NCBI GenBank assembly: GCA_000934665.2
Contig: JYFJ02002433.1
Span: forward strand, 1 to 57,132
Length of the DNA stretch: 57,132 nucleotides
Direction of reading: 5' to 3'
Source: Catajapyx aquilonaris
Taxonomy: Eukaryota
Shown: piece by piece, positions 1 through 57,132 of the stretch
Numbering within the stretch: position 1 is the first letter of the stretch
Layout: the number at the start of each line of letters is the position of its first letter
Notes under the pieces: model-generated
Told to the model about the DNA's origin: nothing
What the model saw: the letters and a program-made list of their open reading frames with translations, nothing else
Databases searched by the model: none
Position numbers and translations under genes: made by a program

Positions 1-965
1 CTCTCAAATACCAATACCTTAGTCTTATCTACGTTAATCCTCATACCCCTCTTTTCACAAACATTATCTAACTTGCCTAGGATCAACTGTAAATCAGACT
101 CACTCTCCGCCAGAAGGGCAGAATCATCTGCATACAGCAAGTGACTAACTAACTCATCACCAAACTGCACTCCTACACCTTCGACCATAGCTTCCCTTAC
201 ACATGCATCTAAGTACAAGTTAAATAACCAGGGAGACATGACACAACCCCGCTTAAACCCAACACTAATGTTAAACCAGTCAGAGAAACCCCCACTAGTT
301 CTAACACAAGCTCTACTCTCTTCATACAATGACTTTACAGCCTCCAACAGGCGGCCCTTCACTCCATAGAGACTCAGAACTTCCCACAAACCTTCCCTAC
401 TTACTGTGTCATATGCTTTCTCTAAGTCTACAAAGGCAACGAAAACCTTCTTGTTTACAGCTAAATACTTTTCTATCACGAGTCTCATACAGAATATCTG
501 ATCTACACAACTCTTACCCGCACTCTGAATATTCAGTATTCTCTGACTTGTGTCCCTCTTAACTCTTTCTATCAAAACCTTAGCATACACTTTCCCTGGT
601 ACACTTAACAAACTAATGACACGATAATTATTGCAGTCACACACATCTCCCTTACCCTTATACAGAGGTACTATAATAGCATCCCTCCAATCCCTAGGAA
701 CTACACCATTATCAAAAGAAACCCTACATAAATTAGTCAAAAAAGTAACTACATCACCCCCGCCACACCTCACCATTTCCGAAGAAATAGCATCAACCCC
801 AGGGGATTTACCTAGTTTAAGTCCTAAAGCAGCAGCTGCAACTTCCTTCTTAACAATATCCCCACAACCATCATTACTTGATACAACATCCCCAATTAAG
901 CTAACAGATACATCTACACTGGCCTTATCACTTGCTGACAGCAAGTCCTTAAAATACTCTCCCCT
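1..965 (-). mobile_element. Degenerate non-LTR retrotransposon (RTE-like LINE), reverse-transcriptase fragment, continues beyond window start
   Basis: Minus-strand translation gives RT motifs in order: GEYFKDLL, LKLGKSPGVDAI, PRDWRDAIIVPLYKGKG, NYRVISLLSVPGKVYA, FVAFVDLEKAYDTV, GCVMSPWLFNLYLD, LLYADD, GMRINVDKTKVLVF. The GFR motif region near 520 looks damaged. Confidence 0.92.
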
Positions 966-1250
966 GCGCCCTTTCCAATCACAATGTAAAATAATAGGAA
1001 ATGGACTTTCCTAACTTGAATTTCTATAACTCGAAGTGCTGACAGGGCTTTATGATGGGTTATCGATGCATTTTCAGACTCCCTAAGTCGAAGTTCATGT
1101 TGGCAAGTACTGAAATTTTTTAATTTCCCAGCCGAAGGGTTGACAGTAGGCCACACGTACAGAAAGGCTCAATTTCCTGATCTCCGTCTACCCGATGTAC
1201 CGAAAGAAGTGTTTGACTCAATTGTGACAATATTGAATCCTTGAATCTAA

Positions 1251-1377
1251 TGCCTGGTTGCAGCAACAAAATTACCGGTCTGATAGCTCCTAATGGACAG
1301 ATAGGTAGACCTTTTAACATGTGCTATCGGTCCGTTAGGAGCTATCGGACCGGTAATTTTGTTGGTGCAACCAGGCA
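1251..1377. mobile_element. PIF/Harbinger-type (Tourist-like) MITE
   Basis: Near-perfect inverted arms TGCCTGGTTGCAGCAACAAAATTACCGGTC... / ...GACCGGTAATTTTGTTGGTGCAACCAGGCA; TAA duplicated at 1248-1250 and 1378-1380. Confidence 0.85.
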
Positions 1378-1551
1378 TAAGAGTCGTAGGCAAATGTCCA
1401 TAACGGAGATTTTTTTAACAACAAAACAACGAGGAACATTGTAAGTGTGGTAGTGACAGTTATTTTAAAGTTTTGAACACCTTTCGTCGCTGGATATAAA
1501 GGTAGGCTTCCTTATAGAGTTCTGTGCTTTAAAAAAGCCAAACTTCACTAA

Positions 1552-1699
1552 GGGCCAGTTGCACCGACCTCAGTATATCTTAGAACCTCGGGTATATCAA
1601 GAATTGCCATAGCAATCATTGTTGGTCAACAACGATTGCTATGGCAATTCTTGATATACCCGAGGTTCTAAGATAGACTGAGGTCGGTGCAACTGGCCC
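1552..1699. mobile_element. PIF/Harbinger-type MITE, almost fully palindromic (148 bp)
   Basis: GGGCCAGTTGCACCGACCTCAGT...ACTGAGGTCGGTGCAACTGGCCC, about 70-bp arms with 2 mismatches; TAA at 1549-1551 and 1700-1702. Confidence 0.9.
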
Positions 1700-2389
1700 T
1701 AACTCGAATCTTCTGTAACTCAAAGTCTTTTTACGGTCCCATGGAGATTCGACTTATAGAAGTTTTACTGTATTTGGTCTCTGGATTGGGGAGGTCCCAT
1801 TAATACCTGGCGTAACATCATTTCTGCATGGTTTTTGCATAGTTTTTAAATAAAAGTAAGCTTACAACTTCTGCTTCCTAGTACAAAAGTATGCTTGGCA
1901 ATAATACTAAAAAATATTGTGCAATGTGATTGTTTTCGATCTTCAGTATGGTTAGGCTCTTGTTTGGATTACCAGTGCATGATCAACAGTAAATTCAGAG
2001 AGTGATTAATCCTAATAGGCAATTACTTGATTGTTGGTAATAAAACCAAGCAATTAATCTTATAAGAATCTCACATGTTCTGGCTTGACCATCCATCTCC
2101 ATTACTTGAAGGTGGCATGCCCTGACTGGGGTGAGCTGCTGTCGATGCAAGGTGGGCTGTCAATATGAGATGGGCAGAAAAGAGGAAGTGACTGGGTTGT
2201 TTTCTGTCTCTTGTGGTCCCCACTATGTTTTCTGCATGCACCATCAGGGGAGCAGCACCACAGGTTCCATGGGTTTGAACTTTCTAAAGTTGAGAAAAAC
2301 TCTGCAAGTAATTTTGGAGGAATACTATGACTCATGGAGGAGGGGTCATTGCATAATTTATCTGCGAGTGCCAAGTGGCAGACAAAATA

Positions 2390-2781
2390 CAGGGTGAAGG
2401 GAAACTCGATAGTCAATCGCCAGGTAGACTGATAGTACTCGTAAGACTAATGCTGGGATGTGCAATTAGTTTTGGCCTCCGTTGCATAGTTAATGAGTAC
2501 GGCGCCGTCAAAGTTTCGTGAAGTCACATCTGTTCCGCCAGCTTCTAAGATGCAAATGTCAGTTCAAGGGCCTCCGGTCCCTTGCCGTGGTCCCCTAACA
2601 CATCGTCCATGTGCAAAAGGCAATATCAAATCCCGTCAGAGTAAAAATCCAGGTATGACACCCATGCACTTCAACATTTTTGCCTCATAGCCCAAAACTA
2701 ATTGCACATCCCTATATTAGTTTTGTGAGTAGCCTACTATAAGTTTACCTGGCGATTGTCTGGGAGTTTCCCTTCACCCTG
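2390..2781. mobile_element. Non-autonomous Tc1/mariner-like element
   Basis: Imperfect ~45-bp terminal inverted repeats (TIRs) CAGGGTGAAGGGAAACTC..CAATCGCCAGGTArACT at both ends; TA on the left (2388-2389), degenerate on the right. Confidence 0.75.
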
Positions 2782-3491
2782 AATATTAAAATTATTCAAT
2801 CCAGATATCCAATGGGTCTTGGACACCCCTTTGAACAGTTAGAATGTGTAATTTTTTGTCCGTTTTTCTCAATGATACCACCAGATCCTTCTTCAGCACA
2901 CCAGTCTTCCAACTTTCTCATTCCACAATCATTCTTTGTCTACTAAACTTTGCTGAAACCCATTCAATAACACCATGGCACTGCAGCGCAGTATGGTGCT
3001 CTGTTGAAACAATACATCAGCCATTACACCTAACATCTTCAGGGAGCCATTTACACAGGGTCTGTGCAACCATGGGGTGGGAGACGGCAGAACCGGCTGA
3101 ACCCCATAGGTCCACCTAGTACAAACCTAACCTCCACAGAACACCACTGCTCTAGCCCTCTAGCTAAGCACAATCCCATACTGTACTCCTAGATACTCAC
3201 TGTACTGGGCTGTACTTACTATCATCCATGAAGTACATGCCAGATTGATGAGCTGCTACCTGCTCTGCTGCCCAAAAGCATTGTATGCATTTTTCGGAAT
3301 GTCAACAGCAGCCTTCAAGCTTTATAATGTGCAAGTCACAAAATATGAATTTGGTTTGCCAATACGCTGGGTTCGACTGGTTGTATGGCCAGAAAGGGAA
3401 GCTACGATATTTGAGTTTAGTCCAACATGACAGTGTCTGCAAATGTGTTTTGCTTTTGGGTGGCAGTGATTTTAGAAACACACTTCATGTA

Positions 3492-3632
3492 CTATCAGTC
3501 CACCAAGAATTGTCGCAGCGGCAGCGCACAAACTACAGTTACGAGCACTTCCAGGGGGAGAAATCAATGGAGAAGTGCTCGTAGACAGAAGTTCGTGCGC
3601 TGCCGCTGCGACAATTCTTGGTGGACTGATCG
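3492..3632. mobile_element. TA-flanked MITE (Tc1/mariner-type)
   Basis: CTATCAGTCCACCAAGAATTGTCGCAGCGGCAGCGCAC ... GTGCGCTGCCGCTGCGACAATTCTTGGTGGACTGATCG; TA at 3490-3491 and 3633-3634. Confidence 0.8.
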
Positions 3633-4293
3633 TACCAAAATCCCAGGATACCACTGTGCAAGGCAGGTATTCAAATAATTTAAAAAGTTATGTCCAAAAA
3701 GTTAAATTGTTTCCAATAGAGTGCATACATATTATATAACAATAAATGTATGGGGGAACAGGATAAAGTGGGTGTCATGCTACAACTCAAGATGATTCTC
3801 TTCAACAATCAAAAGTCAGTGTTCCTTAGTTAGGAATTTTACCATGATCTGGATGTGATCTTTACTGGGTGTTGCACTGATAACCAAATATCTATCTACA
3901 ATTCATTAAGCAGCCGCAGCTCTCTCCCTCTTCCTCTCTGAACTGCTTTCCCAAATTAAATACCACAAAATTAATATCAATAAGCCACATTAGAGTAAAT
4001 GGCAACTTTTTGGAAAATAAGTGTGTACCTAATTAATCAATGAGCCTCTTTATGCATGTATTTCCAACACGATTTGAAACAATATAACATGAGGAAATAT
4101 AGTCCTTTCTATTGGACAGAGAGTAGGTGTCAGATATACATGCATGTGTAGGCTTGAAGGGCTTGGCACCATATGACTGCATTCAAGGAAGAGTTGGAGA
4201 ATAATAGGGAGGATACTCAAAAAATGGCACACAGAAAATATACAAATCGAAAAAAAAATAGACAATATCATTTGCCTTGCAGCATGAACATGA

Positions 4294-7182
4294 TCATCCT
4301 GACCCTCCGTCTGAGGTGGAGTAACTCCTCTTCCGAACCTTTACGCTTCCATTACTCCTTCGCGGCTGCAATGAAAACGCTGGTGACGACAAAAAAGCAG
4401 TGCTGTCAACAGTTCTCCGTAACACCTTTGCTCTGTTGGCACTGCCACCTATCGGGTCTGGGTCCTCATCTTCTTGTTTTTCCCCTTCCGACTTGATCAT
4501 CCCATTGGAGGGGCTTCCTTTGCATCGGACACATATGAAGACTTCGGGGATGTTGGTTCTCCTGATCTTTGCACAGGAGAGATGAATCCAGGTGAGGCAC
4601 TGGCTGCACTCAATCATTGGACGGCGAGCAAATGGCTTCCTGCAGTAGCAAGTCACCAGGTCGTAGGACTCATCATCTTCAATGTCAGCAAGGAAAGAAA
4701 AAGACAATTAGGTTACGAGATGGCCATATATGACAGATACAATCACAAGGGCTGATCAGAAATTTTGTTTTCTTCTACTGTGCACATCAGAATGGAGCTC
4801 ACTTCCATACTGATGCAAATGCCAACTAGGCTTGCACGTCACATGTTGCATATGTCTGTATGGGCATTTACAAATGACAGCATAATGAAGAGTACGTTTT
4901 TAATTGCCCATCGTCAGGCAGAAAGCACTAACACCAGAATATGCACATTATCAAAAAGAGCCGCATGCAGTCCTCTTTTTCCGTCACCGGGACTTCATTA
5001 CGATAATCATGGCAGGTCACAGTATGACGATAAAAAGTAGATGATCCCATAAGCCATAGAAATTCTCCAGATATGCTCCTAAACCTTGATAATGTTAGGG
5101 GCAACCTTCAGAACATCAACAATGATTGGCAGATTCAAACTGAATCCTATCAATCACTGTGGCTCTGCATTTGGTTGTTCAGGCTTACCACTTGCAAGAG
5201 TAACCCAAGCCCAGAAGCACATGTCACATAAAAATAGTTTATCTGAAGAGGGAAAAAAATAAGAACAAAACTGGCCACTTCAAGCTTCCATAAACTGTGA
5301 CATGGTCATGCAAGCTTGGCTGCCCACACAAATTTTTGGTCATAATTTGCTGCTGGCACAGGAAAGACATACAATACTGGAGATCAACCAACAAGGACTG
5401 CATATGCAGTGAAACCTGCCTGAAGAAGGCCTTGGATGCAGCAGAAACTTGTCCAATGTCGAGTATCTCTTTAGTCCCTGCAACTGATTTTCCATGTGGT
5501 TTTACTGCTTATAATGGGCACTGATTCAGTGCAAAAACAAAAACAGTCGCAGCCTCACAGAGTGACAACACAAATGGCAGGTTTCATGGCATTTTGACAA
5601 CCTATTGCTAAGCTTCCAAAACTGTCCACTTCAATTGTCATAATGAAACAATGCTACCAATGCACATTGCAGACAAGAGCTACAAAGTAACAGGATCATT
5701 TTTTCACAACTGGAGCAGGCAGGGAGGTGCAGTTTGGCACTTACCAGTGTTTGCACTCGCCTAACTGATGGCATGACTCTACAACATTAAGCAATGGATT
5801 AATAGCAATGATATCTAGGGGCTCTTCTGCGACTATGGTGGCATAGAAGGTTGATCCTTCATGCTGTCCTTACGTCGCATGCTAGCTGTGAAATAACACA
5901 CAGCAAGTGAAAACACAACAGTGTATATGCCAAACTCCGCTCCCACCAACTGTTGAATAGTGCCAGGGTTAACTTCATACCTGTCTCCACGTCGGAGTTT
6001 TTCGCATCTGCCACGGAAGAAGGTTCAGACTTGACACTGTCCTCTCGACTTCCTGTGCTTCCCAAGGGACTGCTCGTCTTGGCTCGCATCTCCTACAGCG
6101 TAAAGAGGAAAGTGCAGTTAAGTGACAATGTAGCTTGGATCAGGTATTGTCCTTCTAAGGTTTCAATAGCTGAATGCTGTCATCGGCATCTCTGCCTCTA
6201 ATATCAATCAACCATCCTGTTCATCTAACCATGACCAGTGATGCAAAGTTTGCTTTAGACAAAAGTTTCATTTAGTTTTCAGTATCCATTAAACCAGAAA
6301 ATTGCAGCACTTGTGTAGGTAAGCTTGAACTAAATCATACCTTGCAAATTGCAGTAGGCTCACAATACTACTATAGTCCTCAGCAAAAAAGCTATCCACA
6401 ATGAGCAGTCAAGGTGGAGTGTTGTTTGTCTGGCTCACATTAAACTAATGCAGCTGGCTACATTGCAGGCACAGCATTTTTTTCTGCAGATGGCTGCATC
6501 AAATGCCTGTGCACAAAGAACTAAACCAACCATTTATTTTTAACAAAATAGTTGTCTGACTGATAGGCAGCTTTCTACAGTCACAGATTAGCTACTGCGC
6601 TATTACACGAAAAGGAAAATGGCCCTAATGGAATCATGTATTTCTCAGTGTTCCTCTGCATTTGCTGCCTCTGAGCATAACCCCTCCCTTTTCCATCTAC
6701 CCACATAGGACTTCTCCCCTCTCACGTGTACGAGTCGAGATACCCTCATGACTAACAGGCATTGTCTTCACAGGAGCTGCTACATTTATATGCCTCCTCT
6801 GCATGCGCTGCATTTTTCTTGTAATTCAATCCTCCTGATATCAAAGCAAGGAAATCGTGTCCTAATTATAGGAATTTTTCTTGTGAAGACAAAGCCAACT
6901 GTAGTGTAAAACTGAGCCCGGATGTCGAGGGCCATTGTACTGCATGAACTCGCATCTTGACACCACTCTGTATCTATTCGACAATAAAAAGGTCCAACTC
7001 ACCTCCTGCTTCTTAATTTCAAAGTAGTTTTCGTGCTCGAGTATAATCTGGCAGAAGAGCTGGAAATCCTCCGAAGTCCTAGGCTTCTTCCTGGGGATGG
7101 TCTGCTGTGCCCCCACTCCGCCCCCGACAGTTGCGCCTCGACGCCTGAACCCCGTACTTGCAACCTTTTCACTATCTTGCAT
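4294..7182 (-). CDS. PHD finger protein, PHF13/PHF23-like (~224 aa)
   Basis: Exons 7182-7003, 6092-5981, 4676-4294 join in frame (phases 0, 1) with GT-AG ends. N-terminal [22 protein letters not shown] resembles the PHF13/PHF23 N-terminal motif; C4HC3 [50 protein letters not shown]. Likely 5'UTR intron 7816-7202. Confidence 0.88.
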
Positions 7183-10100
7183 GTTTGCCAGTACAGGGCA
7201 CCTGGTGGAAAAGAGGGGAAAATTTGTGGTTATGCAATTTGGTGGTTTTGTCAAGGAAGCAGGTATAACTTGCGGTAGTGTTGGAGTATGGCCAAGCCTG
7301 GATGCACATCCATAAATAATATGTTTCTGACCCACTTGGGGCAGACCCTAATCCCCAACAAAATGGTTCCCCTTTGCCACCCCGACCCCTCCTGAATCCC
7401 TAGTGCTGTGGACCTTGCGCATTGTCACCCAGTGTCCTCCCCTATCAGGCAACTAGGCTTGATCATCGTGACATAACCTGCTGCATTGTCACAACTGATG
7501 GGCCAACTTGTCACATCCCAAACCATACCGGTGTACCTGCACCACCCATCAGCGCATTCCCTTGTCCTGCCCCCCGCCCCCTCCTGCCCTAGGGCGCGCC
7601 CTGCCTCCACCCCCAGCCCTCTCCTTCCCCCACCCAGCATCGCATCCGCCCAGGGGCAGTCGGCCCCAGCCCCAGACCTTCCCCCCCATCAGACCCACCC
7701 CCTTTCCTCTCTAACGTCTTTCCTGAGAGCCCCCTCCCCCATTCAGCCCCGTATTTCCCCCTCCCGCCCTTCCCGGCCCTGGGCCCGAGGCGGCCACGGG
7801 GTAGACGAGGCCTCACCTTCATCGCTTCCTTTTCCTCGCTCTGATGTCCTCCCTTGTCCTGTCTGTCTGTCTGTCGCACTCTCTTTCTCCCTGCGACCAA
7901 GTCCGTCCTTCCTACGTCTCTGTCTGGATCCCTGCTGCTGCTGATGCTACTTCACGGCGTCCACCAGGTGGACACTCTCACTCAAACCGCTCACCGCCAG
8001 GGGGATCTACTGTGCTTCGGGCGCCAACTTCAAACTGCCCTTTGTTGGCACTAACAACTGCACACTGTAATCGCGCATATTGTATGGGTGAAACCAGGTG
8101 AAACACTTTGAATATGCCTTACCTTCAGAAGAATATCCTGCAGCACCACCTGCTCCATTGTTGCGAACATGTGCTGCGATTCATGATAAGTGAAATTGAA
8201 AGTCGGTAATAAATGCTGTTTTATTTTGCTGGTACAATATTGATAGTTTAGAGCTGATAAAACTTTTTTCCATAATAGTTTGTTTCCCCTTCACAGAAAC
8301 ACACGAATGCTTCACTCGTGGCAGTCCGTACTCCTGCGTCCTTGTCTTATTTCCTTTTCTGTTGTTTCGGTTTGGGTTCGTGGTAGAAACGTCTTAAATA
8401 CACCAGTGTGTGGAAAACAAGTCGCTAGCAATACAAGTTTTCTCGGAACTATGCCCTACATAAAGTGCATTATCCTATAAAAGGTATTTTTTCCCACATA
8501 ACAATAATAACTTGTACAATCATCACATTTTATGGTACACGTCTTATGCCCAAAAAAAACAAAACACATCTGCATGCCTCCATGTGGAAAAAAAAAAAGG
8601 TCAAGTAAAAGAGCGCCAACAGAAAATCAAGTCGGCTGGCCTACCGCTCTGTACAGAATAATACAGCTGAAACGTTTTTTTGGGGGGAAAAAACGCTCAA
8701 AGCAATTGGTCGTCAGGGGATCCAAATGTCCTACTCCTTTTCTTTTCTGCCTCCCTGATGCTTACTAACCAAGGTTGCTACCTAACATGCAAAATTGGTT
8801 GGTAAGAACCCTGTACAAAGATTTCCCTGCTGGAATAAATATTACTGCTCGTTTTGTGTGTACAAGAAAATACAGTGAATCAATTCACCATTATGTAGTT
8901 ATAAAAAAGTAGGCAGCACTACGCCCCGCCAATCATTGCTTTTTTTTCTTCCTTCTTCTTCTTCTTTTAATTAATACTTCATAACCAGGAAGCGTGATCA
9001 TTTACACTCATCGACTTTTATTTGGCATTGAAGATCGACCCAACAGTACAGCACCCTCAGTCCTCAATGATTTCTTTTCCCTCTCTCTCTCATGTAGAAA
9101 CTAATTTTTCTCTTTTTTTTTCGCACAAAATCAAGTGCATTTATGCAATGGAAAAAAAAAAGTTGCAATGGAATACTTTCTCCTTCAAGAAGCAATGGAA
9201 TTATGTAGGTGCATATAAACAACGCTTGCACTCAAGGGAGGAAAAAAAACTGCATTCACTCAACTGTGCAAAGAAAACCTGGTAAGGGCGTATCACGGAT
9301 GAGGTCAAAATGCTTGGGGGGGGGGGGGGGGGGGGNAGCTGGGATTGGGATGTCTAAAAAATTGCATAATCAAAACAGGGAGGAAATAAGGGTGGTTGGC
9401 AAACTTGCAACAGCCAATGAGCAACAATGGGTTAACAATATTGTCACAAGTTACGGCATTTCTTGTTTTCTCGTATAGAAACATTCAATCACACAAAAAT
9501 GATCGGATTTGTAAAATTCTTGGCAGTTTTGGTGCTTCATTTTTGCATGGGTCAAAGGGTTATTCTCGACCATGTTGGTCCAACAAGCGAAAGAAATTGC
9601 ACGTCAACACAGGTTGCAGAATCTTTTGCAGAAAAGTCCAGACATTTCATACAGTCACACCCAGCAGGAAGAATAGAAAAAAAAAAAATGCACCCCATGG
9701 CAATGATTATATTATCCTCTTACAGTAAACCTCTCAAAAAAATGCTCAATGGAATTATAGTAAAATGTACAAAGAGCAAAATCTGACCTGTGAAGAAACG
9801 GGTCCCTCCCCAAAAAAAATTAACAAGTCCCCCTCTAAACTCTACGAAAAGATGGTGCCACTTTTTGGCCAAAAAACCGGGGCTTTTCTTGCTTGCTGCT
9901 TTTTTTTCTCTCCAGGTTTTGAATCGACGGATTGGAATAGATCTCGAGTCACATAACAGAATAAGGCCACGGAAGGGAGAGTAAAAGATTGTTGTACAAT
10001 TAGTAGTACTAACAGTGCCTTACGACATGGGGTAAAAAAATTGTAATGTTTGGTTCTGCCCTCCAAAACGCTCGGACAAAAGTAGAAAAGAAAACAAAAA

Positions 10101-10702
10101 CCAACAGTGTCACCTTTTACATCTTCCCCCTTTGTGTTGGATGTGTCTTTCTCAAGTGTAATTGGCTGAATGCAACTCCCACTTAGCAAGAATGTAAATG
10201 GAAGTCAGGGTAAGAATTGTTACCTACTAATCACACAGTACCACTTATGTCTCTTGTAGATGCGGAAAAAGGAGGGCGGGTGGGCTTCAGTGGGATTGGC
10301 CATTCATCCTCCTCTTTTTCTCCTTATTTTTAAGAGTTGGAAATGAACCAAAAAAAAAAAAAAAATGATGTCCATCCCTATGTACATGCCCCCAAACCTA
10401 TTTACGATGGGGTTCTTATGCTTTTCCAGGAAGACCCTGGCACCAGCCAACATTTTTTGCTCCTTCTCTTTTTGCTGCATTTTATGTTTTGTTTTTTTTC
10501 AAGTTGACGTATATGTACAGAGGGTTGGAGTGTTGGAAATATAGTAGAGAGGAATCCAGGTGGATCTTATCTTCTTTTTTTTTTGAGGAACAATATGGGA
10601 AGGAACAAGTAAGGTTTTCAGGTGGTGGGACACGGGGGGGAGAAAAATAACGTCGAGGGGAGAATTGATTGTGGAGTCACGATTCACCACCACACTTCAG
10701 TC

Positions 10703-14139
<3,437 letters not shown>

Positions 14140-16271
14140 TCAAATGAGCACCCACATATTAATCAATCCAAACTACCCACACTGGCTTAGGTCATAGCCA
14201 TGATTCATGGAGCCCACCCTGCAAGTCATGCTATCAGTAAGTCATAATCCCTGGAATGCAACTATTGCAGATAGTGTAAAACTAGGATAGGGTCACTGTG
14301 CATGTTACAGCATAACTGAATGGATGATAAGCAACTTGGCACCAGGGCTCTCCCCAGAGTTGATAAAGTTATGCATCAGCAGACTCAGCTCTGTACAGAG
14401 GACGCTGAGTAATTTTCAGGGGACCGTCTTCTCCACAACTTCCTGTCTTACATTGCGTCCAAATTGCAGCTCCCTTTGCAAGTCATCAACTTTGGCACCA
14501 CAGCATTTTGGAGGAAAAAAAAAAGTGAAGTAATTGTCCCTGATCAGTATGATTCATTCCACACATGGTTCACCGCATGACAAAGGTTGTAGACCCTTCC
14601 TGTTTACCGCACAGCCCATTGAATAATATGCAAATTAGACCCTATAAAAAGGCATTAACATCCCAACACACCTCCTTCGCTTCACCTTGCCATATCAATG
14701 CCATGAATTAGTGAATACGGCCCAGTGCCGTTATACACTGTAGTTTCATCTTTCTCCACCCCCACAAGCAACCTGTTAAGACAAAATCTTCCTGAAAACG
14801 GTCCAAGTTCAGCCTGCTCTGTTATCGCATATTTGACGTTCCCCCTATCCCGCCCCCTATTTGGCCAACAGTATTGACATAATGCCCAGTGGCAAAGGGA
14901 ATGTCATATTCAACCTGGAGAACTCGCTTTCAAATATTCACACTACGCAAATGTTGATAGGTGGCCACCGTTCCAACAATCCACACCACTTGAACAATAA
15001 AGACTGCTCATTAATGACTTTGATCCCCCATGTCAGATCCACTGAATCCACATTCGCCAAGATCAAACAATTTGAAACCTCACCAAAAATTTCTTCCCAT
15101 TTCTCTCTCTCTCTCTCCCCCCNCCCCAACTTGTCTTCTGGACAGAAATGGGCCAGGTCTTATCTCATCCTGAATGGGAAAACCACGACCCGGGATTCCT
15201 GGGATTGTCACTACTTAACATTATCCCCTCTGACGCACACCCCCACTGATAAGCACCCCCAAAAATACAACCCCAGCCATCTCCCTCGAAGGGAATTCTC
15301 TCTTTTTTTTCTGTACCCCCGAGACCTCCACTATAGCATTTTTGCTCGCTAAAAAAATAAAAAATAACCCGCCGAAATTGCATTACCCCTTCTACTTATC
15401 TATCAATCCGCCAAAAATTGCTCACGTCACATGCAAATTGACAGCCGAATCTGATTACCACCGGATGTCCCATTAGCGCCCTTACACAATATTTTCGGCA
15501 GTTGGCACGACGGACACATAAAACCGGTTTTATGGGTCATGCGACCTGTTGACACCCTCCCTTATAATTTGCACTTCCTTCCGCAAAATTCGGCACGTCA
15601 CGCTCCGTCACGCCACCAATAAATACGACATAGTAATCCCCCCCCCCCNCCACCCCTCCAGCACACTGCATCAAAATATCCGATAAACAGCAACACTGGA
15701 CCCATTATTCAAGAGACCCGCACCGGACTAAAACCAAGCCCGGTTTCCAACCAGCATGGCCCCATGTTTGTTATCAACATCCGGGCTCCCCCTCTTTTCT
15801 ATTTATTCCCCCACCTAGTGTCTCAACGGGATGGGAAAAGCATTTCCCACTGATTCAGTGTCAATAATAGCAGCCTGCGGTCTGGTGACGGAGATGGTCC
15901 TAACCCCAAACGTGGCCCAAGACGCCTTGCTGAAACCAACCTGGAGAGGAAACTCAAACAACCACAGTAAATAATTTAAAAAACCCCCACCCTCTCCATT
16001 AGAAAAACGGCTTAACCCTCTAATGGGCCCTTAGGACTACTTAAAACACATTAATCAAACCATATGCAACGGCACGAATTTGCCGGCTCCCTGTTCCGCA
16101 ACAATATATTTCGAGCTCTTCATTCCCAATAATTGCAGGCCTTGAAATATCCGGAAATTTAGGGGAGGATATAATAGACCAATTCCGGACCAGTGTTCCG
16201 GAAATGGACCCACGTGTTGATATGAATGATCGAAAAACAAGGCAAGGCCACCAATGACCGTGCCTGCTGAC

Positions 16272-16865
16272 TAGGGCTGTGCGATATCCGAAATTACATA
16301 TCGACTTTCGATACTTAAAAAATATCGAATCGAAGTCGACATATCGAAAATCGAAAAACCGACATCGAACCGACATCGAAAAAAACAACAACAACGAAAA
16401 CCGATATCGAACAGCATCGAACCGACATCGAAAAATATCGAAAACCGACATCGAACGGACAACGAAAAATATCGAAAACCGACATCGAAAAATATCGAAA
16501 AACCGACATCGAACCGACATCAAAAAATCGCGATATTCGCAGACCTGGGCAAGCTAACAGAAATTTTTAGCTCAGCTAACTTCCGCTAACAGCTGATTTG
16601 GTTAGCAAACCGTGGGCGGCGCTAAATTGCTAATGATAAACAGCTAGAATGATTAGGGGGGTTTCCACTAACCTTTCTAGCTGTTAAGCCTTAAGGATTT
16701 GGTGATGTCCATGGCTTTGCTGAGCAAGTTAGCTGTTATCGAAGTTAGCTGTGCCCACCTCGGGATATTCGATACATCGAACATGGCAAGCGTCGGATAT
16801 CGCAACTTCGACATCAGGAAAATATCGTATCGACAGTCGATGTATCGAAATATCCCACAGCCCTA
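16272..16865. mobile_element. Non-autonomous hAT element with TCGA-rich subterminal repeats
   Basis: TIRs TAGGGCTGTGCGATAT / ATATCCCACAGCCCTA; perfect 8-bp TSD CTGCTGAC at 16264-16271 and 16866-16873; internal repeats of ACCGACATCGAA and AATATCGAA. Confidence 0.92.
16540..16763. mobile_element. Second hAT-like element nested in the first
   Basis: Imperfect TIRs CAGACCTGGGCA / (rc) CCGAGGTGGGCA; 8-bp TSD GATATTCG at 16532-16539 and 16764-16771; internal GCTAAC/GTTAGC repeats. Confidence 0.85.
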
Positions 16866-19800
16866 CTGCTGACATCACCCGCCCTCATTGGCCGTCCATC
16901 GGGCAGGGTTGTAACTACCATCCAAATATATCAAAAAATAATCAGATTTCGCACCCTTCCCGGATATTCCTGTCTATTCCCGGCACATCCTTTGAAGGTG
17001 GAAAAGGCGCAGTTGGACTCCCAAAATCCCCCCCTCTTTACCTGCCGTATTGATCACGGGAGTCACCTGTCACAAACTTTGTCATCTCCCAGGCCCCAGT
17101 CAGACCTGGGAGAACCCCCTACCGCCTTCTAAAAAATGCATATGCAAAGCGCCATCACTAGTAACCAGATCGGGTCATCTGGAATACGTTACAATATGGC
17201 ATATGAAGGTCGACACTAAGCCGACTAAGTTGGATGAACAGTGCAAATTGAAACCTGGCGAATAATTTTTGGGGCAGGACCTTGGGAATATTTGCCGAAA
17301 AATTCGTAAAGTACTTCGATCGGGAACACCCTCTGCCCTTTCAAGCACACATATATGCAGCCATTCAATTACCATGCAGTACTTTGAGCCTCGGGAATCA
17401 CTATTTGCACATTTACTTGTTAACCGAATCAGGACCACCGATGTTTCAGAGCACACCCTACATTTTTGCAGCATAATATTCCCAGCTGCTGTGCAGAAAC
17501 AGACGTCTTTTGAAAATCGTTCCGACGTAAACTTCTGGGGAGGCAGACATAAAATTAATGCAGCGTCTATCTCAATGGAGCGCTTCTCTTTGGTTTCCAG
17601 CCTCCGCCAGGCACGATCAATGGCACTTTAAAGGAGCTATTGTTACACCCTGTGGGCTCCATACGGCCTATGAAAACGTCCGCATCTGAACATCCAACCC
17701 AATTGTTCTGAATCAGCCAGCGTGTTGCGCGCGTATCACAGTCGCGTTTCGAGCGTGAAAGTACCCACATGAAAAAAAAACACCCGGTATTAAACCGGGC
17801 CTGATTAAATCGATATGCTGTCTAAAATATTGCCACTTTAAATATCGATTGTACAGCTTGAATACCAGCGCTCGCAGCCAAAGCGTTGACAAAATTGTGT
17901 AAAGATTAACCCTGCGGTTACGGGTCATTTGATCCTACGCCACCTGTAACACTAGCTTATGTAACGCTATCCCGATAACAACGTCACCTCCACTAAAAAT
18001 ATCCCTCCGAAAAAAAAAAAAAATCATTGCAAATAAAACCAGGCACGTGTCACAAGTTCACATACTGTCCTTGGCCGCCTGTTAAGAATTAACCTTTATA
18101 TTTCCCTCAAACCCTTCCCCAAGCGGAACAAGAAACGGCCATTACTTACGCCTGTCCTGATTAGATAAATGGCCTAGTCAGTGGCAAGGCAGATGACAAC
18201 CCCCTCCCCCCACCCAACCCACAGACGAAATGTGGGTGGCACAATGGCCTATCAAAATAATGTGACCCCAGGTCATCTGACCTGGGAGGAGTCACTTGGT
18301 CAAGAAAGGGGGCGGCTTACCACCATTGTTGGGAATGTTAGCTGGCACCCGGGCTCGACTGATTTCTCCTCCCAGTTTTACCCACCACTTCCTTCCTGTG
18401 CTGCCTGATTACACTTGGAGGAAAGAAGGGGAGGGATGTCGTGTAAAAACTTCATAAAATTTCATATCGCTGCTGTCATAAGGGAACGATTAAAACTTCA
18501 GCATCGTTTCGGGCCTGTCATTACCTGGCCAGGAATTGCTAGTCATCCGGTTAGCTGGGAAGTGCCTTTCTAGAGGAACGCGTTTCTTGGCATCCTCGGG
18601 TGCTGTCGACAATCATGCCGCTTAAATCTGCAAATCCTTACGTTATATTCTAAGGGGCTTGCAACAAATGCGAATGGTGTTTTCGAGAGCGGCCTCCGTA
18701 ATCCTGAGAACCCACAACTGCTGCACTGCAATCCCATTTGCATGGAATAGTGGCTTCAAATAAATCCACAAAAGTAAAAATGACTTCAAATCATGAGCAC
18801 CCCTCCCAACATTACATTTTTGCAAAAACTGCATCTAATAAATTGTCTGAAAAATATTCAGTAGTTTCAGTGCTGACACAACTGCAATATTGCATTCAAT
18901 CCACTTTAGTCCATATGCAAACATTACACATTTTTTAAAGGCAAAACTATTTTATGTTGCATCCAATGCAACACACTGAAAAATTGCCAACAAGTGGAAT
19001 TGGGACATGTGCACCGGCAAGTGACATAGTTTCCCAATGCACTTGTATTACTTACCCATGACATACAGCATATATGCAGTTCGGCATTATCGTTAATTTG
19101 TGGCCTAGGGGGCTCCGGAGGCAGCATGGAAATATCAATAGTATCAAATGCAGTGCGAAAATGGGACCAAACAATATGTAGAAACAGATATCGGAGGGTG
19201 GGCATGGTTGGGGAGGGATCCCGATGCTTTTACAAGTCGACTCTGGCCTGGAGCATTGATACGCTTCATTGTTCATTCAATTGCAAAAGGTGCCTTGGCC
19301 CTTTAACGATCCTAATAATAGAAAGGTCGTGACATTTCACCTGGCCAAGAGGGAAGGGGGTCGAGAGAGGATTATCCCATAATGAGAGACCAGCCAATTG
19401 TTAAGCTGTGCATTCATCACCCTCAGATCTAAATTAGCACCTCTATCTTTTTAAAGCTCTGGCAACGAATGGAGCCATCAATCACGAAACTAACTCTCAA
19501 TTCTGTTTGACATGCCAAATTACTTGAGACTGCTGCTAGAATTAGCCTCTTAATCGGAGACCAAAGAATCTTTGCAATACTTTCCACCTGCCACTAGCAC
19601 TTTGTATCCAGTGCACCTACGCTAAATTAGCCTCCACTTTCAAAAGCCTCGCATTCTGAACTGCGAATGAGTTGCATTCATGAAATTTGCACGAGTATTG
19701 ATTTGATCCTGGAAAGTGCCTGAATACTAGGTGCAGGCACAATGAACATAAACAACATTTCAAAATATTTATCGCAGACAGAAAGCTGAGAGGTTTCTAA

Positions 19801-21380
19801 TTTGCCTTTGCAGGAACTGAGTAAAAAACCTTGAGTTGGAAGATCATGCATGTAAAATACCTTCACAGTACTGTCCTGCATGTATTAACTTCCTCAAAGG
19901 GATTAAACACACTGTAAGTAACTTGTCAAAAGCATTAGGCCGAGCATGTCAAGCACAGCTTGCAGTTACAATTATTTCCAGCACCAGAAGGCTCTTGTCG
20001 TCATGTCTGACATGGTATGGTCCAAGTGGCTTTGGCATCACCAGACCTCAAGTAATTTCCATCGTTACATATGTTAAGGAGCTAAGGAGCCTCGATGAGA
20101 CTAATAAAACCATCACACAGTCCACTACTGCCATCTACCTGCCACAACTTCAGGCAATAGGGATAATCAAGTTACTTCTCAATTAACACTCTGTGCCTTT
20201 AAATGGTTCATCATCTTTCCTTGCTAATTAATGTTTACCAGAAGATTACATCCTAGCAAGTGGCTGAGAGCCTTGTGGTGTGTAGAGATATTCTCTGGCC
20301 CAAGCACAGCACTTTGTGGCTTTAAAATATGCACAATATACGCACTGAAAATGCAGGCAGCCAGAACTTGTTGTAATATCCATACACACTGGTTGTTTAT
20401 CCTCTTCATATTGCTATTCAGAATTTAACGTCAAAACCTCCCAAATTTTCATTTCCCCTAATTGTAACATTACAATAAAAATTTTGCAGCACTGTGCATG
20501 TAGAAGAATGGCTAATATCGCTTTTACTTCGTTAAAGTAGTGCATTATACCACCTGTGTGCGCACCAAGACAAAATTCTAATCTCCTCTCAGGGTGATCC
20601 ACATGTGGCAATCTCAAGGTAGTTTTCAATCTGAGTTTAGATCTCACGATACAGTTTGCCATGCCAACAACTTGGGACAGTGCAAGTACACTGCCCACGT
20701 CAGTCAACGACAGACGACTGCATGTATAACCTCCAAGTCCCTGACATTAATTAATTCACCCGGGTTGACATTCCTCAATGTGGCCTGGTCAGAGGCTGAT
20801 TAGCAACATGCCAACACAATCACTGATAACAACTAGTGGCCATCACTGTTCAGGGTGGACACGACAAGCACTGGTCAGCACATTTCCATCGGGTTGTCAG
20901 CAGCAGGGAAAGAGGAATGAGGCTGCACACCACTGCTGAGCGAGCTGGCTGGCTGGCTGGCTGGTGTGCCAACCAACCATCCTCCGCCCCTGGTCCTACC
21001 ACCACCGGGGACCTGTGCACACCGGTTGCCGCCGCACCCTCTGCCCTGCCCACCCTCGTCCGGCCCCAACGCCAAGCACGCACGCACCTCTACAGAATCA
21101 GAGAGTGACGGGGCAGCCAGGCCTAGCCGGCAGACTGGCTGCGAGGGGTACCCGCCCCTGACCGAAGGATGATGCACACACCGTGGGGAGATGACCTCGG
21201 GAGGGACGGACACGCGCCCAGCAAGCACCGTGGGAAAGGCCCAGCCCTCTCGAGACGGACTGGCCGGATGGATGGCTGACTGGCGGGGGGACCGGTCGGG
21301 TCAGTGGATGGGGATGGGAGGAGCTGCCCTTGCCCTTGCCCCTGGTCCGCCCCGGGGTGTATACGAAGGGAAGCACTTAC

Positions 21381-21865
21381 GTCTCCTTGCACAGAGGGAG
21401 GGGGGGGGGAGATCCTCTCTGAAAGGGGGGCTACTACAGCTCCTCCGAGCTTCGGCGCTGCTGCCGTTGACTGGGCGATGGCTCCTCCCCTCCTCCAGTC
21501 CTCCCTCTCCCCCGCCTTACCCCTCACTCGCTTTCCATCTCTGCCACCAGCCGGCGACACCCGTCATGCCACCACCGGATAACGCATGCGCACCAGTCAC
21601 CACTCTATCAAAGATGGAGGGCTGACTCAACACAATCCTCCAGTCAACGACTACGCTATAACAAACATGGCGCCCGCCTCGTAATTTTCGGCAGCACACT
21701 GGCCATCTGCTCCTTCCCGGAATACCTTTGACCCTGGGTTGACCCATCCGGTGGGGGCACCAGCAGAACCTTCTGGCGTCGGGCATCCCAGCCGTACTCC
21801 TCCTGGGCAGGCTGAAACGACTTTTTTTGCGCACCCTGTCTGGTCACATCTGGCAGTGCTGAAGG
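21381..21865. promoter_or_regulatory. Putative bidirectional promoter and non-coding first exon of Rap1 (-), head-to-head with PEX10 (+)
   Basis: GC-rich island ~20900-21900; strong minus-strand donor GAC|GTAAGT at 21381/21380 that could splice to acceptors at ~14110-14124 just upstream of the Rap1 ATG; YY1-like AAGATGG (~21611) and AACATGGCG (~21665); PEX10 ATG at 21866. Confidence 0.6.
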
Positions 21866-23329
21866 ATGCCGTTCAGGCCGGCTGGACCCGCTGCCATCCT
21901 CAGGGGTGCGCAGAAGGATGAGCTGTTTGCAGAGAGGTTGCGATCGGATATGTCCGACCTTCTCCAGCAAGTCGCGGGTATGGAGTTTATTTCTGCAACT
22001 CACTGCCTGTCAAGGTCGCTTATTTTTATGCAATTTTCTTGAAAGGAAACCGAGTTTGGATGAAATATAGGAAGGCGGCAGAAGTAGCAGCTGATCTGCT
22101 CTACTACAGCTTGACGACTCTTTCGCTGAATCAAACTCTTGGTGAGGAGTACACCGGGATAGTCGAAGTCGCAGCAGGCCAACGGAAACTGCCACCGAGA
22201 TGGGTGAGCTTTACAGCCATGCGCTCTTGAGAATGAAAATGAAAAGCTTCTGATGTGTTTCATACGATTATAATAATTGGACTGCAGTTTACATCATGTT
22301 TCAATCAATTAAAGTTGGAAGGTGTGTTTGCTCTTGATCATTGTGTTTCCTTTATAGAGATTGGGACTGATGGTCCTCCTTCATAGCGTTGGCCCAGTTG
22401 CAACAAATCATCTCCTGGCCAAAGCGTCCCAGTGGCTCAATGGTGAGGTGGCTCGGCAAAAGTTACGGCCTGAAGCCAGGCACTTTCTGCAGGATATGGT
22501 GGAGACGGCCAAGAGCAGCTACCCTTACATGTGGCGATTACATCTTGCACTCTTTTACCTCACTGGCACTTATTACCATATATCCAAACGGGTTACTGGT
22601 GTTAGATATGTGAGTAACTTTGTATTCAAGGTACAGCAGTAATGTGACATGATAGATATTGAAATTCATTATGTGGGAAATTCGCTCAACTTCTTCAGAT
22701 TACGTTTAAATGTGGCTGTTGCTATGGGCAATTGGGTTTTGATCATGGTAGCCCCTACCTCAAAGGGACTCCACCTGGTACTATTGACTTGGGAGTTGGT
22801 CGAAACAGGTTAGGAATTTTTTAGGGGCTATCAAAGTTATTGTTAATTTTAGTTTAGGTTTTCATTAAGGTTCGTATGAGTGGAACAGTGTATATATACA
22901 TAATAGTTTGTAAAAGCTAAGGTTAATATCTTCCAGGTGATGGTCCGTGACTGGTTTGGGCAACCAACTGGAACTCTCGGCTTCCACATACTTGGCTGGC
23001 TGTCGTTAGCCCATGTGGCCCTGACTGCCCTGTATTCAACCTGGTCATGGTGGAGCCGCCATAGGATAGCCACCCCTACCCACTCAGCTTCCTCAAAATC
23101 TACTCTGTACAAGACTGCCCCTTCTTCTGACTCTGTCCCAGACTACCTCCGCCGGTGTTCCCTCTGCCTGGAGAATCGTCGCTCCACCACTGCCACTCCC
23201 TGTGGTCACCTCTTCTGTTGGGAGTGCATATGCCAGTGGCTGAGGACCAAGCATGAGTGTCCCTTGTGTAGGGAGAAGGTGATGCCCTCCAGGGTCATCT
23301 TTCTCTTCAACTACGATCGCTCAAGTTAA
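21866..23329 (+). CDS. PEX10: Peroxisome biogenesis factor 10 (RING peroxin, ~304 aa)
   Basis: Exons 21866-21977, 22046-22203, 22358-22609, 22937-23329 in frame. N-terminal ILRGAQKDE, LTTLSLNQTLGEEYTGI, RLHLALFYLTGTYYHISKRVTGVRY, C-terminal C3HC4 RING CSLCLENRRSTTATPCGHLFCWECICQWLRTKHECPLCR; AATAAA at ~23436. Confidence 0.96.
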
Positions 23330-25395
23330 AATATGGCATTTGATGATAACCAAGTGTGCAGCTGTATGTGATGATTAATTTGTATTTTTTTAACAAATGG
23401 TAATGGATGTACTGTATATTAATTGTTGGGTTGACAATAAAGCTTTTATTCTTTCCAAACTGTATGGGTAACAATGTGGTAAGATAGTGGCAACTGCCTT
23501 GAGCAGGACAAAATGCATCCTAAAGTGTATTTGTATACGCACATTTTTTTTTAGTGCTGCACATTTAGACCTCCAGACCTTGACCTACATGGAGTGAATA
23601 GCAGTTTCATTCTTTGTACTGCATCGTAAATAAGATCTCTTATCAAACAGAAATGTAGAGAGGCCAACAATGTACTGGACCTAGTATGTGATATAAAGGA
23701 ATCCGTAGTTATGTGCAAGAACCCTGCAACCTGTATATTTTTGCAATGCAGAAATGAGTGTGCTGCAGCATTACTTCCTTAAATATACTGTATACACATT
23801 AAAATATGCTAGTGGGCCAGGAATTTAAAAATTAAGGAGTATCGTGTCAACATTGCACAATGAAGGAGCTTTCTTGCAAAACAGTCCTATTGATTTCCTA
23901 TGCAAATTGCACCTAAAAAAACAAACGGATGACCTCCCAATTGCTTTGGTATATGAGACCTCAGAATATTTGTGTCCAGGAAATGGATTGCCACATTGCA
24001 TTGTGTTTGGTCGTAATCTCGACAGCAATTGCACAACTGGCCTATTACATGACACTTTCGGTGTCATTATAATGGCATATGGGCAGTGCTCATTTGTACC
24101 TCCCCCACCCTTCCCGCAAAAAACCCCCCAAAAGTGGGTCACTTTGGTCAAGAACCATGTATGAAGTTATGAATTATTTTGGACTGGCAGGGAAAGTTAC
24201 TTCTCAGTGTTATATCAGAGTGAGCTTAATAATTGCCATGCACATGCAATGAACAACGGTGCATTCCTGAAGTTACTGGCATAAAGTCCAGGCGATCCAA
24301 CTCAGCACATTCTCGCAAAAATTCATACTCAAGTGTATATTCTTAACCTTGAACCCGATTATAACGATGACATTGCAAGGCTTTTACCTTTGAAAGTTCA
24401 AGAGACCGTAAATAAATGGCTTTGAATTTGTTCCAGGGCTGTGTATTCATTGAGCTAAAGGTACAAGTACGTGACAAATTGCCACCGACATCCACCTTGA
24501 AGGACAGTCTACTGTTGATTGCTTCTAATTGCTCATTAATTAATCTAAGTCACCCGCTGAAGGTCAACACTCCCTCATTTTTTGTTATGCTACAGTACCC
24601 AAAAATATATATTGTTATGCACCTGTTATTAGCCGCAATGTCTTGATAAGTCATGTCGATTATCCCCCTTTGCAACGGCCATTACCTGGCGGAATTTCGC
24701 ATTTTGCTTCCAATCAGCAACGCCATCACCATGACATCCTATAAAACTGCAGGTATTACTTCCTACACCCTTGCATACCCCCATAAATAATCCTTCTTAA
24801 TTGCTATATGATCATTTGTGTTCTTACAAAATATACACCCCCACTAATGACTGGTCTATTTTTGAAACTGCCCATCTATTTTATTTTTTTTGTGGGGTGG
24901 GGGGGGGGGGGATTTTGAAACAATTTCTTCCCATTTTTGGGGGTGGGGGTTGGAATTTGTGATTTTTAAACAAATTCTTCCCCCTTTTTTTGAAAATTTT
25001 TGTATTTGGAATTTTTGTGCAGGAAGCGCACTACCCACTACATGACCATCATTCTTCCAGTATAGCAACCCCGCCTACAGGTCATATCTCCGGAGGCTGC
25101 TGATTGGACCAGAGTTGGCAAGATCGACGAGGTGAAGGAGGCGGGAAAGAATAAAAGGAAAAAAAAAAAAGGAAAGAGGACCGAGAGAGCGTAACGAAAC
25201 AACGGTAGTAGGCGTAGTCACCTCAGAGTGAAATAAGCCAAGTGTATATATAAAGGGCAGGAGGGTAATCGGAAGGCCCCCACAACTTTACTTGGCCGGA
25301 AGGCCGAAAGTGAAATTGGTAGCTCCAGGATTTTTTGGAAACAATTTTTTTTTTTTTGAAGATTCAGTGTGAGTGTGGATCCACCCTTTAAAAAA

Positions 25396-27358
25396 ATGGT
25401 AAGTCCAATGATGGTCATAGTCTAGTTCACAATAACAATTGGTAAAATTGATAACCGGGTCATCAGAGTCGCCCCAGTTCAAAAGTGAAATTTTGTTGGA
25501 TATGGCCTTGATTATTTTACGTGAAAAATTCCATCATCAGGAAACAACCGATTAAATGTTAAACCTTGGTGTATGGAACAAATGAATGCGTCATTCACTA
25601 CTTCCTGAGATGACGATTTGTTCACATAACGTCATGTTTCGTGGCCATAATCGTAATTTTTGGCACTTAATTAAGGAGATAGGTCAACATAATAGCACAT
25701 TGTGAGCAACAAAGTGGAGACAAACAATAAGACGTATATCTCATCATCTATTTGACGCCAAATGTGCGAACCGGCCTATTTTGAATAAAACCGGTTTGTA
25801 ATTAGCCATCAGCTACATTATTACAACAAAGACTGTGCCAACAAAGTCCAACAGTCCAACAAAGTCTAACAGTCCAACAAAGTCCAACAGTCCAACAAAG
25901 TCCAACAAAATTGATTTTGGAATCATTTCGGAAAAAAATTTTGCCAATATTTTCAGAAGGGGCTAATGACTGTGATGTTGGTCCTCTCCTTGGCGACTGC
26001 AGATCCCAATCCAAAACCCGAGGCCAAACCGGCTGGAGATTTGGATCCCGAGGCCAAAGGTCATCCTGGCCTTGTTATCCTCTACAGGAAGGACTTTGGT
26101 GGTAAGTTCTACTTCCGCTTTTTCTTCATCAAAATACGTTTGACCAATTCGATGACGACCCTGATGATACATGAAGCATATGACATATGTAATTGGATGT
26201 ATGCTGTACTTTTGACATAAAAGGAGGTTAAGGTTGAGGAGATCAAGTTATGGTCATCGAGCTCTGACACGGGTTCTAAACACATGTACACAATGAAATT
26301 TTGAGATTGACAAAAATATGGGGAGGTCCCATACGCAAAACTTTACGAAACAACAGCTTTCACTCTGGCTACGTACCTTTCGTCGAATCCTGTCTTAAGA
26401 AATATATTTTTTTTCTGACCGTTGGACAAACACACTGGAAAAACCTGACCTGGTTAGAAGGAAGTAGGAAGCAATCTCCGGATGTGTCCTATCGGAGGTG
26501 GAAAACAATCGTGACCAATCGCCGAGGTCGATTGACATTGGTCCTACTTACGAGACACGGGTTTTTTTTGCAGGGAACGACGCTACTCAAGGACGGGTGT
26601 TGCACAAAGCTAGTACCTTTCTGCATGACCACGGTGTTAGCTTCAAGCACAATAAAGATGGGCATCATAAGCATGGAGGACCCAGACCATCGTGTGCTGC
26701 GTCTGACCTCAACTACTGCCTGTATAATCATGATTACCCACTGTAAGTTGATGTATTACCATCACCAACCATGGATGATAAATACTGCTTCTTTATAGGG
26801 ACAAAGTGAACCATATAGTTGATGACTACCACGACGATATCAACCATATGTACCATGAGATGAACCACTATCCTTATGACGACTACCTTCAGCATGACAA
26901 CTACACCCATAGCTACAGGTACTGTACAACCTAGTTTTAACAAAGGAGCATTGTAATCAACATTTCTTCTTCAAAAGGCACAAGGGTCACTTCGTGTGCG
27001 AATCAGACGTGTCCTACGTCAGACCCGGCTGGATTCGGAACTGGAAGGGCGAATGGGTCACCACTGTCAACACCGACGTGTTTCCACAAAGTGTGCGGAT
27101 GGAAACATGCAAGTACGTACTGTACCAACTCATTGCCATTAAAACATTCAACAATCATTGTCCCATGGTAATTCTAGGTATCCGCACAAGAGATGCGAAT
27201 TTCTGCCTCCTTGCTACAAGTCCACGTGTGTCCAACGATACACGTACGTCAAACTGCTCTGCGTGGACCCATACAATCCGCATCATCGACCAATTATTGA
27301 CGTCTTCGAGATTCCCAGTGCATGCTCTTGTTTCGTTGAAAATTTCACCTACTACTAA
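25396..27358 (+). CDS. Spaetzle-family cystine-knot cytokine, neurotrophin-1/Spz2-like (~250 aa, secreted)
   Basis: Exons 25396-25398 (ATG|GTAAGT), 25957-26101, 26574-26742, 26799-26918, 26978-27112, 27178-27358 join in frame. Signal peptide MKGLMTVMLVLSLATA; prodomain motif SCAASDLNYCLYNHDYP; knot domain VCESDVSYVRPGWIRNWKGEWVTTVNT..QSVRMETC..CEFLPPCYKSTCVQRY..LLCVDP..IDVFEIPSACSC. Confidence 0.9.
25838..25909. repeat. 18-bp tandem repeat (CCAACAAAGTCCAACAGT, about 4 copies) in intron 1 of the Spaetzle-like gene
   Basis: Read directly from the sequence; explains the repeated VGLCWT in the minus-strand ORF 25802-26014. Confidence 0.9.
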
Positions 27359-28106
27359 ACTACAGTGACGTCCTTTGTCAGCAGCCACTCGTGAAGACTT
27401 TCAAAGAACCACGAGAAAACTGACTCCGGAAGAGCAAGTGCTAAGCGGAAGTGTCGCGATATGTGTACCACATCAGGCGACAATTTTCTCAGCAGAAGCA
27501 TAAAAGATAACAACTGGAGCACACTACACGGTTTCGTTTAATGCACAGTGATTGCAACTTTCATTCACTATGAATTTAACAATGCAGTGGACTAATATAG
27601 TGGTGTCAATTTTTAATAAAATGTAGACTTTTAGTACAGCCTACTTGTTCCTCCATCAGACCATCACCAATAGTGCTGTATCATCCACTGCCAGTCTGTT
27701 GCATCACTGGTGGGCACCGGGCACAACAATACGGTAGGTATACCTATAGGTGCTATGAAGCATTAAATAGTACAAATTGCATTATATCCCACTCCCTTTC
27801 TAAGGTTATATAAACCGTATACGAATGAACTTGTCAGTAGTTCGCTTACAACTATAGTTGCTGTGATTTCACAATTTCAAGCTAAACCTATCGTTAATGA
27901 GTTATAGCGCATCAGCTATCATCCCGGTGGAAGTGCTTTATCTGCTTGCATCCTATAGACTACCGTACTGACTACTGAGATGCAGCCTCATTTATCAACT
28001 TCATGGAACTCAGTTGACCTGCTGACCTATCTGCACTGTAGACTAGGAATGATAACCCTTCTCCGATCAGTATGTAGCGCAATTTGGTAAGCATCACAAG
28101 TCAAAC

Positions 28107-30562
28107 ATGGGTTGGATTATTAAGTTAATGTTACTTACGTTGGTGTGTTGCGGAGTGTTCAGTGAGCCAGAAGTAGTTGAGATGTTGGATAATGACCAGG
28201 AGTGCTGCCATGAAATTCATGGCATTGTGCAGAGTCACACAATCAAGCTGAGTGGTTTGGTCAAATATGAGCAAATGACAGATCGGCTCTATGACTGGTA
28301 CAAGAGGACGAGGGACTCTCTGGATGACCTTATGGACTCGGGGCTCTCAAAACTGGCCCAAGTTCTAGACGAGGAGTGGGTGGAACAGGTGACTGACAAG
28401 ATGCATGATGTCGACCGACTTGATATCAGCTTGAATTCAGCACTGCAGAGGATTTCAGCCCTGGATAGGAAGGTGGCCAAGTCCCTATCTAGTGCTGCGG
28501 GTGTGCTGGAAAGTGTGTTGGACCGTATGGATGCACTGGAGGCAAGACTGGCTAAGATCGAGTCTCCTAAGGTATGTCACTGTAAATAAATAAATGCAAA
28601 TAAATTAACAATAAATGACAAAAATAACATGTAAATAAAACGAAATTATTTCCTGGTGTTTTGCCAAGTATGTAATCAAAGGCTGTTTTGCTTTCCAGAT
28701 TGAAATAGAAAACCGCTTAGAAGCCATCGAAAAGCAGCTGAAAGGCTTGCAGAAGGAAACACTCTCAAGGACGGAATACAATCAAGATCGCAACGATGTC
28801 AACAAGTTTGTATCAGAAACTGAAGGAAAACTCCAAGGTATGCATGATCATGAATCACTTCTTGAAAATGAACTGCATCTGATCAACTCCACCCAACGAG
28901 ATCAGCGAAAGCTTCTCTCTGATATGTACCACCTGTTTGAAAGCACTGCTTTGGACTTTGATGGAAAAATAGAACATATGGGTGAGGCAATGCAGCAGAA
29001 GATTGACCTTCTGGAGCAGGATGTAGTTGACCATCGGAATACAACTACAATTGAATTGGACAGATTGAACCAATCTCTGGACAAGATGGGGGACAGAATT
29101 AGGGATCTACGCTTGATCATCCCAGGGACACCAAATGGTACTGAGACACTGTTCAGGGTGATCAACTATGTCAACGGTGGAATTGCAACTCTAAGGTCTG
29201 AAAATGCAGCGATGACCAAGACCTTCCAGGAAGCAGTTGAAAGTGTCGTCACCAAAACACAGGACCAGTGGGACGAAGTAGATGATCAGATCAAAATCTT
29301 GGTCCACGAAGACAATGTCATTCACAAGTCAATACACAATATGAAGGATGAACACAGCCAGATGATTAAGACACTCCATAAAGATGTTTTGGAGCAGACA
29401 ACAAAAGAAATGAACAAGTGCCAGTCCCTCATCTACGATCACGTTGTGGATGCCCAACATCAAGCTGAAGAATTTGACATGAGATTAAACAACACCATTG
29501 ACAAATTTGATGCCATCCAGGTCCAGCAGCGTCAACAGGTTGACACCATGCTGCTGGAAGCTCTGCTAACAAAACATGACCTGGACCTGGAAAAAATCAA
29601 GGAGGTCATCCATTATGTCAACAAGACACTGGAAGAAGTCAGCCAGGGCTACAGTGAATTAGAAGGCCAGCTGGTGCAACTGCTGAAGATGGAAAAATTG
29701 GTTACAAAGCTGTCAGAAAAGCTGAAAGAACTGGAAGATTCCATGGCAGGTCAGAAAGTGAGGATGTCCGAGGCAGGTGATGACGTGGCGACGGTCATGG
29801 GGGAATTCCGGAGTGTGAAGGACAAGGTCACCCAACTAGATACTAGCATGAAACATCTGCAGGCACTTCTCACACGTACATCAGCAAATACAACTGACTC
29901 ACCACTTATCCAAACAACCACATTTGATTCGTCCCCAAATGCAACTGTGTTTGAATTGCCCACAGCAGAACCTCTGGTGGAATCAACTGAAAGTGCAACG
30001 GAAATTGAAACAATCACGACAATTTCTACTAGTACAACAACTGTGAAGACAGAAAATAGTAGTCCCAAGAATGACATCAATGATAGGTAACATTAAATGT
30101 GTAATTTAAAGACTCTTTAATGTTTTTAGTGCGCTTGATGTTAAATTTTGTAAACTCATAAAATAATGCAGTTTTATTATGCTGGGGGCAGAAAGACCTA
30201 ATTGATTCATAGCTAAAAAAATATATATATGGGTTAAACATTGAATCCCAAAAATTCATTTCAGGATTTTGCACTTTGAACCTTGGGACATCGAAATCTA
30301 GCAATAAGTTGGCAACAATTTGTTACGAAAAATGTAGGCATACATTGAAGCCTAATTTCTTTGGTCTAGCGACATGGAAGATGCAGGAATAGTGTTTCCT
30401 GGAGGAGGATCCGAGGAAAGAGCTCCATTAACCGTTGGCCGCAGGTGTAGTTCCACTGGAGAATACAGCTTCCAACCGGGTATAGATGAGTGGTGCCAAA
30501 CAAACTGTAATCACGATCCAGTGTTTTGCCCAGAAAATCGCTGTGTTTGCTATGATTTGTGA
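28107..30562 (+). CDS. Uncharacterised secreted protein (~681 aa): signal peptide, long coiled coil, Thr/Ser-rich stalk, C-terminal 6-Cys module
   Basis: Exons 28107-28571, 28699-30086, 30370-30562 (phases 0, 2; GT-AG). Hydrophobic N-terminus MGWIIKLMLLTLVCCGVFS; heptad-like L/M/E/D/K/Q-rich body; TTTFDSS..TITTISTSTTT stalk; C-terminal CSSTGEYSFQPGIDEWCQTNCNHDPVFCPENRCVC. Confidence 0.85.
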
Positions 30563-32547
30563 GGGTTGGGTAGAATAGGAATAAGATGCCAAAGTGTTAA
30601 AATAAGGGTTTAATCAACACTGTTTACCAAAACCAGTCCTTGCAAAAAAAAAAAAAAGATCATTCTTTTCACTTTACAAACTTCAATTTCACTTAGCTAC
30701 AATACCATTCACATTTACCATCTCGATTATAGTCGGAACTCCCCAAATTTTTTGATCAAAAGTCAAAATTACATCACATAATGGACACCTTTGGTGAATT
30801 TCAATGGTTGAAATGAGACTCCTCTTGGGTAGAAATAGCCGAAATGCTCGCAACTCCAAATTGGCGCACCTTATTCAAACCAACAAGTAGCCATCTGTTC
30901 ATACAATAACCGTAGCTGAACAGAACTTATCCTCAAGGCCACTAATCTTAGAAAGTAAGAGCACATGTTTGAGCTTGAGAGTTCGTCCACTTGCGCCACA
31001 ATTTGGCGGTTTTAGCACTAGTTCTAGTCAGTCCTATGAATCCACCAGTCATGGCCTATTCGTCCTTTGTCATGCCAAAGGTCAGATAGTCCTATGCACA
31101 TTGACAAATCCTTACGACTAAGATTAAGACTAGTGCTAAAATCCCCTGCTTGTACAATGCATACAAACGAGACAAAGATGCAAACAAGTCTGCTGATTAT
31201 GAGCACTCATTTCGGCCAAAGAATTTTCGACAACCAGGTGTAATATGTTTAGAATTTGATATAAAACCAATCGTTACATCAAAAACATCAATTGTATACC
31301 TCATTACACTCATAACCATAAACCTTTCTTCCCAATAATGTAAGTGGGACATCATTTCTAGGTCACCATTAAAATCATTTAAATTGCCTTACCACATGCA
31401 ATTAGCTCCCTGACATCTATTACACTTCGTTGCATTATTACTTGCGCCCAACTAGAGACTAAGATGAACACTGGTAACTGCGCTGGGCCACTGAATCAGT
31501 CTCTGTGACAAGGCATCAGGAAGTACAATATTATATGTTATATAATATATAATTACTCTACTTATTTTGCTCTCACTGTGACCTGTCAAACATCTTGACT
31601 TGGCTCAACTTACACGACAAACTTTGGCTACATTCCAGCCCAGAAAATTGTACACTTGTTCGTATCACAGTATTAAGATGACAGTGTGTGCCAAATAATA
31701 CGCTCTTTTCTACACTATTCACATATGTGCAGTGAGAACTCCATTAACAGGCTACATCATATACGTTGTGCCAATGTGCATTTGATACAACACAATTATG
31801 TTCAAATTTTTTGAGGCATTACATGCCAAGTGAGATCCAATTTAGTTGCATCAAAATGATCTGCGCTGGCAGCCAAAATTTTTACGTGCCCAGTAACAGC
31901 TCTTCACGTACAATGAAATACTTCAGAATTTGAGCCATCCAAAGATTGACATGATACCTAGGCATGTGTCCACTATGTTTAGAAAACACCTCTACAAATC
32001 ATATCACCGGGAATTTCGTAATAAGCACGCAACCACAATTCCAAATGAAAATTTCCCCAGGTTTCAAATCTACTCTATTCCATAAATAGCAGACAAAAAA
32101 TGTCACCCCACTAAGTATGTACAATGTACAATAAAATGCAAATAACTCGAATTATTCTAAACTCCCAAAACTTAAATTCCAGATATAATAATTGAAGTTC
32201 AATGCATGTTAATTAATAATCTAGGTGTTCATAATCTACTTTTCTCTTAAACTTTCTGCAAATCAGACTATTGAGGCAGTCACTTGGTGATTGAGTCAAA
32301 ACAATTTGACTGGAAGTAGAAATGATGGTACGTTTGCAGATGGCTGCAGTTTGGTCAGTCCCAGTTGCTGATGTTATTTTGTTGGACCAATAAAAACTCT
32401 ATTTAACACAACTACTTGCCTTAATTTCAATGCATTACTGGCATATTAGATCAACAAATGTAAATGCCACACACCAGTGTTCGTAGTTAGCCTGACCTTC
32501 CGCAGACATGAGCTTTGGTGCAGTTATTAAAAATTGCATTGCTATTT

Positions 32548-32553
<6 letters not shown>

Positions 32554-32588
<35 letters not shown>
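32554..32588. repeat. (TA)n microsatellite
   Basis: Uninterrupted TA run of about 17 units. Confidence 0.95.
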
Positions 32589-32591
<3 letters not shown>

Positions 32592-32805
32592 AATGTTGCA
32601 GAACAGTTCTTGGGAGACAAAAAAAATAAGCTTTCTTGGGAGACCCACAGTCGCATTAGGGTCAGACTGGCAGTAATGGTCGCTTTTCCTTCACAGTAAA
32701 AAACTACAAGTCTTGGATTGATGAACACGAAAACTGTGCAAGTGATGCAAGTGATAACTGCTTATTACAACCACAATTCTTTGGACAAATGCTGCAAGTG
32801 CTGCA

Positions 32806-32856
<51 letters not shown>
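32806..32856. repeat. (AAT)17 microsatellite
   Basis: Uninterrupted AAT run. Confidence 0.95.
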
Positions 32857-32857
<1 letters not shown>

Positions 32858-34533
32858 TGTCAGCATCCATTATTCCTTAAAAAAGCATGTGTAGGATTAC
32901 AATAAGCATATGTCACTGCAGGACTTGCACCATGTAGGCAGGAATTACGGTAGGCAAAATTCGACTTGTTTCCCTGACTTTGCAACTTTGCAAGTACAAA
33001 GCAATGCCTGGAGGTATTTGACCAAAAAAACAATCCAATTTTTTTTTAAACTCAGAGGAAGACACAAGAAAGATACAAGTAGACACTTGACCTTCCCCAC
33101 ATGGTTTGGCACAGGCAACAAGCTTAATCCTAACAATTCACTTGATCCTTAAACACTCAGAATTGTGTTTGCCTGGCTGGAATTACGTACTGTTTGTAAA
33201 CCTGGCCCACTCCCCTTAGGAACATTCGTAATTGTTCTTTGTTTGTTTATGAGCTCAGAAACTATTAACATGTGCACTGTGTTTCAACTGAAACATCCAT
33301 AGCGGTGAGTGATTTTTTTTTGTTCTAAGCTGATTATTATTCAAGAGTTAACAAGTAGGCCTCATTTTACAATGGTGTTAGGTTCCAGCAAAGCACGGTT
33401 GTAAAATAAAGTTGTAACACGAGGCCTACGTCTCTGTACTGGCGGACCTTACTGCAATGCATCACAAAAAGCAGAAGCACCTATAGTGTTTCGAAGACTC
33501 AGAGGCATTGCAGCATGTGTTACTGTCTCAATTTATTTTGTTATTATAAAGTAGTTTTAAGGCAATTTTGAAAAGGTCATTAATATGTAACATAAAATGC
33601 AGTTGTAAAACGCAGTGTTAGATTGAATGCAAAACCTAATTCAGCCTCTGAATTACTATGAATTTCTAAGATTGTTACATTGCAAGTAATCCATTTGGGC
33701 CAGTCAGTACCAGAGATTAATGGTTGAACCCATTTTAAAAAGCTTATGCCCTTCTGCATTACTTTAAAATACTGCACCAATTCAATCGTCAAACTTGGCA
33801 TTTTTAAATAACCACTAAAAGTAGCCGTTACAAAGTTTCATAGTAACTGCGGCTCACAACTATTGTTAATGCAAAATAAATCAATGACAACTATTGATAA
33901 ATCAGTTGGAACACACTGTATAATTCCTGCAAGCATTGCCAAAAGTGGAGTACAATAATTTCAAACTAGATAATCAAAACAAGCAAACATGGAAAATGAA
34001 ACATAAATTTATCATGGGAATTTGTGCCATAATGCTGTAAGCACCATTTTAAAAGTAACAGAAGGTATGATGCCATATTTATATATAAAAAGAACCAATC
34101 TCAAACTTATATTGGAACTTACGGGTAGTTCATGAAGTACATCATGCTGATCTGCAGAATTTTTTGCATGACCCAAAATGTTAACGAAACTTATTTCATG
34201 CACTCGTTATTTGTGTCATATTCAGAAACAACTAGACAAGGGATTCGACTGGAGTCAGAGCTTTGGTCACAATTTGTCCCATATTACTAAATTTTGTGAT
34301 ACTATATCACAATGCTCAAACTATTCATGATGGTGTTTCACTACAGAGGCACTGCTTGCAATGGGAGTGATGTCATAAGTTACCTCACCTTAGTCCAGCC
34401 AAAACTGTACTCAAATTTTTTCAAGTTCAGATTGACATAAGGGGTTGCGCAAATACCACGTGACCGATTTTAGGCCAGTTTTTGGAAAAACTAGCTGGCC
34501 GAACTCAACGTTAGACTCTCCTCATAGATTTGA

Positions 34534-34617
34534 ATATCGTCGGTGATCATACAAAACCTCGTATCTTCCGTTGGTTTTTGCAGGAGATACGAGGTTTTGC
34601 ATGATCACCGACGATAT
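34534..34617. repeat. 84-bp inverted repeat / hairpin
   Basis: ATATCGTCGGTGATCATACAAAACCTCGTATCT pairs with AGATACGAGGTTTTGCATGATCACCGACGATAT (one mismatch), loop about 18 nt. Confidence 0.85.
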
Positions 34618-36554
34618 GAATATGATCCATCATCTCTTGTGGGAGACAAGATTTAGACACAATCCCTCACCATGTGGTGACGCAGTCAATTACACCGGCA
34701 CTCAATTCACTTGTCTCACACCTGCATGACGTACTCTACGGTAAACCCAACATTATTGCACAAAACCTTACTTTAATAATATTTCAGCCCACTTCTCCCT
34801 CCTAAAAAGTACTGTGTGCACTCAGCTACTCTCATTGTGTAAATATTGGGCAGTTCCATTGTAGGCTTTTTATTCTCTTAATAAAGAAATAAAACATCGA
34901 AAACAATAAAGCTTAAATCTCTATTCTCTTAAACTATGCAATACAAATAACCTCTTGAGCAAATTGCTGTCTTTTGTTTCCTGCTTGCACAGCAGCTTTG
35001 CCAAACGTCACTCATATTTGATGATATTAAATTAAATTTATGAGAAATAAGTGTTTCTATGTACAAGTCATGAAGAGTCGCGTGGAATGTCTAACCGATT
35101 TGATTTCCCCTTCAATATATTTCTAATAAGGTTACTTCTCTTCCGAGATTTATGCACAATATCCTTTTGTTTCAATCTCACTTCTCACAACTTTGTCCCC
35201 ATAATATTAAACCAAATTAGGTGGCAATGAGCAGGTACAACTTGCCTTTCAATGTGGAAAACTTGATGTGAATTATTCCAACCAAACGCTGATGTGAATA
35301 AATTATTCCAACCAATCACTGCGTGTGTTCGAGTAAGAAGTTAATTAATCTGATTGGCGGACAAGCATATGGAACATTCTCCCATTTGATTTACACTAAT
35401 GGCAGTTGGGTGCTAATATTGGGCTTAATTATCAGGCACAGTTACAGGCATCTTATGGGGGCCCTAACTCAAAATGAGAGTATCAATAAATTCTATTTCA
35501 TACAAAAATTACAGGTCCACAGTAATGGACTAAAGTATCAAATTAATAAATAATTTAACATTTGTGGACAGAATGACTCCTTGCCATGCCATGATCATGC
35601 GATATTAACATTTCCTTTCAGCAAGCATGTGCCTCTCCTTCAAATATTACGGTCCGAATCTTCGATGTCTCGCGCACACCTGCAGGAGGGCATTAATCCC
35701 TGAAGAACCCAGGGAGTAGTTAATTATGTTACTCTAAAATGTGATTATTTTTACTCTCGCTGGCAGAACCCTGTTAACTCCCCTCTGCGAGCGCCTCCCG
35801 CAAGTTTGTGTGAGACGTCGAAGATTCGGGCCATAATGTCTTGGTAATTACTCCGTAACAAATTTGGTACACATGACATAATAGGTAGTAAAGGGAATTT
35901 CAACATGCTGAATAGGCAATCAAGGACCATCGTCAAGTGTCAAATGATCTCATTTTCAACCTGCATATTTGTTACATTATTTGAGTTAATCTTGCCAGAA
36001 AGCACAACAGCAGCTTCAAACACTCACGTTGGAATAGGTCAGGTAGTAGTGACATTATGTATTTGGAAACTTGGGATTGGTTAAGAGACAGCAGAGCTCA
36101 TTCCCACTGGCTGATGCAATACCCCGATAGCCAGATAGCCACAGTTGCTTTGGTTCCTTCCCAATCACAGACGCTATGTAGTCTTCTTTGAAAAATTTGT
36201 CCAATTCTAATCACCTTGAGAATTCCTACATTCCATCCACAATGTGCTAGCATCCTGCTGATAAATTCAGTCTTCATGTATCCCACTAATAATTTTTCAC
36301 CCTGATGTACTAATAGCACTAGATTTTAGCAGTGCGCCTTGTCATATTTTTCCACAATTCACATACAATTAACTGCTTTTCATTCCATAATTCAAATGAC
36401 GTGATACAATTTTGGTTTTTCTTCATTTGGAAAAATCATTAAATAGCTAAACAACATTCCACTTGAGTACGGAAAGGAAACAAATATAACTGACGTTTGG
36501 AAAAGATGTGAAAGAGGATCCTGCATCTTGCCACCCTTTACCTGCCATTTCATT

Positions 36555-39500
36555 TTATGTTTGGCTCCTCTGGTAGCCTCGTATTCCTACCTTCTCAGCA
36601 AAGTTACCCAATAGGCTGCTGAATCCAGAGGGCTCATGGCCACTGTTCATGTGGAAGCCAACGGAAGTGGAGTAGGTAGCATAGAAGAGTGACCTCACTG
36701 CATCCAGTCTCTCTTTTCTCCTTTAAATATGAAAAGTTGCATTAGTGAGGCACAATTTCAGCATCCTATATTGTTTTCAACCATTTGTCACACTACCAAC
36801 GGAGGTAAACCTGTATGCAACAACACCAAAAGTAGCTCACTTGATATGAATGAAAAGAAGTTCAAAAAATTGGAGTGGAAAGTGTACCAGTATATGTATT
36901 GTACAGGGTGACTCTTAAAGTCAGGATACCTAGGTAATTGCTGTATTGTTGGTTTTCAGTTTTGCCAACTCCAATTGCCAACTGTACCAACTCAACCTTT
37001 ACTGACTCTCAACAATATGATATTGCACAACTGGAAACCAACAATACAATCAAATTACTTCTGTATACTGACTTTTGAGGCACCCTGTACATTCATTCTG
37101 AAAGAAAATGAACATTTTAGGGGGTGTTTTTGCTCCCTCTCCAGGAAGATGGAGAGGGGGCGTGGCCTCTACCCGAGTGTTTTTGGTGCCTCTCCAGAGA
37201 GTTGGAGAGGGGGGAAAAGGGGGGTGAAGTGGGCGGAGCTCTCCACAAATTCCCAAAAAGTGTCTTCTCTCCTCGGAGGTGGAAGAGACTTTCTGGAGAG
37301 GGGGCTGGAGCGGAGGGAGGGCGGGAAGCGGGTGAAGGTTTAAGAATTAAACATCACCAAGGAATTGGTTGCAGAATTAAACCTCCTTGGGCCCAGGGTC
37401 CTCGCCTCGCTCTCTTCTCAACTGTTTTGAGTGCTTTCTCCCCTAGCTACACCATTCCGCCCGTTTTTGGATTTAATAGTGGAGAGGGGGGATGTGGGGG
37501 ATATTCCGGAAGCCCCGCCCTCTTCCACCTCTCCTCTCCATCTTCCTGGAGAGGGACCAAAAACACCCCCTTAGTCTAAATCTACTTCTTACCTATTCAA
37601 CACTTCATTGCATCCTGAGTTGTGGGACAGGAGGCCATCTTCCACAAGCGTAGAACTTGAATCAGTCGTTTCTGGACACTCACAGCTGGGGGGGACATTG
37701 TACAACAAATTTAAGCAACATGCCAAAATCCCAATGGTGTCTGCCCCATGTCACCGATGAAGATGTTTACATACTTTCCCCACTTTAGAAACTTTGCACT
37801 ATTTCAGACTGAACAATCACGACAGCATTTTGGAAAATATAACACAGCTCCCTCTGTTCTGCCCCTTGAAATCAAAATTGAAACCAGAGAGACATAAAGC
37901 TTTACTTACAAATTGTGAATCTGCTGAGAATTGACAGAATTTGGTGTGTTTCCTGATTCACTGTTGGACGTTGATCCTCTCAAGCTTCCCGTCCCCGAAA
38001 TTATCTGCCAGCTGAAAGGATACAAACTGTAACAATGGACAACACCACCTATACAATAACTTCATTTCCATAGAAGGTGTAGTCTTACACAGAGAGTTCT
38101 GCTATAATATACCTAGAGGAAGTACTCTCCCACTAGTCAGGCTGGGCCAGCTGCCATCTTTACCATGGGTTTGGTTTGGTTTATTAGGAAGAAGCCAAAG
38201 CAGCTATGGCCATCTGGCTATAGAATATTCAAAGGTGGGACAGATGGAGATAGAAACGAAGAGGATAAAGAAGACAGGAAAGACTGGTATCTCTGTCTCC
38301 TATCCCAAAGACCTGTCCCTTTACCATGGGCATATTGTATTCTGATTCTGACAGTTGCCTAGCAACTGGGACAACAACCAATAATGACAACTGGGACGAC
38401 AATTAGTCCAATAATGTCAAGCGTCCGCCATCTTTACTATGGGCATATTGCTGCCAGCATTGCTGCCTGCCTTACATTTCACCCCGAGTGCTCTCTCTAC
38501 GTATATTATATATTATAGCAGAACTCTTTGGTCTTACATTCGCATATGGAAAATATAACCCACGGTCTTACTTTCAATGGCAATTCATGAATTAGAATCT
38601 CCCCTGTATAAACATGAAAGTGACTTCACAATACTGAACTAAAATTTATGGGCAAATCTCGCTTCTCAGCACAACATGCAAGAGAAAGGAAGGGCCCCTT
38701 GCGCCCTGAATCCAGGTTGGCAAGCTAAATAGATTTTTTTCAGGGGGAAACTGATGAAAGTTCCTTAGTAAATTGTGCTCATATTTTACAGTGATTTAGA
38801 TCATTCTTACTCCATGTCTCATATTTACTTCAGGGAAATAAAAACTGCACTTGAAAAATCACTCACATTCAGAAAATGAACTTTTAAACATGCAAACAGA
38901 CCTCCCGATACTAAGCGATCCAGTGGACTCGTTCCTTTGCCGGAACTTCTCCGGGACAGGCACTGCCACAGGACTTGTTCTGTTTCCATTGGCTGGATCC
39001 AGTGCCACCACGTGATGGAACACACCCCCACTGCCCATGTTCGGGGAATTGCCACTTCCTCCCCCTCCTCCCCCCAAGAGGAGGGGCTCTACGTAACCAG
39101 GAGGCCATGTGAATTGATGGTGGGAGTACCCATTGTTGCCCTGCTCATCGTTGGAGGAAGAATCATGGTTGGAGTAGAAGTACATGCTTGGCACCTCCTG
39201 ACTCTTGGTGCTCAAAGAGCTGCTGGAGCTGTTGAGGCTCGTGTTTGAGCCCTTCATGCTTGAGCGGCCCTCTGCCTCAAACATCAGGCGCTCCAGGTGG
39301 GAGTCAGAGTCTGTATGCATCACACTGTTTTTCCACTTGCTCCTGTGGTTACAGACAATTTTAACATGTTTTCTATCATCTAATCCAAACATTTTAACTT
39401 GCACATTCAATATTTGAACAAAAAGGTATCCATTCATAACGGGAAGGGAACATTTCATTTAGTACCCAAATTACAAAAACAATCACAGATGTGCCTGCAG

Positions 39501-42500
39501 TCCAGGTTCCATTGGAAGTTTCAGAAGTGTAAGCTCTTGAGCATAAAATTACTACTCTGACAAACGTTCAAAGAAAAACCTATCATAGCATAATCGTCAA
39601 TAATAATTGACCAAAGCGCAGTTGAATGAAATACTTAACTTATAAAATTGATGTAGACATGCAGAAATTTAAAAATATTTGCAATAGGGAATGGAAGTAC
39701 ACTGGAACAGCACACCCTCGGTACTTATGCTACCACACAGGCTTCTCAGCTTTCTCAGAGTGAAGGATCAACTGGCACATCAGATCATGTTCACTTGCGG
39801 AATGTTACATATACAATTGCAAAACTTACGTAAGTCAGTTACATACTGTGTAATCATTAGACATGACGACAGCACTAAACATTCCCTTGCTTCATGAAAT
39901 TAAAAGCCTACAACAACGAAATCACATTTTGATTTAAGAATAATTCTGTTATCAACAATTATTGTCGAATGACAATGTCATTGGGAATCTGGTCAAAAAA
40001 TCCTCATAAAAATCTGGAAAACTTTGTGGACGACCTTAATAAGGTAATGGAGTTTTAAAAAACTAACTGCTTAATCCCACTTTACAGAGCTGCTCCTGTA
40101 CTCCACTGTAATCAACTTACGTGGTGTTATTGACGCTGAACTCATCACTTGCAAGGTACTTCAGGAAGTAAAAGCAGAAAAAGAATATCTCCTCTCCTTT
40201 GCTGAGTCTGTCCTGCAGGTTATGCCCAAAGAGCATCCAGTCATATGCAATAGTCAGGTACAGGATCTGTGAGGGGGTGAGGGATGCATGGGCTGCCCCG
40301 TCTGCCCACAAGGACAGCCTCAGGAGGCTGATAAACAGCGGCGTCCTGTCCCACCCACTGATGCAGTGCACCAAGACACCTGACTGCCCCTCTAACACAT
40401 GTTGCAGCATCAAGCGCAGATAGTTCTTGGTCATTCGCACCACATCCCACGCTTTATACTGCTTCCAGTCCACTCGCACTTTGCACGATATAGGATCAGA
40501 TGGGACACATATGGATGCATCCACATGTGTCTGGTTCCAGTCAAAAACCAGTCCAGCAGCCTCATAGTGGTTATCACGAAAGTCTTGGAAGAACTCACAT
40601 CCTGGGTATGGCAGGGAGATGATGGTGAACTCTGAGTAGCGATTCTCTTTGTCCACTTTTTCCGAAGAAGTCACACTGGGGGAAAAGGTAAAGATAAACC
40701 ATTGCAAAAGATATCACACAAGAACTTCAAGGCTACTTTGATATTGCACATCAAGGACTTTCAAAAATTACCTTTTTAAATATAAGTGCATGGCTAGCAT
40801 ATATCAACAAAAAACAAAAGATTACTGGCGCCAGTATGAATGATGAAATGTTCTTAAACCTCATGCCATTATACTTCCATGTTACATTAATGCAATCAAT
40901 CATTACAGGCAGTACCTTAGAGAAATATTTTGTATAGAAATATAATTAAATGTGTTCATAATGAAAACTCCACAACACGAAGAAAAAAACTTGCTGATAT
41001 TCCCCACAGAGCAATTCAACTCCTTATAATATAACCTAACTTACTTGACACCAAATTTGACCTTCTTCTTCTCCACCATAAGGTCAACAATGGTCCCAAC
41101 TCCCAGTGTCTTCAGCAACCTGATGTCCTGGCTTCTGACCCTATCGAACAACTGCCACTCGCTCTGAGTCTGAGGAACCACAATTTCCCCTTCCTCCTCC
41201 CCATCCCCATCCTCCCCCACATTTCTGTACATCTCTTGATTGCTGCCATCCCCACTTCCTCCCGATGAGAAGAAATAGTCCAGGCCTGACCTGCCATATA
41301 TCTCAGGACCTCCTGAGAGAGTAGCCGACCGGCAAATGCGCCTCCCTTTGTACAGGATGACTGGGACTGGGAACCTGGCCCGGCAGCGGGCAAACCTCGC
41401 CTTTCCAAACAGGTCCTTCAGCTTGGCGGGATCTGACGATCCATTGTTGCTCTCACTCAGAGAGCCATTGTTGTTGCTTTGCTGCTTCCCATCCACAACT
41501 GCAGCAGGGTCTTTCGTCTTCTCCTCCTCCAGGATGGCCAGTTGGCTCGGGTAGCTGGTGCTCAGCTCACCCTGAGTGTTGCTCACCGTCTGAAAAGCAT
41601 AGTGTTTTAGCATGACATAAACAGACGATTATGTGTGTTCTACAATTTTATCATGTCCTCCTTTCCATATCAGTAAAAATGCCAACCTTGGCCTTCAATT
41701 TCTGCTATAAAAATGCAACAATCTACTAATATTTATTAACAGATCTTTGAAACTACTGTACACAGATAAGACGCACATGTTGAATTGCGCTACTTTCCAT
41801 CATCAAACAAAAATTGATTAGTCTCACTGATAATTATTATGTAATTTTCTTGAAATTAACTGACCTCTCGTACATATCAAACTTTACATTTAAAAAATAC
41901 ACTTTCACTAAGAATGACTCAATGCTTATCAGTGGCTTGTTCCATTGCCCTCGTTTCTAACAATGCTTCCATTATCATTATCATAATGATAAGAACTCCA
42001 ATAAAAATAGCAAATTACCCAGACAAATTAGGTCACTTGTAGCAGACGCACCCAATTCCATTGATAACCAATATCTTAAAATTATTACGGAATTAGCAAT
42101 AATAATACGCAACACAGGCCATTAAATTTGTAAGATGTAGTAATCAGGTCTTGAATCAAGCTAAGTGATAAGCCTTATTATCAGTGCCTGGTATCATGGT
42201 GTGTGTCGGAGGATGGACGGGGGAGTGTGCAACTTACCACATATTTGTAGTCCTGATCCAGCAGATGAAAACACTTGTCGATTGTATGCTGGGCCTGAAT
42301 AAAAAAGAACCAGGGCAATCAACCAAGTCTGTTTCAAATAAACCGCCAATAAACCTCTGTAGTACTAGTCTAAATGTAGCCTGGCCTCAACCCAGCAATT
42401 TCATTCGCAGTTACCTCAACACCCCACTCCCTGCCCTTGTTCCCCACATCTCCTCCCCTTCCCATTCTGGACCAAAATAAACAGACCCAGGCACAATAAA

Positions 42501-43410
42501 CAAAAGGTTCTCTGCAATTTGTACCAACACATTTTCACTGTAATTGCATATTGGTCTATCTCAAAGCAAAAACATGGTTTTGATAATATCACTATTAAGG
42601 ATTGACAAAATATCTCCTTGACATTGAAATTTAATAATTCACTCTCTCCCGAGTGTAAATTTTTCATTACAATCTATTTACAGTCCAACATTATGTATCA
42701 CACACTTTATGTCAATGACTGATGTGTTGCTTACTGACGCAAGTTCAATATCATGTTATTAGTGATAAGGCTTAATGTAATTAAGCAGGCATACTTATTA
42801 GGCTGTAGGTTCATTATAATGAATTTGATTTGTTTTGCTTGCAAATATGCATTTTGGCTCATGTATTTGTGGAAGCAACCAATATACAGTCAATGTATGG
42901 ACACTCCGACATGACTCAGCTACTTGAACTGCAATAAAAAGAATTCGTTTGTTGGATAAAAATGAGTACAAAAAGCAATACAGTGGCTTGAAGGTTAATA
43001 TCAAGTCCAATTTCCACATTGAATGGGCAATGAGCATGAGGAATGGCTGCACGACTGCTGGAACCAGACAGATGTTACCATGTCCTCCGCCATCAAGAAA
43101 CAAGTGGCAAATGGGGCTGCTGGAAATGATAACGATCCCTTTGGAAAACCAGACAAGGTCATTTCACTACCAGCAGTGGTCAGCAAGAAAAATGAAACCC
43201 AAGCTGACCTTTCCCCACACCGCCCTCAGAGGGTCCAACCTTTGACCTTTTCCCCCCTCCCGCCCACATGTGTGTGCCACTCCCAGATGGTACCTCAGGG
43301 TCGTGGTCCTTGGCCCTGTAGGTGGTCTTGGCGAAGTGTTCCAGCAGCCTTCCCAGCTCGGCCTTGATCAGCTCCTCCTCAGACGGCGGGAATGCCCCCA
43401 TGTCGCCCAT
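36555..43410 (-). CDS. MTMR14: Myotubularin-related protein 14 (Jumpy/EDTP) phosphoinositide phosphatase (~691 aa)
   Basis: Exons 43410-43294, 42294-42238, 41589-41045, 40675-40121, 39342-38902, 38011-37910, 37685-37593, 36720-36555 join in frame. ARFARCRARFPVPVI, DLMVEKKKVKFGVNVTSSEKVDK, catalytic CX5R loop VHCISGWDRTPLF, GSWQIISGTGS, C-terminal RKERLDAVRSLFYATYS..LLGNFAEKVG. Confidence 0.96.
36904..37087. mobile_element. Short Tc1/mariner-like element in the last coding intron of MTMR14
   Basis: TA-CAGGGTGACTCTTAAAGTCAGGATAC versus (rc) TA-CAGGGTGCCTCAAAAGTCAGTATAC; TA on both sides. Confidence 0.72.
37120..37570. mobile_element. Tourist-like PIF/Harbinger MITE (451 bp) in an MTMR14 intron
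   Basis: 38-bp TIRs GGGGGTGTTTTTGsTCCCTCTCCAGGAAGATGGAGAGG with one mismatch; TTA TSD at 37117-37119 and 37571-37573. Confidence 0.9.
38090..38530. mobile_element. Non-autonomous DNA element with 8-bp TSD (P-element- or hAT-like) in an MTMR14 intron
   Basis: TIRs CArAGAGTTCTGCTATAATATA at both ends; TSD GTCTTACA at 38082-38089 and 38531-38538. Confidence 0.85.
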
Positions 43411-43898
43411 GCCTTTCCAGCGACGGTCCACGTTGCTGCTGCTGCTGCTACTCTTCTTGTAGACGACCTTCCCCTGGGCGACAAGCCACGAGCTCTCATC
43501 ATGCCCCGCCAGCTCCGTACCTTCTGCTGCCCTCCTCCGTCCTTCCTCCGTCGACCAACTGACCACAACTGCGCCACATTACAACCTCCGTTATGGATGG
43601 GGGTGTGTACGAGGCACAGGAAGCGGCGACCCCCACACACACGCCTTAAGGGGCGCCACGCTGCATTTAAGCAGTACCTAACAGTGGACACAGAGGGCGA
43701 CACCCGCATGCCCCACTGGCGACACCTACCGCCATATTATCCAACCTACTCCGTCACGCAGGGTAGCCAACCCGCATGTGCGTCACACAGTGTAGCCAAC
43801 CGTCGTCCCCTTTCTTCTCCCCCCTGGAGGCTGGTGCGCTGCGCTGTGCTGTGCTGTGGTCGGACCCTTCCTTCCTGTCCGGACCCAGTGATGCCCCA

Positions 43899-46086
43899 AT
43901 GGACCCCGAGCACGAGTGGGAGACCAGGTTCACAAAGCTCGTGAGGGAGGCGGAGACAAACATTGTCAAGATTTTTAGGGTACGGTTCCCGCATTGTCTT
44001 GTGGACAGTAGTGGGTGGATACGGTAGCGACTTTTTTTAATTTTAGACTCTCCTTAGCATTATCTAACCATTTGTTAGGTAACCAGGTGGGAAATACTTT
44101 TATGCAACTTTTTCCCGCTTCAAGGGTATAGACAGGTTAAACTTGTCTACGGAATGAGATAAAAACTGGTGCGGATTTTGTGGGAATTGCACAGTACGCA
44201 GGCCATAGCGGTGCAGGCAGTAGTTGTAAATAATGAGCAGCATGCGAGTGGACGGACCCCTGCTGGTATCACATTAACTTGGTGTTAACAATTTTGTTGG
44301 TTTTGCATGGTAGTTTTAACAGCATCTGGGGAGTTCAAGCACAGTTTGCACTTGATGACTTATGAAGCACCAATGGGTTATGGGCACTTGCTCTGGTCAT
44401 TAACTGGATGGAAGTCATCTAGCATAAATATAGATGTCGTGTCATGGATGGGAAAGTCAGCCAGATAACGAAAACTCTATTATTAGAAGTTTATAGTTTT
44501 GTTTGGTTCAGCAACAATGGACTCATCCAATGTTGCCGAAGTTTTCCTTTTAATTAGAACGATAAACTTGCTGCTAAATACCACAAAGCTGGCATGAATA
44601 ATAATGTAGTGGGACTGGCAATACTACAGGATCATATTTACACACTTAGCATGGACTTACATTATTCTAATACAACTTATTAGATCCCATGTGTTAATTA
44701 TCATTAATTTAAAGAGGAATTTTTATGCTGAATTATAGGATGGTAATTAATGTTAATGTCGCAATTGTTCAGGATAATTGTTAATACCGTAGTAACACGC
44801 AAAACGTCGTATACCCTTAGCAATTGTTATATTTTAAAACCTGTTTCCCAGAAGCACCTGCCAAGTCGCAGGGCGGTCCCAGGCACAGCAATGGAGATAA
44901 CATCAGTGAAGGAGCCCAACAACGAAGTGTACCGTAAATCCTGCCTGGACTCGCACTTGAACATGGCTGCCGACCAGAGTGTTAACCTGGATTCCAGGTC
45001 AGGGATCTGGAGGTTGAAGATGAAAGCGAGGGAATGGGACGAGAGGCAGAATGACATCAACCGGCTCAGGAATGGGTCAGACGCAGACCTGACGCAAGCC
45101 GACTCGGGTCAGGAAGAGGCCAGGCGGCTGAGGGCCGAAGTGGCTGAGCTGCGTCAAGCCGGGGAGGAGAGGGAGAGGCGGGTGTGTGCCCTGGAGACTG
45201 AGAAGAAAGGCCTCCTGGCCAGGCTGCAGCAACTGGAGAACCGGGTCGTGGCGCTGGAGGAATGTGAATCATGCCAGTCCAAGGGTGGATCTAGAGCAGG
45301 GAGGATACACAGGTGGGGAGAGAAGGAGGAAGGAGCGGGAGGGGGCAACAAACTGACCAAGCAAGTTCAAGAGCTGAAGGAGAAGGTGGACTCCCTGCAG
45401 GATAAGGTCGAGGCTGCCCTTAGCCCCAAGCAGGTCAGTCTCATTTTCTGAAGGTTTTTTGAAGTCGAAGAGAGTGAAAAGGTGTTTACCAATGGTTAGA
45501 AATGTTTACCAGTAAAAGTAAACACGAGTGAAGGCCAGTCAACTCCAATGATAATATACTATCAGGAGGGTTTGATGTATGTGCATGCCTATTGGCCAAT
45601 CCATCAAGATGTATAGCGTTTCAATGTGAAATGCCACATGTGGGAAGTATTGTGCAAATTCCTTCATTAATTCCCCTTGATTTGCATGAAATGCATGTTT
45701 CTTTTGAAATATTTTCTATATTATCAGGAAGGGTTGCCATTTACCTTTTACAATATGTCAAGGCTAACAATTCTGGTGGTCAATACATGCTCAAGAATGG
45801 AGCTGATTCTGACGACAATGAGCTGGGCCCAATATTGGATGACCACTACGGTCCAGCAGACTCGGACCGCAACAAAGGTGCAGAGTTGCCGTCTGCATCG
45901 TCACTCAGCAAGGACATCTTTGAAGGCGAGTTAGAAGATTGGGGTGAGTTGGAGTGACATGTGTTTTTGGGTGGAATGACCTCAACATATTCCTTGTGCA
46001 TTGCAGACACCACCGATGAGCTCAGCCTTGAAGAACTCAATCTTAGCTACACTGATGGGGACAGCAGTGGAAGTGTGGTGAATTGA
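43899..46086 (+). CDS. Uncharacterised coiled-coil protein with acidic tail (~307 aa)
   Basis: Exons 43899-43979, 44852-45433, 45763-45943, 46007-46086 in frame with GT-AG ends. MDPEHEWETRFTKLVREAETNIVKIFR, central heptads EARRLRAEVAELRQ..LLARLQQLENRVVALEE, tail WDTTDELSLEELNLS; AATAAA at ~46166. Family not recognised. Confidence 0.72.
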
Positions 46087-48273
46087 TGACCTCAGTGGTC
46101 TGTTTTGAGTATGTTGATTTTATGTTTTATGCTTTATGGGACTTGCAGGGGGCATATTGTGCATAAATAAATGCTATAGCCACAACTGGTGCTGAGAATA
46201 TGTTTTTTATATTAGCCATTTGGGATGTGACTGCATTGTTTAATAGTTCAAGAGCACTGGCTTTTCCTTCACTGTCCTCTAGCGACAAGGTAAAGTTGCA
46301 TCTGGGCGATTAGGAATGACACTGAATAAAACAAGCCTGAAAATTATACATAGCAGTTATCATTATTACTTGGGTATTGCCCAAAATGGATGCAAATAAT
46401 CGTAACTGCAGTCTTCTAAACTCTGGTCAAGTTGATTAATATTAGGAAGGTCTTTGATTGACGGCAAGGTGCATGCAGCAAAGATTGCCTGTAATTTGCT
46501 CCTTGCCTGTGGGGCAATTATTATCTTTCAACTGGACTGTGCCAATCTTTGCAGGTGGTGCTGGCATCTCGGCGGCAGGGTCTCCACAACTTTGGTTGCT
46601 TGGATGAGAAAATTATTTCGCATAGAATAAGTTTGGTGTGGTGGGGTAATTTTGGTTTCTGAAATGCCTGGATTATGCGTCACTACCCCCTTTTTTTTTT
46701 CAAGAAACTCCCTCATTGCTCTTTACTGTGTGTTGAAATGTGCATTTTAACCATTTTTATAGTCTAGGTATACTGATCAAGCGTGATATAAGAGAATAAA
46801 TGCAGGGTTATCCAGTTGAAACATCTGTTTTAGTCAGCAATTTCTTGACACTTTGATGTGGTTATTTTAAGGTGTCAAAAGCATATTAGCTGCTAATATT
46901 AGGCCAGATTTAATTATCAAAGCTGACTCGGAATTGCAATGAATTTCCTATTGGGAATGGCCCAATGCTGGAACCAGGTGTCAATTGGCTATGATAGAGC
47001 CCATTTTTTGCAGGCTTTGAAAAGGATGGGGTCAAGCAACATAATATCAGCTGCTAATAATCATCAATAAAAGAAGCTGTTCACAAGAAAAAGCTTAGAA
47101 ATAATTCCTAACTCAAGCAGACATTTCAGTTGGAATACTCTGCGTACAAAAAAAAGTATTGTTCTAACACTGTTTTCATCTGGAGGGTATTTTTTAACTG
47201 CCAAAGAATATTATACTGTCAGTTTTTGTTATTCATTTTTTGTTACATGGTTTAAATTGGATTAAGTTGTACTCCAGTTATTTAGTCACATGGTGCACAT
47301 GTTGATAGCCTGTTCTGGGAATGTGTTATAGTCACTTACGTAATTTTGGTAGCAGTATCTAATGGTTGAGCATGATGGTGTGCTGTAGCTTGTTCATAGT
47401 TTTAACCTCTGTTGGCTCGGATTGCAGCGAAATGATGACACCTGGTACATGCAAGAACTACAATGATTGCTTGTGAACCAAAAGCAGTAATATCAAGTCA
47501 GGGAGCATGCTCCACCTCTGAGCCCTAAGACACATCCCCTTGTTGCCACACCATAGTAATCATGACCAAGTAGTGAGCGATCAGCACTGGATACAGCTAC
47601 CAAAAGTACTTAAAACATAGTGAGATATCTGAGTGGCTGCCTTGGCTGGCCTGGCTGAGCCCCCCGTTCAGGAGTGACAACTGATTATTTTGAGCCAACA
47701 GAAACAACAAAATGCAACAGAGGGAAATAACAAAATGATCACCAGTAATAGAAACAATGCCAATGGGGAGGCAGGGCCAGGCAAGGACATGCTTCAGAAT
47801 CTGACTAGTGTGGTGGTACATATATTTTGTTAGCATGAAAATATTGCTGGGAGAAAATGCTGTTCATAATGATGTTTGCTATGTTCTAATGGCCAAATTT
47901 GTCTTTTGTAGGGCTATGTCATGCTTTAGATATTCAGCTCTTTTTTCTGTTTGCTGCATCTTTTTGCAGACATGTTGAATTCCCTTAGATGCATATGTAA
48001 AACTGCAGTATCAGTAACAAGACAAGTTGCATTGTGAAGACTGGAAGGTTTTTATAAGTTGGTTTAATAAATAAGGATTTCTTGTTCAGCAAAACGGCTG
48101 TTTTTTTCCATTTGAAAAGGGTACCTTTGAATAATAAAATTTAGGTCTTAAGGATAACACTGGAATAAAACACTTGCAGTAATATATTACACAACAAATG
48201 GAATACATGTGAGGGGCACTCAGTTTCACAAGGGAACATACCTTCCCAGTGGGAGCCAAGAAAGTGGCTTCAT

Positions 48274-51200
48274 CTAAAAGCGAGCATGTCGACCGACTTT
48301 GTCAAATACATCAGGAAATGCTTTCTTGCAACCCAACTGATCCCTCTGCTGGTTGTACAAGGAGTGATCAAACATTTGTCGAAACTCTTCTTTCGTCATA
48401 TATGTGTCTGCATACAGCATCTGAAATCTAGAGAAATTACATTACAAAATGCAGGTTAGCAGGTTGTCACATGTGAAGCCACGACATACCCATGAACCTT
48501 CCTCACAAAGTCCTCAATCTTCCTGGTAGTCTCCACTGGGTGGAATCCTGTAATCTTTGGGATCCCATAGATCCCAATGTCCACATACATTTCTTCTCCT
48601 TCTCCTTCGGGATGGACCATCCCTGGTTCTGGTGTGAGCTTCATTGGGCAGAGCCACATTGGATACACCTTGACCTCCCGATCAAAGAACTCGATGGATT
48701 CTTTCAGGTCTTTCATGGGGACCAGCATGTCTTGGAACATGTTCCTCTCTTCATACAGTTTTGCAATTGCCTTGGTCTGTGTTAGTTTCAACAGGGACAC
48801 TTTGGGGGGCACCATCCAGCCAAAGAAAAAGCGAAACAATGCATTATTGCCAAATGGAATGATCTCTTGCATATTCCAGAAGATACTGCGGGTGTGACGG
48901 TGGAAATAGTCACGAAGGGGTATGTATTCTAGGCCCTTTCCAGTGCGGAGGAAGCTCTCCACATGCTTGTAAAACCATGGCTTGTACCACTTGCTTATTT
49001 GATTTAACTGGAATGGAAACAAAAACAAATTAAATATATCATGCAAATTCTGGAGGGTGCAACATATTAACATGGACTCTAACTTGAGGAATTTCTAGAC
49101 AGCGAGAGATTTGGTTGTCAAGTGGTTTATTTCCATAGTGATAATTCCTATGGTTCTAATTCCTGTGTTTTCCTGCTGCTAATGTACCAATATGAAGGTG
49201 AAGTGATAATGAGTGATAAGGAAGATAATTTAAAAAATTTCTTTTTAACACAGTGATAAAGGCAAGTTATATCCATCCATATCTACTACACCCATGCAAT
49301 TTTCACAACACTGCACTGCTTAATACCCATGCAAGGTCTTTAAAATACCTATACAAAGGCAGTACGTGAAGAGGGTAAATATAAGAGTTGTGCATTTTTA
49401 TCAATTAGGCCTTCGTATTGCTCAAGATATCTCTAATCACTTTGCTGTGCCTAGGATGACATCGGAATCTTGCTCAGGAAGCGATAAACCTTACCTTAAC
49501 TTTGAAAAATAACTTATGACCACTTAACAAAGTGCGTTCCTTGCATGTTATACATACCTTGTAAGGATCTGCAGATGACACCATATTAGCTGTCATGATG
49601 ACTCCTTGGTCCTTATTGAACATTATTCCTTCCACAAACTGGTTGTCCTCTTCCTTCTCAACCTCATTACGAAAAACTTCCAGAGCATGGGCCAGTGAGT
49701 GAACTGGCTGGTATTCGAGCTTCACAAACCTCTGGTTAGGAATTATCTTCAGCTCCACAGCTGTCAAGAAGCCCAAGGTGCCATACGACCAAGGAATAGC
49801 GTAAAACAATTCTGGCCTCTCTGCCTGGTAAAGATGGGGAAAAACATGGGAAATGGTGGTGGGGGGAAAAACATCAGATGTCTAGTGTCTGGAAGTTAGG
49901 GTCAATACACTTAGGTTATGTAAGTAGGGTGACATGACCCCATGTTGGGTGATAAGATTCTAGAGTGAGACCATTCACACAATGTGTCAGTTCTTGAATT
50001 AATCAAACAATGTTTCAAGTGCAGATATGACAGATAATGACAATGTATGAAGATGAAGTGTTAAGACTTGCCAATAGAGTTTGTGGTTCAGTTATTAACA
50101 AAGTACCTTAGAGCAGGTGACAACATTTCCATCAGCAAGAGCAACTTCAAAGGACACACAAATGTGCTGGAAAAGCCCGTGCTTATGCGATGATGTCTCT
50201 ACGCCACACCCCATCACCAGTCCACCTGCAACAACCAATAATTTTTAAATATCTATGCATCAAACATTTTCACATCAATGGCTTACCAACTGTGAGGTCA
50301 TCCATCTCTGGCTGTACTGGCAAAGCCCACCCCAATGGGTCCAGAAGGTTGGTCAGTTGACCCATAGTAACAAGAGGTTCTACTCTGACCGTCTGAAACA
50401 TTTACAATGTCATTATTCATAGCATGAAACATATTTGTGAATTCTGTACCCTCTTGTATGCATCAAGTTCCAGCACATCCACTAAGTTGATGCTGATCTT
50501 CTGCAAAGTCTCCTTGTATTTTGGTTGTCTGAAGCTTATGGTCTGCCATCCTGGACGAGCTGTGCACATTTGCTTGTCAGCCCCTGACGACATCCATTCT
50601 CGAATCTGTCATGAAATAAGAAATGTTGAATACCTACCCTCGTTATTGCCTAAATTAATGAGGAAAGTCATGTATCATAAGACAGATAATAAACTATAAA
50701 ATGTATTACAATGTAAAGGTGAGGGATGAGATCTCCTGATGGCCTTTTGATAAGAATCGCACCAAACTGATAGGCAACAATACTCATTCTGGGAGACGTA
50801 ATCTGAAGGATTCGTGTCATTTTATCATTCTCGTTACAGATTACTACCATCAGGAACGAATCCCTTCTCCCTACATCTCCCTCTTGCACTTCGAACCTTC
50901 CCACAGATAGCTTGTCCTCACTGTTGGTTCTAGTGCAGGATGTCCCTTAGTAAGTATATATTTCTCACTGAATCATCATTATTGCACAGTATGTATAGTC
51001 TACAGTCACTTTCTCCGTAAGCTAAAAACCTCTAGAAACCGGAAAAACACTGGTTGTAATGTACTATTGTTAAAACCCATCCCATGGCAGCAATTTATGT
51101 ACTGTATATCTCAATGTCTATTTTTTCAAAACATATCAACACATGGTATCAAGCGAATCAATTGGGTCAATGAATTAGGATACAAACATGTTTAATTAAA

Positions 51201-51684
51201 AAATTATTTTTGAATACTAATAATACGACGGACTTAGTACCATCCTGGTTCAACCTACGTGACATTCAGTCTGCCCTTTCCTAGTTTTTATACTTATCTA
51301 GGAACAAACTACAAAATCAATGATAGGCTCAAACAATCCAGGAAAATCAACTAAAAGACAAATATATGCTCCGTATATGGAACAGAAATGAACTTTTTGA
51401 CGTAACACACAAAAAATGCAATAATGCGTTATTACCTGTCTCTGGACGTCCTTGACTTTCTTATCATGCTGCTTAGGAGCGCTGCTCAGATGGAAAATGA
51501 CCCAACTCCTCGCGAAGTATAGTACGTCATAAATAAGAGAAGCAGGCAGCAAAAAGAAAATGACAAACAGCCATCGATAGTTGACCAAAACGTACTCCAA
51601 AATCTTGTCGAAATATGCCTTGTAGTTACCCATCTGGTCCCCCTGAGTACTTTCCTGCCGTTTGAGAACTGTGCCGGTCGCCAT
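48274..51684 (-). CDS. DHCR24: Delta(24)-sterol reductase (FAD-linked oxidoreductase, ~522 aa)
   Basis: Exons 51684-51436, 50605-50450, 50392-50287, 50225-50107, 49824-49558, 49007-48490, 48427-48274 in frame. [114 protein letters not shown]. Confidence 0.97.
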
Positions 51685-51997
51685 GTGAGATCCTTCACAC
51701 ACTGGACTAATGCATGGACACGTTCCCAAGGCCGATCCTTTTTATCTTTGCACCCCCCACCTCCTTATGTAGTACACCCCACTGCCCCCTGTCTGCCTTT
51801 TCACATCATCAGGAATGACCAATCCGAGGTTGGGGGTGACTTAAGAGATTCATGAGTTTCTTAGGTAACGGTCCAGTCTGGCAGGATTCGAGGGCAGTGA
51901 GGTCACTTGCTATATACAACCAAAAATTGAAGCACACGACCTCCTGAACCGGAGGGGCAAAAGGTCATACATATATTATGTGTATATCTCATATATC

Positions 51998-53745
51998 TTA
52001 CAGCTCCCAGTAGGACCAGGGCCACTTGTACACTTGCTTTTGACACTCGGTGGAACATGTGATGAAGAGCATTGGCAGAGAAACCTTTCTGGAGAATGGG
52101 GGGAACATCTGACCCTTGATGGCCAGGAGACCTGACCAAGAGATGGGTTCTTTGCAGGTGTCGCACAGAAGCAGTCTTCTGACCTCGTAGGTCCTCTTCT
52201 TCTCTTGTGCTGCATGTACGGCCAGATGGACCCTCCTGGCAGTGTTGGCTCTCTCGATGTAGTCAGTCCATAGGCTCTTTTGGAAGAAGTTGCCCGCTCC
52301 ATTCAACTTTGTCAAGGTCTGGGACAGACGAAGAATTCGCCAGGGCAGAGCAGACAGTTGGTTCCCTCGCAAGTTCAGGATCCGAAGCTTCCTACATTTG
52401 GTACAGGTCATCAGCAATGTTTCTCTTAGCCCACTCACCAACTCACAAAGTTTACGACAGCCCCTATTGGGATGCCTGACTGGAAGCAAAGAAACTTTAA
52501 ACTTACTTCAATTCGTCTATGTTGGGAGGCAGCATCCGGATAAAGTTGTATGAAAGATCCAAAATTTCCAGGTTTGGCAGAAGGAACAGATGTGGAGGAA
52601 CTCTCTGCAAGAGACAGAAGCTGAGCTCCAGGATACGCAAATTACGGAGGCGGCAAATGTATGCTGGGATTGCCTTCATGGGGTTGTCTCGCAGGTACAG
52701 TTCTTGTAGTTGATGGCAGGAAGTCAGGGACATAGGTATGTACTGGGTGGAAGAACAGTGCATTTAGTTTCACTGCTAATGTCCGATATTTATTTATTTT
52801 AAATTTCGTCCAGTAGGCCTAGTTAAATCACCATTTATTATGGCCAGCCAGACATGGAGACATATTTATGTGAGAGTTTGTAAATGATCACAAGGCACCC
52901 AGACGACGTTACACTTTAGTGCGACGACAGTGACTTAATGTCAGGATGCACAGTAACTACACTGCAAACACTTTGGCTTATTGACGGCAGATGCTACCCT
53001 CCTTAAAGGCGGAGGTGTCAACACGCCTACTCACACATTGTGTGTCAATTATAATTATTCAGAACCGTTTGCACACACACTCCAATGGTGCATAATCTAA
53101 GATTAAATAGCTTTTGTACTTACTGGCAAACAGTTAAAATCCAGTTTTATACTGATGAGTGTGTGCCTCACCGAATCAAGATTGGGGACTGCGTCAATAA
53201 AATGAGCCTGAAACAAGAATAACATAAATTACATACTTAAAGCTGCTTAAAGCCAATGTGTGTTTACATGTGCAAGTAAGCTATATCTTGCATTGTTTCC
53301 TTTTAAAATTATTTCTATACAATTTATTGCACATACATGCTTGAACCAGCCTCCAGAAAAATACACGTCAACTTCAACAAAGTTTCTTTAGGCCCCCCCC
53401 AAACATTTTTCGTCTCGAGAGACCCTCTTAAATCGACCTCCAACCTGTCAGAAATATTGGACCCATGTGTGTGGAGAGGTTCAAACTCAAGAGGAAGCCT
53501 GGATGTAGGTGGAACCACTTTTTTCCCTTTCCTTATCACTGCGCCTGAAGCAAGCTCAATAATTTTTTACCTAAACTTGAAAAAAAAAATCTATTCGTCC
53601 ACGTCAGCGTATTAATCCGATTGCCACCTTTTGACTTTGAAGGATGGCCAGAACCTACGCGTTGGACAATCTGATTTCCTGGCCGGAAAGCTCCACGTCT
53701 GTCCGTCCTCCAGTCCATCGAAAAGGTAATCACGCGTAAGTTCAT
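51998..53745 (-). CDS. Leucine-rich-repeat protein, LRRC63-like; 5' exons uncertain
   Basis: Confident exons 53207-53124 (AHFIDAVPNLDSVRHTLISIKLDFNCLP), 52742-52507 (LQELYLRDNPM..LRILELSFCLL..LEILDLSYNFI) and 52391-51998 (LRILNLRGNQL..CDTCKEP..LPMLFITCSTEC). Tentative upstream exons 53745-~53628, ~53544-53337 and 53280-53268. Confidence 0.75.
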
Positions 53746-54200
53746 ACGCGAAGTTTATGACGGAAGGCCGCGGAAAAAAAGATGGTTACATGTACTGTAA
53801 AGACGGGATATATGGCTGTCAGGTCACGAACTGTACCGGACTAGACAGGTGGACTGTGATTAACCTGAATTTGAAAAATATACATGAATTTTTTGATTTT
53901 GGCGTCACTCTGCATGAGCGAGGTAGACATGAATAGAAATATTGGAAGTGAACACTTGTAATTAACCAACCTGCAGACATAAATATCGGCCACCTTTAAT
54001 CACAGAGTTAAGTACGGCCAACTGTGTGTATGTAAGCACACTGGGTCCTGTCCACTGCACCCCTGGTTCGGTCAGGTCAAGCTTCTTGTATTGAAATGCG
54101 AGGCAGTATGGATGAACAGGCGGTACACTTGAAATTGAAGCAGTGATTATTAAAGTTTATATTAAATATTAAATTGCAGTATGTACTGTACTAGAGCATC

Positions 54201-55318
54201 TTACTCGTCATCTTCCTTTTCATCCATCCTCACCGGCTTGACTAGGAAGTGAATATTCGCGTTATTTTCCTTGGCTTCCGTGAAGTTGGGCGTCTTGGGA
54301 CAGTAGAAGACGTTGCACTCGCCCAGCGTGGGCCTCAGGGCTGCCTTTATGGCCAGTGCCACTTCCACTAGAAACTGAAATTTCGTTGCATCCACTTTAC
54401 GCGAATGAATACTCCAGGAAATTTACCACAAGGAGTACATTTTTCAGCTCAGAGGTATCAAGTAAAAAAGGTCTCTGTCTTTACTCCTGGTAATTTTTGA
54501 GGAGCAGTAACTGTCTCGTAATGTGTGATTTGCGGCTAGATTTGCGGCGAAGTAATGTTAGCTCACCGAAAATGAAAAAGCTGCGCAGAAAAAATACATA
54601 TGTTAACCTTAATTCTGCAGTGACGAACAAGCTGCGCCAAAATCTATATAAATAAAGCCGCTTGTGAGTCTGTCTGTCTGTAGCCTGCCAACCGTCATTT
54701 GCCTGCCATCTGTGCTCCACCCCCCGGCCGGGAGAGGATGGAGGTTTTGGGGGTTGACGACAGGTGGCAGGCAAATGACGGTTGCCGTTATACAGGCGGG
54801 AGACGTTCAAGGTGTAGGAGCAGGACCACAGATGGCATTGGTGGCCGGACACACAGAAAGACAGACAGTTGACGGGGGTACTGGCAGGTGTTTTCCCTTC
54901 ATTCATTTCTTCCCGGGCAACGCCGGGTGCCGCAGCTAGTTTTTAATAATTACAAAAGTGTACCTTATCACTCAATTTCTCAGATAAAACGAGATGAAAT
55001 GTTATCTTCATATTATAATAATTGAAGTATGCTAAGTAGAATCTAATGCTAAGTACAACTGACCTGTTGGCGTGGAACCTTCTTATGCTTTTCCCAATCT
55101 CCTGCCTGAAACAACTCCACCTTATGCTCCAGCCATATGTTCTCTTCAGGGTATGCAATGGTCACAACAGGAGACACACTTAGTTTCTTCGGCCGATCTT
55201 CATCTTCACTCGATGATGAAGACCCCGCATCGACGGAAGCCGTGGATTGAATTTCATTGTCGATGCAATGAGATGCCTCACTTCTTGGCTAAAAACACGA
55301 TCATTAAGCATTATCAGT

Positions 55319-55413
<95 letters not shown>

Positions 55414-55575
55414 TCTCTGTGGTGACGTTGACGGCCCATCAACATATTTCTTCATTCTCATGTCCTTATCCTGATAGTTCCGATAACTTGTGAATGGTAT
55501 TTCTGATGACTCTTCTGCATCATGTTGAGTGAAGGGAGCCGTATTATCGACTGGTACTTGATTGGAATCCGCCAT
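54201..55575 (-). CDS. Hypothetical protein (~186 aa), three coding exons
   Basis: Exons 55575-55414, 55288-55064, 54374-54201 are each open and join at phase 0 (donors GTTATT and GTCAGT; acceptors TTTTAG and TTTCAG): MADSNQVPVD..PQR / PRSEASHC..SSSSSEDEDRPKKLSVSPVVTIAYPEENIWLEHKVELFQAGDWEKH..QQ / FLVEVALAIKAALRPTLGECNVFYCPK..DDE. First donor is weak; family not recognised. Confidence 0.55.
54643..54939 (+). mobile_element. Non-autonomous Helitron
   Basis: Inserted between A and T; 5' TC (TCTATATAAATAAA), short (GTCT)n tract, 3' hairpin CCCGGGCAACGCCGGG followed about 10 nt later by terminal CTAG; no TSD. Confidence 0.85.
55321..55410. repeat. (AAT)30 microsatellite
   Basis: 90-nt uninterrupted run; source of the poly-N and poly-I ORFs in the track. 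Confidence 0.97.
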
Positions 55576-56882
55576 TTTTCACACTGCGAAAGTGTCCAGA
55601 AGTAGTTGACAATTTTTCTCCCAGGAAACACCCAGAAGTGGTCAGGCGGCAACAATGGAAGATCAGCATCATAATCAGCATTAGAATTGAAATGGTGTGT
55701 CTCCATGATAACCCTCAAATTGTTATGGAACAGAGGAGGCGGTTAATTAACGACTGCTAATAGACTTTAGTAATTCACTGAATAATTTAAGCAACGCTCA
55801 TTCATTGAAGCAATTTAGGGCTCAACAAATGGGCTAGAGTGTCAATTGTGGAGATCAAGTCTATCGATAAACGAACCTCCGTATTCAAAAGGGTGGTTAT
55901 AATTTGTGTTATGCTTTTGTTTTCATTATTGTGACTTAATTGCCATGGTTTCTGAAACTGTTTTCAGGTCCTGTCCATTTTATTTGGACAGCAGAGTCCA
56001 ATACGCTGGTGCAAAGAATTATACAAAAGTGCCTAAAAGTTTGGATATTTACAGTAAGTATGCACTATTTAATTTTTGGGAGAATATCAGAAATAAAAAA
56101 TATCAGCAAAGTTGACATTTTGCCAGCTTCATATCGTTGGTCGGTTTCGCCAGGATATGAAGTTTGCTCTCGGTTCACCAGACGCCAGCACACCTTAAAC
56201 TACTTTGCAGATTGAACCCCCAGGCATAACCAATCGATGCAAAATAAGCCACCAGAATTGCATGCATTTTTGCTTTGATGACCATCTGTACATGGTACCT
56301 GTACTATCGGGCAAAATATGTGGACTCTATTTTTTCCACATTCTGCGAGTGGCACTGCCTGCGTCACATGCCTCTCCTGTGCCAGGTGAGGCATGTGCCT
56401 CAGGTACATTCACATGATGTATTAAATGGAGACAATATGGCCATCTTTAATTATTGCATGTGATTAAAAATGATGTCAATAAAATAACGTATAATCGGAA
56501 AGCGAACCGGCGTTGACAATTTCAAAAAACTTCTCTGCAGTATATAACTTACATGATTTCTACAATTTGTATGAAACTCAATATAGAGTCCCTATATGTT
56601 CTTGTCACAATTGCGCATTAAAATTTGATTCCAACAAAATGGATGGTTCAGTACCCATTACCAAGCAATTTCAAAACCCTTATAACGAAGCAATATTATA
56701 CTCCTGTGTGATATTATGAGGCTTCCAATAAAAATGAGCTTCCAACTTTCAGTAAATTATACTGTTGGCAGCGCAGAACTTGAGATCTGTATTTTGATGT
56801 ATTCTCATATTTCCATCTTCAAAGGGAAATTAACAATTAAGTCCCACATCTAACTCCATCTTTCTTATTACTTAGCCAAACA

Positions 56883-57132
56883 ATGACGAGCGACGGTTCT
56901 TCCAACACTTCCTTGGCATGGGTCATGGCCCAATACTCGCAGGAATGGAGGCGAGATCCGGACACAATCCCATACCGACCGAATAGCTACGAACAATACG
57001 TCGACTTCAACTACGACTTGGTACCGGTTTTAAGCATGATATGTCATCTATGCAATAAGTTCCGCGATGCAAACATGCTTGACTGCAATGTGTGTTGCAA
57101 GGCTCATCATGCCTCTTGTCTTGTCAGCTGTA
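56883..57132 (+). CDS. PHD-finger protein, 5' part only (runs off the window end; weakly PHF24-like)
   Basis: Open frame missing from the ORF track: MTSDGSSNTSLAWVMAQYSQEWRRDPDTIPYRPNSYEQYVDFNYDLVPVLSMICHLCNKFRDANMLDCNVCCKAHHASCLVSC, with C-x2-C-x10-C-x2-C-x4-H-x2-C spacing. Confidence 0.65.
   Translation, partial: MTSDGSSNTSLAWVMAQYSQEWRRDPDTIPYRPNSYEQYVDFNYDLVPVLSMICHLCNKFRDANMLDCNVCCKAHHASCLVSC

Follow-up and report, generated by a model that had tools for sequence, protein, structure and literature searches.

A predicted secreted coiled-coil protein of Catajapyx aquilonaris with a putative LPMO15-1-type six-cysteine tip

Group I AA15 LPMOs (LPMO15-1; represented by TcLPMO15-1, LmLPMO15-1 and OfLPMO15-1) are described, in two reports, as proteins with a signal peptide and a C-terminal cysteine repeat of the spacing C-X15-C-X3-C-X6-9-C-X4-C-X1-C, present as two tandem copies (PMC9156745; PMC12955341). 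According to the Discussion of PMC9156745, LPMO15-1 has cuticular chitin as its target, and the same paper states that the repeat is unrelated to CBM14. No assay of binding by the module on its own was found in the accessible text of PMC9156745 or PMC12955341. AA15s more generally carry cysteine-rich extensions and X modules of no assigned role, according to the accessible parts of three further sources (PMC8615602, PMC10154629, PMC5823890). The oomycete module X473, which the accessible part of its report describes as shorter than 40 residues, holding six conserved cysteines, occurring as fusions with AA15, GH18 and GH19, and reported from Saprolegniales only, has been proposed to bind chitin and is a possible parallel to the module discussed below, the two being likened by description alone (PMC8393829). 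In a literature search of main texts, largely outside subscription journals, the six-cysteine motif was described for LPMO15-1 only, and no protein combining a long rod with this module was found.

Here, we describe a predicted protein of this kind. The window referred to throughout is the whole 57,132-nucleotide stretch of the Catajapyx aquilonaris genome that was analysed (contig JYFJ02002433.1). It contains a three-exon gene that is real and intact; the architecture it encodes is new, its parts are known, and its function is what we infer below. The gene is laid out as follows.

27809..27838, + strand: possible TATA/initiator core promoter (TATAAA with TCAGT), lying about 270 nt 5' of the ATG; weak and recognised post hoc
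28107..28571, + strand: exon 1, codons 1-155, with the ATG, predicted signal peptide, Cys33-Cys34 and the start of the rod; GC 49%
28107-28163, + strand: predicted signal peptide, about residues 1-19, in exon 1
28203-28208, + strand: Cys33-Cys34 (ECCHE), in exon 1
28572..28698, + strand: predicted intron 1, 127 nt, phase 0, GT-AG, GC 27%
28699..30086, + strand: exon 2, codons 156-618, with the remaining rod followed by the Ser/Thr stalk; GC 44%
29877, + strand: base at which the rod ends in exon 2 (residue 548); six sequons, a PGTP break at 297-300 and the unpaired Cys396 lie in the rod
29878-30084, + strand: Ser/Thr-rich stalk, residues 549-617, with four sequons
30087..30369, + strand: predicted intron 2, 283 nt, phase 2, GT-AG, GC 30%
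30370..30562, + strand: exon 3, with a 25-aa Gly/Glu linker, the six-cysteine module and the stop TGA; GC 48%
30443-30559, + strand: six-cysteine module (the tip), residues 643-681, in exon 3

Joined, the three exons encode 681 aa with no internal stop, and GC falls to 32% in the 3' flank compared with 49/44/48% in the exons. The possible promoter pair is the sole match in the window, against 1.02 expected by chance, and five ATGs lie between it and position 28107. The mature chain is computed at about 75 kDa with a pI of 4.7, and cysteines of the 681-aa protein are found at positions 14, 15, 33, 34, 396, 644, 660, 664, 671, 676 and 678. Among 15-residue windows, the most hydrophobic one begins at residue 4 and the eight highest-scoring all begin at residues 1-10, no other part of the chain being strongly hydrophobic; this N-terminus is consistent with the signal peptide that the sequence-only reading had called, and the protein is predicted to be secreted. 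The N-terminal cysteine pair noted in that reading as ECCHE corresponds to Cys33-Cys34. Upstream on the same strand lies a Spaetzle-family gene (about 25.9 kb to 27358; Pfam PF16077, E 2.6e-8), whose predicted introns are small and of phase 2 and whose frame is closed by a stop of its own at 27358, about 750 nt before the rod gene.

Compared with group I AA15 LPMOs, the rod protein has neither the AA15 catalytic domain nor its His brace, a coiled coil and Ser/Thr stalk taking the place of the enzyme, and it has one repeat where LPMO15-1 has two in tandem. No Pfam family scored above cut-off in any exon, generic coiled-coil matches being sub-threshold only, which agrees with the earlier expectation that no catalytic domain is present. 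LPMO identity was ruled out because none of the exons matched LPMO_10 at E<=1, though AA15 exons of the same genome do match it. Peritrophin-A/CBM14 identity was likewise ruled out, exon 3 having no Pfam match. A closer layout is found in AA15 and GH18 proteins in which a Ser/Thr linker leads to a terminal module (the AA15 gene L006 of the same genome, Mya arenaria XP_052785654.1, Haliotis rubra XP_046579468.1 and the GH18 protein P0127); the modules of these linker-type carriers are also closer to the tip (44% identity for L006 and up to 54% for AA15 carriers) than the LPMO15-1 repeats of this genome are (31-35%). These carriers are enzymes without a long rod, as judged among the best 150 of 452 module carriers, whereas the rod protein has no recognised catalytic domain.

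The cysteines of the tip (644, 660, 664, 671, 676 and 678) are spaced exactly C-x15-C-x3-C-x6-C-x4-C-x-C. The sequence-only reading had taken the last exon to encode just this motif; the spacing stands, but the exon also encodes the 25-aa linker. The tip falls within the LPMO15-1 repeat spacing, and 15-3-6-4-1 is the commonest arrangement among the modules collected from the best 150 of 452 carriers (117 of 304). When the tip was searched against its own genome before any profile had been built, two other loci were matched (E 0.0014 and 0.027), both with AA15 genes (on C3056 and C314), and in the reciprocal search the AA15 module on C3056 (L006) found the tip with an E of 5.6e-4. On an AA15-only profile, built from 28 modules of 15 AA15 proteins confirmed by Pfam, the tip scores 51.4 bits, and on a GH18-only one (13 modules from 6 GH18 pieces) it scores 46.0 bits, values reached by 0 of 1000 cysteine-preserving shuffles (maxima 26.3 and 20.8, respectively); the profile test is partly circular because the carriers came from a tip-containing profile, whereas the reciprocal genome matches are not. 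Across all six frames of the window, the tip is the only strong match (E 3e-14, next 0.2), and the strict motif occurs once, with no second six-cysteine motif. The earlier comparison with AA15 cysteine-rich modules is therefore upheld by both the AA15 profile score and the reciprocal genome matches. The best-conserved non-cysteine positions of the 304 modules are all kept in the tip, namely W659 (aromatic in 96%), P672 (93%), N663 (67%) and Y650 (65%). From its sequence, the tip is assigned to the LPMO15-1-type six-cysteine repeat family.

AlphaFold2 models the tip with confidence (mean pLDDT 87.9) and places a strand at module residues 2-6, helices at 8-12 and 16-26 and a second strand at 36-40. 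The CSab fold of defensins and scorpion toxins has a helix whose C-x3-C is tied to a C-x-C strand, together with a C-terminal beta hairpin. The module may resemble the six-cysteine module of fungal CBM24. In fold searches with the 41-residue model, Foldseek gave nothing at E<=0.001, the best hit of the wide VIA search had a Z of 2.1 and a second VIA look gave none; for 41 residues, such null results indicate neither a new fold nor the absence of a known one. Sequence matches of the tip in the PDB are weak (E 0.09 and 0.27). The tip alone retrieved nothing in a word-index search or in the Atlas, both of which proved insensitive when the profile search was run.

A profile of nine sequences, the tip plus eight AA15-derived modules, yielded 452 matches at E<=0.001 among 1.84 billion cluster representatives, a large family. 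Carrier figures cover the best 150 of these 452, a ranking that favours multi-repeat proteins; the strict motif is present in 145 of the 150, in 304 copies. Local profiles place an AA15 piece on 50 of the best 150 and a GH18 piece on 6, a further 35 are fragments with the LPMO15-1 pattern, and 59 have neither an enzyme piece nor that pattern; the AA15 share is inflated because eight of the nine seed modules were AA15-derived. Named carriers include proteins of a beetle, of the molluscs Octopus, Haliotis and Mya, and of the foraminiferan Bolivina, most carriers having no name. The module is thus AA15-associated, as had been proposed, but is not confined to arthropod AA15s, being found also on GH18, molluscan and foraminiferan proteins and on non-enzymes. 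Carbohydrate-binding modules are usually terminal and often stand behind S/T/P-rich linkers. Among the best 150 of 452 carriers, the module is terminal in 97 of 145 and follows an S/T/P-rich linker in 37 of the 87 with enough upstream sequence. The module itself matched no Pfam family, and we regard it as a candidate chitin-binding domain of wide occurrence for which Pfam has no model. One carrier (P0006) has 21 matched stretches in a single protein. In another (P0077), the modules precede a 140-residue coiled coil that lies after a region which, by eye, looks like an SRCR domain, although Pfam gave no SRCR match.

Chitin is the likely ligand of the tip by association, since the module is found on two unrelated chitin-active families, AA15 and GH18, and cuticular chitin is the target of LPMO15-1. 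Being associated with enzymes does not amount to binding, however, and the ligand need not be chitin, given the 59 of the best 150 carriers without enzyme piece or LPMO15-1 pattern and the carriers in which the module occurs with trypsin (P0120), LDLa (P0017), cadherin/EGF and a short coil (P0041) or PAN (P0150). The protein could then be a secreted oligomer whose module binds another glycan or a protein, as a component of mucus, glue or a reproductive secretion. Repeat-only carriers, fold searches that gave no match from which the class of ligand could be told, and the position of F670, which is aromatic in just 38% of the family, are in keeping with such a ligand. On the other hand, the enzyme domains named by Pfam at E<=1e-5 on the best 150 of 452 carriers are 15 LPMO_10 (AA15), 1 GH18 and 1 trypsin (with 1 LDLa as a further domain), and many of the 59 are short fragments from which the enzyme part may be missing. 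We consider a non-chitin ligand unlikely and retain chitin as the working assumption.

At least six module copies are present in the genome, five on AA15 genes and one on the rod gene; six is a lower bound, as the genome search scores best candidates only. Of these six, the tip has the top score against the family profile (55 bits; this profile is partly circular). The AA15 gene on C3056:19000-26317 (L006; minus strand, about 1469-4905) combines one terminal module with a stalk, about 300 residues long, in which Ser, Thr, Tyr and His are abundant. On C314:121000-129000 (L007; minus strand, about 1667-5414), two LPMO15-1-like genes lie in tandem, each with two repeats on separate phase 2 exons; the accessible part of PMC9156745 gives one LPMO15-1 copy per insect species, yet two accessions each for Daphnia and Penaeus. 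C2051 and C2897 (L011-L015) hold a four-gene AA15 cluster and a single AA15 whose C-terminus includes a hydrophobic stretch, and the six-cysteine module was not found in the examined stretches of these loci. The weak genome matches L010, L040 and L043-L045 were discarded, as they do not match the module profile. In a tree of 310 module sequences (37 columns), the tip stands apart from the AA15 copies of its own genome, with supports of 0.7-0.87, and no donor is named. It shares 44% identity with the L006 module, which ranks 71 of 309; for the genome's LPMO15-1 repeats the figure is 31-35%, for AA15 carriers up to 54%, and the best overall is 60%. Based on these low identities within the genome and a tree that names no donor, the joining of rod and module looks old, as opposed to a recent copy from a neighbour in the same genome.

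The rod and the module would be connected by the splice 30086->30370, which is predicted from sequence. If intron 2 were retained, the frame would stop at TAA 30088-30090; were exon 3 unjoined or confined to a minor isoform, the main product would end at TAA 30090 and comprise 618 aa, a secreted coiled coil followed by a Ser/Thr tail, and the module exon a relic or part of another transcript. Features of the donor fit such a product: TAG/GTAACA overlaps a stop, ATTAAA follows at 30092 just after the read-through stop, and no AATAAA is present in 30001-31200, thus none within 640 nt past exon 3. Several observations nevertheless argue for joining. The acceptor at 30370 is in frame and pyrimidine-rich, the one other in-frame AG (30421) being without a tract; exon 3 has an exon-like GC of 48%, compared with 30% and 32% on its two sides; its module is intact, scores best of the genomic copies on the partly circular family profile and has no signal peptide of its own; and the upstream Spaetzle frame closes at its own stop. 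Further, all six module-bearing exons examined are preceded by a predicted phase 2 intron, against 3 of 7 background introns, a pattern that weakly backs both joining and exon shuffling. A sequencing run (X1) gave 4 contigs and no joints, one contig (29964-30198) spanning the intron 2 donor, which is expected of DNA and uninformative on splicing. An unjoined exon 3 appears improbable, and the 681-aa protein is taken as the product in what follows.

Residues 36-548 show a strong heptad pattern, scoring 224 compared with 124 +/- 8 in 300 shuffles (maximum 150; z 12) in a purpose-made scheme that differs from COILS and Marcoil. The a and d positions are hydrophobic in 77% and 78% of cases, respectively, 13 register breaks are present and the main Fourier period is 3.53. 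The sequence-only reading had described about 550 nearly proline-free heptad residues; the heptads are confirmed, but the rod measures 513 aa and contains three prolines (154, 297 and 300). Ten N-glycosylation sequons are present, six in the rod, corresponding to all those named earlier (NST, NTT, NQS, NGT, NNT and NKT), and four more in the stalk; residues 20-548 hold 6 where 2.4 are expected (p=0.024). The Thr/Ser-rich segment pointed out before is the 69-aa stalk, in which Ser and Thr make up 41%. Regarding oligomer state, a positions tolerate Arg, Asn and Lys almost solely in dimers, and Ile at d is not significant, in the accessible part of PMC3098589. In the rod, 31 of 76 d positions are beta-branched, Ile occupies 9 a positions and Arg, Asn or Lys occur at just 4 of 74. 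Because of the beta-branched d positions and the rarity of Arg/Asn/Lys at a, the composition leans weakly towards a trimer, the signal being weakened by the non-significance of Ile at d in the accessible part of that study (PMC3098589) and by the 13 register breaks. If unbroken, the rod would be up to about 76 nm long (computed). No internal repeats were detected (best score 48, shuffle maxima 30-51). Insect coiled-coil silks have Ala-rich heptads. Such a silk was ruled out, since Ala makes up just 4.7% of the rod and its a and d positions are dominated by Leu, Val, Ile and Met.

The separate search with the rod that had been suggested returned no relative: none at E<=0.001 among 8000 candidates of a word-index search, none when 40 and 355 pattern matches from two scans of metagenomes were examined, and a best E of 0.073 against PDB sequences. 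Searches of the 285.6-Mb genome found no other copy of the rod. The single metagenome match (L016) was set aside, being confined to 33 heptad residues where an unrelated ORF ends. No long rod was found among the best 150 of 452 module carriers, whose heptad cover is at most 144 residues compared with 546 here by a coarse measure on which shuffled rods average 170, and none of them has rod-like sequence. Feature neighbours of the rod in the Atlas, which are leads only, include three coiled-coil clusters from arthropods (428-545 aa; 0.87-0.90), which are named automatically and belong to no Pfam family. These clusters could hint that the protein is a fast-diverged orthologue of a described or annotated arthropod family beyond the reach of the searches, and the carrier comparison covered the 150 best-ranked of 452, where multi-repeat proteins are favoured. 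With no relative among the 8000 candidates, no carrier among those 150 with a comparable or similar rod, and no such architecture found in the literature, a hidden orthologue of this kind seems highly improbable. The earlier reading, which recognised no named family in this architecture, agrees with both sequence and literature searches, in which no described orthologue was found.

In overall design, the protein is similar to rod-plus-head proteins such as collectins, ficolins/FReDs, SCARA3, COLEC12 and EMILIN/multimerin. Collectin-type proteins have N-terminal cysteines, a glycosylated oligomerising rod and a terminal binding head. C-type lectin, fibrinogen, collagen, EMI, gC1q and SRCR domains define collectins, ficolins, FReDs, EMILINs and scavenger receptors. 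None of these six domains gave a Pfam match in any exon, and identity as a collectin, FReD, EMILIN or class A scavenger receptor was therefore ruled out. A related function is conceivable, in which the rod of a soluble pattern-recognition molecule would cluster low-affinity carbohydrate heads against fungal or parasite walls in the haemolymph. This would suit the collectin-like order of signal peptide, N-terminal cysteines, oligomerising rod and terminal head, the acidic and predicted glycosylated chain, the lower Atlas neighbours SCARA3/COLEC12 (0.85) and EMILIN-3 (0.81), which are leads only, the 186 fibrinogen-related matches in the genome, some with long coiled coils, and the adjacent Spaetzle gene. 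However, no lectin, fibrinogen or collagen domain is present, the rod gene is single copy, unlike expanded recognition families, and adjacency to Spaetzle in an animal genome is not functional evidence. When the rod was compared with the coiled coils of 20 FReD loci (170 kb; a minority of the 186 matches), the best E was 0.055 and reversed queries reached 0.016, so nothing exceeded the control and an FReD origin of the rod is unsupported. At two loci (L018 and L026), long coiled-coil exons lie near a fibrinogen domain. A recognition role is somewhat more plausible than a non-chitin ligand, though still doubtful.

We hypothesize that the protein is an oligomeric, non-catalytic, chitin-anchored spacer in the extracellular matrix, a reading to which we give an even chance. 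The 681-aa glycoprotein would be secreted, and its chains would coil around one another in parallel, probably as trimers, through the 513-residue heptad region. Cys33 and Cys34 may lock the chains near the N-terminus, since these two, like Cys396, would be free for inter-chain disulfides. Flexible Ser/Thr stalks would then hold several likely chitin-binding six-cysteine modules at one end, and the modules together could provide avidity for chitin with no cleavage, so that the protein would serve as a multivalent anchor or spacer, whether in cuticle, in the gut lining or in the covering of an egg or cyst; the sequence evidence points to no particular tissue. In a bolder version, which we offer tentatively and rate well below even, the module would be a eukaryote-wide chitin-binding family with a possibly uncatalogued fold, and this gene the first in which it is carried by a long rod of trimeric form, a ruler of about 75 nm that would space or cross-link chitin fibres or shield them from enzymes bearing the same module. 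The module sits on the moulting-essential LPMO15-1 and on chitinases and has no Pfam model, and a non-catalytic carrier offers a clean test of its ligand. If the proposal is true, a long oligomeric rod tipped with this module would be a new building block for chitin matrices, or else a new invertebrate recognition molecule; should binding fail or exon 3 prove unjoined, the protein would be one more orphan secreted coiled-coil protein.

The remaining neighbours in the window, which have no evident link to the rod gene, are a C3HC4 RING exon (22907-23329, + strand) that is presumably Pex10-like, a myotubularin-related gene (38859-41628, - strand) and a short coiled-coil exon (44747-45451, + strand).
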